From an uncultured virus (IMG/VR IMGVR_UViG_3300046010_001786) (taxonomy: Duplodnaviria; Heunggongvirae; Uroviricota; Caudoviricetes), in the IMG/VR virus record IMGVR_UViG_3300046010_001786: a stretch of DNA of 64,000 bases, one strand, 5' to 3'. The stretch's first letter is position 1. Every line of letters begins with the position of its first letter. The notes under the pieces were generated by a model. It was not told where the DNA came from, searched no databases, and saw nothing but the letters and a program-made list of their open reading frames with translations. The position numbers and the translations under genes are program-made. Positions 1 through 64,000 of the stretch are shown here, piece by piece.

Positions 1-1068
1 AGAGGATCCGCCTGCTCCGCCTCCGCCACCCTGTTGCCTAGCTCCCCCACCCCCACCAGCAACCACAAGGTACTCAACACTTGTCACCCCTTCAGGGGCA
101 GTCCAGTTGCCAGATGATGTAAAGGTCTGAACTACATCAATCGTAGTCGCAGGAGTGACCGTGTATTTGATGATGACGATGCCAGAGCCGCCTGAACCGC
201 CTGCTGCTGATGCCAAAGGAACAAGCGAACCATTGCCGCCACCGCCGCCACCGCCGGTATTTGCCGGTGCTGAGCTACCTGCAACGCCTGGTGATCCACC
301 ACCATTAGCGCCACCGCCTGTGCCTCCAGTTCCTCCGGCTGTATTTGGTGCCCGTGTATCACCACCGCCACCACCGCCACCTGCATAGGTAACAGAAGTT
401 CCAGAAATGGTAGACGCTGTTCCGTTGCCGCCATTACCACCAGGGCCAGTAGAGGGTGCATTCGCTCCAACAGCACTAGCACCGCCACCGCCACCGCCAC
501 CCACGTAACTTGGAGAAGAGTTGCGGTAAGACGTACCTCCACCACTCCCTTGCGCTGGTGCGGGTGCTACTGAAGGCGTATTACCGGCTCCACCGATTTC
601 TGCTGTGTTTGTTGAAGTATCAACCGCACCACCCCCGCCACTGCCCCCACTAGCCCCTTGGGAATTATTAGTGGGTTGACCGTATGAACCGCCGCCCCCA
701 CCTCCAGCAGACGTAATAGCATTTGGTGAATTACCAAAGATTGAATTAGACCCAGAAGTTGCTCGTAGACCCTGATAAGGATTCACAGGCGCAGCGGCAG
801 CACCGGCACCACCTCCACCGACTGTAACCGTATATGCCGTACCAGCAACAACTGGGTATGCAGAAGCAGTTCTAAATCCACCTGCTCCACCGCCCCCACC
901 ACCTAGCTGCCCTCCACCTGCACCACCAGCAACAACCAAATACTCAACCTCCGTTACACCAGCAGGGCAGACCCATGTGGTCGAAGAGGTAAACGTCTGG
1001 ATGACGGTGTAAGGCTGTGCCGCCGATGGGCGAAGAAAACCTAAGAGAGCATTAAGAATCCCGGTCAT
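1..1068 (-). CDS. Gly-rich repeat-domain virion protein, 5' part (runs off window start; probably continues at 64000)
   Basis: Not in ORF track. ATG at 1068 overlaps the stop of the upstream gene (ATGA). Reads MTGILNALLGFLRPSAAQPYTVIQTFTSSTTWVCPAGVTEVEYLVVAGG...GSGIVIIKY...TFTSSGNWTAPEGVTSVEYLVVAGGGGG, open to position 1. Confidence 0.85.
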   Translation of the reverse strand, partial: MTGILNALLGFLRPSAAQPYTVIQTFTSSTTWVCPAGVTEVEYLVVAGGAGGGQLGGGGGGAGGFRTASAYPVVAGTAYTVTVGGGGAGAAAAPVNPYQGLRATSGSNSIFGNSPNAITSAGGGGGGSYGQPTNNSQGASGGSGGGGAVDTSTNTAEIGGAGNTPSVAPAPAQGSGGGTSYRNSSPSYVGGGGGGGASAVGANAPSTGPGGNGGNGTASTISGTSVTYAGGGGGGGDTRAPNTAGGTGGTGGGANGGGSPGVAGSSAPANTGGGGGGGNGSLVPLASAAGGSGGSGIVIIKYTVTPATTIDVVQTFTSSGNWTAPEGVTSVEYLVVAGGGGGARQQGGGGGAGGSS

Positions 1069-2315
1069 GTGAGGCCATTTCCAGATATAAGCCAGCTTGT
1101 TGACGTAAGTTTTACCGCTGTCGCAACGCCATATTCAGCAAGAGTCCGTGACCCCGTAGTGCCTGGGCCAGCCAAGTACATCGTGTCTGTCGTAATAGCA
1201 ATCGTCACAGTGTTCTTCATGTTAACAAAGGTAATTACTGTACCTACTGGATACGCCACACTTCCGTTAGCCGGTATTGTAAATGTCCGGGCGTTGTTGT
1301 CTGAATCGGGGTGCAGGATCGTTTTCCCTGCGTCAGTAAGCACCAGAGTATAGGCCGCAGATTGAGAATTGATCGGCGTATTCCTAAACCCAACAGCATC
1401 CGTGCCATCGACCGTACAGTTGCTAAGAGTGCCCGAGGTGGGAGTGCCAAGAACGGGAGTGACTAAGGTAGGAGAAGTAGCAAAGACTAGAGAGCCAGTA
1501 CCCGTTTCATCTGTAACTGCTGAACGAAGGTTCGTAGAAGAAGGGGTGCCTAGCCATGTAGCAACACCAGAACCAAATGAAGTAATCCCAGTGCCACCAT
1601 TAGTTACCGCAAGGGTTCCTGTTACAGCCGCTGACTGAGCAAGGTTAACCGCACCAAACGCTACAGTCGTTCCAGACCTACGAAGTACCTGGTGATCCGT
1701 TCCTGCCGCAATACTGGCGTTGTCTGCCGTTGCGTTACCTGTTACACCAAGAACTGACAGAGCAGAACCTTGGGCAAGATTAGAGAATGGAAGATCTCCA
1801 GTGACAGCATCTGTTGACGCAAGGTTGACTGCACCAAACGCTACTGATGTACCAGACCTACGAAGAACTTGGTTGTCTGTACCAGCAGCTATGCTTGCGT
1901 TATCCGCAGTGGCGTTACCAGTAACCCCTAAAACAGAAAGCGCAGAACCTTGGGCTAGGTTAGTAAACCCAAGCCTGGCTGATATAGCTGGCGTAATCGT
2001 CGTGCCATCCACATACATCGAACGCTCGGCTGGATAAGTACAGAAGATCTCCTTAGTTCCTGCGCTCCAGTTAACGGCGTTGCCTGAATTAGATGACTCT
2101 AAGATTGTGTCACGGCTAAGTACAGTACCAGACAAAGTGTAGGTTCCAATGCCCACTTCCCAGTCTGTCCCATTTGTAACCGCGTAGTACGTCGTATTTC
2201 CATTCCCGATGACGGAGAATGCCTGGTATCCACCGACCGCCCCAGCGAGCGTATAACTGCCCGTGCTGGTGGTTGTCGTAGTCTCTTTAACTCTGTCTTT
2301 TAGTACAAGTGGCAT
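1065..2315 (-). CDS. Tail fibre/tail structural protein with internal 60-aa tandem duplication
   Basis: N-terminus MPLVLKDRVKETTTTTSTG is typical of phage fibre proteins; NLAQGSALSVLGVTGNATADNASIAAGTD is duplicated; Thr/Gly/Ser-rich. Confidence 0.7.
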   Translation of the reverse strand: MPLVLKDRVKETTTTTSTGSYTLAGAVGGYQAFSVIGNGNTTYYAVTNGTDWEVGIGTYTLSGTVLSRDTILESSNSGNAVNWSAGTKEIFCTYPAERSMYVDGTTITPAISARLGFTNLAQGSALSVLGVTGNATADNASIAAGTDNQVLRRSGTSVAFGAVNLASTDAVTGDLPFSNLAQGSALSVLGVTGNATADNASIAAGTDHQVLRRSGTTVAFGAVNLAQSAAVTGTLAVTNGGTGITSFGSGVATWLGTPSSTNLRSAVTDETGTGSLVFATSPTLVTPVLGTPTSGTLSNCTVDGTDAVGFRNTPINSQSAAYTLVLTDAGKTILHPDSDNNARTFTIPANGSVAYPVGTVITFVNMKNTVTIAITTDTMYLAGPGTTGSRTLAEYGVATAVKLTSTSWLISGNGLT

Positions 2316-2325
2316 GATCTATCCT

Positions 2326-3552
2326 CTATGCGGCAATCGGTATCCAATTCGGATTCTGCGCGTCGTTGATTACGACCCAATTTGGACTCTGCCGTTTGGG
2401 AGCAAAAGTCACTATTACTACGTTTGCTGTTCCCGGTGTTATGACTGCGCTTTGCACCACATCAGGTGCGCTTGTTGCCGATGTTATCGCACCTGTGCCT
2501 GGAACTATATCTCGACCTAGCGCCGTAATCGGGGCAGCCCCTACAAGTGAAAGGTTTGCCCCTGCTGGTGTTGTAACGATTGATTGCCCAGAGTCCGGCA
2601 CCTGTCCTTGAATGTTAGCCGCACCGCTACCAGGAATAATTGCAAGGTTTGTCTGAGGTGCAACCCCCGCAGCTACTAAGGTTCCCGTACCCGGTATCGT
2701 AATCTGACCGGCAACTACTACGCTAGGCACAGATCCAACAATGACCGACCCACCTGTTGGGGAGATAACCGTTTCTCTTAAAATTACCGGTGTTTGCCCA
2801 TCTATAGTTACCGCACCTACATTTGGCGTAATAACAGTACCGCGCACTACACTAGGCTGCAACCCAGTAATTGCTATGCTGCCTGTGCCTACTTCTATTA
2901 CACCGCTAATTGCAACCGTTGGTGCTTGTCCAGCAACAGAAATTAAACCCGTTCCTGTTTCAATGGCTACGTTAGTGATTGGTACATTTCCATCTACTGT
3001 TACTGCTCCCACTATTGGTATAACAACTGTCCCGCGCAATAATTCTGGAACGTCACCAACAATGCTTATGCTTCCACTGTCTACAGTGATTACAGTTCCA
3101 GACGAAACAGTCGGAGCAACTCCCGCTATTGTTAAAGACCCAACTCCAGGCGTAATGAAGGTATTGAACTCAACAACTGGAGCAAATCCGGTAGCAGTTA
3201 CAGCGCCCGTCGCTGGCGTAATAAATGTTTCTGATCTGAATTCAGGCGCGAATCCTTGAATAGATACCTGACCTACACCTGGCGCAATTGATACACCAAC
3301 AAGGGTCGTTGGAGCAGCGCTTGCAATAACAACCGCACCAGCATTGGGAGTGATAAAACTGTCTGTTTTAAGAGTTGGCGCAACCCCAACTAACGACAAA
3401 GCGCCAACACCAGGCACAACAACTGTGCCTCTTAAAATCGCTGGTGCAACTCCAGCAGCAACAACTGCCCCTGTAGCCGGTGTGACTACATATTGAAATA
3501 CCCCCTCTTCAGATGCAAAAGGGGCACCCGAAAACGGGGCTTGTGCAAACAT
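2326..3552 (-). CDS. Putative tail structural protein with ~33-aa ITPxxGxxxxxGxAP repeats
   Basis: MFAQAPFSGAPFAS N-terminus, beta-rich repeats, W..I.D.Q.PNW C-terminus; located in the tail module. Confidence 0.6.
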   Translation of the reverse strand: MFAQAPFSGAPFASEEGVFQYVVTPATGAVVAAGVAPAILRGTVVVPGVGALSLVGVAPTLKTDSFITPNAGAVVIASAAPTTLVGVSIAPGVGQVSIQGFAPEFRSETFITPATGAVTATGFAPVVEFNTFITPGVGSLTIAGVAPTVSSGTVITVDSGSISIVGDVPELLRGTVVIPIVGAVTVDGNVPITNVAIETGTGLISVAGQAPTVAISGVIEVGTGSIAITGLQPSVVRGTVITPNVGAVTIDGQTPVILRETVISPTGGSVIVGSVPSVVVAGQITIPGTGTLVAAGVAPQTNLAIIPGSGAANIQGQVPDSGQSIVTTPAGANLSLVGAAPITALGRDIVPGTGAITSATSAPDVVQSAVITPGTANVVIVTFAPKRQSPNWVVINDAQNPNWIPIAA

Positions 3553-3568
3553 CTTGCCCCCTTACTGT

Positions 3569-4036
3569 TTAGGTAAGGGTGAAGACGCCAGTAGCAGCCG
3601 GAAGAACCGTAAGAGTGTTGGGCGACGTGACAGTAAACTGTGCGCTCGATAGCTGGCAGAAGCAAACCAACTTACGGGCGGAAGCCACAGCAGCCGATGC
3701 TCCAAACGTAATCACAGCGTACCGAATGTTTGTCAACGAAGCGCCAGAAGCGGTGAAGGTCAGGCCCACTGTCGAGTAGGTGAACTTCATCTGCTTAGCT
3801 GATGCGCCCGTTGTCCACTGGCCGGTAGCCGGAACAAGAGCTTTACCACCACTCACGTATCCGCCGGTCGCAGAGATCTGAGACGTCAACTGTCCAAACG
3901 TGCTGAGGGTAAAGGTCGAAGCATTACTAGAAGTACGGAACAGCGCCATCTTGAAGTTACCAGCACCGAGTTCAATCGTCCCGTTGCCGATGTAGCGTTT
4001 GGCAGTGTTATACAGTTGCCATGCGGTTGCAGCCAT
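3569..4036 (-). CDS. Putative structural protein (paralog-like to 4904-5320)
   Basis: FKMALF...GGYVSGGK...FT motif pattern shared with the 4904-5320 product. Confidence 0.55.
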   Translation of the reverse strand: MAATAWQLYNTAKRYIGNGTIELGAGNFKMALFRTSSNASTFTLSTFGQLTSQISATGGYVSGGKALVPATGQWTTGASAKQMKFTYSTVGLTFTASGASLTNIRYAVITFGASAAVASARKLVCFCQLSSAQFTVTSPNTLTVLPAATGVFTLT

Positions 4037-4037
4037 T

Positions 4038-4904
4038 TTAAATCTCCTCTAAGTCTGCGCGAGAAGCGCCAGTTTCCAAAATTTGACGGAGTAATCCGCC
4101 GTAGATTTCCAACTCCATCACATCACCCATGCAGGCGATCAAGTCAATAAACTCTTTGGCCTGCGAAACCATCCACGGATTACAGTGAAAAACTTTGCCG
4201 CCGACACGCACAGGAATGACCATCTGGTCATCGTTTTCTTGCTGCTCGTAAGCATGGTGCGCTCCATCTTCCAAACAGGAATCACATCCAAAGATATGAA
4301 ACCGCTTGAATCCTAACATTCTAAACAAAGGTAGCGTCCGTAACAAGACGGTAGAACCGCCAGGAACGGGATACCAATTGGCGTATTCGGTCGCCAGAAT
4401 GTCACTAATCTCTTCCGCGCTGGTGTGCCAGATATAAGTCCTGTCCTTGGGCAGCTTGTCAAAGACCGTCGGGTCACACTGCGATGCAATAAAGTATTTG
4501 CAGTCCGGGATGATGTTTTCTACAAATCGTGCATTGAACGGCCTGGCGTCTACCATAACCATTGCAGAAGGCATCACCCCCGCGTCGATACAGTATTGGT
4601 AGGCGTTGTTCAAAGTAATGAGCTTCACACCTTGGCGGCGCAGGCTCTTAATTTCGTGGATGTATTCTTTCAAGGACGGTCCGCCCCCAACAATCATTGC
4701 CTCCACCTCATTAGTCGGATGGGGAACGATCTGCTGAAAGCCCTTCCTGATGTTGGTTTCGACATTCTTCTTTAAGAGATCCAGGTCTATGTTCAGCGAC
4801 CCACACATCTCAAAGTCTTCCGCTGGCATCCATGTCTCATGCTCAGTCGGGGGGATCTGAGATACCACTACAGTCGGTGGTTCGGAGAAGAACGAAGCGA
4901 ACAT
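4038..4904 (-). CDS. DUF115/MptE-like (Maf-type) Rossmann-fold protein, possible glycosyltransferase
   Basis: AMIVGGGPSL, LITLNNAY, VMVDAR and GFKRFHIFGCD motifs. Confidence 0.65.
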   Translation of the reverse strand: MFASFFSEPPTVVVSQIPPTEHETWMPAEDFEMCGSLNIDLDLLKKNVETNIRKGFQQIVPHPTNEVEAMIVGGGPSLKEYIHEIKSLRRQGVKLITLNNAYQYCIDAGVMPSAMVMVDARPFNARFVENIIPDCKYFIASQCDPTVFDKLPKDRTYIWHTSAEEISDILATEYANWYPVPGGSTVLLRTLPLFRMLGFKRFHIFGCDSCLEDGAHHAYEQQENDDQMVIPVRVGGKVFHCNPWMVSQAKEFIDLIACMGDVMELEIYGGLLRQILETGASRADLEEI

Positions 4905-5320
4905 TATTGAGACCTTATCAGGGCGGTTGTAGCCGTGTTGGCAGGCATCGTGACCGTAAATGTTCCGTTGGTCACAATCTTGTCGTTGCCGAAGTTGAGG
5001 ACTGCTACGGATCTATTGGCCTTGCTGGAGTTATATATCAAAGCGCCCCGGCAGGTAAACGACACCCCGGTCCACTGAGGATTGTCAAAGCTCACATACG
5101 CGGTTGTTCCAGACGATGCCACTGTAACATTTGTTACAGTAAGACCCCCGGCGGTGTAGCCTGTTCCAGTGACTTCTTGGTCCGTGGTATAGACCGTCGT
5201 GGATGCCCCTAAATCGGCGTTGGCGGTGTAGAGAGCGATCTTGATGGTATCGGTCAAAAGATCGTGGATACCCTCGTAGAGTTCCTCTTTGAACGACGTG
5301 GTCTGTGTCTGAGTGATCAT
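4904..5320 (-). CDS. Conserved phage structural protein
   Basis: TTSFKEEL..G.HD...DTIKIALYT...GYTAGG...RGALIYN motif common in this phage type. Confidence 0.6.
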   Translation of the reverse strand: MITQTQTTSFKEELYEGIHDLLTDTIKIALYTANADLGASTTVYTTDQEVTGTGYTAGGLTVTNVTVASSGTTAYVSFDNPQWTGVSFTCRGALIYNSSKANRSVAVLNFGNDKIVTNGTFTVTMPANTATTALIRSQ

Positions 5321-5973
5321 GTAATCGGCACTCTAATCTGGCCATTACGGTAGGCGTCTGACCGGTTCTTGCCTTCGCTAAGCTGCTTTAGAACGCTCAT
5401 GGCTTCATTGTATCGGGCCGTGTAATTGCCAATCGTATCTGGCTCGCTCTTCATAAACGCCGCGGCTTCCAGCAAAGCACCATACAAAAGAACAGAGTCA
5501 AAGTTATCCCCAAGCCAGGACGTGCCAGCCGTCACAATTGACTCGGGATAATAGAAGTAGTGCAGCTCCATCGTGTAATTGGCGTCTGGCGTCGGCCCCA
5601 GGATGAACGTGTTCTCATCCCATAAACCATAGTACAGCGGTTTGCCTGATGTCGTTGGATATGGGTACGCCTGGCGGATGAAGTTCACATCCTTGTCCAG
5701 CAGGTACTCGTACTCACCCGTTACAGGGTCAATTACTGCTAGAGAGAAGGTGGACAGCCAATCCAAGGGGGCGGACAGATACTGGCTCCCACCAGTAACC
5801 GTACCAGTAGAGTTCTTCCGCAGCGCAAGAATCTGCACAGAGTTGTAGATCCGCTGCTCCGCCTGCTCAACAAACGTAGCTATCTGGCTGGCAGAGGTAA
5901 ACGATCCCACTGTTTCTGGGAAATCGTTCTCTGCGTAGCCCTTAATTGCAGCGGTCAATTCGGAATAATTCAC
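5317..5973 (-). CDS. Putative head-tail adaptor / tail tubular A-like protein
   Basis: MNYSEL...FVEQAEQRI...LGPTPD..Y..ELHYFY.P...LLYGALLEA pattern; position in morphogenesis module. Confidence 0.6.
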   Translation of the reverse strand: MNYSELTAAIKGYAENDFPETVGSFTSASQIATFVEQAEQRIYNSVQILALRKNSTGTVTGGSQYLSAPLDWLSTFSLAVIDPVTGEYEYLLDKDVNFIRQAYPYPTTSGKPLYYGLWDENTFILGPTPDANYTMELHYFYYPESIVTAGTSWLGDNFDSVLLYGALLEAAAFMKSEPDTIGNYTARYNEAMSVLKQLSEGKNRSDAYRNGQIRVPIT

Positions 5974-6260
5974 GCCATCGGCCCTCTAGCCATTACGCCC
6001 TTGGTTGCTGCCCCAGTTCCACGAATCCTGATACCGTCGGTCTTCACGTTGTCACGGCCAGGATCGCCAAAGCTCACACGGCCAGCCGGGGTGTTACAGG
6101 TAAAGTCCTTAGCGGCAAGCGTATTAGGATCGGGAGGACGACTGACAGACAGCATCGCTGCCTTCTCATCGATCACGGAACCTTGCATGGTATGGGGGGT
6201 GGCATACAGCTCGCCGCTGCCTACCTCTTTGCCCATCACTTTTTTGCTGAACTTAGCCAT
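5970..6260 (-). CDS. Small basic protein (GIRIRGTGAATKG C-terminus)
   Basis: ORF coupled to neighbours; conserved-looking basic C-terminal motif. Confidence 0.6.
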   Translation of the reverse strand: MAKFSKKVMGKEVGSGELYATPHTMQGSVIDEKAAMLSVSRPPDPNTLAAKDFTCNTPAGRVSFGDPGRDNVKTDGIRIRGTGAATKGVMARGPMA

Positions 6261-6442
6261 TATCGTCCCCTTACGGATTGACGCTGGTTCATTACTTTTG
6301 CCATGCCACGGCCATACTTCTTCATGTCGAGAGAAGTCGGGCCACCAGCCTTCATCTTTTTAGCCTTGTGCATAGAAGCCTCATGACCCTTGACGGCCTT
6401 CATGGCTTCCTTTTTGGCTACGCTACGCATCTGTTTAGTCAT
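6260..6442 (-). CDS. Small Lys/Met-rich protein
   Basis: RBS (AGGAG) upstream; MKAGG motif; TAATG coupling to the next gene. Confidence 0.6.
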   Translation of the reverse strand: MTKQMRSVAKKEAMKAVKGHEASMHKAKKMKAGGPTSLDMKKYGRGMAKVMNQRQSVRGR

Positions 6443-6451
6443 TTTGGACTC

Positions 6452-6880
6452 CTAAGATATTGAGATTGTTACCGATCCTACTGCTGTTTTAGCCACTAAA
6501 TCGTTCGGCGTCAACTCCGCATCAAAGTAGGATGAACCACCGACTGGATACCATCCCCACTGAAATACCCGACTCCCCTCTAAAGGGAAACCAAAGCCCA
6601 GCGGGGAGGTGCTATTGGTCGTCAGTTCTTGCAATCCGCTCGTACCAGACTGTTGATAACTCACATCCGGGCGTGGCTCACGGACGGCCTGTGGATCGTT
6701 AACCGGGTACATACCAAGCTGGAGCTGTGGCTGATCAGGGTCGTAGCACGCTCGACACACCTTAATTTTAAAAGGTCTGGTTTTAACGGTTTGTATCCGC
6801 AATTCCTTGAGCATAAAGCGCTGATCACATCTATCGCACTCCGCAATCGCAAACTTTCCAGAAGCAAATTGGTTAGGCAT
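6452..6880 (-). CDS. Conserved Zn-finger-like phage protein
   Basis: CDRC...CRACYDPDQPQ...DPQAVREPRPD. Confidence 0.65.
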   Translation of the reverse strand: MPNQFASGKFAIAECDRCDQRFMLKELRIQTVKTRPFKIKVCRACYDPDQPQLQLGMYPVNDPQAVREPRPDVSYQQSGTSGLQELTTNSTSPLGFGFPLEGSRVFQWGWYPVGGSSYFDAELTPNDLVAKTAVGSVTISIS

Positions 6881-7469
6881 AGTTTGCCTCGTACTTGTTC
6901 TTTTTGGAAAGGTTTATTGTGCCGGGTATAACTTGCAAGTTTGTTGGGACATGTAACCCATTTACCGTTTCTCCTTGCAGCGGTATCACATGATCCACAT
7001 GCCAAGAGAACTCAAACATTTTAGTCCGCAAACTAGAAAGATCATAGGCTTCTTTGATCATCCACAAGTCGTCTTTGGTTAGCCACTTAGGAGTGCGCTG
7101 CTTGATGATTTTTTTCCTAAGTGCAGCCAGAGCAATAATCTTCCCTTTGTTTGCTTGCCTGTAAACCTTTTTCTGATCTAAAGCCTTTTGCCTATGTTCA
7201 GCGTAATACCTGCGACCTTTTTCTTGATACAACTCTGGATTTGCTAATCGTTTTTTTGACTTTCTCAAACGATCACACTCCATGCAAATTCTTGTCTGCG
7301 TGCTTCTTGGACTTAAATGCCCGTTGACACACGGTTCGCCTGTTGAGTATTGGATCTCACCAGCATTCATAGCGGCCTGCCTAGCGCTAATAGGACGCTT
7401 CGCAGCACGACGTTTCTCGTTGTACTGGCGATAGTATTCCAGGGCTCTGGCTGGGTCTTTGTAGGCCAT
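6873..7469 (-). CDS. Free-standing HNH (homing) endonuclease
   Basis: C-terminal WHVDHVIPLQGETVNGLHVPTNLQVIPGTINLSKKN HNH motif; N-terminal C..GH...C..C; more AT-rich than flanks. Confidence 0.85.
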   Translation of the reverse strand: MAYKDPARALEYYRQYNEKRRAAKRPISARQAAMNAGEIQYSTGEPCVNGHLSPRSTQTRICMECDRLRKSKKRLANPELYQEKGRRYYAEHRQKALDQKKVYRQANKGKIIALAALRKKIIKQRTPKWLTKDDLWMIKEAYDLSSLRTKMFEFSWHVDHVIPLQGETVNGLHVPTNLQVIPGTINLSKKNKYEANYA

Positions 7470-7471
7470 TT

Positions 7472-8404
7472 TTATCCGTAGTAGAACATGTTACGCGGGA
7501 CGATCCGCAGCGGAGCTGTCTCACGGTCCTCTTGGGACGCCAAGGTCCACTGCTCTTCATAGTCCATCTTGAGCATCTGAATCCTGGTGGGGTCTATCCC
7601 TGGGAGCTTCATGCCGAGGTAATACGCCAGGCCAGCCACCATACACGGGATAAGCCTGAACGGGATGTCCTGTACCGTTGTTCCATTCCCGGCGTCCTGC
7701 ATCCGGCGAAGTCTCCAGTAGACAAATGTGTACTGGTCTCCAGGCGGATTAGGCGTCGGCCAGAGGTTCACACACGGGAGGTTCTGCACCGTGATCGGGG
7801 GTGTACCAATGACCGCATGACCTGTCGCCGTAGTGCCATTCTGTCCACGGGCGCAGTTTATAAGCGAGCTACCCGAGATGTTGGGGTAGCTGATTGTCTC
7901 GTTGTTAATCTTGATAAAGCCTGCCGCAGCCAAGCCCGTCGTCGTGCTCAGCTCAATCGTCGTATCCGTGGCATTGATGTCTTGGGCCAGGGTAATTGCG
8001 GTGGCATTCTCGTTTCCAGACTGCCGGTTAAACCAATACTGAATCGGGCGTCCTTGGGTAAGTTTATTGGGGATCGAAGAATAGGTCGGCTCAGCGATGT
8101 TGCTGATGTTGATGTCGATCTGGTTCAACGTACCAGGATTCTGCCGGATGACCGTATCAAGGATCTGGATCGTATCCGAGGGGATGGGATAGATGGCCTG
8201 GCCTGTAACCAGCGGGAACGATCCCTGCTCCATCGTCCAAAGGTTTACGCCCCGGTTGCTCCACTCAATCGTCAACAGGTTCAATGACCGCCTGGCCGTC
8301 CGCAGATCGTAACCAGAACGCAGCTCGCCACCGACGCGCTCAAACGCCTCTTCAATAAGATTGGAGAGGTCTAAGTTAAACGCTACGGTCCCGGAGGTAG
8401 GCAT
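7472..8404 (-). CDS. Putative head-tail connector/tail tubular protein
   Basis: LIEEAFERVG...ARRSLNLL..EWSNRGVNLWT; VAGLAYY; location between head and tail genes. Confidence 0.6.
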   Translation of the reverse strand: MPTSGTVAFNLDLSNLIEEAFERVGGELRSGYDLRTARRSLNLLTIEWSNRGVNLWTMEQGSFPLVTGQAIYPIPSDTIQILDTVIRQNPGTLNQIDINISNIAEPTYSSIPNKLTQGRPIQYWFNRQSGNENATAITLAQDINATDTTIELSTTTGLAAAGFIKINNETISYPNISGSSLINCARGQNGTTATGHAVIGTPPITVQNLPCVNLWPTPNPPGDQYTFVYWRLRRMQDAGNGTTVQDIPFRLIPCMVAGLAYYLGMKLPGIDPTRIQMLKMDYEEQWTLASQEDRETAPLRIVPRNMFYYG

Positions 8405-8405
8405 C

Positions 8406-8642
8406 TTACTTTCCTAACTTCTTCAATGTCTGAGCCAGGCGAGCACGCTGACCCATCTTGCCAGGCTTCTTGGCAGCAGCAGCGAGCTTACCGGCAGGGA
8501 TCTTCTCACCTTTCTTGACGCCAAGAGAGGCGCGTAACGCACCAGGCTTCTTGATCGCGTCTTTGATCCACCCACCAGACTTTGCAATAACAGTTTTACC
8601 CTTGGCCTTCTTGATCTGGTCAATCGGGTCTTTGCTCATCTG
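8406..8642 (-). CDS. Small basic protein (WIKDAIKKPGALRASLG...RARLAQTLKK)
   Basis: Lys-rich conserved phage protein; start uncertain (ORF track starts at 8678). Confidence 0.6.
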   Translation of the reverse strand, partial: QMSKDPIDQIKKAKGKTVIAKSGGWIKDAIKKPGALRASLGVKKGEKIPAGKLAAAAKKPGKMGQRARLAQTLKKLGK

Positions 8643-8674
8643 ATCTTCTTTAGCCGGGCTAGGTGTAACCGTTT

Positions 8675-8914
8675 TCATCTGAACCTCGCTGTCTTTGCTG
8701 CAATTCGTTTTGGCTGTTTAACAAACTGTTTTCCAGCAGCCTTACCAGCTCTTTTCGCTCTAGTCGTCGCTGCATACTCTGAACTAGAAAGTGCGTTGAT
8801 CGCCTTCTCTGGGAGGTAGCGCTCGCCGGTAACGGACGACGGTTTACCACTTTTGGTCTTCCACTTCTGCTGGCCCCATTCTTTTAAGCTCTGTTGTGGC
8901 TTCTTTAGCGGCAT
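8675..8914 (-). CDS. DUF5872-like small basic protein
   Basis: QQSLKEWGQQKWKTKSGK...GERYLP motif. Confidence 0.6.
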   Translation of the reverse strand: MPLKKPQQSLKEWGQQKWKTKSGKPSSVTGERYLPEKAINALSSSEYAATTRAKRAGKAAGKQFVKQPKRIAAKTARFR

Positions 8915-9013
8915 TGGTCTCTACCTGCTTTCTTTTCCGATACACCTGCGAAGCTACCAGTAACCATCGAAAGACGTTGCCATCCTTTTGAGGGTTGTAC
9001 ACAGGTGCCTTGA

Positions 9014-9298
9014 TCACTTATAACCACCGCCACGAGCTTTATATTGTTTTGCTAAGAGTTGGCTTTTTCTTCCGCTCCATTGACCCGCAGCCGTCCCTTG
9101 AGTCGCGGAAGCCTTAATCTTTTCAAATAGGCTTTTACGCATTCCAGGCTTCGTGTAAACGCCTGCCTCATTGACGCGAGACTTGACTTTGCCACCCTCT
9201 TTATACTGAGTAAAAGTGTCTCCATCTTTCCGCCTCCCGGTTTTTGCAGTTGGCATCTTGGAAGAACGCACAGCGCCCATCCCGCGTGAGGGCATCAT
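9014..9298 (-). CDS. Small basic protein
   Basis: MPSRGMGA; VNEAGVYTKPGMRK; GQWSGRKSQLLAKQYKARGGGYK. Confidence 0.65.
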   Translation of the reverse strand: MMPSRGMGAVRSSKMPTAKTGRRKDGDTFTQYKEGGKVKSRVNEAGVYTKPGMRKSLFEKIKASATQGTAAGQWSGRKSQLLAKQYKARGGGYK

Positions 9299-9538
9299 TT
9301 AGCACTTCCCGCCGTAACGCATCTTCGTCATGCCACCTTTGGCCATCTTGCCCTTGCCATCAGCAGCAAACGCCGGGACTTTCTTTCCGCCCTTCATAAC
9401 CATCGGCATACCACCAGCAGCCATCTTGACCATCTTGCCTTTGGTCTTGCCCTTAACGGCCACGCCATCTTTGCTAGGAGCAGCAGTCTTAACAGCACCC
9501 ATCTTGGTGGGGCCCATACCGGTCATCATCTTTTTCAT
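9299..9538 (-). CDS. Small Lys/Met/Gly-rich protein
   Basis: DGVAVKGKTKG, repeated xxGG motifs. Confidence 0.65.
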   Translation of the reverse strand: MKKMMTGMGPTKMGAVKTAAPSKDGVAVKGKTKGKMVKMAAGGMPMVMKGGKKVPAFAADGKGKMAKGGMTKMRYGGKC

Positions 9539-9780
9539 ACCATTTTTCCTTTCGTCTTACCACGGACTGCACACCCATCAGCGGACCGAACATAACCGCC
9601 TTTGGCCTTTTTAATTGGCTTCTTGTATTCCTCTTCTTGGGTATAGCCCATACGATCAGCTAGTTCACTAGCTTTTGTCGTCGCATATTTAATACCCTTT
9701 TTGATGCCTAAGAAGTCATCTTCGATCTTTGCTTCTTTGATCATCTTAGTGCGGGTAGAGTCCTTGCGTTCCTGTTCCAT
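9535..9780 (-). CDS. Small protein with ADGCAVRGKTKG C-terminus
   Basis: C-terminal motif shared with neighbours; translational coupling. Confidence 0.65.
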   Translation of the reverse strand: MEQERKDSTRTKMIKEAKIEDDFLGIKKGIKYATTKASELADRMGYTQEEEYKKPIKKAKGGYVRSADGCAVRGKTKGKMV

Positions 9781-10440
9781 TTAGATAATCCTTCCACGGG
9801 TTTTGCCGCGCTGAGCAATACCGTCTGCGCGTTTTGATGCGACCATGCCACCCTTCTTCATGCCAGCAGCCTGTTCACGCATTCTGGTTCTAAATGCTTC
9901 AGCCTTGCGAGCAAGACGCCCAGATCCTGTCTGAGTATCTTCTTTTAAACGATTCTGTTCTTTGAGGTATGCAGCACGCTCTTTCTGCATGTCTGCCGCC
10001 TTCTTAGCGGCTGCTGTAGCGTCCTTGCCTTGCTCGTATGCTCTACGCTCATCACGGATATTGGAGGCCGTCAGAGCGGATTCCATGCGGTCTATGTCCT
10101 GTCCGCTTGGACCCATGGATTTTGGTGCTGGAGCTGCTGCCGAACCACGACGGGTAAGACCACGCTGAGCATTGAGATAGTCGCGCAGGTTATCAAAACC
10201 GGCTTTTTTCATCTGTTCTTTTGTTACAACCGCAGACTTGGCCGGCTTCGTTTTTGCCATATCTGCCATCGCCATTTCTCGACGATCACGATCATCTATC
10301 TGGCCCATCGTGCTTGCAAAGGTAGGACGCTTAGCAGCTTCCTCTGCCGCAGCTCGACCAAACCCACCAGTCTGCTCAAGACTGATGGCATCATCTTCAA
10401 TGCCGCCGCCAGGCGAATACCGTTTGACTTTGCGTTTCAT
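9781..10440 (-). CDS. Hypothetical protein with MKKGG...RADGIAQRGKTRG C-terminus
   Basis: Same C-terminal motif family as neighbours. Confidence 0.65.
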   Translation of the reverse strand: MKRKVKRYSPGGGIEDDAISLEQTGGFGRAAAEEAAKRPTFASTMGQIDDRDRREMAMADMAKTKPAKSAVVTKEQMKKAGFDNLRDYLNAQRGLTRRGSAAAPAPKSMGPSGQDIDRMESALTASNIRDERRAYEQGKDATAAAKKAADMQKERAAYLKEQNRLKEDTQTGSGRLARKAEAFRTRMREQAAGMKKGGMVASKRADGIAQRGKTRGRII

Positions 10441-10685
10441 AATTTCCTCTGCGCCATCGCGTCAAGTTTGGCCTCTAGTCTGCGGAAGCCGTCGTCAAAA
10501 TGTTCACGGATCTTATCCAGATCCTGCCGTACCTCTGCACGGGTAATGTGCTCCCGAGCTACCTCTTCCCGAGTCCTGTTAAGCAGGATGCTCAGACGGT
10601 TAAGTTCATCGAACTTACTTTTAAGCAGCATACCCATAATTGCCACTATCGCACTCAAAGCGATATTCCAAAGCATCATTTCCAT
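10437..10685 (-). CDS. Small membrane-anchored coiled-coil protein
   Basis: N-terminal hydrophobic helix then LLNRTREEVARE coiled coil. Confidence 0.6.
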   Translation of the reverse strand: MEMMLWNIALSAIVAIMGMLLKSKFDELNRLSILLNRTREEVAREHITRAEVRQDLDKIREHFDDGFRRLEAKLDAMAQRKL

Positions 10686-10967
10686 TTAACACTTCCACCT
10701 TTTTCTCGCTTGCCGAATACGGCTGTTGGGATCTTTGGCGGCTTCTGGAAACTGCTTCATCTGTCCAGCCGACCGCGCACAAAATGATTTGCGGCGCTTT
10801 GCCCGTTCTCCAGTAGGCTTGTCTTCTGTTACGGCAGTCTTGAGCTTTGACCCTGGATTGGCACGGCGATACGCTGCCACGCCTTTATCTGTCATACCAG
10901 CGCCCTGCTTAGTCGGACGGAAGTTGCCCGACTTCACAGAGGTTTTGATGCCCATGCCCTTAGCCAT
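10686..10967 (-). CDS. DUF6321-like basic protein
   Basis: RRKSFCARSAGQMK...DPNSRIRQARKRWKC. Confidence 0.6.
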   Translation of the reverse strand: MAKGMGIKTSVKSGNFRPTKQGAGMTDKGVAAYRRANPGSKLKTAVTEDKPTGERAKRRKSFCARSAGQMKQFPEAAKDPNSRIRQARKRWKC

Positions 10968-11454
10968 AGAACACCGTCGCAGTTACAGAAGAACCACAAC
11001 CAACGAAAATACCGTTGGGGCAATATATGCCTTCGCCTGGAATCAGAACCGGCAACCCAACTGTACTGAACGTGGCAATTTCCAGAGCAATACTGCTATA
11101 CGCTGTGACGTTCCCGCTCGTCGTAGTGCTTACACCAGTGTCTACGCAGGTAAACGTATCGTCACCCGTTTTAGTAATAGCGTACACGCCATCTCTTGCA
11201 GTACCAGACGTAAAGTCTAAAAACACCCGCTGTCCGGTCTCAAAACCATGGTTAACAATGGTCACCGTAATCGTGGTGCTTGGGCTTGTACGTGCGTACG
11301 TGCCTGACTTTTGAACGGTTGGATCACATACGGCGGTCTGCCTTCTAGACGAAGTCCCACTTGTCACCGTAATTGACTTCAATCTTACGGGGATCTGCGT
11401 TACAAGCAACCCGGTACCTGCGGCCCGAGCGGATTTAACGTCATATTGCATCAT
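10960..11454 (-). CDS. Putative virion protein, paralog B
   Basis: MQYDVKS...RLK...IPGEGI...T.FYG, shared with 11464-11952. Confidence 0.7.
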   Translation of the reverse strand: MMQYDVKSARAAGTGLLVTQIPVRLKSITVTSGTSSRRQTAVCDPTVQKSGTYARTSPSTTITVTIVNHGFETGQRVFLDFTSGTARDGVYAITKTGDDTFTCVDTGVSTTTSGNVTAYSSIALEIATFSTVGLPVLIPGEGIYCPNGIFVGCGSSVTATVFYG

Positions 11455-11463
11455 GGCCTATTC

Positions 11464-11952
11464 CTATCCGTAAAAAATAGTCATGGTTACATTGGTTGAC
11501 GGCAGCAAACAAAACAGTCCGCCCGCTGCAAGGATGCCTTCGCCCGGAATCAATGTATAAAACGCTGTGCCGGTTGAGCAATCTAATTCAACAAGGACTT
11601 TAGGGTACATGGTTACATCGCCGCTGGTAGTCAAACTTGCCGTGGTTATAGTAAACGTATCAGTTGTTACATTTGATACTACATAACTGTCGTCTACTGC
11701 CGTACCGCTAGTAAAGTTTAGACCAACTATATCCCCGTTTGACAATCCATGATTAGCAATTGTCACCGTACAAGTAGTTGAACCAGGAATGTCATACGTT
11801 CCCGTCAACGCCCCATCAGTATCAACTACACATGAGTTAAACGTCGTTGACGTAGTGGGAGATATAACTACACCTTTGAGACGTGTACGAGCCGCATACG
11901 CAAGTGATGAAACCTCTGCGTGAAACGACTTTACGTCATACTGCATACCCAT
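11464..11952 (-). CDS. Putative virion protein, paralog A
   Basis: Start refined to MGMQYDVKS (GGAG upstream); tandem paralog of 10960-11454. Confidence 0.7.
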   Translation of the reverse strand: MGMQYDVKSFHAEVSSLAYAARTRLKGVVISPTTSTTFNSCVVDTDGALTGTYDIPGSTTCTVTIANHGLSNGDIVGLNFTSGTAVDDSYVVSNVTTDTFTITTASLTTSGDVTMYPKVLVELDCSTGTAFYTLIPGEGILAAGGLFCLLPSTNVTMTIFYG

Positions 11953-12109
11953 TTTGGCTCTCCACTGGATCTGGTAGTTCAAGACGGGCCAGCATAGCTT
12001 TCATCGTATCTATGGCAGCCTGGGAAGCAACGGCCACGTCATGTGCGTGAGCGCGTTGCTGTTCCATTTGCTTGATCTCTTCTAGCAGAAACTCTTTAGT
12101 TATCTGCAT
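11936..12109 (-). CDS. Hypothetical 57-aa protein (below ORF-track cutoff)
   Basis: MQITKEFLLEEIKQMEQQRAHAHDVAVASQAAIDTMKAMLARLELP...; TAATG coupling to the upstream gene. Confidence 0.55.
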   Translation of the reverse strand: MQITKEFLLEEIKQMEQQRAHAHDVAVASQAAIDTMKAMLARLELPDPVESQNGYAV

Positions 12110-12699
12110 TAGGCAATCGTACTTACCATGATGTAGTACGTAGTCCCGTTATCACTGATCACAGGGATCGTGTGGGTAGCAGCCGGAGTTCCAGCAGCAG
12201 CACGGAAAACCGTACCGGACGCCGGGGCAGGAACGCGCAACAGAGCGCTAACAGTTCCAGTTCCGCTATTCGTACAACGCAGGTAAGTAGCACCAGACCA
12301 AGAGCCGCCAGAAGCAAAATCAGAGTCCAGTTGGATTGCAGAAATCGTACCGCCAGGAGCAGTAGAAGATCCACCGAGAGTTACGCGCAGAGCATTACCG
12401 GCACCAGAGATCGTTCCAGATCCATTAATGGACAGGGAGATATGAGCACCGTTGACTGTGCCGCCAGTAGCAGCGCCAGCACCAGTTACGCGGGTAAGGA
12501 AACGAGCTGTCTCACCAGAACCGGTAGAGGTAAAGGTCAGACGGGAATAGTTCAGTCGTACATCACCAGTCGTATTTGACGCGGTAACGTAAGAAGAAGA
12601 AACGTTGGAAGCAGAGGTGACCGCAATTTCATCAGTAGCGGTGCCGGAGATAAAACCATTAGCCGATTTTACTGGCCCAGAAAACGAAGTCGTCGCCAT
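12109..12699 (-). CDS. Putative capsid-associated (decoration/fibre) protein
   Basis: Start refined to MATTSFSGPVKS (AAGGA upstream); Thr/Gly/Ser-rich; directly after the major capsid gene. Confidence 0.6.
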   Translation of the reverse strand: MATTSFSGPVKSANGFISGTATDEIAVTSASNVSSSYVTASNTTGDVRLNYSRLTFTSTGSGETARFLTRVTGAGAATGGTVNGAHISLSINGSGTISGAGNALRVTLGGSSTAPGGTISAIQLDSDFASGGSWSGATYLRCTNSGTGTVSALLRVPAPASGTVFRAAAGTPAATHTIPVISDNGTTYYIMVSTIA

Positions 12700-12712
12700 G
12701 ACAGTCCTTTCG

Positions 12713-12787
12713 TGTAGTAGCACTTCCCCATGCCGTCTCTACTAAGTCTGCTAGGCCAGTCTGCATGGGTGGTAAATCCTAGACTTA
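12713..12787 (-). ncRNA. Structured RNA, Mu-gpT-DE-like (two hairpins with complementary loops)
   Basis: Minus strand: AAGTCT-AGG...CCTAG-C-AGACTT stem with CCCATGC in its loop; TAGTAG...CTACTA stem with GCATGGG in its loop; immediately downstream of a gpT-like capsid gene. Confidence 0.6.
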
Positions 12788-12811
12788 ATAATAACTATAC
12801 ACCGTTACAAC

Positions 12812-12842
12812 AAAAAAGGAAGGGGGCCGAAGCCCCCTATCC
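12812..12842 (-). terminator. Rho-independent terminator after major capsid gene
   Basis: GGGGGC-TTCG-GCCCCC followed by TTCCTTTTTT. Confidence 0.85.
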
Positions 12843-12851
12843 TTATACTGC

Positions 12852-13757
12852 TTAGCCTGCGGAACCGAACATTCCGAGCGGATCCGAGAATCCGAAGGAA
12901 TAACGCTCACGACTCTTGTAACGAACGTTACCAGTGTCGAAGTCACCGTCCATCGAGTTCTGCAACGGTACGCGCACAAAGTGCTTCATACCATTAGGAA
13001 CGTCAGTGGTCAGGAACCATGCGTTGGTGTCCGTCAAGAAGTTGTTAACGGTATACCCTTCAGGGATAGAACCGTTATTCTTGATGGCGTTGATGTCGTT
13101 GTCCGCCGTACCAACACGCAGCTCAGTCTCAAGGAGACGGGTGGCCACGAACTGGAGGGCAGGGGGAACGACGAGCTTCTTGGGCTTGGCTGCAATCAGC
13201 AGTCCGCGCTCATCCGTCCATGCAGCAATTTGAATCACTGCGTTCTCAAGAGAGGTCTCGTTGAGATCGGTAGGAGTCGTGGGGATGTTGCTGTTTGTGC
13301 CACCAGAGACCAAGGGGTGCGCGTTGGAGAACAGGGGTTGACCGTCGCCACCAGCAAAGGCGGAGTCAAATCCATTGTTCAGAACCGCAGCGGCCTTGAT
13401 CTGTTTGGTGTAAGCCATAGCACGGGCCAGGGCTTTGGTGTAACGAGCAGACAGGCTGTCGTACAGGTTGTCCTCGATGGCCTCTTCGGTCAGCGAGAAA
13501 CCCAAAGCAATGGTTTCGTGGTTATAGCGAGCAGACCATGCTTCCTGGGCGTTGTCATAAGCGATGGCAGAACCTTCGTTCTTAACCGGCGCTGCTGAGA
13601 AGCCAGAGAGCTTGGTTTCCTCTTCAAACGAACGCTCGGAAGTCTCAGTTTCGTAGATTTCCTTGTGCTGTTCGCCGTAACGAGCATACTCCAGACCAAA
13701 CAAAGCGTTCAGGCCAGGGAGAAGCTCTTTCAGTAGTTGTGCGCGTGAAATAGCCAT
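12852..13757 (-). CDS. Major capsid protein (Mu gpT-like, HK97 fold)
   Basis: MAISRAQLLKELLPGLNALFGLEY; GGDGQPLFSNAHP; PKKLVVPPAL; DFDTGNVRYKSRERYSFG; 301 aa downstream of portal and scaffold. Confidence 0.9.
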   Translation of the reverse strand: MAISRAQLLKELLPGLNALFGLEYARYGEQHKEIYETETSERSFEEETKLSGFSAAPVKNEGSAIAYDNAQEAWSARYNHETIALGFSLTEEAIEDNLYDSLSARYTKALARAMAYTKQIKAAAVLNNGFDSAFAGGDGQPLFSNAHPLVSGGTNSNIPTTPTDLNETSLENAVIQIAAWTDERGLLIAAKPKKLVVPPALQFVATRLLETELRVGTADNDINAIKNNGSIPEGYTVNNFLTDTNAWFLTTDVPNGMKHFVRVPLQNSMDGDFDTGNVRYKSRERYSFGFSDPLGMFGSAG

Positions 13758-13768
13758 TTATATTCTCC

Positions 13769-14389
13769 TTAAGCCGTGTACGCAGTGCCGGTCAGCGCCG
13801 TGTATTGCGGGTCGTTAATCTTCACAATGACTTCAGGGTAAATAACAACACCACTGGAGACAAAGGAAGTATCAGGAACGACAGCAATAACTCGGAACGG
13901 AAGCGTGGTAGCAGCACCAGCGCCGTTGCCCGGAAGAACAATAGAAGACCCGGAATCGCCTGTAGCAGTCGAACCGGTACCATAAACAGTAGCTACGTTA
14001 GCGCCAACGATAGTCTGGTTTGCACCAGTAACCGTTCCAGCCGTACCAGAAGTAGTAATAGCCACTTTATACGCAGCCGACGGATCAACCACTACGTAGG
14101 CGATAGCGTTAGTAACTGCCGTGCCGGGATAGTATTGAGCCTGAACAGTCTGCCCAGACGAGTTGGTGTACTGACATCCCATGAAAACACCAACAATGGT
14201 GCCTGTCGTGGTTGCGCCAGAAAGCTCGATAGAACCACCCGCGACGACTTTTACCGTGTCACCGAAGAAAATGGCCGAGTTGTAGGTGCCAGCAATACGA
14301 ATCTGCTGCGTTGCACCAGCATACGGTAGACCATCAATTCGGTTAACAGGCCTAAAGCCGTAGGGCTTACTAATAGTAGGATAAGCCAT
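13769..14389 (-). CDS. Putative capsid cement/decoration protein
   Basis: PYGFRPV...IFFGDTV...GVFMGCQY; directly upstream of MCP. Confidence 0.55.
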   Translation of the reverse strand: MAYPTISKPYGFRPVNRIDGLPYAGATQQIRIAGTYNSAIFFGDTVKVVAGGSIELSGATTTGTIVGVFMGCQYTNSSGQTVQAQYYPGTAVTNAIAYVVVDPSAAYKVAITTSGTAGTVTGANQTIVGANVATVYGTGSTATGDSGSSIVLPGNGAGAATTLPFRVIAVVPDTSFVSSGVVIYPEVIVKINDPQYTALTGTAYTA

Positions 14390-14405
14390 TGTTAACTCCT
14401 AAAGA

Positions 14406-14858
14406 TTAAGTTCCTTTACCAAAGCTACTCGTAGACTTCCGCTCTTTAAAGAGGGGCATCCTTGGGTCGCTTTGCCGCATTAAATTATTGTCCACGGCTT
14501 CCGTCTGAGATGCGGTCTGGTTACGGTACCAATCCGAACGCTGATCCACAAACTCTTCTGGTGCCTTGCACAACAATAGTCCACCGATCTCAATGTTGTC
14601 TTTGAAACGACTTGAAGGATCGATGAGCAGTTTAAATTTTGGTTGCTCTTCAACGGATACCGGCTCCCATCCCTCTCTCATTTTGGTAGAAAGGTTACGT
14701 GGGTCAGCCTGGTTCAACATTGAGACGCGAATCCAGCGATACGCATACCCAACCTGTTTGTCTGGTTCGGGGAGAAGCTCAGGGGGCATCCACTGCTTAG
14801 GACGCTCTGTGACTGCTCGGGTTGCTACTTCGCGTGTTGCTCGATTTTGCTCAGCCAT
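14406..14858 (-). CDS. Conserved head-module protein
   Basis: W.PP..LP.P...YRWIR...REGWEPV...GGLLLCK motif. Confidence 0.65.
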   Translation of the reverse strand: MAEQNRATREVATRAVTERPKQWMPPELLPEPDKQVGYAYRWIRVSMLNQADPRNLSTKMREGWEPVSVEEQPKFKLLIDPSSRFKDNIEIGGLLLCKAPEEFVDQRSDWYRNQTASQTEAVDNNLMRQSDPRMPLFKERKSTSSFGKGT

Positions 14859-15813
14859 TTTGGGCCTCCAATTTTTTAAGTTCTAAGGCGTACTGCTCTG
14901 GTGTTAATCCCAACTTCTTAGCCAATTGAACCTGGCTCGCTCTCAACCGTATCTTGTTAGATGCGGTGCTGCGTACTGCTGGGGCTACTACCGTGCTCGA
15001 TCTTGTACGAGACTCAGCTTTTGCCTTTGGAACCTCGGCCTCCTCAAAATTCTCTGGAAACCGTTTGCGAATTGTTCTGTCCAAAATCGCGTAATACTCA
15101 TCAGACCCTATTTGCACCTCGCCGCTCTTCTTGAGTTTTTCGTGTAAACCCAAGGCCGCAGCGGTCATCTCGTCGTCTTGGCCATACCAGGGATTTCGGT
15201 CCTGCCATGACTGTAACTTCGGATTTGCCCGAGGTTGCGGGGTCTCGTATGTATTTTGTACCTGAAAATTTTCTTCTTGTAAAGCAGGCATTTGGAAGTT
15301 CTGTGCCTGCATAGACCGGATTTGGGCAGTTTGAAGCTCTTTCTGGGCCTCTAACACCTTGTCAGAATCTCCAGAATCATAGGCTTCTTTGTACTGCACC
15401 TCGGCCATTTTGAGCTTTAACGCGGCAGCTTCTTGTAACGTAGTGGCATATTCTTTCCCACCAGTATCAAGAATCTGTTTAATCCGCTTGTTCTCATTCA
15501 TGAGCTGCTGCGCCAGGCGTACAGCCTCTTGCTGCTCTCGATATGCGGCCTCTTTCTCGCGGCGCTCGTCGTGCCAAACCTTCCGCATTTGCTTGAGTTT
15601 TTGTTTGACCTCGTCGTCATAAGCCTCTAGGTCATCTTTCTCAAGCTCCTCTTTGAGAGGGGCGGGCAATGGCTGACGGCCACGATCCTCTTCAGGCGTG
15701 TCGTCTTCTATCTCGACTTCGACCTTATCGTTTTTGTCGTTTCCAATAGTGACGCTCAGTTCGTTAGTCTGTTCGTCGGGGAATTTAAATTCATCTTTTT
15801 CAAATTCAGGCAT
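14851..15813 (-). CDS. Putative capsid scaffolding protein
   Basis: Acidic coiled coil, W..RNPWYG, C-terminal AKKLGLTPEQYA; between portal and capsid. Confidence 0.65.
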   Translation of the reverse strand: MPEFEKDEFKFPDEQTNELSVTIGNDKNDKVEVEIEDDTPEEDRGRQPLPAPLKEELEKDDLEAYDDEVKQKLKQMRKVWHDERREKEAAYREQQEAVRLAQQLMNENKRIKQILDTGGKEYATTLQEAAALKLKMAEVQYKEAYDSGDSDKVLEAQKELQTAQIRSMQAQNFQMPALQEENFQVQNTYETPQPRANPKLQSWQDRNPWYGQDDEMTAAALGLHEKLKKSGEVQIGSDEYYAILDRTIRKRFPENFEEAEVPKAKAESRTRSSTVVAPAVRSTASNKIRLRASQVQLAKKLGLTPEQYALELKKLEAQNG

Positions 15814-15825
15814 CTTGTCCTCCTG

Positions 15826-16242
15826 TTACTTACGTTTGATTCCGCGAGGGTCCATCACCGTTGCCTCTACTGAGTCATCGTTAATGAGTCGAAACTCGCG
15901 TCCGTGGATTAACAGCCGTGTACCGGCGTTTGGCCTTACCAATACAAAATCACCTTTCTTGCACCACGGTCCCGTGGGGAATCGAGAAGTGTCTTTGTAA
16001 CAGTCTGGGCCTAGCTCAACGACAAATAGAACCGTCGTTAAGATCTCTTCGTAGTGAATGGTTGTATCTGCTTTAACCAATCCACTGTCGTACTCTTTTT
16101 CTACTTCTGGTATTGCACACAGAATCCTGTAGCCCGAGGGCTTGGGAAGCTGCCTTGCTTTCTCTTCGTTGGTTGCTTCTAGGTTAATTGCGCCTACTAT
16201 CTGCGGTTTATCGGGATTTGTGCCGATAAGGATTTCACTCAT
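15826..16242 (-). CDS. groES: GroES-like co-chaperonin
   Basis: P.GYRIL...SGLV...VVELGPDCY...PWCKKGDFVL...GREFRLINDDSV. Confidence 0.8.
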   Translation of the reverse strand: MSEILIGTNPDKPQIVGAINLEATNEEKARQLPKPSGYRILCAIPEVEKEYDSGLVKADTTIHYEEILTTVLFVVELGPDCYKDTSRFPTGPWCKKGDFVLVRPNAGTRLLIHGREFRLINDDSVEATVMDPRGIKRK

Positions 16243-16423
16243 CAGTGTTCTCCATCTTTTGTTTAAGGTCTAATGCGTACCCCCTTGCAGTGAGCAGACC
16301 CCGGATCTCACCGCAAATTCTTTTGTATTCCTCAAGACTTTCGCACTTCCCTTCTGCCAAGAAGTCTTTCAGTTGAGAAACTTTGTCGTCTGTCTGTTCG
16401 ACGATTACTTCTAGTTCAGTCAT
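16235..16423 (-). CDS. Small hypothetical protein
   Basis: EEYKRICGEIRGL motif; coupled to portal and GroES genes. Confidence 0.6.
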   Translation of the reverse strand: MTELEVIVEQTDDKVSQLKDFLAEGKCESLEEYKRICGEIRGLLTARGYALDLKQKMENTDE

Positions 16424-18927
16424 TTGTTAGCCTTTGGTTGTTGGGGGCGCTGTACTTCTTTCTGATGTGCCTGGCTAGACAACTGTTTTGCAATGTCTAC
16501 GCCCATGCGAATGATTTCCTTTTCTCTGCCATCTCGCATCTCGGCTGCGGTACGAATAGCTTCAAGCTCCGTATCACTCTGTAACTTCTGCTTCTGGAAC
16601 TCAGCCTGCGAAATAATCCGACCGGCTTCTATTTCCTGCTGACGCTTACGCAGTTCAATATCAGCCTGATCTTTCTGGGCTTTGCGTTGAATCTCAGCCT
16701 GTTTCATTGCAAGCTCTTGCTGCTGCATCTGAATGATTGGATCTTGTGCCTGCTGCTGCGCTTGTTGTTGCGCGACTTGAGCCTGGTTCTGAGAAAGAAG
16801 CCGTTGTGCAGCTTGAGCCAACATCGGTGCCAGGCGAGCTTCGACTTCAGGATTCATACCAACCTCTTCGCCCATCTCATCTTCTTTGGGCGGCAGGTTA
16901 AAGCCAAGCTGTAACTCGATCTGCTTGCGATACTCCATACCCAAGTGCTCGTTGATATGGTTCATCATGGCTGCTTGCATTTGTCCGGCCATTGGGTTGT
17001 TCTTCAACAACTCTTGGATCATCGGATCTTGCATAGCAGACATGTGCACTGTGATGTGCGCTCTGTGATCCTGGTACGCAAATGCTTTAACCGGCTTGTT
17101 ACGCAACATATTCTGGTTCTCTGTTACAGGATCTGCCGGCTTCTGATCTTCATCCATTGGCACTAGCTTCTGTGCATCTTTAATTCCAAGCACATCGAGC
17201 ATTTGTCGGTGAAGTAGTGGCAGGTTATATAGCTGTGGAGCCGCCTGCGCCAACTGCATGACCGCCTGATACTGAACGATCTTTTGCGCCATCGTCGAGG
17301 CATTTGGGTCTGAAACCGGGATAACGTCAACATCGTCATAGTCTGTTTTCTTCGCCCGGCGGTGTCCATCTACTGGTTCATAGCTGTACTCATCAGGCGT
17401 GTATGCCGCGATGATCTGCTTGAGTAACCCTAGCTCCTGCTTCATAGAGTAATGAACGCGAGCTTGGACCGCCGACATTGTTTTTAGCGTCCGCTCAAGA
17501 ATGGCCAGCGTAGTTCCCACTGGTGCCTGGGCAGACATATCGGAAATCTGAAGATCTGCTGTGTTAGCGAACCTTCGACCTTCATCAATAATGGTTTGGA
17601 ACAACTGGAAGAGAGTCTGACTTGGTTCTTTGTACGGCAGCGGCATCAGGTTGTCTTTAATAGACCCTGATGGAACGTCTACGTCTCTAAACTCTCCAGG
17701 TGCTATCGGTGTGTCATCGCCTTTAACGCGCAGACCCCGCGCTTTAAAGCCTCCCGGCAAATTCGCCAGTGTTCCTGCATCAACCAACTGACGAATGAGA
17801 GAAGTACCAGACTTGGCAAAAGCACCAACAAGGTGAATAAGGCCGAAATAGTAAAAACCAAAGCCGGGAACATATCCGTAATGAACAAAATGCTGTCGCT
17901 TCGCATACGTTTCATCGTCTGGCTCCCAGTTACGCCGAATGGCTAGGATTTGATTCGATCCCTTCTCAATAGTCACTACATACGGCAGCGCAATACCCGT
18001 TAACTCGTCGTCTTCATCCCTGTGCTCATGGCCAGGAAGGTCCAACTCCACGTGCATCTCAAGAATCTTGTACCGGGAGTCGGTCGAAGCACGGAATCCC
18101 AACTTCTCTGCGATCTTTTTCTCTACTTCGTCCAACATATTATTGGGTGGGCCGAGGTCTATGTCTGCATAGAAGCCGGAAACCTGTAGTCGGCGCAGCT
18201 CATTCTCTGTTTTACGCATAACATGGGTCACACGCTCCGCAGATACAAGATCCGATGCGCCATAAGGCACAACAATGTCTTCTGCTGGGACAAATAGAGA
18301 GACTTGCCGCTCAATACTGGGGTCAAAATAGACCTTTTTGAACGCATTACCAGAAAGACCCAAGCCCCAGAGCATCCGCTCATGTTCAGGCCGGTACTCT
18401 TTCATGACATCCATCAACTGGTAGTTCATGTCGTCCTGCACACGCTTGGCGGACTCTTTTTTCTCGGGCGTTTCTTTGCCGATGATCTGTGTTTTCACCG
18501 GCCCAGAGGCAGGAAACGTAGACATCATCGTTTCCGACTGGAACTTGACCAGGGCTTCGGACAAAAGCGGGTGGTACACACCGCAAGCGCCTTCCCATGG
18601 TTCAGCCCGGTCTTCTAATTTCATTCCAAGAAGCTCTAGGCCGTCTACATAAGTCTGTATCCAATCTTTTCTGGAGGCTACGTCTTCGTCATAGTCACCA
18701 ATCAACTCACCGGCAAGACTCGCAACGACTTCATCGTCCATTGACTCAACAAGATTGGCGTTGAAGTCTTCGTCGGTCATCTCTTTTTTCTCAAACTCAA
18801 TCTCAAGATCACCGATACCAATCGTTACCGACTCGGGATCTTCGATTTCGATCTCAATATCGGGTGCCGCTGACATCTCGGACATCACACCAATGGGAGC
18901 TTGACTCAACGACTTTTCAATAGCCAT
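16420..18927 (-). CDS. Portal protein
   Basis: 835 aa after TerL; GNAFKKVYFD, LVDAGTLANLPGG motifs; Gln-rich C-terminal coiled-coil barrel as in P22-like portals. Confidence 0.85.
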   Translation of the reverse strand: MAIEKSLSQAPIGVMSEMSAAPDIEIEIEDPESVTIGIGDLEIEFEKKEMTDEDFNANLVESMDDEVVASLAGELIGDYDEDVASRKDWIQTYVDGLELLGMKLEDRAEPWEGACGVYHPLLSEALVKFQSETMMSTFPASGPVKTQIIGKETPEKKESAKRVQDDMNYQLMDVMKEYRPEHERMLWGLGLSGNAFKKVYFDPSIERQVSLFVPAEDIVVPYGASDLVSAERVTHVMRKTENELRRLQVSGFYADIDLGPPNNMLDEVEKKIAEKLGFRASTDSRYKILEMHVELDLPGHEHRDEDDELTGIALPYVVTIEKGSNQILAIRRNWEPDDETYAKRQHFVHYGYVPGFGFYYFGLIHLVGAFAKSGTSLIRQLVDAGTLANLPGGFKARGLRVKGDDTPIAPGEFRDVDVPSGSIKDNLMPLPYKEPSQTLFQLFQTIIDEGRRFANTADLQISDMSAQAPVGTTLAILERTLKTMSAVQARVHYSMKQELGLLKQIIAAYTPDEYSYEPVDGHRRAKKTDYDDVDVIPVSDPNASTMAQKIVQYQAVMQLAQAAPQLYNLPLLHRQMLDVLGIKDAQKLVPMDEDQKPADPVTENQNMLRNKPVKAFAYQDHRAHITVHMSAMQDPMIQELLKNNPMAGQMQAAMMNHINEHLGMEYRKQIELQLGFNLPPKEDEMGEEVGMNPEVEARLAPMLAQAAQRLLSQNQAQVAQQQAQQQAQDPIIQMQQQELAMKQAEIQRKAQKDQADIELRKRQQEIEAGRIISQAEFQKQKLQSDTELEAIRTAAEMRDGREKEIIRMGVDIAKQLSSQAHQKEVQRPQQPKANK

Positions 18928-18937
18928 GATTTATCCT

Positions 18938-20437
18938 TCAGTAATAAGGCTCGCGCCTTTTAAATTGTTGCGGTTCATCCTCGATGTCTAACTCGACACG
19001 TATAAATCCGCCTTTTCTAAATCTCATCAACGCCAAAGAGACAGTATCGACGTAGTCATCATGTTCTCCGCCAGGAAAAGACGCAACCTCGTCAACAACT
19101 TCTTCGGCCCATCTCTTATTAGGAGCCCAAACGCGCCCAGAGGCAAATATATCGGAGATTGCATTCAATCTGGTAATTTTGTCGTTGCCCCTAACAGGCG
19201 TGAAATCCTGCACAGGAATGCCCATCGCTCGTAATTCATAGATCAACGGCGCACCAGATGCCTTCTTTTCAATGATTACAGAGTCTGGCTCCCACTCTTT
19301 GTACTCTTCTATCGCCCTTCTCTTCAAAGTTGGGAACTCCATCCTGTCTCTGAAGGCGTTTAAAAGAATGATGTTCGTCTGTGTGACCCCATTGTCATCA
19401 GGATGTTGAAAAATTCCCCATAAGGTACACGCCGAGTAGTCAGCTCGGTTGTTTGCTTCAAATGCTGTATCCCACGCCATTAAAGTGAACTCACAATACG
19501 GAGGGCTTTCCCCTTCCCAGACGTTCCACCACTCTCTTTTGATGATCGCCGCGGACTCAGATGTCGGGTTTTGTTGGTACTGCGCCATCCATTTACTGTT
19601 AGGCAGTTCGTTTCTTAATGCTTGTAGTTCTTCTATCGGCCAGAACTCAGGCCACAAAGGCTTACTCGACGGCAAAATGGCAGGAAACTCTATGACTTCC
19701 CACTCGTCGCCCTCCCTCTGAGCGCTTGCCTTCAACACTTGCCCCGTAAGATCTCTCTTCGACCATCTGGTCATTACTACGACTATGGCCCCGCCAGGTT
19801 GTAACCGCTGTCTTGGGCCGGACGTAAACCACTCATACGTCTTGTCATAGATCTCAGGATTGATCTCAGCCAAGGCGGCCTCTTGTTCCGAGTGAGGATC
19901 GTCAATAATTAGTAGATCGGCACCTTTACCTGTAACAGCACCCCCAATACCAATAGCAAAATACTCCCCGTTCGCATTCGTGGACCACCGTCCTGCCGCC
20001 TTAGAGTCTTGCCGTAGCGCCACATTTGGGAAGATCTTCGTATACACCTCGCTATCCACTAGGTTCCTGACCTTTCGGCCAAAACCAACAGCAAGTTCTG
20101 CCGTGTGGGAGGTCTGAATAATCTTTTTATCTGGGAACCTTCCCAGAAACCACGCTGGCAAGAGAAAGGACGCGAACTCCGACTTCGTATGCCGTGGAGG
20201 CATATTGATGATCAACCTCTTTAACTTGCCCGAGGCGATCTCTTCAAACTTCTTCGCCATGACAGCATGGTGCCTCCCAGAGATAAATCCCGGCCACATG
20301 GTCTTCACAAAGGCTAAGAACTTCTCTTGTCCTTGCTCCCTCTTAAGCGCGTCTTGATACTGAAGCGCCATCTCTAAAAGAGACGCTCGATCCCCATCGG
20401 GCAGTTGATCTATCAGCTCAAGAATCTTCGGGTTCAA
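18938..20437 (-). CDS. terL: Terminase large subunit
   Basis: IINMPPRHTKSE (Walker A), LLIIDDP (Walker B), VMTRW, WDTA and HDDYVD nuclease motifs. Confidence 0.95.
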   Translation of the reverse strand: MNPKILELIDQLPDGDRASLLEMALQYQDALKREQGQEKFLAFVKTMWPGFISGRHHAVMAKKFEEIASGKLKRLIINMPPRHTKSEFASFLLPAWFLGRFPDKKIIQTSHTAELAVGFGRKVRNLVDSEVYTKIFPNVALRQDSKAAGRWSTNANGEYFAIGIGGAVTGKGADLLIIDDPHSEQEAALAEINPEIYDKTYEWFTSGPRQRLQPGGAIVVVMTRWSKRDLTGQVLKASAQREGDEWEVIEFPAILPSSKPLWPEFWPIEELQALRNELPNSKWMAQYQQNPTSESAAIIKREWWNVWEGESPPYCEFTLMAWDTAFEANNRADYSACTLWGIFQHPDDNGVTQTNIILLNAFRDRMEFPTLKRRAIEEYKEWEPDSVIIEKKASGAPLIYELRAMGIPVQDFTPVRGNDKITRLNAISDIFASGRVWAPNKRWAEEVVDEVASFPGGEHDDYVDTVSLALMRFRKGGFIRVELDIEDEPQQFKRREPYY

Positions 20438-20654
20438 TCTTATGCACTCTCAAATAAGCAGGCCGAACTGATCTCGCTCTATTAGGCAAACCCTTCAAAT
20501 GCCCCGCCCGCAAAAGGGACCGGATCTTCCTATGCACATTTCCTCGTCCTTTGTCTCCGGTAATCATCATGATTTCATCTATCGAAGGCCCGAACCCAAA
20601 CTTGTTCCACCAGCCATCAATGACCTGATAAATCTCTCTCTGTGCGTCCGTCAT
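20418..20654 (-). CDS. LexA DNA-binding-domain-like winged-helix protein (no protease domain)
   Basis: MTDAQREIY..I...GFGPSIDEI...G.KGRGNVHRKIRSL...G.L....RARSVR matches the LexA N-terminal pattern. Confidence 0.7.
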   Translation of the reverse strand: MTDAQREIYQVIDGWWNKFGFGPSIDEIMMITGDKGRGNVHRKIRSLLRAGHLKGLPNRARSVRPAYLRVHKIEPEDS

Positions 20655-20660
20655 ATCTAC

Positions 20661-20781
20661 TGTAACTTTTGTTACAAACTATAACAATGTTACGTACTGT
20701 AACAGCCTGTTACAGTTACATCCCCACTGTAACACCCTGTTACAGTTGAAAATCGTCTTGTCAACTGTAACATTTGTTACA
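20661..20781. repeat. Cluster of 5 TGTAACA-N1-3-TGTTACA palindromes
   Basis: Sites start at 20661, 20680, 20698, 20728 and 20766; the first 57 bp match 39041-39097 at 52/57. Confidence 0.95.
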
Positions 20782-21553
20782 CCCCACCCTTTTCGGGGGA
20801 CCCATTTTCGATAGGGGGGGTGTTTTCTATAACGTCCTCTGGGCCAAGGGTGGAGGTTTTGGAGGGGGGAGGGGGGTCAAAACCATCTTGCAAACCAATG
20901 TGCGGATTACTATGCGTAGTATTACCCGCCGCATCGCTGACAATCTGGGGGGTGGGGGTGGCGTCCTCGTCGTCTGCCGCGTTTCGCATGGGGGTGGGTG
21001 CCAGCTCTGCCATTAGATCATCCGCCTGTACATCGATGGCATTGGATTGCATGGCGAGCCTGAGCGTAGCGAGTAGTTTCTCCTTGGCGTCTGCCGCGTC
21101 TGTAACTTTCACAATCTCTCGTCTCTCAGTGAATGCCGCGACCTCAGTCACTTGCCCCAAAGCCTTTAATGCTTGGACGCGCGTGGCCGGTGGGAAGTCC
21201 TCATTGAGCGCCGCCTGGGTCAGCTGGTGGATGACTAGGGCACGCAAGTGTGCAGGGGTTTGATACTTCTGCGCCTCAATAGCCGCCTTAAACGCTTCCG
21301 CCTGCGCCTGCACCGCGTCCCGCTTCATTAGTGCCTGGCCCCTTCTGCTCTGAGTCTCCGGCTTTGCTTTGCTCCCTGGCCTGCTCTTACGGTATGCCCC
21401 GGCCTTACTCTCCCCCATGGCAATAGCCCTGGCGAATTCTCTGTCCTTCGCGGATAGCTTGATTTCACCGGTAGCACCAGCCGAACCCAGTAGGACGACA
21501 TCGATAGGTACATTCTCCAATGCTTCCTTAATAGACTTGCGAGAGAGTTTCAT
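20777..21553 (-). CDS. Putative terminase small subunit
   Basis: LSAKDREFARAIAMGESKAGAYRK HTH-like start, RVQALKALG; upstream of TerL. Confidence 0.65.
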   Translation of the reverse strand: MKLSRKSIKEALENVPIDVVLLGSAGATGEIKLSAKDREFARAIAMGESKAGAYRKSRPGSKAKPETQSRRGQALMKRDAVQAQAEAFKAAIEAQKYQTPAHLRALVIHQLTQAALNEDFPPATRVQALKALGQVTEVAAFTERREIVKVTDAADAKEKLLATLRLAMQSNAIDVQADDLMAELAPTPMRNAADDEDATPTPQIVSDAAGNTTHSNPHIGLQDGFDPPPPSKTSTLGPEDVIENTPPIENGSPEKGGV

Positions 21554-21743
21554 TTCAGCCTTCCGCCCTTCGGGCTAAACACCCCGCGCGACCACCGCCG
21601 CACCCGGGTACAAATAGGGAATAGCCGAATCCTATCAATTACCGCAACCGATTGCAAAATATCATGGCACCGACCTGGGAACTAGGGCTTGACTTGCAAT
21701 ATCATAGCAACACCGACACAAAACAACGGAGAGCATCACCAAT

Positions 21744-21887
21744 ATGAAAACCGCCTTCTATCTACTGATCGCCTGCATTGCCGCCTTTGCCCTGGCTGGA
21801 GACTTTAGCCCGTTTGCCTTGCGTGCAGTCGCAGGATTCACCATTGCAACCGTGTTTTTCTTTGCCCTTTTATCCCTTCACAAATAG
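21744..21887 (+). CDS. Small 47-aa membrane peptide
   Basis: MKTAFYLLIACIAAFALAGDFSPFALRAVAGFTIATVFFFALLSLHK; GGAG upstream. Confidence 0.5.
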   Translation: MKTAFYLLIACIAAFALAGDFSPFALRAVAGFTIATVFFFALLSLHK

Positions 21888-21899
21888 GAGAGCGCCCTC

Positions 21900-22193
21900 G
21901 TGCATATATTCCTTAGCCCTACTTGCCAACTAAGCGCCGCGGTCAGCGCTTTAGGCTATAAGCCAGACGCGACCGCATGGGAGAGCGTTTGCCATTCCAA
22001 AGAATCGTTCGCCTGGATTGCCTACGAAGAAAACCGATGGGTCAGCCGATGGACTAGCGAAAAACGCGTTCGCAAGTGGATTTTGCGCGTATATCAGCCT
22101 GGGCGCTCTGGTCTTGCGAACACCATCGAAAAAGCTTACGCGTCACTTGATGCCGCAAAAAAAGCGGCAGAACAATATTTTTTAGGAGAGTAA
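21900..22193 (+). CDS. Hypothetical early-region protein
   Basis: AGGAG RBS, GTG start. Confidence 0.55.
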   Translation: MHIFLSPTCQLSAAVSALGYKPDATAWESVCHSKESFAWIAYEENRWVSRWTSEKRVRKWILRVYQPGRSGLANTIEKAYASLDAAKKAAEQYFLGE

Positions 22194-22197
22194 ACCA

Positions 22198-22401
22198 ATG
22201 AAATACCGCAGACCGCCCTACTTTACCGCCGCCCGCTTCAATAGCGTTTGCCCCGAGACGGGCAAGGCAATCGGCATTGGCGACCGTATAGCCTACTTCC
22301 CGGCCACTAAAAAGGCATACCACGCCGAGAGCGAACACGCCTCAATCGTGCGCGGCCTAGAGTTTAGCGCCGCCTTCAATATGGCCGATGCCAATTATTA
22401 A
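22198..22401 (+). CDS. Hypothetical early-region protein
   Basis: AGGAG RBS; ARFNSVCPETGKAI..GD.I.Y motif. Confidence 0.65.
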   Translation: MKYRRPPYFTAARFNSVCPETGKAIGIGDRIAYFPATKKAYHAESEHASIVRGLEFSAAFNMADANY

Positions 22402-22418
22402 ACCCCCAGGAGAAAACC

Positions 22419-22778
22419 ATGCGAGATTATTTTGAACTTGACTCAACCCCCACCGACGAACCATGCGCCGCCGTGGGCGCCGACGACTACGCAAAACGCG
22501 CACGCCTTGAATGCCGCGCGTATATCGATCAACTAGAGCGAACTTTCCCCCAGGCGATTGACGCGGGAGTCTACTTTACGACCCGCCGCCACGCGCACGA
22601 TTTCGGCACCTATTACACCGTGGCCATTTGTTACAACGACGAAGACGAAACCGAAACACGCGCCGCGTATGAAATCGAAGGGAACATGCCCGCGCATTGG
22701 GACGAGGACGCCCGCAACTATTTAGCCGCCAACGGCTACGACACCGTGCCGCGCGGCTGGGGAACCGTCACCGTATAA
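22419..22778 (+). CDS. Hypothetical early-region protein
   Basis: AGGAG RBS; TP.DEPCA.VG...HDFGTY motif. Confidence 0.7.
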   Translation: MRDYFELDSTPTDEPCAAVGADDYAKRARLECRAYIDQLERTFPQAIDAGVYFTTRRHAHDFGTYYTVAICYNDEDETETRAAYEIEGNMPAHWDEDARNYLAANGYDTVPRGWGTVTV

Positions 22779-22785
22779 ACCACAC

Positions 22786-22805
22786 GCCCGGGAAACCGGG
22801 CTTTT
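22786..22805 (+). terminator. Short intrinsic terminator/processing hairpin
   Basis: GCCCGG-GAAA-CCGGGC-TTTT. Confidence 0.55.
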
Positions 22806-22817
22806 CTGGAGAGTCTT

Positions 22818-23510
22818 ATGCTAAAAACCGTCCGCATATCCCAAAACTCAAAGACCGGCCCGATTGCCACAACATACCGCGCAGGGCACCGTAGCACATA
22901 CGGAACATGCCCCAAGACTTGCGGGTTACACCCAGCACCCGAGACGGGAACGGAAACCATCGACGCCGAATACTTGGCCGCACTCCTGGACGCCGTGCCC
23001 CCACGCGGGCAAGCCTGGACATATTCACACTTTCCCGCCGACAAATTGCCACGCCCCACGCCTGGCAAAACTGTAGTTAATGTATCGTGCGATACCATGG
23101 ACGCCGCGGTCGATGCCCTGGAGAGCGGACGCCCTGCCGTAGTGGCCGCTCCCACGGGTACAGAGTGGAAGGGGGTTTCCTATCGGGGCACGCGCTTTAT
23201 TCGGTGCCCTGCCGAACTGTCCGACAACTTCACTTGCATGCAATGCGGGAACGGGCGCCCGCTATGCGCCCGACCCGAGCGGGATTATGTGATTGTTTTT
23301 GTAGCGCATGGGCCCGGAGCGAAGAAGGTGGGTTATGACACGCCGGGCGGATGCTATGGCGATGGCGGGAAGGTGGCCATTGCCTGGCACGGAACCCGGA
23401 AAACCGGGGCACCCAATGACGCGGAGACCGTGCGAAACTTTGCCCGCTCGCTCCCCCCGGGCAGTCTACTGCGGCACCATATCGCCGGGGATTTAGGCGC
23501 CGAAATTTAA
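22818..23510 (+). CDS. Cys-rich conserved phage protein
   Basis: NSKTGPI, TCP.TC, CPA...C..C.....LC, GGCY and RHHIAGD motifs. Confidence 0.7.
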   Translation: MLKTVRISQNSKTGPIATTYRAGHRSTYGTCPKTCGLHPAPETGTETIDAEYLAALLDAVPPRGQAWTYSHFPADKLPRPTPGKTVVNVSCDTMDAAVDALESGRPAVVAAPTGTEWKGVSYRGTRFIRCPAELSDNFTCMQCGNGRPLCARPERDYVIVFVAHGPGAKKVGYDTPGGCYGDGGKVAIAWHGTRKTGAPNDAETVRNFARSLPPGSLLRHHIAGDLGAEI

Positions 23511-23527
23511 CCAGGAGATCATATAGC

Positions 23528-23863
23528 ATGTACGAAACACCCTATATATTAGAAGTGTCCGCCCCCATGGGGAAACTATTGACGCCGATTCGACGCAAGG
23601 AAAACGCTTTCACTCGGGGCTCGGAATGGTTCGACGGCCCGTGTCTATTCCCTGGCCAAAAATGGGCTCTCGATGCCTGGCTGGAATGTAACCACGCAAC
23701 GCAAACCATCTTTTATCGAATGATCGAGACGCCAACGACCGCGGGCACGCTGGATTATACGGACGAGGAACCATGGACAACCGTCGATTGGAGAGTGCTA
23801 GGCCAAGACGGGCGCCCGGTGGAGTGGGACGAACTAGACCGATTTTTTAACCCTGAGGAGTAG
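23528..23863 (+). CDS. Hypothetical protein
   Basis: AGGAG RBS; fills the operon. Confidence 0.55.
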   Translation: MYETPYILEVSAPMGKLLTPIRRKENAFTRGSEWFDGPCLFPGQKWALDAWLECNHATQTIFYRMIETPTTAGTLDYTDEEPWTTVDWRVLGQDGRPVEWDELDRFFNPEE

Positions 23864-23866
23864 ACC

Positions 23867-24139
23867 ATGCAGACTTTTACTTTTTATTCTGACCCTGGCC
23901 ATGGCTGGCTGGCCGTGCCGCGCGAACTACTGCACGAACTAGGCATCGCCGACGAAATCAGCGGATGCTCGCGCCAACGGCTGGAGACCGTTTTCCTAGA
24001 GGAGGACTCCGACCTTTTCAGGTTTACCCGTGCAATGGGCGCCGCCGGCCGTGAGTTTAAAACCCTAGAGGTTAACGAGCCCCGCTCTGATTCCTTCGTT
24101 CGGTCGCTGCCGTCCTATCGCGCGGAGGTTCGGTCATGA
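23867..24139 (+). CDS. Conserved small phage protein (DPGHGWL motif)
   Basis: FYSDPGHGWLAVP...FLEEDSD. Confidence 0.7.
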   Translation: MQTFTFYSDPGHGWLAVPRELLHELGIADEISGCSRQRLETVFLEEDSDLFRFTRAMGAAGREFKTLEVNEPRSDSFVRSLPSYRAEVRS

Positions 24140-24543
24140 GCAAAACAAACTACATGTACACCATTGCCGCCGATTTCACCGTGGAAGTACCCGCGGGCAA
24201 GTATTGGCTCTGTGATCCCTGCTATGCCGTGGACAGCGAATTGTGGGACGCGCTTTTGGATTCTTGCGCGGTATTCGATCTGCCGGTCGGGACCGTGAAG
24301 AAAAACGGCCAGAAGTACCAAGTATTAGGCTTTAGAACGGCTTACGGGGACGGGGTGTACCGTGACCAAGCCGGGAATTCTTTCCCGGTCGACGCGGGAT
24401 TAATCGGCCTGACGCCTGTGGAACTGACCGATGGCCATCCCTTTGGGGCGACCCTGGTGGAGTTTAAGACAGACACCGAGTGTTCTTGCAGCAATGGGGT
24501 TTTACGATTCGGCACCCACACCATCAACACAAAGGACGATTGA
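24136..24543 (+). CDS. Hypothetical protein (DUF4241-like motifs)
   Basis: DPCY, TAYGDGVY and FPVDAGLIG motifs. Confidence 0.6.
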   Translation: MSKTNYMYTIAADFTVEVPAGKYWLCDPCYAVDSELWDALLDSCAVFDLPVGTVKKNGQKYQVLGFRTAYGDGVYRDQAGNSFPVDAGLIGLTPVELTDGHPFGATLVEFKTDTECSCSNGVLRFGTHTINTKDD

Positions 24544-24545
24544 CA

Positions 24546-24782
24546 ATGAACATAACGCAATGGGCAACGCTGGCATCAGATCGGCTCCTGGGCCGACGCA
24601 TAACGGGCGTGCGATACATGACCGAACGAGAGAAAAACGATCTAGCCTGGGACTGTAGAGCCCTGGTGCTGGAACTCGACGACGGGTCGCAGGTTATCCC
24701 GTCCGCTGATTGTGAGGGCAACGCTCCGGGTGCCCTGTTCCTCGTCTCCCATAAGGGCTATGAGACCCTGCCGCCCTACTAG
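24546..24782 (+). CDS. Hypothetical protein
   Basis: MNITQW...LLGRRI..VRYMT...PSADCEGNAPGALF; start refined from the ORF track. Confidence 0.6.
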   Translation: MNITQWATLASDRLLGRRITGVRYMTEREKNDLAWDCRALVLELDDGSQVIPSADCEGNAPGALFLVSHKGYETLPPY

Positions 24783-24877
24783 GAGGAAACCATGGGCCAA
24801 ATTATTTTTATCTTCTATTTCATCGTCCTGACGATATGCGCCGGGTTGATTTATCTAAATATATTAGGGGTCTGATC

Positions 24878-25150
24878 ATGAACGAAACGCTTTATATGCT
24901 GGACACCATCAAACCGAAATGGAAGGCGCTTGCCTTTGAGCATTTCGTTAGCCATTGGAACCATGAAGAGTTTACCGCTTCGGCTGCGTTCGATTATTTG
25001 CTGAAGTGTACGTGCGATGAATTAGAAGGGGTCGTAGATGCTCTGGGGGTTGTCTGGTGGAGTCCATTTGACCGAACCAGCGACCGAGATATTACAGACG
25101 CGATGCTATGCCTGGCCGAATCGATGCAGACCTGCGAGGGGAGATCATGA
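24878..25150 (+). CDS. Hypothetical protein
   Basis: In-operon ORF; start uncertain. Confidence 0.45.
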   Translation: MNETLYMLDTIKPKWKALAFEHFVSHWNHEEFTASAAFDYLLKCTCDELEGVVDALGVVWWSPFDRTSDRDITDAMLCLAESMQTCEGRS

Positions 25151-25308
25151 AGAAAAGAGTCTATGTTTTGTTGTCCGGCAGCGATGTTTACGGGGTTTAC
25201 CCATCGGTTGTCGCCGCCGAATCTGCCGCTCGCCAATTTGAGCGCGACGGGTCACTCACCAGCGGGTGGGTCGTTGAATCAACTTACTTGTACGGGGAGG
25301 CATCATGA
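25147..25308 (+). CDS. Hypothetical protein
   Basis: MKKRVYVLL...; GGAG RBS and ATGA coupling. Confidence 0.5.
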   Translation: MKKRVYVLLSGSDVYGVYPSVVAAESAARQFERDGSLTSGWVVESTYLYGEAS

Positions 25309-25438
25309 ACTGGTTGAGAGATCTGTTCTTTGCGGATTCCTGGGCTGAGTTTTGGGCGAATCTGTTTGTGAGTGCGGGGATGCTGGCCGGGCTCTGGGTT
25401 TTTCTGTGGGCCGTGATGATCTTCTTTGAGGTCCCGCT

Positions 25439-25717
25439 ATGAATCTTCGGCAAGGCGGTGGCCGCGTACCTGTTCCAGGCCGGGGGGAAACCCCCTGGCT
25501 ACTGGTTCCCATGCCTGATCGTGAGGCCTTTGATGCGCTTTACCCCAGACATACCCCAGACCAGCGGGATAGGTTACATTCGATCATGATCATGAGGCTA
25601 GGCGGTGCGATGCTGGAGGAGTGCGGTCGAGCCCATGGAATAACACGCGAACGGGTCAGGCAGATCGAGGCAAAGTTTCAGCGTCTTCTCGCCGGGCATC
25701 TATCAAAACTCTCTTAA
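25439..25717 (+). CDS. Sigma-70 region-4-like HTH protein
   Basis: LEECGRAHGITRERVRQIEAK. Confidence 0.75.
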   Translation: MNLRQGGGRVPVPGRGETPWLLVPMPDREAFDALYPRHTPDQRDRLHSIMIMRLGGAMLEECGRAHGITRERVRQIEAKFQRLLAGHLSKLS

Positions 25718-26480
25718 GTGATTGTGAGGCATGAAAAACACCCACGGCCAAGTGCAGATCGTTGAAATCGTGCCCGACTGTGGGTGGCAGAAAGTACGGC
25801 TTGCCTATTTCCCTAGCGGTTCTCTCACCCACGCCGGACGCGTCATTGTCTGCGATGACGATTCCACCATCGAAGGCCCGACATACTTCCTTCATGTTTC
25901 CTGCCGAGAACGCCACATGGATTCGGTATCGAATCTTTATAGCCTGCATAACGGCACGCACCGAAAGAGCAGTAGCGAAACCCTCGCAGAATATGTCAAT
26001 CCCTTTTGCATCGATTGTGAACGATGCGCCCTTCGTGATCTGACCGTGCAGGAACTTCTTTTCCCCATCACCGCTTATGAGTTGGCATCCGACCAGTCGG
26101 CCCGCCCTTCTCATCGGTATAACTAGCTTTCCCTGCCAGACATTGCCCCGTTCTTCGGGGAATCCCTTTCGTTCCAGATATGGGTGCGTCTCGGTCGTGC
26201 ATTGCTTGAGAATCCATGCCGCCTTCTGCGCCGCCTTCTGGGCTAGTTCTTCCCGGTCATCCTTCTGGACATAAGACTTGATCGTGAGCGGAGCCTGGCC
26301 CTTCCACATCTCGGGCTTGTCCATCGTCGCCCAGTTTTGAACCCAGCCCACATCCCCGATAACTTTGTAACGCCCGTTACGCTTGTGAGGGTGGTCTGTC
26401 GTGGGCACGGCCACCCATCGATGCGGGATAGTGTGATTGATGATGAGACCATGAGCCCTGGCAAAGTCTTCAAATGTCAC
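25656..26480 (-). CDS. TOPRIM-domain primase
   Basis: HPYLERKG, LVIPM, CEGFATALS, IVIADND, DFND. Confidence 0.85.
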   Translation of the reverse strand: MTFEDFARAHGLIINHTIPHRWVAVPTTDHPHKRNGRYKVIGDVGWVQNWATMDKPEMWKGQAPLTIKSYVQKDDREELAQKAAQKAAWILKQCTTETHPYLERKGFPEERGNVWQGKLVIPMRRAGRLVGCQLISGDGEKKFLHGQITKGASFTIDAKGIDIFCEGFATALSVRAVMQAIKIRYRIHVAFSAGNMKEVCRAFDGGIVIADNDASGVGERTAREIGKPYFLPPTVGHDFNDLHLAVGVFHASQSLKRVLIDARREDAETLPRSA

Positions 26481-27952
26481 GCCGTCTTCCTCCTCTGACT
26501 CTTGGCCCAGGCAATCTGTCGGCTACGAATCCAGTTCATGATCTTAAGATCGGGAACCAGGGTCTTTTCCTCGAGGCCGCGGGGCCAGACGCCGAAACGC
26601 TCTTTGTACTTGTGTGCTGCCCACCCTCTGTTATATCCCCGGTCATTGGAAATGTAGAGGAGTTGACTGTAGAACGCCTGCCTGTCGTCTCGGTTGCCCG
26701 CCCCCAGCTCTTCCATCTCTCCGGGGACTGACTGAATGGCCGAGAGTCTTTGCCGAACATGACCACACGCCGCGCATACATCTGCCTTAGCTGGCCAGAG
26801 AAACCCACACGCGGGGCATTTGCTTTCCTTCTTTTCCTTCTCGGTCGGTTCCTTGCGGGGCTTGTCCACCGTGCTGTCGAGCTCGTCCACGCCTTCCGCG
26901 TAAACCTTGTCCCAGTCGTCACGGAATCGAAGGTAATTGCCCGAGTGATCGAGCCAGACGCCAAACTCTTTGTCCCGATACGAACGCATGACGCGGCCCA
27001 TCTGCTGGACATGGGAGGAAAGAGACTTGGAAAAGGGGCGGGCAGACACGCCGATCATCACATCAGGAACATCAAAACCGCGAGTTAGTATGTCCGTGGC
27101 GATGAGCCCGTGAATCTCCGTGTCTGGTTTACTGAAGTCTGCGATGGCGTCGCGCTTGAACTCGTCGTCATCCTTGTAACTGATGGACACAAAGTTGTAT
27201 CCATGTCTGGCGAATTGTTCCACCAGGTCAGACCCGTGGGCTACGCCTGCACAGAAAACGATTGTCTTGCGCGGGCCACCAAAGATCTCATGCGTTTTCT
27301 TGATCCAGGTCTCGACAATATCCCCGGTCAGCTTGATGCCGCGCTCTGTTACTTCGTCGGTTGACCACTCGCCTGCTACCTTCTTCGCGCCGGTCATGTC
27401 GATCTCTTTGGCAATGAATACCCTCAAGGGGGCCAGCCATTTGTTGGTGACTAGGAACTCAGTCGGACTACCTGTCACGACATGGGTGTACACATCCCCC
27501 AGACCTTTTGTGAATGGGGTAGCAGTCAGGCCAATGACCTTCATGTTCGGGCGAGACTTTATGAACTCTATGGTCTGCCGCCGGGCGATATGACACTCGT
27601 CAACGATGAGCAGATCTGTCTCGGGGAAGTTGTCCCTGCGCTCAAGGGTCTGAGCTGAACAGACCTGAAGTCTTTCGAGTGGACGGTAGCGCCAGTGATT
27701 AGCCTGGTAGACGCCGTGATCTAGCTTGTACTTGTCTAGCCTCTGGCTTGTCTGATCGACCAGAACGATTCGATCCATCAACATCACGGCCCGCTTGTAG
27801 TTCTCTGCCGTGGCTTTCATCAGATAGATCGAGCACTCCGTCTTGCCATAGCCTGTAGGGGCGTAGAGTAACTGGCAGCGGTGGCCCTTCTTGAAGCCTT
27901 CGCGTAACTGATCGATGGCTTTCATCTGATGCTCTCGTAACATCAGTTCCAT
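26477..27952 (-). CDS. Superfamily 2 (DExH, SSL2-like) helicase
   Basis: APTGYGKT, DECH, LTATP, GFDVPD, QQMGRVMR, C-terminal CPAC..CAAC. Confidence 0.9.
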   Translation of the reverse strand: MELMLREHQMKAIDQLREGFKKGHRCQLLYAPTGYGKTECSIYLMKATAENYKRAVMLMDRIVLVDQTSQRLDKYKLDHGVYQANHWRYRPLERLQVCSAQTLERRDNFPETDLLIVDECHIARRQTIEFIKSRPNMKVIGLTATPFTKGLGDVYTHVVTGSPTEFLVTNKWLAPLRVFIAKEIDMTGAKKVAGEWSTDEVTERGIKLTGDIVETWIKKTHEIFGGPRKTIVFCAGVAHGSDLVEQFARHGYNFVSISYKDDDEFKRDAIADFSKPDTEIHGLIATDILTRGFDVPDVMIGVSARPFSKSLSSHVQQMGRVMRSYRDKEFGVWLDHSGNYLRFRDDWDKVYAEGVDELDSTVDKPRKEPTEKEKKESKCPACGFLWPAKADVCAACGHVRQRLSAIQSVPGEMEELGAGNRDDRQAFYSQLLYISNDRGYNRGWAAHKYKERFGVWPRGLEEKTLVPDLKIMNWIRSRQIAWAKSQRRKTA

Positions 27953-28000
27953 GGTTTTCTCTCCTGCCAGGATTCCCCCCTGGCGTGGGCTTTGGTAAAA

Positions 28001-28156
28001 CTATTTGGCTATCAATGCCTGTATGAGTTCTGCCGATAGGATCTTAATATCAGCGGCGAGCTTCAATGCCTTCTCTTTATCGCCCTCTGTCGCCTCCCGA
28101 TAGAAGGCAACCATCACTAACTTTATGTCTTGGTACACCTCGGAATAGTCTCTCAT
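28001..28156 (-). CDS. Small hypothetical protein
   Basis: MRDYSEVYQDIKLVMVAFYREATEGDKEKALKLAADIKILSAELIQALIAK; ATGA coupling. Confidence 0.5.
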   Translation of the reverse strand: MRDYSEVYQDIKLVMVAFYREATEGDKEKALKLAADIKILSAELIQALIAK

Positions 28157-28980
28157 TCGCCACCCATCTTTTTAATCTTGGCCTTCAAGGAGTTTACCGT
28201 CTTCAATAACTCCGCCGCCTTTTGTTGGTGAATGTCCCTAGATTCCCGCAGCGCATCAATCTCGATGTCCTTCAATCGGATCTGTTCCCGCAGGTCTTTG
28301 ATCGTCTCCTCCACATCGGCCTTCTCTATGTCCGAGGCATCGAACTGACCCACGGCGATAGCATCTTTCAATCGATCATTCTCTTCCGATAGTTTATTGA
28401 TTGTGTCTATCAGCTCTGCCGATTGATTGTCTTCTTCTATCTCTTCCTCGGGATCGGCCTTTTTAGGCGCTCTGGGCGTCTTGCCAATGGCTGTGGTATC
28501 CATGGTCGCTTCTACCCCTGCGCGGGTGTAGGAGACCTCTTTGGGGGCTTCCTCAAGGGAGGATTTGATACGGCTCACGGTCATGTGTGAGCAGCCGATA
28601 TGCTCAGCCATCTTCCGGGTAGACCATGATCCCCAGACAGAGTGTTTGACCATCCGCGTAATCATCTCTTTGAGATCGTCTTTGGTGTACGACAGGCCGC
28701 GTCGTGCGCCCGCCCCCAAAGCAAAGAGGGTGGCATCATCTACGGTTCCCTTGTGCGTCTCTACTTCGATCTCTAATCCGCCGTTCTGCCGGGTTGCAAA
28801 GTAGCGGTGGAACCCATCGGCCAGCCAGTTATGTTTGCCGTCATTGAAGACGACGACAGGCGGGAAGACTGACCCGTCCTGCATCTGCTGCGCGTACTCG
28901 TTAATGGTCTCTTGATTGTTCTTGGCGCGGGCCTGCGTGTCGCCATCGATACGAATCTCGGTAAGTTTTAGTTTGGTCAT
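28153..28980 (-). CDS. ParB/Srx-like N-domain + HTH + coiled-coil protein
   Basis: TQAR...FPPVVV...LADGFHRY (ParB box II-like GxHR); STRKMAEHIGCSHMTVSRIK HTH; start refined to MTKLKL. Confidence 0.75.
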   Translation of the reverse strand: MTKLKLTEIRIDGDTQARAKNNQETINEYAQQMQDGSVFPPVVVFNDGKHNWLADGFHRYFATRQNGGLEIEVETHKGTVDDATLFALGAGARRGLSYTKDDLKEMITRMVKHSVWGSWSTRKMAEHIGCSHMTVSRIKSSLEEAPKEVSYTRAGVEATMDTTAIGKTPRAPKKADPEEEIEEDNQSAELIDTINKLSEENDRLKDAIAVGQFDASDIEKADVEETIKDLREQIRLKDIEIDALRESRDIHQQKAAELLKTVNSLKAKIKKMGGE

Positions 28981-28981
28981 T

Positions 28982-29818
28982 TTAATCTCCGCAGTAACAG
29001 GGAATAGCTTCTTGGTTGTTATCAAACATGTCTTGCTGGTTTAAGGCGTACTGGTGTAACTCTTTATAACTTGGCATGTCCTTTCTAAACCTGGCCCCGT
29101 CTCCAAAGGTTTTGTTGCTGGTCTGGGCGTGGTTCTCCATCTTGATCCACCAGAGCGCTCGGTCTGGCTTCTCTTTGATGAGGCTTAAGATTTGATTTGG
29201 GGTCTTAAGAAAACACAGGTCACAGTTCCCATGCATGGTGACGCCGTTCATGTTCGGCAGCTCAAGATCGAAAGTCTGAGCCTTCCAGAACTCTGATACG
29301 GTCTCTTTGGTTACACCTGCCGTGACCAATGGGGTGCGGCTGCGGTCTATCTTGGCTGCGCGTCGCTGCTCGTCAGCTCGGATACCGACCCAGTCTTCAT
29401 TCTCTGTGTGATCCCACCCAAGAGACCGGACATAGTTGTGAATCGTCCTGATCTTTAACTTTGCCGTGCAGATGCGGGCTACAGGGTTGGGAAGGTACGG
29501 GCTACCGTTCTGGTCTATCAGTTCAAAGAAGGGCTCGCCGTCTCTGCTTGCCGTCTCAAAGGTTACGCGCTTGAATCTTTGGCGCTGCTCTTCATGATAT
29601 CGATACTCCAGCCAGTGGATCTCGACGCCCCATTCACGCCCGCAGCGGTCGATGAACCGCAGGGTTTCTTCCATCTCTTTGCCCGTGTTGGCGAAGCAGA
29701 CAATGCTCTCAGAAGGAAGCCCGCCATTACTTTGCAGCACGCGCCAGAGCATGTAGGCCGAGGTACGCCCGCCAGAAAATGAAATGACGGTCGGCTCTGA
29801 GATCTTAAACGGATCCAT
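28982..29818 (-). CDS. PAPS reductase family (CysH/DndC-like) protein
   Basis: ISFSGGRTS PP-loop, FANTGKE, RICTAKLKI, GIRADE, GNCDLCFLK, terminal CYC. Confidence 0.85.
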   Translation of the reverse strand: MDPFKISEPTVISFSGGRTSAYMLWRVLQSNGGLPSESIVCFANTGKEMEETLRFIDRCGREWGVEIHWLEYRYHEEQRQRFKRVTFETASRDGEPFFELIDQNGSPYLPNPVARICTAKLKIRTIHNYVRSLGWDHTENEDWVGIRADEQRRAAKIDRSRTPLVTAGVTKETVSEFWKAQTFDLELPNMNGVTMHGNCDLCFLKTPNQILSLIKEKPDRALWWIKMENHAQTSNKTFGDGARFRKDMPSYKELHQYALNQQDMFDNNQEAIPCYCGD

Positions 29819-29831
29819 GTTCTCTCCTGTC

Positions 29832-30001
29832 TGTAACTATGTTACACCCTGTAACAATGTTACACCATAATTTTGAGGGAGCTACCCCCCTTTGTTGTTT
29901 TTAATCTTTAAGCTATCTCGTAGAACTACTTAACGACACCTGTCTGCTGGTGGGCAAGACTCAGCCATCCCAGATCGTCTTACTGTAACAGATGTTACAG
30001 T
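29832..30001. repeat. Three TGTAAC...GTTACA palindromes
   Basis: 29832-29846, 29850-29864 and ACTGTAACAGATGTTACAGT at 29982-30001. Confidence 0.9.
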
Positions 30002-30183
30002 TGATCTGGTGGCCTTTACAAAGTCTGTCCGCCGGAGCCGCTTTGACTCGCCAGTCGTTCGCTGCTGGGGCACTAGCTTCGCCACCCCGTTCTGATTCTT
30101 CCGCAGCTTTCCCCCAGTTTCAGATCTTTGGTCAGTGCGCTGGCGTTGAGACCCCGTCCACACAGACCGCAGTCGGAGCGCCC

Positions 30184-30322
30184 AAAAGAAAAACCCCCTA
30201 GGGAGGACTTGGGCTTGACAGGCCAGCATCGGGCGAACACCAAACGATGACTACAAGCCCTCTCTAGGAGGTTCTGGGTCTTAAAGGTGTTCGCCAAATG
30301 CCGGAGCGTCACTTCCGACAAC
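30184..30322 (-). ncRNA. Putative structured leader/antisense RNA (c4-like architecture)
   Basis: GGCGAACACC/GGTGTTCGCC complementarity; long AACCTCCTAGAGAGGGCTTG/CAAGTCCTCCCTAGGGGGTT stem followed by a U-tract; downstream of a promoter. Confidence 0.4.
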
Positions 30323-30325
30323 CGT

Positions 30326-30354
30326 AGGATAGCAAAGCTGGAGAAAAGTTCCAA
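30326..30354 (-). promoter_or_regulatory. Putative sigma70 promoter
   Basis: TTGGAA-17 nt-TATCCT with an extended -10 TG. Confidence 0.45.
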
Positions 30355-30472
30355 GCAGAGTGGTAAATTTTACCAGTGAAGGAGGGGCCAGGATTCATTT
30401 GCACCTTTTGCCAAAGGATACGGGCTGTTTAACGACGCCGAGCCGTCGCCTGGCCCCGTACCTATGATAGGT

Positions 30473-30512
30473 AAAAAAAAGATCCAGGGCGAGGGGAATC
30501 AACCTGGATCTA
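30473..30512 (-). terminator. Intrinsic terminator
   Basis: AGATCCAGG...CCTGGATCT followed by a T run. Confidence 0.6.
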
Positions 30513-30571
30513 ACCCTGTGAGGGAGGAGAGTAAAACCATGAAACACCATCAGCGTAGCACCTACGCCCCC

Positions 30572-30868
30572 CTAGGACAATACTTTTAGCTTTTCGTTCA
30601 GGAACAGCCAGCCTATGGTCGCCCGGTGCGCTGCCTCCCATGCCTCCAGTCTTTCCTCTTTGCTCATGTCCGCCCCCTGGTCTATACGGGAATGGCACCT
30701 GTAACAGAGCGCTGCCAGGCGGAAGTCATGGGCTTTGATGGCCTTACCCTTCCCGTCCCTGAGCTGGTTGCTGTGTGCCGCGCAGATTGTCTGGTCTTTT
30801 ATCCCGCACATCTGGCATGGGGATTCCCTGACCACCTCCAGGAGCTTCTTGTCCCGGTAATTAGACAT
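30572..30868 (-). CDS. DUF1364-like Zn-binding nuclease-type protein
   Basis: PCQMCG...AAHSN...GKG..IKAHD...ALCYRCH. Confidence 0.7.
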   Translation of the reverse strand: MSNYRDKKLLEVVRESPCQMCGIKDQTICAAHSNQLRDGKGKAIKAHDFRLAALCYRCHSRIDQGADMSKEERLEAWEAAHRATIGWLFLNEKLKVLS

Positions 30869-31088
30869 ACTTCTGGAGCGCTTCGATAGCCTCTTCACGG
30901 ACTAGTCGTGCGGCAGTCTTGGGCATCATCTCTTCCCAAAGGAGCAGAGCCGTCAGAGCTTTCTTCATGGCCTCGTCCTTGGCATCCGGCAGAAGACCGT
31001 ACATGGTAAAGGGTGGGTCTTGGCGTACGGGTTCGATGGTGATTGTGTCTTGTGCCAGGTAAGAACCGGTGGTTGGTGTGATCTGCAT
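30861..31088 (-). CDS. Hypothetical protein
   Basis: In-operon ORF. Confidence 0.5.
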   Translation of the reverse strand: MQITPTTGSYLAQDTITIEPVRQDPPFTMYGLLPDAKDEAMKKALTALLLWEEMMPKTAARLVREEAIEALQKYV

Positions 31089-31090
31089 GA

Positions 31091-31282
31091 TTAGTCCTTT
31101 ATTTTGTAGAGAAGAGTATTGCCTTGGTAAAACTTATCCACGACTTGCCGTTCAGCGAGTTTGCCCAGGGCTCGGGCTACAGACTGTTGAGAGACGATGA
31201 AATACTTGGCCAACTGTTTAGATGTTACGGGGCGCTTGTGCTCGACCATATAGTCCCAAACCTTTTCGTCTATCGTTCTCAT
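31091..31282 (-). CDS. Small winged-HTH protein
   Basis: PVTSKQLAKYFIVSQQSVARALGKL. Confidence 0.65.
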   Translation of the reverse strand: MRTIDEKVWDYMVEHKRPVTSKQLAKYFIVSQQSVARALGKLAERQVVDKFYQGNTLLYKIKD

Positions 31283-31524
31283 TTCCGCTTCCTGCTGTTT
31301 GACTCTATGACCAGGAGTTCCAAGAGCTTCTCCATGTAGTGCTGCCCTTTGCCAATCTCCTCTGCCGATTGGTCTTTCGATCCCATCCGCATCAGATACT
31401 TTAGCGCCCCGCCCCGGTAGTATCCGATCCGCTGCTCAAGCGGCCAGGTATCGACTACGTCCCACGGTTCAATGTCCATCCGTTTGTAATGATCTCCACC
31501 TACTTGCCTATCTCTTGCTGGCAT
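31279..31524 (-). CDS. DUF3310 (SaV-like) protein
   Basis: RQVGGDHYK..IEPWD...G..LKYLMR.G.K. Confidence 0.8.
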   Translation of the reverse strand: MPARDRQVGGDHYKRMDIEPWDVVDTWPLEQRIGYYRGGALKYLMRMGSKDQSAEEIGKGQHYMEKLLELLVIESNSRKRK

Positions 31525-31526
31525 AT

Positions 31527-31790
31527 CTACTCCTTCACTGGTTGACGTTGTGACCATAGATCCAAACACACCTTCTCTAACTCAGCATTGGGTGGGTTAG
31601 TCTTCAGCGCATCCTTGACTCCCATGCGGTAAGCCTCGACTACATCACGCGGCATACGGATCGAGCTCGGATCTGGGGAGGCGGTCAGCCGGTCAAAGAC
31701 CAGGACCACCAGCAGCATGACCATGGCCCCGAGCGCAGCACCAGTCCAATAGGTGCCGTTCTGTATCTTCTGCTCAAGTGTTGTTTGCAT
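31527..31790 (-). CDS. Small membrane protein
   Basis: Hydrophobic helix; GGAGGAG RBS. Confidence 0.55.
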   Translation of the reverse strand: MQTTLEQKIQNGTYWTGAALGAMVMLLVVLVFDRLTASPDPSSIRMPRDVVEAYRMGVKDALKTNPPNAELEKVCLDLWSQRQPVKE

Positions 31791-32022
31791 TGGACTCCTC
31801 CTTTATAGGGGTGTTTGACCACTCAACTTTATAAATACCACCATCTAAAGCAAAGTCGATACGTAGGTTGCACTCAATCAAATACGGGTGCATGGAATGT
31901 CCAAGACCACTTTGGTTTTGTGGCACTCGGTAATATTTACTTACCACAGTCTTGCCACGGTCTTCCTCTGGAACAACTTGTTTGTACAAAGGTTCAGGTG
32001 TTTTTGATTGCTGTTTAGCCAT
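31774..32022 (-). CDS. Hypothetical protein
   Basis: MAKQQSK start with GGAG upstream. Confidence 0.45.
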   Translation of the reverse strand: MAKQQSKTPEPLYKQVVPEEDRGKTVVSKYYRVPQNQSGLGHSMHPYLIECNLRIDFALDGGIYKVEWSNTPIKEESNANNT

Positions 32023-32329
32023 CGCTCTTCTCCTCAGGCTCATGTATAGATTTTTCCGTTTTGTATACACGTTCTTCGGACATGTATACATTATCGACAG
32101 GTTGCGCTAGTGCTTGGCGTAGTGCTTCTACTGGGCCGCCTTTTAATTTGTAACCGTCTGTTGTAATCATTGTGTCCCATCGCTTCTTTTGTAACGCTTC
32201 AACACGCTTCCTGTACCAAGCATCGTTTTCCTTAGCCATGTCCGATGCGGTGTCAATGTCATCTAAGATGTTCCATAGCGTTTCCAAAGCCTCCAACGCC
32301 TGCTCTGCAGCTTTGCGTAGGTCAGTCAT
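32015..32329 (-). CDS. Hypothetical protein
   Basis: MTDLRKAAEQALEALE...ALRQALAQP, a common phage small-protein pattern. Confidence 0.6.
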   Translation of the reverse strand: MTDLRKAAEQALEALETLWNILDDIDTASDMAKENDAWYRKRVEALQKKRWDTMITTDGYKLKGGPVEALRQALAQPVDNVYMSEERVYKTEKSIHEPEEKSDG

Positions 32330-32556
32330 TTCTCACCTCCATCCATTGCCCACTGCTTAGCCTTTTCCAGCAACCACACGGCGTCTGCTCGGGTCATTTT
32401 GCTACTGAAAGATATAAAGTCGTTGTCCGTGTCGTAACCAACAATCAGAACGTCAGTCACCTCACCCAATTGACAACGTGTTAGCACAGCCTGCAATGCC
32501 ATCTCGGGAGTCATGTGCTCTGTTGGAGGGAAACGTAGCACTTCAATATTGTTCAT
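32326..32556 (-). CDS. Hypothetical protein
   Basis: DVLIVGYD...SSKMTRADA.WLLE; ATGA coupling. Confidence 0.6.
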   Translation of the reverse strand: MNNIEVLRFPPTEHMTPEMALQAVLTRCQLGEVTDVLIVGYDTDNDFISFSSKMTRADAVWLLEKAKQWAMDGGEK

Positions 32557-32795
32557 TTCTCACCCCTTGCTCGAATCATCGCCGCCGCTACTACTCCTTG
32601 GTTATGCCAATCACCATGCAACCATTCTTCAACCACCTTCGCACACGCCTCACGCTCATCAGCCCGTACCAACTCAGCGAACTTCGCAACATCAAGACCA
32701 TCGGCAAGGTTCATGCACTCGTTGTACATCTTTATGTGCGTCATCTTTGCCGCCATGTATTCCTTAATACGTTTCTCGTCTTCTAGGTCTCTCAT
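32553..32795 (-). CDS. Hypothetical protein
   Basis: FAELVRADEREACAK...AAMIRARG motif. Confidence 0.65.
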   Translation of the reverse strand: MRDLEDEKRIKEYMAAKMTHIKMYNECMNLADGLDVAKFAELVRADEREACAKVVEEWLHGDWHNQGVVAAAMIRARGEK

Positions 32796-32989
32796 GCCCT
32801 TTCCCTCTCAACAAGGTTAAACGGGTCATGCCACCGAAAGGTTCTGGGCGTTATCTCGTAATACAAATAAACGTTGCACGGCCCTTTTTTCCTCTGCATC
32901 AGACCTTCTTCCACTTGCCTTTCCAACCGATGCCGCGCCATTTTCATCGAGATCTTTTTCTTCTTGGCAAAGTCTTTGATGGTCATCAT
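32792..32989 (-). CDS. Small HTH-like protein
   Basis: TIKDFAKKKKISMKMARHRL; WHDPFNL C-terminus. Confidence 0.55.
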   Translation of the reverse strand: MMTIKDFAKKKKISMKMARHRLERQVEEGLMQRKKGPCNVYLYYEITPRTFRWHDPFNLVERERA

Positions 32990-33312
32990 GTCCCGCGCCC
33001 CTTGCCTTGCTGCTTACAGGGCCACAGCGCCTCTAGCCTTGTCCTGACTATGGTGTCTGCGGAATAGTGACGAAGAGCAGGATTGGCCTCCAGGAACTTC
33101 TTGATAATGTCGTAGACCTGCCCGGCCTTTACTCCTTCTGGTGGGCAGACAGTGACGTTGATCGCGGAGTCCGCCGCGCCGAGCACGTAGCCCAGCGCAT
33201 GGATGTTATCCAAAGCATCCCCTTGCATGTCTTTGTAAAGGTTGTTTCCTGACATGAACTCAGCCTGCGCCATTGCTGGCACGAACAACAGACCTGCTAT
33301 TAGTTTTTTCAT
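32986..33312 (-). CDS. Rap1a-like (T6SS amidase immunity family) secreted protein
   Basis: Signal peptide MKKLIAGLLFVPAMAQA; SGNNLY, GYVLGAAD, CPP, Q...II.KFL..NP..RH..A, WPC. True start at 33312 (AAGGA RBS), not 33402. Confidence 0.75.
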   Translation of the reverse strand: MKKLIAGLLFVPAMAQAEFMSGNNLYKDMQGDALDNIHALGYVLGAADSAINVTVCPPEGVKAGQVYDIIKKFLEANPALRHYSADTIVRTRLEALWPCKQQGKGRGT

Positions 33313-33323
33313 GATTTCCTTTC

Positions 33324-33955
33324 GTGCCTCAGCACTCCTAACCTCACCCGTCCAGACCTCAAAGGGCCGTTCCTCATCTATCCTCTGCACACTTCCAGCC
33401 AAAACTCACCCCGACGCAACGAACCACTTCTAACCTTGACAGCCTCGCCAAACCCGACCACTCCGTGCCCCGCCGTAGATCTCCTTTCCCCGACAGCCAC
33501 ACCGCGCCCTACCTGGCCTTTTTCTAACTATCACCACCTAACCGTGTCAGCCAAAACTGACCATGTCGGACCTCTTTACACCTCTACGAATCAGTCCTTT
33601 CCTTTGCACACTTCCTGCCCAACCGGGCCTTACCCGAACTCGTTACAACTTGCCCGTCCGAACCTGGACAGCCGTAAATTACCTATCCCTTCCCAATCAG
33701 TCAGAATCTTTCTATGACGATCCGAACCCGAACAGCCGAATCTGACCGGACCACTATGGCCCTTCCAAAACCATCCGTGCCCATCCGTAACAGCCGAACC
33801 AATAACGACCCGACCCAACCTTTCCATAAATGTCCGAACCTGAACAGCCATACCAAACCGCACCCGTAGCAACCGAGCCCATCACGTCCGTTCCCCACCC
33901 TGACAGCCACACCAATAACGACCCGTCCAATCCAAAACCTAACCTTTGCACACTA
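33324..33955 (-). ncRNA. Putative guide-RNA array: 11 units of (GGN-NN)n pentamers, each ending in GGC(T/A)G or GGCAC
   Basis: Unit ends (cagcc/ctgcc/gtgcc on +) at 33904, 33845, 33791, 33733, 33669, 33615, 33548, 33494, 33440, 33396 and 33324; spacings 59,54,58,64,54,67,54,54,44,72; strong 5-nt GG periodicity; follows a RAMP-like gene and its partner. Confidence 0.85.
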
Positions 33956-34417
33956 CGCTGTTACGGTTTGCTGCGTTTCCTGAAGATTGGTGATTAATGT
34001 GCTCACTTGATCTTGCATCCCAAGAATCTCCGCATGAATCTTTGCCTTGTGCAGATGGGCATATGCACGGGCAAACTCCAGTTGAATAGATTCCCTTGCA
34101 AGATCTTTGTCCGTCTTGAGAGTTTCGATAGACACATACCCTTGCTGGTCGCTTGGCAATCTTGGATCACGCACATAACTCACCGCGCTAATCATCTTCG
34201 TTTCGTTGATGATGTTGATCTTTACGCTGGTTATGATCTGCCGCGCTTGGTCTAGCCGGTACGCATGGCCAGCCTTCTCGTCATCCCACTCAAATAAATG
34301 ATGCAGGATGCTGTCTGGCTTTTTAGCCTCTTCTACCAAAAGGTTGGGGGTTATCCCATTGTTCTCTTTGTAGATACGACTAATTTCAGCGTTGATGTCT
34401 TTGCGTGATGGCTTCAT
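33953..34417 (-). CDS. Accessory protein of the RAMP-like/array locus
   Basis: ITPNLLVEEA...LH..FEWDD..AG..YRL.QARQII; ATGA-coupled to the RAMP-like gene; stop codon abuts the array. Confidence 0.75.
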   Translation of the reverse strand: MKPSRKDINAEISRIYKENNGITPNLLVEEAKKPDSILHHLFEWDDEKAGHAYRLDQARQIITSVKINIINETKMISAVSYVRDPRLPSDQQGYVSIETLKTDKDLARESIQLEFARAYAHLHKAKIHAEILGMQDQVSTLITNLQETQQTVTA

Positions 34418-35184
34418 GCTGCCACCTTGATCCCACGGCGTTTGCTTTCTGTCTCAAACCAGGAGTACAACTCTTCAGTCTCTTGATCGTAGAACTTAGG
34501 ATTCTCTAGCGCATCCTTCTGAGCCTGACGCCCGCCATTAGCAATCACTTCCAAGAACTCAGGATCATCTGCTGTGGTGAGCTTGTAGCAACCAAAGTTT
34601 CCAGAACCCTTCTCCTGCCGCCAGTCGCCCAGACCAGACACGATGCCTGCTGCTGCCAACAGATTGGAAACCGACTGTTGATTCAGCAAGGGCACGGTGT
34701 AGGACATGGAAAGGTAGCAAGCCCACTTCCGCATAACTGCACGGGTCCGAACGTCTGGCGTCTTGTTGATGTCTGCCGACCGGGTAACAGCCATCATCAT
34801 CTCCGGGACTCCATAGATGTGGACGATCTGACCGTCAACATAGACCTGCCGCTTGATCTGGGTCTTTGCTACGCCAGGCATATCGAGCGCTGCCGTCATC
34901 ATGCCGCCCTTAAACCCTGTAGCTAGGACAGTAATCAACGTTGGATCGCTGTCATCCAAAGTAACGTATGGGCTATCCCGGTACTCTTGAAGCGGGTTGT
35001 GCTTCAGGCTGCTGGCCTTCTCTGCCGCGTTCTTTCTTGGAGCCGGGAAGAGTAGGGTCTGCAATACCTTCTGACTCATTCGGTTATGAATCAGCGGGGT
35101 GGTGCCCAAGATACAAAAGTTCAATGTCTCGCGACGCTGCTCGGTTACAAAAATTTCCGTACTAACTTCTTTCTTTGTTGCCAT
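34414..35184 (-). CDS. RAMP/Cas7-like RNA-binding protein (stand-alone)
   Basis: N-terminal strand LNFCILGTTPLIH, helix GFKGGM, C-terminal Gly-rich loop AGIVSGLGDWRQEKGSGNFG: the motif order of RAMP-superfamily proteins; no other cas genes. Confidence 0.7.
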   Translation of the reverse strand: MATKKEVSTEIFVTEQRRETLNFCILGTTPLIHNRMSQKVLQTLLFPAPRKNAAEKASSLKHNPLQEYRDSPYVTLDDSDPTLITVLATGFKGGMMTAALDMPGVAKTQIKRQVYVDGQIVHIYGVPEMMMAVTRSADINKTPDVRTRAVMRKWACYLSMSYTVPLLNQQSVSNLLAAAGIVSGLGDWRQEKGSGNFGCYKLTTADDPEFLEVIANGGRQAQKDALENPKFYDQETEELYSWFETESKRRGIKVAA

Positions 35185-35202
35185 GATGCTCTCCTTGGTT
35201 GA

Positions 35203-35745
35203 TTACTTCTGAATAAGCCAACTAGGCTCTTGACTAGCCCAATCGTGCTCGGGTTTACAACTAATAACGTGCAACTTTCTTTGCTGGTGCGCTGCGAATT
35301 TATCAGCCACCTCGACCACCAACGGCCAATGCGATGAGTAGTCATCCCCCACTAGGAACCCACCAGGCTTAACTTTTGGCCACCACTCAGCCAGGGTCCG
35401 CCCGTTCTCTTGTCCCGTATGGGCATACCCATCGATGTAGATGAAGTCAAAATATTCATCTGGAAACAGTTTCCGTGCCACAGAAAAGTCAGCACGAATC
35501 AGACTGAACCTGTTGCGATACTTTTCCAACCTCTTTAACGCGGTCAGGTACTCATCATCCGTATGGTTACGCTCCCCGCTATACCGATCCACACCGTAGT
35601 GAAAGACACCACGGCCATAGTTCAGCACCGCCTCAGAGAACCCACCTTCAGCCACGCCCAGCTCGATGCTTACTCCGAACATGGGGATCAGGAGAGGAAT
35701 GTCATACCGCCGCTCAATCTTTTTAAGGGTGCTGTCTAGGTTCAT
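35203..35745 (-). CDS. Class I SAM-dependent methyltransferase (Methyltransf_24-like)
   Basis: IELGVAEGGFS, FDFIYIDG, KVKPGGFLVGDDY; start refined to MNLDST. Confidence 0.8.
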   Translation of the reverse strand: MNLDSTLKKIERRYDIPLLIPMFGVSIELGVAEGGFSEAVLNYGRGVFHYGVDRYSGERNHTDDEYLTALKRLEKYRNRFSLIRADFSVARKLFPDEYFDFIYIDGYAHTGQENGRTLAEWWPKVKPGGFLVGDDYSSHWPLVVEVADKFAAHQQRKLHVISCKPEHDWASQEPSWLIQK

Positions 35746-36020
35746 GGTTTCTCCAGTAGGAGCTCGATCTGTTCTTTGAGGTACACGCCTATGTCTTTGC
35801 CCTTGACCGCCACTAGCTGCGCCTCTGGACACTCATAGACCACCTTTGCTGCGTCCTTAATTCCTTTCTCGTATCCCGTGTCGAAGGCGTTCTTGTTATC
35901 CAAGACCATCGCAATACCATCCCGAACCATCCCAGCCGCCTTACGATCTTTAGCGGCCTTTTTGAGTCGCTTGTAGTGCTCCTCGGGGATGAAGACTGAA
36001 TAAGCCACTAGCCTTCCCAT
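35742..36020 (-). CDS. Small ribbon-helix-helix-like protein
   Basis: YSVFIPEEHYKRLK.AA...AGMVRDGI. Confidence 0.5.
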   Translation of the reverse strand: MGRLVAYSVFIPEEHYKRLKKAAKDRKAAGMVRDGIAMVLDNKNAFDTGYEKGIKDAAKVVYECPEAQLVAVKGKDIGVYLKEQIELLLEKP

Positions 36021-36424
36021 ATTTGAAATTCCTTATAAAGTGCGTCCAGCCGGATGCGAGCCTGGTCGTTTGTTTTCAGCTCGGACCTAGACTGAATCTC
36101 TAAGTAATGTCTCAGATACTCGGTCGCTTCTTCTTCGGATGCCTCAAGGATCAAAGCCTGATCGCAGAGATACCCCCAGAACTTAGAGTTCCGGCACAGC
36201 ATCCCCGCGATACGCACGGCCCTGTCGCCCTCAAACTCTTGCTGCCGATCCAAAGGTTCCTCGGTCAGGTTGAGTCTCACCATGACAACTTGATACCGGG
36301 CACCTATAAAGTCGCGCAGCAGCTCTTCTGGAACATCGTCGGGGTGCATACCTAGCGTCAGGACATAACCGTTCTTGTCCTGCTTTAAGGCGATCTTGAC
36401 CCCTTCAAACTGAAGCGTCTTCAT
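36008..36424 (-). CDS. Conserved hypothetical protein
   Basis: AGMLCRN.KFW...I.SRSELKTN motif. Confidence 0.65.
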   Translation of the reverse strand: MKTLQFEGVKIALKQDKNGYVLTLGMHPDDVPEELLRDFIGARYQVVMVRLNLTEEPLDRQQEFEGDRAVRIAGMLCRNSKFWGYLCDQALILEASEEEATEYLRHYLEIQSRSELKTNDQARIRLDALYKEFQIWEG

Positions 36425-36427
36425 GAT

Positions 36428-36901
36428 CTACTCATAAACTGGAGTGTTATGCCTGTGCCACTTTTTGTGACATGGTTCACACAACCATCTAAGTTCAAGC
36501 GGTTTGGTGTAATCATCGTGATGTCCTTCAACGTTGTAAGTTGAACCACAAACAGAACAAACTTCTTTTCGAAGAATTTTGCCGTCACGTAAAGCGTTGC
36601 AAGTAATTACATGTGCCGCATAAGCCATCGGATACTTTTTTTTGTACTTTATGCTTGCTTTTTTTCTGGCAATTTTCCCAGCTTCAGTTTTTATGTATTC
36701 TTTTCTTGCTTTCACCCTATGCGGTTGTGTGCTTCTTTGTTTGTCGTAAGCGCGAATCTTGTCTAAGTTGTTGTCCCGATGTTTTTTGACTCGATTCTTA
36801 ACGCATTCAACACACTTATTGAGGTGTCCGTCTTTCATCATTGGGTGTGCATAAAAATCTGACAGCGGTTTTGTTTGTTTGCACTCTCTGCATATCTTCA
36901 T
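36428..36901 (-). CDS. HNH-type endonuclease
   Basis: CRECK..KPLSDFY; CSVCG....EGHHDDYTKPLELRWLCEPCHKKWH; more AT-rich than flanks. Confidence 0.8.
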   Translation of the reverse strand: MKICRECKQTKPLSDFYAHPMMKDGHLNKCVECVKNRVKKHRDNNLDKIRAYDKQRSTQPHRVKARKEYIKTEAGKIARKKASIKYKKKYPMAYAAHVITCNALRDGKILRKEVCSVCGSTYNVEGHHDDYTKPLELRWLCEPCHKKWHRHNTPVYE

Positions 36902-36940
36902 AAGAATCTCCTTAAAAAGGTATGCTAATTATATACCATT

Positions 36941-37246
36941 CTAAAATGGTATATCGTCCGAGTCGTCATCCAGGTCCGCCTGCTTAGGTGGCTCTGGTTT
37001 CGGTTCGGGTTTGGCCTGCTTCACATAGGGCGCTTGAATGCCTAAGCTCAGATACTCCACCCCTTTGGCGCTGGTGTTCTCCCAGGCGGATATGTCCATC
37101 ACAACCAACTCCCCGTCTTGTTCCATCATCTTCTCTAGGAACTCCCGAGACAGATGGATCTGGCCACGCCGGTCAGGGTGCTTCTCGCTCTGCTTGCCGG
37201 TGTTATGGAACAGTGTTCCGGTGTTGGGTTTCTGCTGATAACTCAT
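36941..37246 (-). CDS. Putative ssDNA-binding protein
   Basis: NTGTLF.N..K...HPD..G, SAW, YLSL; acidic DDDSDDIPF tail. Confidence 0.7.
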   Translation of the reverse strand: MSYQQKPNTGTLFHNTGKQSEKHPDRRGQIHLSREFLEKMMEQDGELVVMDISAWENTSAKGVEYLSLGIQAPYVKQAKPEPKPEPPKQADLDDDSDDIPF

Positions 37247-37935
37247 GCTGCCTCCTGGAATTTGTTCTTAGCCGCAGTAAAGACGCCCATGAGTTCCTTG
37301 TGGGAAACCGCGTCCGTGTTCTTCACAGCCTCAAAGAGAGACTTGTTCTTCTTGTAGATAGCCATCACATCGTCAGACGAGGTAGCCGCCTGTAACGCAA
37401 TGCCAGCCGCCTTGTGAACTAGGGCTAGCCACTCGGTAGGATCTCCCTCTGGTTCAGCAGGAGCATTGATCTGCCAGCCACCTTCAACACCAACGATGCG
37501 GGGCTTGGCTTCTTCCTTAACCTCTGGCTTGGGCGCAGGCTTAGGCATAGCCTTTGGTTCAACTGCGGTCGTAGCATCCAGGGCGTCGTGCTCCACGATC
37601 TCAAAGGCGTTCGTCCACAGATACCGTCTGAGGTAAGTCTGGACCGCCCCCAAGTTCTGGACAGGGTGGCAACCTTTCAACTCCGCCGACGACATGGGGG
37701 AACTGAAGACCACACACTCGCTGTTGGTCGTGTCATAGATGTTGAGGAAGGCTGCGGTCTCGGTGTAGGTCACCACACCACAGAGCCCCAACTCGTTACA
37801 GATCTCCTGGATAGCAGGCAGGAAGTCGCCTAGTTCAAAGTATTCATAGCCAGCAAATTTATTCTTGCCAGACTTGGTAAGTTTGCGGCCTTGGAGTTTG
37901 ATCCGGGCCTGTTGTAGTTTTGCGTAGACAGTCAT
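37243..37935 (-). CDS. ERF-family ssDNA annealing protein
   Basis: KSGKNKFAGYEYFEL.D, QNLGAVQTYLRRY. Confidence 0.85.
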   Translation of the reverse strand: MTVYAKLQQARIKLQGRKLTKSGKNKFAGYEYFELGDFLPAIQEICNELGLCGVVTYTETAAFLNIYDTTNSECVVFSSPMSSAELKGCHPVQNLGAVQTYLRRYLWTNAFEIVEHDALDATTAVEPKAMPKPAPKPEVKEEAKPRIVGVEGGWQINAPAEPEGDPTEWLALVHKAAGIALQAATSSDDVMAIYKKNKSLFEAVKNTDAVSHKELMGVFTAAKNKFQEAA

Positions 37936-38061
37936 ATTTATCCTATGTGTTTGTAATACTCATCGACCAACGCATTGGCACAGGTGGCTAAGTCTTTGGT
38001 GAAGTCTTCGTCGCCCATCCAATCCAGCACATCAGCGTTTGCAGCCAACGCCAACATGAAC

Positions 38062-38961
38062 TTAAGCAGCAGATCCTGTCTTGTTTCCATTAATGCTCTC
38101 CTGGTAATCCCGCCATTGCTGGCAGTACGTGTTCACCGAACAGAAGTTCTCGCATCGAGTTCTGCTGCCGGGCCTTACTTCTAACTCCTGCGTCTTTGCA
38201 TCTAACGCCGCTTCAGCCTCCTCCTTAATTTCATAAACCTTGATAGCCCTGACGCCACCCTTCTTCTTGATAGCGTAGGTCGTGGGCCGCTCCCACATTT
38301 CATCTGGCGTGCAGTCTGGAAGATCCTCACCCGCCTCGATGGCGAACTCACAGGCCGAGTGCAGCGACAGGCGATGGGAGATGTACTCCTCCCGCTCCTG
38401 GTACGGCCACAGCTTAATAGGGATCTCCTTGACTGGAGCCTGCGGATAGTCTGGGTTCTTAGCTGCCTCCCGCCGTGACCAGTCTCTAATGATTGCCACG
38501 ATGCCCAGATCTGTAACGTGCGTATCCTTTTTGACGGACTCCAATAGCCACGCATAGATGTTTAACTGTTGCTCCCACTCCACCTTCTCGTTCATCACCG
38601 CCCAGGCAGAAGTCGTCTTGTAGTCACGGATAGCCACACCGCCGCGCCCGTCTAGGATCTGAAGGTCGATGGCCCCAGAGATCCTCCATCCGTCCAGGGT
38701 GGCATGGAGCCGCTCTTCTACCTGGTGGTTATCATCCTTGCCATGCTCCAGCACGCCGTGGATCGCTGTTCCAAAGATCGACCAGACCATGTCAGCAACA
38801 TCCTGCTCCAGCTCGTCTTCAAACTTCTTGGTCAGCGCTACGATCTTGGGGCTGTTGAGAAGCTGCGTGGCAGACAGATGCGCCTTTCCCTTGGAGTAGG
38901 TGGGGCGCTTGAGTACGTTGACGAACGTCTCAGGAATGTTGTGTTTGTTGGTCAGCTTCAC
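38062..38961 (-). CDS. PD-(D/E)xK exonuclease (Cas4/RecB-like)
   Basis: SAT.L, GTAIH, EER, SGAID, DYKTT, QLNIY, C-terminal C..FC.V...C; GTG start with GGAG. Confidence 0.85.
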   Translation of the reverse strand: MKLTNKHNIPETFVNVLKRPTYSKGKAHLSATQLLNSPKIVALTKKFEDELEQDVADMVWSIFGTAIHGVLEHGKDDNHQVEERLHATLDGWRISGAIDLQILDGRGGVAIRDYKTTSAWAVMNEKVEWEQQLNIYAWLLESVKKDTHVTDLGIVAIIRDWSRREAAKNPDYPQAPVKEIPIKLWPYQEREEYISHRLSLHSACEFAIEAGEDLPDCTPDEMWERPTTYAIKKKGGVRAIKVYEIKEEAEAALDAKTQELEVRPGSRTRCENFCSVNTYCQQWRDYQESINGNKTGSAA

Positions 38962-39040
38962 GTTCTCTCCTTGATATAGTGTTCCTAGGAGACATATTAG
39001 AACAAGAAGTTCACCAATTGCAAATAAATTTTTTGCTTGG

Positions 39041-39121
39041 TGTAACAAATGTTACAAACTGTAACAATGTTACGTACTGTAACAGGCTGTTACAGTTGAC
39101 TGCCCTGTAACAAATGTTACA
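39041..39121. repeat. Cluster of 4 TGTAACA-N1-3-TGTTACA palindromes in a divergent intergenic region
   Basis: Sites start at 39041, 39060, 39078 and 39106. Confidence 0.95.
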
Positions 39122-39129
39122 GTGGAGGC

Positions 39130-39582
39130 ATGGTCTATTTAGGAATTGATCCAGGGTTCACCGGCGCATGGGGGTTGATCAACCACCACGGGGACTACAT
39201 CGGCTGCGGAGACATGATCCACAACGAAAAGTGGATCGACATAAATTCTGTCTATCGAGAAATATCTTTGATAAGAGAAAACGATGACATGATGATTGTC
39301 GTAGAGGCTGTCCATGCCATGCCCAAGCAGGGCGTCTCTAGTTCCTTCAAGTTTGGTATGTCCTACGGCGCAGCGCTATGCCTGGCTCAAAGGTTTCTGG
39401 AACAGTGGGAACTAGTGCAGCCTAGGGTATGGAAGCGCGACATGGGGCTCACAGCCGACAAGACAGACAGCCTGAACATGGCCCGCCAGAAGTGGCCAGA
39501 AGCCCCGCTAAAGCGCGTAAAGGACAACGGAAGGGCAGAGGCTCTGCTGCTCGCTGAATGGCTGCGGCAGGCTTACTGCTGA
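39130..39582 (+). CDS. RuvC-like Holliday junction resolvase
   Basis: YLGIDPG.TGA, VVEAV...PKQGVSSSFKFG, P..WK, DNGRAEALLLA. Confidence 0.85.
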   Translation: MVYLGIDPGFTGAWGLINHHGDYIGCGDMIHNEKWIDINSVYREISLIRENDDMMIVVEAVHAMPKQGVSSSFKFGMSYGAALCLAQRFLEQWELVQPRVWKRDMGLTADKTDSLNMARQKWPEAPLKRVKDNGRAEALLLAEWLRQAYC

Positions 39583-42500
39583 GTCTCTCTGACCCTGTCG
39601 TTGAACCGCTTCATCTGAACCATCATCTGGTTCTCAACCGCCTTGACTTGCTCCTTGGGGGCATCCTTCTCAATCAGCATATCCCGGCGCTTCTTCAGCT
39701 TCTGAATGTTGCGCTCGACCTGATTGGCGTAACCATATAGCCTGGCCTCGGGAAACTCCATGAGGTACTCACGGGTGGGAACCCTGTCTTTGATCCGCCC
39801 CTTGATCTCATTCTCATGCTTGTTGAGTTCGATGAGGTTGCTGTAGAAACGATTACGCTCAGCCGAGATGCCTGTGGTTTCGCCAATGAACCGGCCAACG
39901 AGCGGCACCTTGTAGATCGGCAGCTCTTCGCCAGTGAATTGACTTGTTACAGTCTGCTCGGCTTTGAGAATTTCACGACCAACACCGCCAGTCAACTGCC
40001 CAATAAGATAGTCAATTTGATCTGGAGTAGGGCTGATGATGCCAGGCTTGTAGTCTGTGCCACCGGTGGTTGCGTTCAAGTAGTAGGCCAGCTCTTTGCT
40101 CAATGCACTAGCGGCTTCCTTAGCGCGGGTGTAGCCTGGCGTGGGAGACAGGGAGCTGAAGTCTTCCTTGGCAATCGGCTTACCAGTCCAGTCCTTATTC
40201 TCAAAGAGCGCCACCAATGGATCGCCAACCGTCGGAGAGAATGTTTGGAACGACCAGCCAGCGTTACCTAGAGGGTTGAACATATCCAACAGAGAACCAG
40301 TCAACGACGCTACACGCTTCGGGGTCTCTTTGAATCCAGAAAGCGCCCACTCGGTTAGGATGCGTCCCGTGTTGGGAATGACGTTGTACCCAAGCGGCAT
40401 TGGAACAGTAAGGTATGTTGTGCTACTCACCGGGATAATAAAGTTTCGCTCTTTTACAAACTCTGGCGGTTCATCTTCATCAAAGCCCATGGCGGCAAGC
40501 ATCGCAGCCTGGGAAGAACCCATGATGATTCCGCCCCAGAAAATCTTCTTGCCAAGAGGGCTAAGCTCGTACCGCTTTCCGTTGAACCGGAACATGGTTT
40601 GGGCCATGCGCGTTGTACCTTGGACAGCAGCATTAAAGAACGCGTAGAGCGCGCCAGCCTGGCGACCAATCTGACCCTTGCGGTTAAAGTTCACCGTGAG
40701 ATCTTTAGCAAGATTTGCAGCCTGCTCCGTGGTAAATACGTTATTTCCCTGGGCATCTTTTTTGTCTAATGCTGCTTTGTATGCAGCCAGACGAATGGCA
40801 TTCTCCATAGACTGGTTGTAATCCTCCAACCAATTAAAGAGCGGCGCAGCCATCTTGCGTGCCGTTTCCATCGGAACTTTGAGCGTACCGTTTGCAGTGA
40901 ATACTTTGCCAAGAGGAGTCTTAGTCCAGGACGATGGATCTAGGATTGCTTGTAACGCATCAGCACGTTCTTGCATCCGACTAAACTGATCGCGGAATCC
41001 TGTCTGGCCACCCTCTTTCTGGAACTCTTCCCAGAGTTGCGACCATGTGCCCTTAAGAGGAGGTTTGCCAGCACGACGATTACGTTCCTCAGCATAGATG
41101 CCGCGCAACGCCGCTATGGTATCGCCCAAAATCTTCATCTTGTCACCAGCCAAAGGCGTGGTGTTGATCTGAATCATCGCGCCTTGAACGTCGCGCAAGA
41201 AGTTGATTGCACCAAAGATTGGGTTGTACTGAGTGTTGATCTTTGCGAAGTATTGGGTGAACTGCTGCATCGCCCCCATGACTCGGCCAAGATTGTCGGC
41301 ATCAAGATTTTTTAACGCCATGGCCATCCGCTTGGCGCGTTCATCCTGCGCGTTGAAGATGACGTATTTCTCTTTGCCGTTGATACGAACAGGGATCACG
41401 TACTCGGAGTTAAGTAGCGTCTTGTTCGGACGTTCAACTACCCTGTTGGTAGCCGCATCCACACTTCGTATTACTGGTTCTTTAATTATGTTGTCGATGT
41501 CCGCAGGGTTAAGTCCAAGCGCATTTAGCTCATCCCTAACCTTTTGAGGATCTTTCATGACCTCTGGGTCATATGCTAACCAGAACCCTGGGTTGGGATT
41601 GCTGACCACGAGACCATAAAGCGCTTTGCTAACCCTGAGCTTTTCTCCACGGACAATTGCACGCTCGCGTTGCTCAGCAAGGTTCGCAAGAATATCTACA
41701 ACCTTTCGTGACGAACCAACTGCTGCGCGACTGAACGGACCTTTGACAGCAATACCAGAACCAACACCAGTACCAATCTTGGTGATGTCGTATTCGCCTT
41801 CTTCGCGCTTCAATGGAACATAGTTCTGTAGCGCCTTGTTCCACGAATCAACTGTTTGTTGTGACTCTTGCCCCGTCTTAACGAGGATTTGTTGCGTATC
41901 CTTAACAATCTTATCTACCCGCTTAGCAAGGTCTTCAAAGACTTTCTTTTGCTGAGGAGTGAGACCTGCGAGGTAAGCCTGGGCGTCTTTCGTTAAGATC
42001 CCAGAACCACCATCAGCCATATTTGGATCGCGCTTTGCATTGAACTTATTGCGGGCCTCGGCATGACGATTGTGAAGATACTCTTCAAACTGTTCAATGT
42101 TAAGACCTTTTGCACCAAGCTCTTTAATCAGCGGCTCAAGGTCACCTTTTAAAAAGTCTTGAACCTGTTTAGATGTTCGCCCATGGAATAGCGTTTCTTG
42201 AAGATACGGATTCCAACGGTCAGCAATTTGCTTACCGGCTTTGCGAATGTTTTCTACCACACGTTTCGTATCAATTTGCTTGTCTTGCAACGTGTAGATG
42301 ACATTGTCCATCTTGCTTTCAATCGGAGCGTCCCATGATCCTTTTGGTATGGGCTGGCCAAATACGTTGGTCTTGATGTTCTCTAATGGAACAGGGCGAG
42401 CACCCGTCTCAGTCACATAGTCAGTCAATGACTGAATACCCATTGGCCTGGGCTCATCACGCATGATCTGGTCAAATACTTTGTGAACTGCGTATTTGTT

Positions 42501-45500
42501 GTTAAACCCAAAGACGTTCTTCAGTCCGTCAAAGTATTTCTTGATTGCTTTGACAAACCGATCCCAAGCCGTCCCTAGCTTAGACTTCATGAGCGTTTCA
42601 GCATTGATCGCCCAATACTCGGACGGGTTTAGATACTGATAGAACTCATAGGACGGCATAGCCTGGACCGCTGCCGCAAATGTTGCTTCACTAGGCGCAT
42701 CGAGGAATCCTAAGACCTTGCTAAAGTATTCTTGCGATGGTTGATCTTTGTTGGCCTTGACTGCTTTCTTCAGAGCATCCTGCCACGCATCAATCACAAC
42801 TTTGCGCTGCGCTTCAGTCATCATCTGTTCAAGCGAGTGCATGATCTCATGGCGAACTGAAGAAGGATCTTCAACTCCGCTTGTACCGTTCCACAAGGTA
42901 ACGATGCGATCAAACGGATTAAAGTTACCCGATGAACGACCAGGCTTCTTGGGAGTCCGTACAGACAAACGCAGGCCATTGAGTAGCCACGGCGTCTTGT
43001 TATATGCATCCTGAATAGATGCCAAGACATCAGCGCTCAAGTCGCCCTTGTCGTATGCCTCTAGTGCGCGACGCAAGAAGTTCTCCGGGGAGGTGCTAGG
43101 AGCATAGCCCGCTTCAATTTCAGACTTCAGCTCCTTCGACAACTCATCAACGAGGGTCAGACGCCGCTGTAAATCTACTGTAGCGCCACCTTCAATAACC
43201 CCCTGGACCAGACGTTCACGACGAGCACGAAGCGCAGCGTACTGGGCGATGATCTCGTCACGGGTGAGGGACGGGATCATTGTGGATTCTTGTTCCGTTA
43301 TCTGCGGCACCGTGTCGATGTTGTACAGGAAGTTCTCTTTCGACCCATACTCAACGCCGCGGGCAAGGATCATGTTGCCAATCTGCAATATTGCATCAGC
43401 TTTGACTACGGGCAGCGTAGTGCGCCGGTCATAGAAGTAAGCATGACGGGTGGGATCAAATCCTAGCTGAACATATCGAGGATCGTTAATAGCCTTTTGT
43501 GCCATTTCAAATGCGGTTGACGGGGACACATTGACATACTCACCCTCCATCGTCTGAAGCGCATCTTTAGCAGACCCGGCAGCAATCTCTAATGCTTTGG
43601 CCTGGTTACCCAGAGCAAACGTCACATTCTTTGCAAGCGCTACGCTACGGTATCCAATAGCCAGCCCAGGCTTTGGCGATGTAACTTTGGGGCGACCTTC
43701 ATGGATCGACACAACAAAGGTCTTGTGATTGTTCCACGCGGGAATGTCGAGACGCAGGCCCACCTTCGTACCATCGGGGATAGATACGTTAGCCTTGGGT
43801 TTCTTATCCGACGACAGTGCATTGACTACCTGTTCCTCTGTTGCGGGCGTCAATGGCTCTGTGTACAAAGGAATAGGACGGAACCGATTGACCGCTTGGT
43901 CGTATTCTTCCTTGGTTACTTTGCCTTCTTGCAAAAGCTCTGCCAGTGCAGCCAGCTCAGGCGAACGGCCAGGAGGCAGCTTCTTCTTGGCTTTGGGCAG
44001 GTTTTCATCGAGGTCTTTGATGGTCTTTGCATCTTCGCCAAAAAGGTCAGACTGAGGCTCTTGTACTTTGATGGTTACTTGCTCTTCCATCAACTTACGC
44101 ATATCAGACCAACTAAAGTATTGATAACCACGTTGGCTCGGTACTTTGGGTATCCGTAAAAAATCAAAGAGCTTAGATGTGTCTGGTGTTACTACACCCG
44201 GACGATCATCTGGAAAAAGGAATTTTGTTCTCCTACTAAACATCTGAGAGAACCGTTCGTACTGACCATTTGGTTTGATCCAAATGCCGTCTTCGACCGA
44301 TGGTCCAACTTTCTTAAGTGCATCCCTATCTCTCGATGCAACCAACAGACGACCGCCGCTTTGTGAAATAGCTAACCTAAATAGTGTTCGTGTGACTTGT
44401 TCAGGCGTTTTGTTTTTAAACGCATCATTGTCAATAGTTGTGATACCAGTTACGCTAAAATCGTTACCAAGAGCAATGACGACCATAGACTCAGGATTTT
44501 CGTCTACGCGTTTTGCTATCTCAAATGGGTGAAAAGCCTCGGACGCTGTCAAAGGATTTTTTTGCAGAAGTTCTTTCTGCCCCATATCCTTAGAATAAGT
44601 CTGTACGTATCCTTCAGGAGCAATTACTGAATACTTATTTGTGTCTATAACGATATGGCCTTTGTACGCTAGCTTTGTAAAAGCATTGGTAAAAGATTTA
44701 GTCATAGATTGATCGGCTTTGCTAACCTCCACGTTGCCGCTTGGGTGGTTGTGCAACATCCACACGCCAGTAGCGCCAGCTTGCACAGCCGCCTCTTGAA
44801 CCTTTTTCATGTACTCGATGCTGCTGTCGCCAACAATTGCAACCGCTGCCGCTGGCAAACGACTTGTTACACCGAGTTGAGAAACGACTTCATTTTTGTC
44901 ATTGACAAAGAACATACGAAAGGTCTCAAACCGGGGATGCCGGTAGACCTGAGACAGAACTGCTAGATCATCATGCCCAGTTACTTTTTGTCCAACGAGG
45001 CTGACCCGCTGTCGTCTTGCGTAGTCTGTGGAGAGGGCCAGAGCGAGAGGGTTGTCGGTGGACTGTAAAGCATCCACGGTGGACACGGCCTCCCGTCTCG
45101 CAGTTTTTCCGGCTTGATTGTCTTCGTTTGGCGGTAACTGGCTATTAGCAAAGAGGGAGAGTTGTTCTGCATTTTCTTTCTTCCTTTTGGTAACTTTCTC
45201 CGGGGTGACTTGCTCCAGCCCTTCAACACCAAACAGATCTTTTTGAGCACCAGGGGGCGTCGTTCTTTCTGGTGGCGTAGGCGGAGTAAGACTGAAGAAG
45301 TCGCGCTCTAGTTCCGCTCTTCTTCGTTCTTCTGGGCTTGGCTCTCTAATTTGAGGCGTTTCAGCTCTTCCAATATCCGCTTCTGAGATTGTAGGGGCAA
45401 CTCCTTCAGCCTCTCCAGCGCGTTCTTCTGCTGCGATTTCTGCGAGTCGGGCGTTGATTTGTCCAAGGGTCAGCTCCTTTGATAAGTTCTCAATCTTCTC

Positions 45501-47705
45501 GTCTATCACCCGCAATGCCATCTTGTCGTCTTCGGTCAAGAAGTCATTGTTCTCAATGCGCTCGATGATGTAGTCAACAGCATTACGAACCTTTGAAAAT
45601 TCATTGGGATCGTAAACATCCTCTGCACGCACGAATACTTTGAGGTCGTCAGGCAGGAAGTCGTTGAGCTGCTCGTCCTCAATCATTTGCTGCAATGGCT
45701 TGCCGCGACCTGTCTTGCTAACAAAACTATTTCGCCGAAGTGTTGCTCCTCGTCCCAGGCCAAAGTCAACACGCTTCAGATCTTCATCGAGCGTTAGCAT
45801 CCCATCTGGCAATGGGCGATCAGCGCCTTCAATCTTTGCAGGCTGAGCTGCTCTACCAGACAACAGATCAGCAAGGTTATTAAATCCCTTGGTGCCCTTG
45901 ATGCGGTTGTACTGAATGTTTAGCGCTCTCTGCTTGTCGCTAATGTCTTTGCGTGCAGTCAGCTCTTCCTCGGACAGGATTGGCTCTTTGCCAAACATCT
46001 TCTCTTCAAAGACTGTCTTTGGACCTTTCGCTGGTAACTCTGGTACAGCCTCGACCTCGGGAGCAGTGACCTCTGGGGGAAGTGTTGGCGGTGTCGTAAG
46101 GGCAATCTTCTCAGCCTCAAAAGTGTTGAGCTTAGCCGCTGCTACGTCAACGGCTTCTTGGCCAACCTTGTTCTTTTTAAACGCTGTCTCGGCCCGTTTC
46201 AGTTCCTGCCGGGCTTTGTTAATGTCCGTTTGTATCTCTTTTGCAGGACGACCAGCAGGTTTAATAACAGGTGGCGTAGGGGGCGTGATCGTACCAGCAG
46301 GGGGAGTAGGAGGCGTGACTGTCCCAGAAGGAGGAGTCGGTGGTGTTGGTGGCGTAACGCTTACGCCCGTAGGAGTTACGGGAGGTGTAACAGCAGGAGG
46401 CACTGTAACATTTGTTACAGTAGGCGCGACACCAGCAATCTGGGCGGCTATGTTATTGGCTTCATCGAAAGTGCCAAATGTTCCACCATCCTGCGTCTGT
46501 CCTGTTGCTGTGTCTATCATCAAGACTTGGAACTGACCGTTCGGAGCCGGGATGATCTGCGTTTCTGTCTGATCTGCGGGGTTTGTATATCCACCCAGGA
46601 TTCCTGCCGACGGTGTAACAGGTGTTACAGGAGGCTGTCCTGCGGGTGGCGTAGTGGGCGCAGCGGCAGTTGGCGCAGCAGATGGGGTAGCAGCGGGCGG
46701 CGTAGTAGTAGGAGCAGCGGCAGGGGTGGTTGGTGTCTGAGGCCCCTTATAAGCATCGATAGCTTCTTTCGTTGTTTGAACAGTAGATCCAAGTCCACCG
46801 CCCACAATCGCCCCTTCTAGCCCCGCTAGAGCAGCCTCTTCTAAATCAAATCCTCTTTGAGTCCCAGCGGTTTCTGCTGAATAGGTACCAAACTCTTCTG
46901 CAAACTCTGTGCCTGCTTGAACCCCAGTCTCTTTGGCAATTCTTCCGGGAGCCGTTTTTCCTGTTACCCCAGCACCAGGCAACAATCTGCCAGTAGCAAA
47001 TTTTTCAAATAATGTTTCAAACGCAGCAGCGCCAGCAGCGGCAGACACATCACCAACCGTGGCTTCGGCTAAAGTCTTCTTGTCATTTTCAACACGTGAC
47101 TTCAGTATCTCGTTGGTTCGTGCGGCAAAGTATGCCGGGGCCATTGAAACCGCAGCCGCCATGTCCGGGATGGAAGTTATTACTCGTTCAGCAATAAACG
47201 GGACGGCGTTTAAAGGATTTTCTGTAAGGTCTTTAAGCTCTGTGCTTGGCGCGTAACCAACGTCTTTCTCGTAGTTCAACGCCTTGTCCGCGAACTTCTT
47301 GCCTACCGTGTCAATTGGAAGTTCAAAGACCTGGTCTTTTGGAAGGCCAGTAAGGTTTGACATCAATTGAGCTAACGTGTCTGGAACTTCTAGTGCAGCA
47401 CCAGCCAACCCAGCAGTTCTGGCCACAGCACCCATCAATGGGTTTTGCGTCTTTACTTCGCCCGGTGCAATTGCCTGCGCTGGTGCAGACTCAGGCAGTA
47501 TTTCTGGCCTTGCCGCACTTAAGAATTTATCTAAGAAGCCCTGCTCTTCTTCTTTTTTAAATGGGTCTGCGATCTGCCACTCGTTATTGACTAGATATGC
47601 GAACTGTCCAGTCTCTGGATTCCGAGCGGTTTGTGACGGAGGAACCCACTGATTATTAACGAGGAACAGCACCTCACCAGTTTGAGGGTTGACTGCTCTC
47701 TGCAT
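39573..47705 (-). CDS. Giant (2710 aa) polyvalent internal virion/ejection protein with JAB/RadC, zincin-like and LPD38-like domains
   Basis: ETFRMFFV...HNHPSGNVEVSKAD...GHIVID (JAB); RHEIMH..E.WA (zincin); VNFNRKG...LYAFFNAAVQG and ENKDWTGKPI (LPD38-like C-terminus). Confidence 0.8.
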   Translation of the reverse strand: MQRAVNPQTGEVLFLVNNQWVPPSQTARNPETGQFAYLVNNEWQIADPFKKEEEQGFLDKFLSAARPEILPESAPAQAIAPGEVKTQNPLMGAVARTAGLAGAALEVPDTLAQLMSNLTGLPKDQVFELPIDTVGKKFADKALNYEKDVGYAPSTELKDLTENPLNAVPFIAERVITSIPDMAAAVSMAPAYFAARTNEILKSRVENDKKTLAEATVGDVSAAAGAAAFETLFEKFATGRLLPGAGVTGKTAPGRIAKETGVQAGTEFAEEFGTYSAETAGTQRGFDLEEAALAGLEGAIVGGGLGSTVQTTKEAIDAYKGPQTPTTPAAAPTTTPPAATPSAAPTAAAPTTPPAGQPPVTPVTPSAGILGGYTNPADQTETQIIPAPNGQFQVLMIDTATGQTQDGGTFGTFDEANNIAAQIAGVAPTVTNVTVPPAVTPPVTPTGVSVTPPTPPTPPSGTVTPPTPPAGTITPPTPPVIKPAGRPAKEIQTDINKARQELKRAETAFKKNKVGQEAVDVAAAKLNTFEAEKIALTTPPTLPPEVTAPEVEAVPELPAKGPKTVFEEKMFGKEPILSEEELTARKDISDKQRALNIQYNRIKGTKGFNNLADLLSGRAAQPAKIEGADRPLPDGMLTLDEDLKRVDFGLGRGATLRRNSFVSKTGRGKPLQQMIEDEQLNDFLPDDLKVFVRAEDVYDPNEFSKVRNAVDYIIERIENNDFLTEDDKMALRVIDEKIENLSKELTLGQINARLAEIAAEERAGEAEGVAPTISEADIGRAETPQIREPSPEERRRAELERDFFSLTPPTPPERTTPPGAQKDLFGVEGLEQVTPEKVTKRKKENAEQLSLFANSQLPPNEDNQAGKTARREAVSTVDALQSTDNPLALALSTDYARRQRVSLVGQKVTGHDDLAVLSQVYRHPRFETFRMFFVNDKNEVVSQLGVTSRLPAAAVAIVGDSSIEYMKKVQEAAVQAGATGVWMLHNHPSGNVEVSKADQSMTKSFTNAFTKLAYKGHIVIDTNKYSVIAPEGYVQTYSKDMGQKELLQKNPLTASEAFHPFEIAKRVDENPESMVVIALGNDFSVTGITTIDNDAFKNKTPEQVTRTLFRLAISQSGGRLLVASRDRDALKKVGPSVEDGIWIKPNGQYERFSQMFSRRTKFLFPDDRPGVVTPDTSKLFDFLRIPKVPSQRGYQYFSWSDMRKLMEEQVTIKVQEPQSDLFGEDAKTIKDLDENLPKAKKKLPPGRSPELAALAELLQEGKVTKEEYDQAVNRFRPIPLYTEPLTPATEEQVVNALSSDKKPKANVSIPDGTKVGLRLDIPAWNNHKTFVVSIHEGRPKVTSPKPGLAIGYRSVALAKNVTFALGNQAKALEIAAGSAKDALQTMEGEYVNVSPSTAFEMAQKAINDPRYVQLGFDPTRHAYFYDRRTTLPVVKADAILQIGNMILARGVEYGSKENFLYNIDTVPQITEQESTMIPSLTRDEIIAQYAALRARRERLVQGVIEGGATVDLQRRLTLVDELSKELKSEIEAGYAPSTSPENFLRRALEAYDKGDLSADVLASIQDAYNKTPWLLNGLRLSVRTPKKPGRSSGNFNPFDRIVTLWNGTSGVEDPSSVRHEIMHSLEQMMTEAQRKVVIDAWQDALKKAVKANKDQPSQEYFSKVLGFLDAPSEATFAAAVQAMPSYEFYQYLNPSEYWAINAETLMKSKLGTAWDRFVKAIKKYFDGLKNVFGFNNKYAVHKVFDQIMRDEPRPMGIQSLTDYVTETGARPVPLENIKTNVFGQPIPKGSWDAPIESKMDNVIYTLQDKQIDTKRVVENIRKAGKQIADRWNPYLQETLFHGRTSKQVQDFLKGDLEPLIKELGAKGLNIEQFEEYLHNRHAEARNKFNAKRDPNMADGGSGILTKDAQAYLAGLTPQQKKVFEDLAKRVDKIVKDTQQILVKTGQESQQTVDSWNKALQNYVPLKREEGEYDITKIGTGVGSGIAVKGPFSRAAVGSSRKVVDILANLAEQRERAIVRGEKLRVSKALYGLVVSNPNPGFWLAYDPEVMKDPQKVRDELNALGLNPADIDNIIKEPVIRSVDAATNRVVERPNKTLLNSEYVIPVRINGKEKYVIFNAQDERAKRMAMALKNLDADNLGRVMGAMQQFTQYFAKINTQYNPIFGAINFLRDVQGAMIQINTTPLAGDKMKILGDTIAALRGIYAEERNRRAGKPPLKGTWSQLWEEFQKEGGQTGFRDQFSRMQERADALQAILDPSSWTKTPLGKVFTANGTLKVPMETARKMAAPLFNWLEDYNQSMENAIRLAAYKAALDKKDAQGNNVFTTEQAANLAKDLTVNFNRKGQIGRQAGALYAFFNAAVQGTTRMAQTMFRFNGKRYELSPLGKKIFWGGIIMGSSQAAMLAAMGFDEDEPPEFVKERNFIIPVSSTTYLTVPMPLGYNVIPNTGRILTEWALSGFKETPKRVASLTGSLLDMFNPLGNAGWSFQTFSPTVGDPLVALFENKDWTGKPIAKEDFSSLSPTPGYTRAKEAASALSKELAYYLNATTGGTDYKPGIISPTPDQIDYLIGQLTGGVGREILKAEQTVTSQFTGEELPIYKVPLVGRFIGETTGISAERNRFYSNLIELNKHENEIKGRIKDRVPTREYLMEFPEARLYGYANQVERNIQKLKKRRDMLIEKDAPKEQVKAVENQMMVQMKRFNDRVRETQQ

Positions 47706-47714
47706 TTTTAATCC

Positions 47715-49259
47715 TTATGGTTGTAATACAAATCCAGGAGGTAAAGCAGGCGGCTTTCCAGTTGTACTTGACGCAGCCCTCGGAGACCCCACGTTCAACA
47801 AATAATCTACTTGCTCTTGTAACCTTTGCCGATCTTTTGGATCCGAAAGGTCAAGCTGCTTACCGTAGTCTGTTGATAATACTTTATTGACAGCCTCTTC
47901 TCTAGTCATCGTGCCAGCGCCAACCGACCACAGTTGAGCAAAGAGTTGCGGGGTAAGCGGAACGTTATTTTTCTTAGCCCAATCTGTTGCGAGCGACCAC
48001 TTTTTCTCAAAGTCTGTCATACGCGTTCCAATCGTGGATCGCGCAACATCTTTTTGAATCTCGCCAGAAAGCATCGTATTGGTAAGGTTTGTTATAGCGC
48101 GATCCCGGCTATCAGCCCTCTTCTCAACGCGATCTCGGGCTTTATCAATTTGCCCTTGAGTGATATTGGCCTTACCCATCGCGGCTTCGTTCTGCTTAAG
48201 CAACAAGTTCTGCTCGGCCAATTGATACTCGCGCTCAGCTTTTTTGATCTCTTTAATATCGGAAGCCAGATTACGCAGCGCAGGTGTAGCGCCCTTGCCA
48301 ATGTTTTCAAAGGCGTTTGGTGACGTACCAGCCATGATTCCAAGGCCGGCCTCTAAGAGACGGAAGTTACGGGCTTCTGTGCGGTCTTTGGCTAATGCCT
48401 CACGTTGCCCAGAAATGTCTTGTCCCATGCGTTTGAGCAAGCCTTCGTCGTAACCAGATCTTTCAAGCAGCTCAGATGTTTGTTTGCCCGCTTGTTCGAC
48501 GGTTGGAACGACATCATCAGGTCTCGGCCCGAACCCTAAAGCATCGGTTAGTCGTGTTGCTTCGCCAACAATAGAGTTAATACCACGTGATGGGGGTATA
48601 GCCGGCTCAGTCATGTCGGGAGCAATACCCAAATCTTTGGGTGGAGGAATAGCTCCAGGAACGCCAACACCTTGTCGTGCAAACTTAGATTGCTCTCGTC
48701 CTGCATCTATAGCGGTGATCCCTGCCTGCATACCAGGAACGCCCTGTCCTTGACGCGAAAACTTCCGCGCCTCTCTATCGGTTAGTTGTGCAATAAGTTG
48801 CTGGCGTCTCTCTGGAGAAGCCTGAGCAATCGCATTACGCAGGAAGTTTGGATTGAAAGAAGGATCGCGCTGCACCATATCTGCTATGGCTTGCTCGATC
48901 ATGTCATCTTCTACCAGCCCCTGGTTCTGGAATCGCTGCACCTGTCCACCATCTTCAAACGCTACGATCCCACCACCAGCAAACTCTGGTGCCTCGATGG
49001 GGAGTTGGTCTATACCACCCTCATCCATCATCTGTTGATTCTGCGCCTGGTCCATGACCTGCTCAGCAATCGTAGGCTCCTGACCTTGTGCCATACGGGC
49101 TGCTGCGGCTGAACGCATCCGCTGCTCAAAGGCGATCTTTTCTTCCAGGAGAGGCACGCCCATGTAGGCCGGGATAGTCCCAGACTGAATGGCCTGCTGT
49201 AGCTGGGGGATGCTGAGCTTTTCTGCCGTATCCAGACGGCTAAGAGCGCTTCCGATCAT
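47715..49259 (-). CDS. Putative internal virion protein
   Basis: Helical, Gln/Ala-rich; FAGGGIVAF motif; in the ejection-protein block. Confidence 0.6.
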   Translation of the reverse strand: MIGSALSRLDTAEKLSIPQLQQAIQSGTIPAYMGVPLLEEKIAFEQRMRSAAAARMAQGQEPTIAEQVMDQAQNQQMMDEGGIDQLPIEAPEFAGGGIVAFEDGGQVQRFQNQGLVEDDMIEQAIADMVQRDPSFNPNFLRNAIAQASPERRQQLIAQLTDREARKFSRQGQGVPGMQAGITAIDAGREQSKFARQGVGVPGAIPPPKDLGIAPDMTEPAIPPSRGINSIVGEATRLTDALGFGPRPDDVVPTVEQAGKQTSELLERSGYDEGLLKRMGQDISGQREALAKDRTEARNFRLLEAGLGIMAGTSPNAFENIGKGATPALRNLASDIKEIKKAEREYQLAEQNLLLKQNEAAMGKANITQGQIDKARDRVEKRADSRDRAITNLTNTMLSGEIQKDVARSTIGTRMTDFEKKWSLATDWAKKNNVPLTPQLFAQLWSVGAGTMTREEAVNKVLSTDYGKQLDLSDPKDRQRLQEQVDYLLNVGSPRAASSTTGKPPALPPGFVLQP

Positions 49260-50794
49260 GCTGCCACCTTTTTCATAGCTTTTTGAAGGGCTAGGGTATC
49301 AATTCCTTCTTCGATCTTACCGCCTGCTTTCTTGCCCTGACCTGAACCTGCTAACTGAGAGAACCCGTATGCGGCTGTACCCAAACCTGCTAGTTGAGAC
49401 ACAGGACTTGGCGCTGCCTGGTATTGAGAGACCGTAGTGACCGGAGTTTGATAACCACGTAACAGAGCGTTGTACGCCGCCAGTTGCTGCTGCGGGTACT
49501 GTTGGGCCATCGCGTAGTTCTGGATAGCCTGGTTGATGATCTGCTGCTCTTGAGACTGCTGCGCTCCGCCAACCTGCTGCTGGAACTGTAACCGCGCAAT
49601 GTCTGCCGCCTGTTGCTGCTGAGCAATATCTGCAAGTGACCGGCCCATCTGGCCCATAAGTCCGTAGCCAGCCTGAGCACCAGATACACCTTGAAGCCCA
49701 ACACCCGCTCCTTGCATACCTGCTTGAGCGCCCTGCATCCCAAGACCATAGAGTTGACCAGCCTGACCAAGTCCACGAAGCCCAGCTTCTTGCCCCGCCA
49801 TCGCCTGGCCGATACCAGATAAGCCAAGTTGACCACCCTGTAGCGCTGTTCCAAGTCCTGCCTGTGCACCCTGGAGACCTTGCATACCAGCCGTGACGCC
49901 AAACTGTTGTGCCTGTTGAGCTTGTTGGAATGCGTTTTGAAGACCTTGGGCCTGGATGTCGCTGAGCTGCTGCTGTAGACCAGCCTCACGCTGCCCTTGG
50001 AGAAGCGCCTGGCGAGCACCACCGTATGTACCCGTGCGGACCGAACCTAGATTCTGACCGAGTTGAGCACGTTGGGCATCATCAATAGCCTTGCGTTTAG
50101 CGATCTCTGTGACGTTCTGTTGGTACGGGGACATGTAGGCTTGCATAGCCCGAGGATCGGTAGCCATACGCTCATAAGTACCGCCCATGCTTGCTGCTTG
50201 ACGAGCGTACTGACGGGCTTCTTCTCCTACATCCCGGCCAAGTTCTTCAGCTCGGAGACCCATGCCACCAATGTCTGCTGCGGTGCGTCCATACATCTGT
50301 GCTTCAGGAGCCATCCCGGCCCCCATCATTCCGTAACCAGCACCAAGTCCACCATACCGCGTACCCATTTGGCCATAGTCATATGCTTGCTGAGCGCTTT
50401 CCATGCCACCCATGCCAGCACCACCAACCATTCCCTGGCCCATACCAAACCCGCCAGGTCGCTGCATCATTCCCGTTTCGTACATCGACTGCTGTTGCAT
50501 CGGGCTAAACGGAGCAAAGTAGTCACGGGGATCGGCACTGTACGGCGTGAAAGGTTTGACGCCTGTGATCTCGTAAGTACCCTCTGGAGTACGCTGAGTC
50601 TGAAATGTCTCTTGCGTCGCAGCACCCAGGAGCGCTTCGGTCTGAGGTCTTAGCCAATCAGGAATTGAAGACTGAGTGACTGTGCTGGTTGTGTGACCGC
50701 CACCACCGCCACCGCTGCCCTCTAAAGTCATGCCGCCAAAGGGGCGCTTCTGAAAAGCCCGCTCGGGCAGCATCGAAAAGTGATCGTATCTCAT
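49256..50794 (-). CDS. Putative internal virion (DNA pilot-like) protein
   Basis: Gly/Gln/Ala-rich; YMSPYQQNV, GTYGGARQA. Confidence 0.65.
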   Translation of the reverse strand: MRYDHFSMLPERAFQKRPFGGMTLEGSGGGGGGHTTSTVTQSSIPDWLRPQTEALLGAATQETFQTQRTPEGTYEITGVKPFTPYSADPRDYFAPFSPMQQQSMYETGMMQRPGGFGMGQGMVGGAGMGGMESAQQAYDYGQMGTRYGGLGAGYGMMGAGMAPEAQMYGRTAADIGGMGLRAEELGRDVGEEARQYARQAASMGGTYERMATDPRAMQAYMSPYQQNVTEIAKRKAIDDAQRAQLGQNLGSVRTGTYGGARQALLQGQREAGLQQQLSDIQAQGLQNAFQQAQQAQQFGVTAGMQGLQGAQAGLGTALQGGQLGLSGIGQAMAGQEAGLRGLGQAGQLYGLGMQGAQAGMQGAGVGLQGVSGAQAGYGLMGQMGRSLADIAQQQQAADIARLQFQQQVGGAQQSQEQQIINQAIQNYAMAQQYPQQQLAAYNALLRGYQTPVTTVSQYQAAPSPVSQLAGLGTAAYGFSQLAGSGQGKKAGGKIEEGIDTLALQKAMKKVAA

Positions 50795-51222
50795 AGTTGT
50801 ACTTCCACTAAAGTAGTTCGTGGCTCAAAGCCGTACCGTTTCCATAAACGCACGATAGATTCTCTACCGTATCCCTGGACTTTTGTCGCCCCGCGCTGCT
50901 TTAGAATCATCTTCAACTGCTCAAACGTGTTTCTGTTTGAAATCAACTTCCCGCCGATAAGAGTGATGAACGCCACTCGGGCCATCGGGTAGTTCGCAAA
51001 AGACACTGTGGCTGCTCCGTGGATCTCTCCTTGTTCATCTACAGCCACCAACAACAACCAGATACCGCTCGTTAAGAATCCTTGGACATGATGTATGTTG
51101 TAACAGTTACTCCACTCCGGCGCATCATTGTCTTTAATCAGGGCATCGATTAAGTAATTGTCTACACGCGGCCATACTTGGGCAATGTAGTTAGGATCAA
51201 CAGCCTGGATAGAAAGATTCAT
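50791..51222 (-). CDS. GNAT-fold-like protein
   Basis: LLVAVDE...GA.T...AFITLIGG...G.TKVQG.GR....RLW.RYGFE. Confidence 0.55.
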   Translation of the reverse strand: MNLSIQAVDPNYIAQVWPRVDNYLIDALIKDNDAPEWSNCYNIHHVQGFLTSGIWLLLVAVDEQGEIHGAATVSFANYPMARVAFITLIGGKLISNRNTFEQLKMILKQRGATKVQGYGRESIVRLWKRYGFEPRTTLVEVQL

Positions 51223-51917
51223 TTTTTCAACAGTGAGTCAATACCTTCTTCTACGCCGCCACCTTTTTTAAACCCACCTCCATCAAAACTTGGCGGAGGA
51301 GCTGCCGCCGCTGCATCTGCTGCCGTTCTAGCATCAACCTGGGTTTGTGTCATATAAGGAATAGGCCGGTACTGTGACTGCATCGGCTGCGGGGAGAGCA
51401 TGGGTTGGAAACGCTGTTGCTGCATTCCACCTTGCAATCTGGACTGTGACATGGGTTCCGACAAAACACTCCTTCTTTCACCGGCAGGCCCAAATATATC
51501 CGCAGCCGGTCTGAACATGTCCTGTTGTTGTGGCATCTGTCTTAACGCCGCTTGTCCCTGATCCGATATATCTGTAGCTGGCCCAAACATTCCTGGCGGC
51601 ATCATGTGCTGATCCATAGGATTGTTACGGAATACGCCTTGCCCAGTCATATCAAAGTTGCTTAGGTCATCAAGTGATCTTTGAGGTTGGCTAAACTTTT
51701 GACCGAACCCCATTCTCTGCGGCATATAGAACCCACCAAAAGGTGCCTGGCCATAACCCATCGGAGAGAACTGTGAGTAGCTCGGTTGATAGATCGGCTG
51801 GTAGAACTGTTGGTTCGGACCATACGGCATGTAGTTCGGCCTACGTGATGCTGTGTAGGGGTCGTATTGAGGAGACTGCTGCATTTGATTTTGAATTGCG
51901 CCTGTTATCCCGCCCAT
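51219..51917 (-). CDS. Low-complexity Gln/Pro/Met-rich putative internal virion protein
   Basis: FKKGG..GIDSL C-terminus shared with neighbours. Confidence 0.55.
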   Translation of the reverse strand: MGGITGAIQNQMQQSPQYDPYTASRRPNYMPYGPNQQFYQPIYQPSYSQFSPMGYGQAPFGGFYMPQRMGFGQKFSQPQRSLDDLSNFDMTGQGVFRNNPMDQHMMPPGMFGPATDISDQGQAALRQMPQQQDMFRPAADIFGPAGERRSVLSEPMSQSRLQGGMQQQRFQPMLSPQPMQSQYRPIPYMTQTQVDARTAADAAAAAPPPSFDGGGFKKGGGVEEGIDSLLKK

Positions 51918-51926
51918 GTCTATCTC

Positions 51927-52877
51927 CTACGCAGGAAGGTACTTGCTGGAGTTGATCTCTTTGCCCTGGCGCTTACTACCAGTACGGGACTTGCGTACCT
52001 TGTCCATCATGGCATAGAGCTTCCGTGCGCCAGCGTCTGTGGATCCATTGCCCAGGCCAGAAACGACATCTGCCGGAACGACAAATTCACCGTCCGCTAA
52101 ACGAGCAGGCTGCTTGGCCCCAATCTTGGCAGGGATGCTGTCAGACATTCCATCGCCCGGCCCTTTCAGTAGACGGCCACCATCGGAGTAAGAACCCAGA
52201 TGACCGCCTTTCATGTAACGCTGTGCTACTGCGGTATCTGCTAGACCACCACTTGCCATCGCCGTGCGATACCTGTCAGGGTTGTAACTGAATCGACTAA
52301 GGGGGCCGCTGTATTCCTCTTCTTCTGGAAGACCGGGCCTGTCATAAGACTGCCCAATCGCCGCCGTCGTTGCGCCCAAACCAGCAGGCATAAGCACGGG
52401 ATTTCTAGCGTAAAAGGAATTGATGGACGGGAAAGTAGGAGACCCTGCCGTGCCCATTTGACTAGCACCAACATCAGACGCTAAGTTTTGAGCCATAGCA
52501 GAATCTGCTGCTACTTGAAAACCTTGGGACGGGGCAAACGATCCCCCAGCCAACATATCTGTTCCGTATCCAGCAGTAGTCGGCGCTGATAGCCCCTGAC
52601 CAAGCCCCATAGTTGCTGACTGAGTAGGAGCGACACTTGCTAAATTGGCGGCTTCCGCTGCCGTTGCAGCCTGAGAACCTGCGTTGATACCTGTTTGTAC
52701 CCCCGTACTTGTCGCCCCGGTAGCAGCACCAGTCCCCGCTCCGGCTATTCCAGCCCCAACGCCACCACCGGCAGCGCCTAAGAGAGCGCCCTTAAGCGGG
52801 TCTCCACCTGTTATTGCAGAAGTACCAGCGCCTGTTACGGCACCAATGATCATCGCCTCGCCTACGCCCGTACCCAT
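51927..52877 (-). CDS. Putative internal virion protein
   Basis: Gly/Ala-rich N-terminus; GPGDGMSDSIPA...LADGEFVVPADVVS..GNGS..AGA..L..MM domain. Confidence 0.65.
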   Translation of the reverse strand: MGTGVGEAMIIGAVTGAGTSAITGGDPLKGALLGAAGGGVGAGIAGAGTGAATGATSTGVQTGINAGSQAATAAEAANLASVAPTQSATMGLGQGLSAPTTAGYGTDMLAGGSFAPSQGFQVAADSAMAQNLASDVGASQMGTAGSPTFPSINSFYARNPVLMPAGLGATTAAIGQSYDRPGLPEEEEYSGPLSRFSYNPDRYRTAMASGGLADTAVAQRYMKGGHLGSYSDGGRLLKGPGDGMSDSIPAKIGAKQPARLADGEFVVPADVVSGLGNGSTDAGARKLYAMMDKVRKSRTGSKRQGKEINSSKYLPA

Positions 52878-52945
52878 AAAATCCTCCTAAATACTTGAAT
52901 TGACATATTATCCGTGAATTAACCATCTCAGGGAAGTGCTGAAAC

Positions 52946-53422
52946 TCAAATCGTGTACCACTGGGTTGTAGTGGTTGCAAACAATTGAACGACCGACCCA
53001 GCGGTCAAAGAGTAAGAATTGTTGGCACCCAAAGCATTAATTTCCGCTCCAGTCGCTGGATATATTTTTAATGTATCTGCCGCATCAGAATTTCGCACTA
53101 AAATCGTTACGCCTGGCACTGCTGTCGGTAACCTTACGCCGTCATTAGTTGCTGTTACTACAGTCACATTGTTGATGCTAGATGTTAACTCCACCGCTGC
53201 GTTCTGCGTAGTTCCTGTTGCAGTAACGCTTGAGCTCACCCCACCTACAAAAAATCCCCCGATAAACTCATCTGCTCGATAAGAGTTTGCCTGTTGAGGG
53301 GTAAGCGAATCTAACTGGTTGAAGTACAACCGTAAAGCATTGATTAACTGATCCATCTGCTGACGGTCATACTGCTCCCGTGGCAGAGGAAGTGCTGGTG
53401 CGCGGAATCCTATAAGGGCCAT
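52946..53422 (-). CDS. Putative tail-associated protein
   Basis: APALP....Y......NALRLYFNQLD N-terminus; beta-rich C-terminus. Confidence 0.55.
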   Translation of the reverse strand: MALIGFRAPALPLPREQYDRQQMDQLINALRLYFNQLDSLTPQQANSYRADEFIGGFFVGGVSSSVTATGTTQNAAVELTSSINNVTVVTATNDGVRLPTAVPGVTILVRNSDAADTLKIYPATGAEINALGANNSYSLTAGSVVQLFATTTTQWYTI

Positions 53423-55653
53423 TACCGTTTGCCGTCTGGCTGCGCGTCCAGCCTAGGAGCACCAAGTTGCCATTGCACCCCAAGCCCGTCTGAGCTGATC
53501 CGCATAGCCATCTGCCGTCCTCTGGTACGGATGAATACCTGTTCCGTGTACTGGTCTACCGTAGTCTGAATGACCGGCTTCTCGTTTAGAGCGTTGTTGG
53601 TAAATGTTGAACCAGGGAAGTTACGGGACCGAACGCCCATAGTGACTTCGGGATCGTTGGCTGTAGAGCCACTAAAGTTAATGTCTGGGATCACCCGCTT
53701 GGTCAGCATCAGCTTGTCACCGTCCTCGATGTCAAAGTCAGATGACTGGATAAATGCTTCTAGCGGCAGCGTGTTGTCATTCACCCCTACCTCATGGGTA
53801 TAGAGGATGCCTGGATTCTGGTTCTGATCCGTAGATACTGCCGTGGGGAAGTCTCTGGAGGACACATCGAGCCAGGCCGTGCGGGTCAAGTTACCGTAAT
53901 ACCAGATCCGATCCAGGTGGTTATAGATTACATACCGGTCAACCCAGTTGGAATTGGCGCTGCAATAGAACCACCAGACTTCGTTGTATCCCTCGTTCGT
54001 ACCGCAGATTACCTGGTCGGCCTGATTGAAGTTGATGTCCTTGAAGACATACTCTCGCAGCGTGCAAGGCAGCGTCTGTACCCGGCCATCATAGGCATAG
54101 AACTTGTCCAGACCCATCCAGTACGTCACGTTGTTCACTGAGATACATGACCGTGGAGACATGATCGAGATGTTGTCGGCCAGCTCCTGGAGACCAAACA
54201 CCTCAATAGTACCTAGGAACTGAAAGCTGTACAGGTGTGTATCTGTGAAGACCACAATCTCCTGCTTCGTTGGCAGCGCCCGGACAATCCTCGATCCACG
54301 GGACACCCGAATAAATCCAGCGGAGTTCGTCAGCAACGGTGTCCAAACGTTTGGCTGATCCTGCGTAGCCCAACGAATCAGGAGAGGGTCGAAATCACCG
54401 ACAGACCCGGCGTATGGCTGGCACCCAAACGCTAGAAGGTGTTTATCGTTTTGTGAGACCAGAATTTGATAGGCTGAATCAGGAACGTCTGCCGGGGCCA
54501 CGCCATCTAATGTCAGCCCAGAAAGAAGAACCGCCCGAGTGTTAAGTGACGCCTGTGGGTTTGTAGCCGTGTCTCGCACCCAGTAGTAGATTGGTCCGCC
54601 GGTAGAGATACCAGAACCAGTCGTAATGGCCCGGATGTTCATCACCAGGTCATTGTCAAAGTTATCAAAAAACCAATCCCGCTGCGGAAGGTTTACGGGA
54701 ACAGGACTAGCAAGCCCCCAACCAGTCGGAGACGATACAAGTTGAGCGCTGTGTGTTCCACTCTGTGTTCCCGTAGTATTGATGACTGCACCAGCAGATC
54801 CGTTAGGCAGAATCAAAGCAAGATTACATGTGTTACCAGAGGCTCCAACCACGTAATAAGACACGCCAGCAGAAAGCCCTGTAGGCAACGCACCGGTCGT
54901 AGACAAAATGATGACTGTGTTGTCCGCTGGGGTATAAGCAGCAAATGTCAAAACAGCCGGGGATGCAATAGTTACTGTAAACGTACCCATCGTAGAAAGC
55001 CCGGTTGTTCCACCGAAACCACCAGTCCCCCACCCGTAACCCGCCGTCTGGAGAGGAAAGCCTGGATGGATCTGGCATCCAACAAAGATCGCTGTACCAC
55101 CCCCGTTACTCACGGTTGATGTGGCCGCAGTCGATACGGTAATCGTAAAGTTATTGTTATCTGTAACAGATGTTACAGTGTGCTCCGCGTTCAATATGGC
55201 ACTGGGTATACCGCCTACGTCAGTCGCACCGGCAATCGTGATGTAGTCACCAACTAGGCATCCATGCGCCGTGATGTTGATATTGACTGTGGTTGAACCA
55301 TTAGTCGTATCAATACAGTTATCTGTAGTGGGAGTCTTAAATGTGTACTCTTCATCGGGCGAGGCAAGTGGACTGCGGATAGGCGTGATGTCGTAGAACA
55401 ACCCACCAACCTCGATGTAGACCTTCTGATCCGTACCAACCGCCAGAAAGTTATCTGAATACGAAGTAACCCAGTTCCAGAGCTGCCGACAGGTTCCAAT
55501 GAACCGCTCAGTCGTAGCTTCTACCCAGCCGCCAATCTTCTGCGGGAATCCAGAGTAAAACCGGACTTTGTCGCACTCGTAATAGCCGCCCTCGTTGGCG
55601 TAGTTCGTGGTGTCACGATTGATACCAGGACGCAGGACGATCTTTTTAAGCAT
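53422..55653 (-). CDS. Tail tubular B / P22 gp10-like tail hub protein
   Basis: PGINR..T.Y..EG.....DKVRF..G.PQKIGGW; NEVWWFY; RTAW; R.RGRQ...WQLG.PRLD...DG.R. Confidence 0.75.
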   Translation of the reverse strand: MLKKIVLRPGINRDTTNYANEGGYYECDKVRFYSGFPQKIGGWVEATTERFIGTCRQLWNWVTSYSDNFLAVGTDQKVYIEVGGLFYDITPIRSPLASPDEEYTFKTPTTDNCIDTTNGSTTVNINITAHGCLVGDYITIAGATDVGGIPSAILNAEHTVTSVTDNNNFTITVSTAATSTVSNGGGTAIFVGCQIHPGFPLQTAGYGWGTGGFGGTTGLSTMGTFTVTIASPAVLTFAAYTPADNTVIILSTTGALPTGLSAGVSYYVVGASGNTCNLALILPNGSAGAVINTTGTQSGTHSAQLVSSPTGWGLASPVPVNLPQRDWFFDNFDNDLVMNIRAITTGSGISTGGPIYYWVRDTATNPQASLNTRAVLLSGLTLDGVAPADVPDSAYQILVSQNDKHLLAFGCQPYAGSVGDFDPLLIRWATQDQPNVWTPLLTNSAGFIRVSRGSRIVRALPTKQEIVVFTDTHLYSFQFLGTIEVFGLQELADNISIMSPRSCISVNNVTYWMGLDKFYAYDGRVQTLPCTLREYVFKDINFNQADQVICGTNEGYNEVWWFYCSANSNWVDRYVIYNHLDRIWYYGNLTRTAWLDVSSRDFPTAVSTDQNQNPGILYTHEVGVNDNTLPLEAFIQSSDFDIEDGDKLMLTKRVIPDINFSGSTANDPEVTMGVRSRNFPGSTFTNNALNEKPVIQTTVDQYTEQVFIRTRGRQMAMRISSDGLGVQWQLGAPRLDAQPDGKR

Positions 55654-55655
55654 GA

Positions 55656-56123
55656 TTAAGCAACCAATCCAGGTAGATACATCACCTTACCGTCTCTTCT
55701 TGTTGCAGTAAGATTTTGTTTCTTTAAGTTTTGTGGGTCATACGACACGTGTACCCATCCACTATCAGGTACGCCCGGCGTTACAAACTCAAGAATCAAT
55801 TGGGTGTACGTTAAATTATTTGCTATCCATTCTGCTAAATCTGGATTTCCTACCCCCGGTATCTCAATGTCAGCAGCCATTCCTCGGCAGTGATCCGAGG
55901 TTCTAGACCCCCCTACTTTAGCATTTACATCCGGCGAGCGATAGCCCGAATTAACCTTGACGCCCTTCTGGTAGTGGTCACGGATGGGCTGCAATACGTT
56001 GGCGCAGAGGTTCAAAAGATTGTTCAGTTCGTCTGGGCCAGGGTTGTTTGGTAGGTCATGGCGCAGCGCAGTCTCAGACTTCACCATCTCGGCAAGGCTA
56101 AAGTTCTTGGTCAGTTGGGTCAT
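55656..56123 (-). CDS. Endolysin, peptidase M15A family
   Basis: SGYRS...N..VGG..TSDHCRGMAADI; WVHVS. Confidence 0.9.
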   Translation of the reverse strand: MTQLTKNFSLAEMVKSETALRHDLPNNPGPDELNNLLNLCANVLQPIRDHYQKGVKVNSGYRSPDVNAKVGGSRTSDHCRGMAADIEIPGVGNPDLAEWIANNLTYTQLILEFVTPGVPDSGWVHVSYDPQNLKKQNLTATRRDGKVMYLPGLVA

Positions 56124-56557
56124 TTCTTCTCCAGCAGATCGTCAATTTGCTTGGTTTTCTCTTTACTACCAGCAGAACTACCGAAGTAATACCCAAGCAC
56201 CATCGTCATAGCAGAGGTAAGACCACCTAGCACATAGACCAGAATGTCTTTTGACTGGGCATTGACATCCACAAAGATGATGACGGTAAAGAGGATAAAG
56301 GTCAGACCAACCGTGCCTAGCGCCAGGATAGGCGTCACCACCTTGCTGATAAAGGGTGCATTGGTTGATACGGCAATCTCAATCTCCCGCCGTCTGGCTG
56401 AGTCCATCTCTTTAGCCATGAACTCCAGCTCAGCAAGGTCACCCTTCTGCGCCATCTCCATGAGTTTGGCTTGGGCTTCTGCTTTAGCACCGGGGTCTGG
56501 AATGACCTTATCTAAGACCTTCTCACCAATCGATAACAGGGCGGCTATGGGTAGCAT
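56120..56557 (-). CDS. Putative holin
   Basis: Two TM helices, GYYFGSS; adjacent to the endolysin. Confidence 0.7.
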   Translation of the reverse strand: MLPIAALLSIGEKVLDKVIPDPGAKAEAQAKLMEMAQKGDLAELEFMAKEMDSARRREIEIAVSTNAPFISKVVTPILALGTVGLTFILFTVIIFVDVNAQSKDILVYVLGGLTSAMTMVLGYYFGSSAGSKEKTKQIDDLLEKK

Positions 56558-56791
56558 TTACTTTCCTATCCTTGTGCTTGCGACGCCGGAGATCACACCA
56601 ATAGCCACCAGCATAATCTCTTTCAAAATCTCAAGAAACTTCTGGTCTATGGGAGCCATCTGTGTCAGGTCATGGTCTACGAACAAAACACTAAGAATGA
56701 TGCCAATGGTTGAGATAACCAGCAACGACAGCACGCCTATGACCACCGTGGCCCAGACTATCGTTTGAATTTCTTCTGCTGTGTATTTCAT
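56558..56791 (-). CDS. Small two-TM membrane protein
   Basis: Hydrophobic helices flanking MAPIDQKF. Confidence 0.6.
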   Translation of the reverse strand: MKYTAEEIQTIVWATVVIGVLSLLVISTIGIILSVLFVDHDLTQMAPIDQKFLEILKEIMLVAIGVISGVASTRIGK

Positions 56792-57255
56792 CCTCGGCCT
56801 TTCAACATGTATAACCAGATTGCACCGACCATCAGCCCAACAAATATAGACCCTGCCACAAACAACCAGAACCCCAGAAGAAGCTGTTCCATCAGTCTTG
56901 CACGGCGAACTTTCTTCTCCTGCGCTGCCTTTGCTACTTCTCGTGCTGCTGCTTCTCTATTCTGCCTAGCCTTGACTTGAAACGCTTGCCAGTCATCCCA
57001 CAGCCCAGGTCTGCCCTGGTAGATAAACATTTCCCGCAGTTCCTGCTCTTGCTTCTTTAACTGCTCTAGCGCAAAGAATTCTTCTAGGTCGTTGCGCTTG
57101 TGATCCGGTGTTGCTACTACTTTTTCTTGAATCTTTGCCTTGTTGTCGAAATACTCAAATACCGCTTTGCCAGCCTGGATGATCTCCCCGCTGTTATTGA
57201 TAGCCTCCTTTATCACTGCAAAGGCTGCGTTGGCAGCAGCAAGTTCTAACAACAT
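56788..57255 (-). CDS. Membrane-anchored coiled-coil protein
   Basis: ELAAANAAF.VIK; C-terminal TM. Confidence 0.6.
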   Translation of the reverse strand: MLLELAAANAAFAVIKEAINNSGEIIQAGKAVFEYFDNKAKIQEKVVATPDHKRNDLEEFFALEQLKKQEQELREMFIYQGRPGLWDDWQAFQVKARQNREAAAREVAKAAQEKKVRRARLMEQLLLGFWLFVAGSIFVGLMVGAIWLYMLKGRG

Positions 57256-57270
57256 GACAGACCCTTTCCA

Positions 57271-57582
57271 TTACCAAGGAACCCCTTGGGCGGTTTGTAC
57301 GTGCTGCTTAGCTATGGAAGAAATTAAACCTCGCTCCATCTGAGCAATTCTTTCTGGGCCTAACTGCTCTTGAACCCATGCAATAGTCTCAGCTTCAGTG
57401 AGCTGGTCAAACGGTATAAAGTCTGGGTCTGACGGAGACTTGTACGGCACCTTTTGGCCCACGTTTCCATTGGCTTTATATTGACCATCTACCATCGAGA
57501 CATTGCAACAAACCATGATTACCACGCCTTCTGGCACGGTACGAATTAGGTTATATACATTCCAGATCATCTGGTTATCCAT
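57271..57582 (-). CDS. Tail-fibre-associated small protein
   Basis: FIPFDQLTEAETIAWV...GVPW motif. Confidence 0.65.
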   Translation of the reverse strand: MDNQMIWNVYNLIRTVPEGVVIMVCCNVSMVDGQYKANGNVGQKVPYKSPSDPDFIPFDQLTEAETIAWVQEQLGPERIAQMERGLISSIAKQHVQTAQGVPW

Positions 57583-59224
57583 TCACCTTCTCCTTCAACG
57601 CATTGATCTCTGCACGGAGCTTCTGAATCTCTTTCAGCATCGGCGCAATAAGCTGTTCGTAATTGATGCCAGCAACTTCACCCTTAACAAATGCACAAAT
57701 CTCTGGGCGCACAGTAACAACGTCTTCGGCAATAAGGCCAAACTCTGCTGTTTCATGGATCTTGCCCGTATAGGAACCGTCTTCAGCTCTTTCACGACGG
57801 TTATATGACACAGGCTCCAAAGACATCAACCAGTCTGCGTCTGCTATTGGCGCAATGTTAGCCTTCGACTCACGGGTAGAACTTAAGGTGCCAACAAGCC
57901 CGGTGTTATCTATATAAAGAGCACGATTAGTGCCGCCTACCGCAATTGAATACGTATCATCAAACAACACTCTATTGTCGGCTCGCAAAGAATACGTGCG
58001 ACCAGCAGCTACTGTTTTAAGAGACGCATTTGCCGCTGGAGTGTCATTAATACCAATCTCTCCAGTTGCGGTAATTAATATGCGACCAAATCCGTCTGTA
58101 TAAATAGCAAAGTCTTGTGTTACACCAGTACCAACAGAATTTGATTCTATAAATGCGTTAATTGGAGAAGAGTAAAGAGATACATAGCTACAATTTGCTG
58201 GGTCTGTTGACCCATACAGAATTAATGACGTATCACTTTGTATTGACGAGACTCCAGGAATTACCCCTAAAGAAGTTCCCATAGTCGGCGTTGAGTGCTG
58301 CAACAAAAAACCATTAGCGTTTTGCGAATCAAACTTCGCTTGAAGCCTTCTAGCATCTCCACTAAATACTAAGTTGGCACCAATAGTTTGATTGGCCGTA
58401 AACGTCTGGGCTTCTTCAAGAAACGCAAAGGTTCTGTTGCCTGACACAGCAGGTACTGTCAGCGTCCTGGCTGCATTGGTGGTGTAGTTAATTGTTGCTT
58501 TGTTAGTCTGGGTGCCAACGTTCAATGTACCAATGTTGCCGGTGGTCATTGAAATTGTTGATGCTGAAAAAGAACCTGTTCCGTCTCTGGCCACAATCGT
58601 GGATGCTGTACTTGCAGACGCTGTAGTGATCGCGTGGGTGTGAGTTGATCCAGACACTAGGTTAGTTGTCGTGGTGTCGAGCGTGCTTGGCGTTCCAAGA
58701 GTTACCGATCCAGTCGTGGTAATCGTGGAGAAGTTCATCCCATTACCAGCCGCAACAGATGAGACCGTGCCACCTGCCGTGGAGATTGCCGCCCCGCCAA
58801 TCGTTGCTCCAGCAGGAAGATTAGTCACCGCGTTTACTACGTCCGTCCCATTGTTGTATAGGTGCATCGTCGCACCGTTGGGCACAGAGACACCTGTCTG
58901 GCCAGCTACCTTGACCGTAACCGCAAATCCACCAGTCGTACCGTTTTTGACGATGTAAGCTTTTTGGACCGCTGGAACTTCTAGGACAGCAGCTCCGCCA
59001 GGCGTGCCCGTAAGGTTCAGATAAAGCGCCCGAGCATCTTGTGCCGCATTGGTATTTGTGAGCGTGAGCTGTTCAGTTGTGCTCGACATCGTCACATCTG
59101 CTTTGCCACCTATGGCCTGCTCAATGGCTGTGCCTAGGTTCGTGTTTGTGGTTTGCCCCCACGTCGAAACCTGTTCGCCAGTACCAATTAACTCAATTTT
59201 TAAAGGTGAGTATGTAGATGCCAT
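57575..59224 (-). CDS. Tail fibre with C-terminal intramolecular chaperone (peptidase S74-like)
   Basis: WGQTTNTNL N-terminus; SSTRESKANI, L.PVSY, FGLIAEDV...PE, INYEQL...L.EIQKL. Confidence 0.85.
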   Translation of the reverse strand: MASTYSPLKIELIGTGEQVSTWGQTTNTNLGTAIEQAIGGKADVTMSSTTEQLTLTNTNAAQDARALYLNLTGTPGGAAVLEVPAVQKAYIVKNGTTGGFAVTVKVAGQTGVSVPNGATMHLYNNGTDVVNAVTNLPAGATIGGAAISTAGGTVSSVAAGNGMNFSTITTTGSVTLGTPSTLDTTTTNLVSGSTHTHAITTASASTASTIVARDGTGSFSASTISMTTGNIGTLNVGTQTNKATINYTTNAARTLTVPAVSGNRTFAFLEEAQTFTANQTIGANLVFSGDARRLQAKFDSQNANGFLLQHSTPTMGTSLGVIPGVSSIQSDTSLILYGSTDPANCSYVSLYSSPINAFIESNSVGTGVTQDFAIYTDGFGRILITATGEIGINDTPAANASLKTVAAGRTYSLRADNRVLFDDTYSIAVGGTNRALYIDNTGLVGTLSSTRESKANIAPIADADWLMSLEPVSYNRRERAEDGSYTGKIHETAEFGLIAEDVVTVRPEICAFVKGEVAGINYEQLIAPMLKEIQKLRAEINALKEKVNG

Positions 59225-60016
59225 TTACAAATCCTTTGTTAAATAAACATGGGCCTTGCGTTTTTTTATCAACAAAACCATTTTCTTAGAAACGCTATGA
59301 GCTTTTGCGGTTTGCGCTAAGGATAAATTTGAATAAAAAATTTCTTTTACCGTCTCTTCAGAAAGTTTTGCGTTTTTACTACGCTTCCCTTGAACTGCTA
59401 ATTTTTGTGCAGCTATGGTAACTGCACGTAACCTATCAAACATTTCTTTTGTTTGTTGTCGTCTTTCGTTGCTTAATGGAAGTTTCCTTGATCCTTGTTT
59501 AACTAAAATTGGTGGGTGCTGTGCATCTAAATGCTTCCAACACTTTCCTTGCCTTGCTGCTTTAATTGTATCGACATTGATCTTTTGCCCAAACGCTTCT
59601 TCAAGCATCTCTAACAATTCCCTATTTGACTTGTTCCACAGACTAGGGCTTCTGATAAACGCAACCATCTCTTCTGTAAGTTTTGCGTTATGAGACTCTT
59701 CTCCTATTTTGCGAACAACTTTGCCTTCTCCTTCTCCTCCCAAAGTAAGGTTGTATCCTCCACTACGTACATACGATCCGTACTGCGCTATCAATCCTTT
59801 TTCTACAGCTTGTATCTCTAATCGATCAACACCTTCATACAATAGGACAATTTGAAACTGGTCTATTCCGTGCTTTCGCATAGCCTTATACAACGGCGTA
59901 TCAAGACCAGAACGAGCGGCGCATTTGTGCTCTCGCCAACGCTTTTCCAATGAACAGGCAGTAATGCCAATATACAACTTGTCATTTATTTTGTTAGTGA
60001 TCTTGTATACGTACAT
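59225..60016 (-). CDS. GIY-YIG homing endonuclease
   Basis: YVYKITNKINDKLYIGIT....RW.EH, GYNLT.GG, repeated HNAKL.EE.V DNA-binding motifs; AT-rich. Confidence 0.9.
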   Translation of the reverse strand: MYVYKITNKINDKLYIGITACSLEKRWREHKCAARSGLDTPLYKAMRKHGIDQFQIVLLYEGVDRLEIQAVEKGLIAQYGSYVRSGGYNLTLGGEGEGKVVRKIGEESHNAKLTEEMVAFIRSPSLWNKSNRELLEMLEEAFGQKINVDTIKAARQGKCWKHLDAQHPPILVKQGSRKLPLSNERRQQTKEMFDRLRAVTIAAQKLAVQGKRSKNAKLSEETVKEIFYSNLSLAQTAKAHSVSKKMVLLIKKRKAHVYLTKDL

Positions 60017-60022
60017 TGCAAT

Positions 60023-60091
60023 TTAAACTCCGGCTACCTGCTCACCGGTTCCAATCAGTTCAATCTTTAATGGGCTGTAATCACTTGCCAT
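60023..60091 (-). pseudogene. Truncated original 5' end of the tail-fibre gene (22 aa)
   Basis: MASDYSPLKIELIGTGEQVAGV* with GGAG RBS; 18/19 aa identical to the start of 57575-59224. Confidence 0.85.
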
Positions 60092-60094
60092 GAT

Positions 60095-60475
60095 TTACTC
60101 CGCTTCTACGTTGCCTGCGACCTGCATTTCAATCCAAGAACCCGTGTCTTCATCCCACGAATACATACCGCCTTCAGGCATTGGCACCGGTGCCTCCCAC
60201 TGGGCCGTGTCATTGTTCAGCAGCCAAGACGCAAAAGGTTTGGGCGGTACAAACGCATCAATGTCGGCGTTGTAGGTGTAACCGATACCAGCGTAGTTCT
60301 TGCGGATGGTGCCGTTGTAAGAGGTTTGCTTCCATGTGCCGCCAAAGAGTTTCTCGCAGAACGCAGCCCCGATGTATTCCTTCTCCACACCATTAGCGTC
60401 TGCCGTGTCTTTGTTAGCCACCACGATGACTTGCGTCACCACGTTATTACCGTCAATCTGGGCGAAGTGCGCCAT
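60095..60475 (-). CDS. Conserved tail-module protein
   Basis: MAHFAQID..NVV..VIVV; WKQTSYN...RKNYAGIG; PFASW. Confidence 0.75.
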   Translation of the reverse strand: MAHFAQIDGNNVVTQVIVVANKDTADANGVEKEYIGAAFCEKLFGGTWKQTSYNGTIRKNYAGIGYTYNADIDAFVPPKPFASWLLNNDTAQWEAPVPMPEGGMYSWDEDTGSWIEMQVAGNVEAE

Positions 60476-60486
60476 TTAGATCTCCT

Positions 60487-61059
60487 TTACCAAGTCCATG
60501 AAACGTATGAATAACGAATGCCCGATTTCACAGGCTTTACCTCATGCGGATACATGAAGTTACTGGGAAAAACTACTACCGCCCCAGCAGGCAGATGAAT
60601 ACGGTGGTCACCAAACATCATCAACTCACCGCCTTCGTAATCGTCGTTTAAAGCACCCAGTATCGTCAAGGTTGGGATGCCTTTTCGCTGACCATCAAAC
60701 ATCGAATGAATGTGGTCACAGTGCAGTTTCATCTGCGTGGTCGGGTCATACCGGTTAAACCGAATATTGGTGTACCCATTCCAGCCGCCAAACCAAGACT
60801 CAAAACTAGCGAAGTCCTTTAATACATAGCGCTCGACGGCAAACCAGACCTGCTTATTGATCTCGGCCTTCTCTGCAATATCGTCATGGCTAATGGCTAG
60901 TTCGTGGTCGTAACTGACATAAGAGTCAGTCCCAGACTGATAGAAGGTGTGCTGCTTCCAGTTGATCTTGTCGAGGTTCTCTGAAGCCGACTTGCATAGA
61001 TCCACAGGTAGGTGGTTTTCATACACCTTGACATAATCTAGGAGATTCTGCGGCGTCAC
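60487..61059 (-). CDS. 2OG-Fe(II) oxygenase (prolyl-hydroxylase-like)
   Basis: HCD, LNDDYEGGEL, FPSNFMYPHEVKPVKSGIRYS. Confidence 0.9.
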   Translation of the reverse strand: MTPQNLLDYVKVYENHLPVDLCKSASENLDKINWKQHTFYQSGTDSYVSYDHELAISHDDIAEKAEINKQVWFAVERYVLKDFASFESWFGGWNGYTNIRFNRYDPTTQMKLHCDHIHSMFDGQRKGIPTLTILGALNDDYEGGELMMFGDHRIHLPAGAVVVFPSNFMYPHEVKPVKSGIRYSYVSWTW

Positions 61060-61655
61060 AGGTGTAGCCCAGTCAATGATTCGTCTTGCCCAAAGTTGCC
61101 GATGGGGAAGGTGTTAAACGACAGACTAATGCGAGTCTGCTTACCCTCTACGGTCTCAACCATGTGCGTCAGGTGAGAGGGGAATATAAAGAGTCGGCCT
61201 GTGTAGGCTTCCATCCACCAAGACTCAGAGTTGTACGGATTGAAGTCTTCTGTAGGCGTCTTTAGTTGCTGATACCCGTCACGGTAGAAATAGATCTTGT
61301 CCGTTTCTTTATCGGCCTGGGGGTAAAACACACCAGAGACAAACGAATTGGGGTGAGCGTGTTTGTGGTGAAACTGACCCGGCTCGGTGTAATTGCACCA
61401 TGACTGCGTGATGCGGAGCGTGGTCTCGTGCTTGGGGGCGTAGACGGCCTTGAAATAATTGGCAACAGACTGCTCAATAAAGTCCTTCACACCCTTTAGT
61501 TCAGGGTTCTTTAGGATCGTGTTATCGACGCTTGTGGTATTGCCCATGTTATTGCGCTTCTCTTGGTTCTTGATGAACGCAATTTCTGTCTCGGTAAAGT
61601 CACGCCCGAGGTCGAACATACTTAATGCGGTAGGAAATAGGTTGTGGATATTCAC
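61056..61655 (-). CDS. TIGR02466-like putative 2OG-Fe(II) oxygenase
   Basis: SWCN, HHKHAHPNSFVSGVFY, IFPSHLTHMV, RISLSFN. Confidence 0.85.
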   Translation of the reverse strand: MNIHNLFPTALSMFDLGRDFTETEIAFIKNQEKRNNMGNTTSVDNTILKNPELKGVKDFIEQSVANYFKAVYAPKHETTLRITQSWCNYTEPGQFHHKHAHPNSFVSGVFYPQADKETDKIYFYRDGYQQLKTPTEDFNPYNSESWWMEAYTGRLFIFPSHLTHMVETVEGKQTRISLSFNTFPIGNFGQDESLTGLHL

Positions 61656-61909
61656 GCTACCGCCTTCTCTAAGGCTTCTACTTGACCGGTGAGTCGTGCC
61701 CAGTCTTCTGGCAACCAGATAGTATTGATGGACTCTTCAAACTGACGAATCTTTTCCATCGTCTCGTCAATCTCTTCCCATGTCGGGCAAGGTCTTGGGT
61801 CATCCCACCGAGTAATGATGCGGTTTGATATTTCCCACTTAGCACCTGGGCGCAAGAGTTCCATTGCGGTATTGATGCCAAAAAGCCTATAAATTTTTGC
61901 CTGATTCAT
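61652..61909 (-). CDS. Small XkdW-like tail-associated protein
   Basis: AM..LRPGAKW...W.DPRPCPT.EEI. Confidence 0.55.
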   Translation of the reverse strand: MNQAKIYRLFGINTAMELLRPGAKWEISNRIITRWDDPRPCPTWEEIDETMEKIRQFEESINTIWLPEDWARLTGQVEALEKAVA

Positions 61910-61919
61910 TCCCTCTCCT

Positions 61920-64000
61920 TTACCAACGAATTATGACAATTCCTGCGCCGCCTGCGCCGCCTGCATATCCAATATTATAAGTTGGGTTATTCGTACCGCC
62001 GCCACCGCCGCCGCCACCCGTGTTAACAACTCCATTTGAACCAGCAGTATTTGTTGGGCCACCGTCGCCGCCACCCCCTGTACCACCAGTTCCCCTCGTA
62101 GCACCGCCCCCACCACCGCCCCCACCACCAGCGTAAGTTACAGACACACCAGAAATCGACGACGCTGTACCAGTGCCACCATTACCGGATTGTGTTGTTG
62201 TCCCATTGGCCCCAACTGCTGATGCGCCGCCACCACCCCCCGCTCCATAGTTTGCAGAGGCAGTGTTATTTCCACCGTTATTGCCTTGTGATGGAGACAC
62301 TGATGGTGTGTCACCAGCCCCTCCTGTCAAACTTGCTGCACGAATCCCAGCGCCGCCGCCAGAACCACCAGAACCACCATTACCTGCTGTTGCTGCAATT
62401 CCCGCAGCGCCAAACCCTCCACCGGCAGATGTTATGGTACTAAATACTGAATTTGACCCGGCCACACCATTATTTAAAGCAGGGGCAGTTGCCTGAGCAC
62501 CGCCACTGCCTCCAGCGCCTACTGTTACTGTATAAGACGTTCCAGCAGTGACTGCCAAACCGTTTCCAGTGCGATAACCCCCCGCACCTCCGCCACCGCC
62601 GCCCGAACCACCTCCACCACCCCCCGCTACAACGAGGTACTCGACTTCAGTAACCCCCGTTGGGCATACCCATGTGCTAGTAGCCTGGAAGATTTGGAAA
62701 TTGGGCTTGGAGAGGTATTTAAGGATCACGATACCGGAGCCGCCGTTGCCACCAGTTGCTGACGTTGGTGCATTCCAACCGCCTCCACCAGCACCACCAC
62801 CTGTGTTATCTGTGCCATTACCTCCAGCAGTAGCGGCTGGAGTTGCATTACCACCATTTCCACCACCACCTGTACCGCCTGTACCACCTGTAGTTCCACC
62901 CCCACTATGACCGCCACCACCTCCACCACCGGAATACGTTACTGATGTGCCAGAAATAGAGGATGCTGTGCCGTTACCGCCACCTCGTGCTGGAGAACCG
63001 CTTGCCGATTGACCTACTGCGGATGCGCCACCGCCACCTCCGCCACCAAATAGGGTAGGGCCATAAATTCCTGAACCTCCGTTGTTTCCTTGGCTTGGCG
63101 AAACAGAAGGTGTATTTCCTGTACCGCCTGGGCCAAACGTAGCTGGCCCATCTTTAAGAGTGCCGCCACCACCAGAACCTCCATCTGCTCCCGTAGCAAC
63201 TGCTGCCGAAGGGTTATTTATATAAGAACCACCGCCTCCGCCACCCGCAGAAGTAATTGTGCTGAATGTTGAAGACGTTCCAGAGTCAGCTTTTACTGAT
63301 GAATTTTTACCAGCACCACCGGCACCAACAGTAACCGGATAAGAAGTTCCTGGGGTAACAGAAAGCCCTGTCCCCGTTCTAAAACCACCAGCACCGCCTC
63401 CACCACCAATGTGACCACCTCCACCACCGCCAGCCACGACGAGATACTCCACCGTGCTGACCCCTGGTGGGGCTACCCATGTTCCTGAAGATGTAAAGGT
63501 GTTTGTGACCTGTAAGGCTTGAGTCCACTTGAGAATGACAATGCCGGAGCCGCCTGCGCCAGCAGCAATGTTGTCATCTCCAGCGCCGCCTCCGCCTCCG
63601 CCTGTGTTAGCGGTTCCAGCACTTCCAACAGCAGGGGCTTTTCCTCCAGCGCCGCCTCCGCCAGAACCTCCTGAACCAGCCGATCCTCCACTAGATCCCA
63701 TCCCACCGCCACCACCACCTGCATAAGTGAAAGATGATCCAGATATAGTGGATGCGGTTCCATTACCACCATTACCCGATGCGGGAGATGTTGCATTACC
63801 ACCTACCGCACTAGCACCGCCGCCACCTCCAGATGGTCTATTGTTGGCACTTCCAGATGTGAAACCATTGCCCCCATTATTTCCCTGAGATGGCGATGTA
63901 ACGGGAGTATTACCAGAGCCGCCAAGCCCCTGTGTCGTGAAAAAACCTCCAGCACCGCCGCCTGATCCACCGTTCCCGCCATTTGTATCAAAACTAGCCC
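61920..64000 (-). CDS. Gly-rich repeat-domain virion protein, 3' part
   Basis: Frame stays open upstream of the tracked 63701 start to the window end; two full TF..S.TW..P.GV..VEYLVVAGGGGG...GSGIVI units plus a partial one. Confidence 0.85.
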   Translation of the reverse strand, partial: ASFDTNGGNGGSGGGAGGFFTTQGLGGSGNTPVTSPSQGNNGGNGFTSGSANNRPSGGGGGASAVGGNATSPASGNGGNGTASTISGSSFTYAGGGGGGMGSSGGSAGSGGSGGGGAGGKAPAVGSAGTANTGGGGGGAGDDNIAAGAGGSGIVILKWTQALQVTNTFTSSGTWVAPPGVSTVEYLVVAGGGGGGHIGGGGGAGGFRTGTGLSVTPGTSYPVTVGAGGAGKNSSVKADSGTSSTFSTITSAGGGGGGSYINNPSAAVATGADGGSGGGGTLKDGPATFGPGGTGNTPSVSPSQGNNGGSGIYGPTLFGGGGGGGASAVGQSASGSPARGGGNGTASSISGTSVTYSGGGGGGGHSGGGTTGGTGGTGGGGNGGNATPAATAGGNGTDNTGGGAGGGGWNAPTSATGGNGGSGIVILKYLSKPNFQIFQATSTWVCPTGVTEVEYLVVAGGGGGGSGGGGGGAGGYRTGNGLAVTAGTSYTVTVGAGGSGGAQATAPALNNGVAGSNSVFSTITSAGGGFGAAGIAATAGNGGSGGSGGGAGIRAASLTGGAGDTPSVSPSQGNNGGNNTASANYGAGGGGGASAVGANGTTTQSGNGGTGTASSISGVSVTYAGGGGGGGGGATRGTGGTGGGGDGGPTNTAGSNGVVNTGGGGGGGGTNNPTYNIGYAGGAGGAGIVIIRW

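Follow-up and report, generated by a model that had tools for sequence, protein, structure and literature searches.

A putative VIPR guide array of a lake-water phage matches a subfamily of P4-type integrases

Results

Genomic setting of the locus

The stretch of DNA analysed here (64,000 nucleotides, referred to as the window) is a segment of a phage genome with genes mostly on the minus strand, among them genes for a terminase, a capsid protein, an SU10-type adaptor, a primase, a helicase, Erf and a nuclease. The terminase is about 54% identical to terminases of aquatic phages. The stretch or parts of it were contained in 20 runs from 15 studies, and all runs but one are of lake, freshwater or aquatic origin. 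The exception is a marine run that holds a small share of the stretch.

A non-coding tract at approximately 33324-33944, about 620 nt in length, is flanked by an ORF of 154 aa and by a Rap1a-like ORF (32986-33312, minus strand). The region 33620-33903, to which an earlier note had drawn attention, lies within this tract and is a real feature: a VIPR guide array extends over 33324-33944 on the minus strand, and the region forms its initial part. On that strand the tract consists of 41% G and 14% C. Repetition of GG with a period of five is dense in the tract alone within the window, with 44 GG/GG+5 pairs compared to at most 7 elsewhere. Neither a coding region nor a TRF tandem repeat, tRNA or Rfam family was found in the tract, and a search for inverted repeats within it returned none. 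A promoter scan gave 0 sigma-70-like sites on the array strand and one terminator-like site on the opposite strand. At the DNA level, neither the array nor vipr-vap resembled any named phage. The nearest record (G001) begins within the vap-like gene, at about window position 34073, and is without the array. One run labelled 'RNA?' covers parts of the array and may be DNA.

Vipr and its accessory protein

VIPR systems have been described as a minimal RAMP (with RRM core, glycine-rich loop and thumb) that acts together with a vap accessory (vap1-6) and vrRNAs (10.64898/2026.04.26.720920). A vrRNA consists of four or more tandem GGY/NN pentamers, 9-16 in type II, and 'a related consensus' as well as internal degeneracy are permitted. 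One protomer covers each pentamer, the GGY bases are buried, and the NN bases read double-stranded DNA, each unit passing over one base. This unread base coincides with the codon wobble position in natural targets; both strands can be targeted, and binding represses transcription. Seven types are distinguished, some of them with 'staggered arrays' in which the vrRNAs overlap by 1 nt (10.64898/2026.04.26.720920).

The 256-aa ORF upstream of the 154-aa ORF had a weak match in the PDB to the 'SUSP1 Vipr protein' (E 0.029). A profile built from 30 homologues matched the SUSP1 Vipr chain 36pp_D with E 4.7e-4 over 49 residues, and the alignment placed the motif GvGDWR (query G184-R189) opposite the SUSP1 G-loop. 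According to the SUSP1 Vipr structure paper, residues D177, W178 and R179 hold G1, G2 and Y3. Across our 30 homologues G184, G186, D187, W188 and R189 are invariant. An AF2 model of the protein (pLDDT 81) was compared to the PDB with Foldseek, and Csm3/Cas7 chains were the top hits (9nq7_E and 6ifn_F, E 5.6e-6). Searches against Pfam and NCBIfam assigned no family. Profile match and predicted fold together mark the protein as a putative minimal RAMP of the Vipr kind. Homologues are numerous: a search at E<=0.001 returned 1198 proteins, and in IMG/VR 467 loci were confirmed.

The 154-aa protein belongs to phrog_15946, a family of unknown function. Of 80 related loci, 73 have an ORF of 120-200 aa behind the vipr-sized one, and in most it measures about 155 aa and precedes the tract. 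Its AF2 model reached a pLDDT of 95; Pfam, NCBIfam and fold searches gave no family and no significant fold match (best Foldseek E 0.62), and in a VIA wide search the best Z of 8.0 covered the C-terminal helical hairpin alone. Judged by its sequence, with a Vipr, a conserved accessory gene and a staggered array, the locus qualifies as a VIPR system.

Array architecture

The motif GGCTG occurs nine times on the minus strand of the tract. Cutting at GGCTG|T yields units of 60, 55, 59, 65 and 55 nt, followed by units of 68, 55, 55 and 45 nt (Table 1). At every one of these joints the pentamer register moves back by one base relative to the preceding unit, such that the first pentamer of a unit, GTYNN, has its G in common with the preceding GGCTG. 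The last pentamer is constant (GGCTG or GGCAG). Units comprise 5-13 pentamers each, and the array holds about 12 guides on the same strand as vipr. A GG start was found in 73 of the 113 pentamers, with T (32), C (21) or A (20) but never G at the third base; a pyrimidine thus stands in 53/73 of the GG pentamers and A in 20/73. The remaining 35% of pentamers are without GG and, hence, some units may be decayed. Three boxes with the sequence GTGTGCAAA or GTGTGCAGA divide the tract into three sub-arrays, and GAA precedes the two inner boxes. The GAAGTGTGCAAA box recurs also in the form GTGTGCAAA at the leader, and similar boxes follow GGCAGG in related arrays.

Table 1. Features of the putative VIPR locus in window coordinates
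Feature	Position	Strand	Description
vipr	34414-35184	-	256-aa Cas7-like RAMP, presumed guide-binding subunit
vap-like accessory gene	33953-34417	-	154 aa; overlaps the vipr stop; between vipr and array
Leader box GTGTGCAAA	33945-33953	-	Start of the segment 33904-33953, followed by U0
U0 (short unit)	33933-33904, plus two pentamers 33944-33935	-	Repeats the 3' part of U2
U1	33845-33904	-	12 pentamers; reverse complement codons x-M-K-A-R-Q/H-E-H-R-V-P-L
U2	33791-33845	-	11 pentamers; reads x-E-K-R-R-Q-L-M-C/W-D/E-W
U3	U3a 33791-33757, U3b 33757-33733	-	Internal one-base register slip
U4	33669-33733	-	13 pentamers, five without GG; reads x-V-L/F-Y-L-Q/H-R/S-D/E-L/F-I/M-D/E-D/E-R
U5	33615-33669	-	11 pentamers; reads x-H-G-F-R-S-T-F-R-D-W (integrase box II)
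Spacer GAAGTGTGCAAA	33603-33614	-	Between sub-arrays 1 and 2; recurs at 33384-33395
Sub-array 2	33396-33602	-	U6x 33602-33548, U7 33548-33494, U8 33494-33440, U9 33440-33396
U10	33324-33383	-	12 pentamers; ends at the ribosome-binding site of the next gene

The overlap of 1 nt and the unit end that marks the next start are shared with the staggered vrRNA arrays as worded in the legend of Fig. S18 (10.64898/2026.04.26.720920). We infer the staggered-array identity from the wording of this legend. Each type II vrRNA ends, behind its repeat tract, in an invariable tail of about 40 nt (a pseudoknot in the SUSP1 clade). Such a tail is absent from the array, where units abut and only 12-nt boxes stand between the sub-arrays. 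We therefore did not file the locus under type II.

A same-strand tract with period-5 GG is present in 68 of the best 80 related vipr loci by our own count, and the joint motif in the relatives is GGCAG|T. A close relative (L003/L016) carries the same array with one other unit in place of U3 and U4. Compared with the window, its changes are scattered and fall mainly on NN positions, in addition to whole units. Contigs in two DNA runs have the U5 unit alone in common with the window, flanked by other units.

Integrase targets of U1, U2 and U5 and a candidate site of U4

For decoding, positions 4-5 of successive pentamers were joined with one wildcard per unit, and we used the match threshold of the VIPR literature, 80% of the read letters. 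For ten read units of U5, the genome_contigs set (species genomes) contains at least 120 stretches with an exact match, compared to a chance expectation of about 1 (596 Gb, two strands, 20 fixed bases). For offset tests 80 U5 loci were taken with their flanks; translation left out loci short of flank. The best U1 site was found 174-180 nt upstream of the U5 site, with a mean of 18.4/24 and a maximum of 22/24 read letters in the 80 loci, whereas shuffled versions of U1 averaged 14.3 and did not exceed 17 (20 shuffles, every fourth locus). The best U2 site lay at +132 in 51/80 loci (maximum 20/22, in L131), and that of U4 at +105 in 28/80 and at +126 in 16/80. All these offsets to U5 are divisible by three, the sites share one strand, and the offset counts of U1, U2 and U4 were reached by 0/100 shuffles. 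U4 matched at most 17/26 read letters (65%), as many as the best shuffled guide, so that the shared offset is its sole support. U0, U3a and U3b gave no target signal above shuffles in the integrase loci.

Translation of the target sites gave PAERMKAxxEHRVPLS, HGFRSTFRDWAAE and EAAYRRGDLFEKRRxLMxxWA. Within the footprints the majority base had a share of 0.76-0.96 at read positions and of 0.52-0.54 at skipped positions. The constant last pentamer is unmatched by the targets (unit match 0.19-0.47), while the first pentamer GTYNN and pentamers without GG, for example inside U1, carry target-matching letters. The rule of one skipped nucleotide is thus followed, with the integrase guides read in antisense direction and U8 in sense direction. 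The target ORFs contain PF13356 (Arm-DNA-bind_3), PF22022 (Phage_int_M) and PF00589 (Phage_integrase) in 12/12 cases. In a second set of 12 all three domains were found at E<=1e-8 in 10 and two domains in one, and one ORF was uncalled. We take this domain set to be what is usually called a 'P4-type' integrase. In NCBIfam the targets matched the PRK09692 integrase domain with E ~4e-39, below the family cut-off.

Exact matches to eleven read units of U1 were found in 2 metagenome contigs with genes for MKARHEHRVPL integrases; in these contigs U5 reached 18-19/22 and U2 14-16/22. At <=2 mismatches U1 was found in 14/401 genomes of one betaproteobacterial order and its reversed pattern in 1; an exact scan of viral_contigs with 10 units of U1 gave 0 matches. 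In an unselected sample (the 30 best of 72 Arm-domain loci in 41 genomes), 3/30 integrases reached 80% for any guide (U5 3, U1 1, U2 1, U4 0), compared to 1-4 of 1200 locus-shuffles. The guides cover a subfamily, about a tenth of the P4-type integrases.

The earlier note had proposed that several guides address one integrase family, and it had suggested checking whether four patterns co-occur in a single gene. The proposal stands for U1, U2 and U5, which all pass 80% on one integrase family; U4 belongs to this group by position only. Concerning co-occurrence, the patterns do share one strand and fixed, in-frame offsets, but we found no integrase that U1, U2 and U5 all match at >=80%, none that reaches this level by all four, and no signal for U3a and U3b, which lie in the same part of the array. 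The best joint matches for U1, U2 and U5 were 19/24, 20/22 and 21/22 in L131 and 22/24, 16/22 and 21/22 in L145.

The same note saw no recombinase ORF in this DNA and held that the decoded targets are foreign, and both statements agree with our searches of the window. At a cut-off of E<=0.001, 0/88 ORFs of the window matched PF00589 or any resolvase family, and when a target integrase was compared with the window by tblastn, the best E was 1.6. Long guides matched 65-78% of read letters within the window, the same as shuffled guides; the short U0 (83%) and U3b (90%) passed 80% there, and their shuffles did likewise. With no guide doing better on the window than its shuffles, the guides are directed at foreign DNA.

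Among the matches listed, exact U5 sites belong to Alpha-, Beta- and Gammaproteobacteria, Acidobacteriota and single representatives of further phyla. Because these matches span several phyla, the expectation that the best-matching integrase would identify the host did not hold: the guides read conserved protein motifs, and target matching therefore cannot name a host. Apart from the matches, a host is hinted at only by a Betaproteobacteria-1 RNA in the window and by the lake or freshwater provenance of the runs.

Some related arrays match the same genes. Words of 7 units that are present in >=2 integrase loci were found in 13/80 related arrays, compared to 4 and 2 for two register controls. 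Distant relatives whose Vipr is 50-89% identical match the same integrase sites (L024, L025, L026, L033, L047, L048, L077 and L079).

Islands that carry the targeted integrases

We examined 17 genomic contexts of targeted integrases, scanning first 64/102 of the ORFs nearest to the integrase and then 146/168 (ORFs <215 nt were dropped). Of 5 loci searched for tRNAs, L237 and L238 have a tRNA-Ser directly next to the integrase, and L236 has one at a distance of 7 kb. P4-like and PICI-like satellites are small and combine an integrase with AlpA and a primase or replicase in absence of virion genes; P4-like satellites also carry psu, sid and delta. Several contexts contain parts of such a set. 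L239 encodes an integrase, AlpA and DUF3987, and in L237 the integrase beside tRNA-Ser is accompanied by PriCT_2/Toprim_3/DUF927. Further genes of primase or helicase type lie downstream of the integrase in L398 (DUF5906) and in L395 and L403 (AAA_25). L401 has DUF3631 plus a capsid-family gene, and excisionase-like HTH_17 proteins are encoded in L393, which also has an SSB, and in L399. A virion gene within 9.5 kb was present in only one of the 17 contexts, and psu, sid and delta were seen in none of them.

Defence genes were found in L395 (SMODS/AGS_C/SLATT_6, CBASS-like), L403 (AIPR, Vsr and a cytosine methylase) and L404 (HamA). L402 encodes the relaxase Mob_Pre, L397 arsenic and copper resistance genes together with IS elements, and the rest of the contexts hold mainly small ORFs of unknown kind. 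The integrase alone is common to all 17 islands. Within +-10 kb of 5 of the integrases and 9.5-14 kb of the other 12, no guide other than U1, U2, U4 and U5 matched above background.

This survey confirms that the integrase family sits at the edges of small primase-bearing elements and of defence-carrying islands, as had been supposed. It agrees with satellites, PICI-like elements and defence islands and singles out none of them. Candidates for the expected kinds of element are present, but the set is mixed and includes the resistance island L397. With nothing in common beyond the integrase, the 17 islands do not allow the best-matching integrase to identify a particular competitor, as had been hoped.

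The U8 target and matches of the remaining guides

Ten read units of U8 matched exactly in at least 120 viral contigs, compared to 0 each for U1 and U7 and 1 for U10 at the same length. The site lies on the guide-sense strand and in frame, in the GKDTGTVRFDDG motif of phrog_2480 proteins. PHROGs assigned phrog_2480 to 6/6 of the target proteins, and 0/10 had a Pfam family. In proviruses the target gene is neighboured by a Sak4-like annealing protein, phrog_2300 and an excisionase-like gene. U8 reads a conserved early gene of proviruses and not an integrase, and an exclusively integrase-directed reading of the array, as in the earlier note, is therefore incomplete. Five U8-bearing proviruses were searched for a U5 site at <=3 mismatches and none was found, which argues for two target classes rather than one element. 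Among named phages the U8 target family was found in 5 records of about 41% identity, which gave no host lead.

U10 had one exact 10-unit match in viral_contigs (21/24 overall), in frame within a Prim-Pol/PriCT_1/VapE-like primase. As a single match this is only suggestive of a primase target and too thin to claim one. An exact 10-unit scan of viral_contigs with U7 gave 0 matches, and U0, U3a, U3b, U6x, U7 and U9 had no target among the sequences compared. Two further ideas were rejected. Guides against the vipr genes of rivals were not found, since no long guide reached 80% across 77 related VIPR loci. Provirus targeting recurs in related arrays no more often than in the register controls, with 14 loci compared to 20 and 14.

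Discussion

We think it likely that the VIPR system of this lake-water phage, with an array that reads motifs of P4-type integrases, silences these integrases, so that islands and satellites cannot excise. Guide RNAs would be made from the array, cut at the GGCWG|T joints and coated by Vipr with one protomer per pentamer. GGY would be hidden and NN exposed, and the NN pairs would read double-stranded DNA two bases on and one off. By sequence, U1, U5 and U2 read codon positions 1-2 of MK..EHRVPL, HGFRSTFRDW and EKRRxLMxxW, in the same gene and strand and with the skipped base at the wobble position. During infection such complexes may occupy the target genes and block their transcription. With the integrase silenced, resident islands and satellites would neither excise nor exploit the phage, and resident prophages may be hampered too. 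Silencing the integrase would not disarm a defence island.

A further step, to which we give slightly less than an even chance, is that the guides form a broad-spectrum weapon that is hard to escape and immobilises any element with this integrase subfamily, whatever its host, instead of tracking one satellite. The guides would read those bases of the lysine hairpin, of the His-x-x-Arg box and of the region just past the tyrosine that determine the amino acids. Further guides would cover early genes of prophages and perhaps the primases of elements. If this is true, VIPR arrays of environmental phages are catalogues of the mobile-element functions that phages most need switched off.

The guides could instead be directed at resident temperate phages and integrative elements in general, as competitors or superinfecting rivals, and not specifically at satellites of this phage; under silencing, prophages would be trapped or kept from excision linked to induction. 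Several observations fit this idea: in proviruses the U8 target has a Sak4-like annealing protein and an excisionase-like gene as neighbours, L401 carries a capsid gene, L393 an SSB and HTH_17, and 48/66 guide targets in P. fulva were on resident prophages (10.64898/2026.04.26.720920). We nevertheless regard it as rather unlikely. The five proviruses with a U8 site had no U5 site at <=3 mismatches, a virion gene was seen in just 1/17 integrase contexts within 9.5 kb, and the small primase/AlpA elements in L237, L239 and L398 are of the satellite or mobilisable-island type.

That the guides are inactive relics, either copied and drifted or inherited, with matches that reflect mere motif conservation, is an improbable reading. 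It would account for the 35% of pentamers without GG, for the poor match of U4 and for the exchange of whole units between close relatives. It sits badly with the 20/20 read letters retained by U5 and the 22/22 retained by U1, and with the non-GG pentamers of U1, whose letters still match the target. Moreover, the match is limited to pentamer positions 4-5 (13 loci compared to 4 and 2 for the register controls), and the same integrase sites are matched by arrays whose Vipr is only 50-58% identical. We give hardly any credence to the tract being no guide array at all but a CsrA/RsmA-type GGA sponge, an iteron or partition site or a G-quadruplex region. It is G-rich, C-poor and abundant in GGA, and a ParB-like gene lies 4 kb away. 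The sponge and iteron ideas were dropped because of the strict 5-nt period and the register-specific gene matches under the two-on/one-off rule; in addition, the tract is linked to the Cas7-like gene in 68/80 relatives, and inverted repeats and Rfam families were not found in it.

Silencing of integrases by the VIPR array thus remains our preferred reading, and it has a published counterpart. The first account of VIPR dates from 2026, and a paper of October 2026 reported that such a system silences the recombinase of a satellite (10.64898/2026.10.15.759431). As described in that paper, the type II VIPR of the Escherichia phage SUSP1 consists of Vipr, vap1 and four vrRNAs and silences the excision recombinase of F5 satellites; without vipr or vap1 the satellite excises, replicates and cuts plaquing 10^4-fold (10.64898/2026.10.15.759431). 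The system described here resembles it in the phage-borne RAMP with a GxGDWR G-loop, the GGYNN guides and the small adjacent accessory gene, as well as in reading two bases on and one off with the skip at the wobble position. Both have a mobile-element recombinase as target, read near-invariant codon positions and do not target the phage itself. Differences from the SUSP1 system are that the Vipr proteins are similar at profile level only, that a 3' tail of about 40 nt and a pseudoknot are missing from our locus, and that the window phage has about 12 guides of 9-13 pentamers and tolerates A at pentamer position 3. Furthermore, at least three guides instead of one are directed at the recombinase, and the phage comes from lake water, unlike the coliphage SUSP1. 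The F5 recombinase matched a P2 DNA invertase and a PICI-like integrase, whereas the targets of the window phage are a subfamily of P4-type tyrosine integrases that spans phyla.

Recombinase silencing by VIPR is therefore already published; what is added here is the coverage of a tyrosine-integrase subfamily by multiple guides, the mixture of target classes in one array and the result that a host cannot be read from target matches. This would extend recombinase silencing from one coliphage and one satellite family to a distant Vipr clade with a tail-less staggered array. Vipr also resembles the Cas7/Csm3 backbone of class 1 CRISPR systems in its fold, in placing one subunit on each fixed stretch of guide and in the periodically flipped bases. 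Unlike class 1 CRISPR effectors, the locus has no CRISPR repeats or other cas genes, its period is 5 nt, and DNA is read non-contiguously. The lytic vibriophage ICP1 uses CRISPR-Cas against the PLE satellite, a chromosomal phage parasite, and the target DNA is destroyed. VIPR is by comparison described as a transcriptional silencer, and here it would be aimed at a gene family and not at one element.

For experiments on staggered arrays the locus provides sequence detail: the initial GTYNN is read, the terminal GGCWG is constant and unmatched, and pentamers that lack GG still match their targets. Unannotated Vipr homologues were also found in Gordonia and Mycobacterium phages.

Guide turnover and sharing between arrays

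The same array is found in a close relative, judged by comparing L003:4430-5070 and L016:30-670 with window 33290-33990. In both loci units U3 and U4 of sub-array 1 are swapped for one different unit compared to the window, and one cluster of changes between relative and window lies in U6x of sub-array 2. Judged from these alignments, the guide exchange looks like a cassette-like turnover.

Contigs of 449 and 581 nt from two public freshwater DNA sequencing runs (X5 and X9) match only the U5 unit (window 33618-33667), with 7 differences, and run on from this match into other GGCAG-bounded units. Since U5 alone is matched and other units lie beyond it, we conclude that the integrase box-II guide is common to different natural arrays.

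Homologues of Vipr, the presumed guide-binding subunit, are encoded in 30 Gordonia and Mycobacterium phage records (H1-H30; ~29% identity, E down to 1e-14). There, they are annotated as "hypothetical proteins", as in Gordonia phage ODay (10358-10966).

Genes and RNA element around the array

Features annotated in the window
Feature	Position	Strand	Evidence
Betaproteobacteria-1 RNA (RF02932)	30046-30168	-	Rfam, full length
Rap1a-like gene, 108 aa	32986-33312	-	PF18602, E 2.5e-15
Polyvalent protein, 2710 aa	39573-47705	-	RadC-like JAB domain, LPD38, DarB-like antirestriction match
ParB-like and PAPS-reductase-like genes, overlapping	28153-29818	-	phrog_1033, phrog_424

The first gene directly behind the array encodes a product that fits Rap1a, a family of type VI secretion immunity, and that appears to carry a signal peptide when its N-terminal sequence is inspected by eye. 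The protein is kept in 7 viral loci (51-100% identity), and among these only close relatives have an array upstream of the gene.

The early region holds the Betaproteobacteria-1 RNA, which is located ~3 kb downstream of the array and overlaps with a mechanically called 99-aa ORF (29930-30229). Rfam scored this RNA at 91.3 bits (gathering score 49.4), and its presence is a possible hint toward a betaproteobacterial host.

The polyvalent protein probably serves as an injected anti-defence protein. The ParB-like/PAPS-reductase-like pair adjoins the helicase/primase block.
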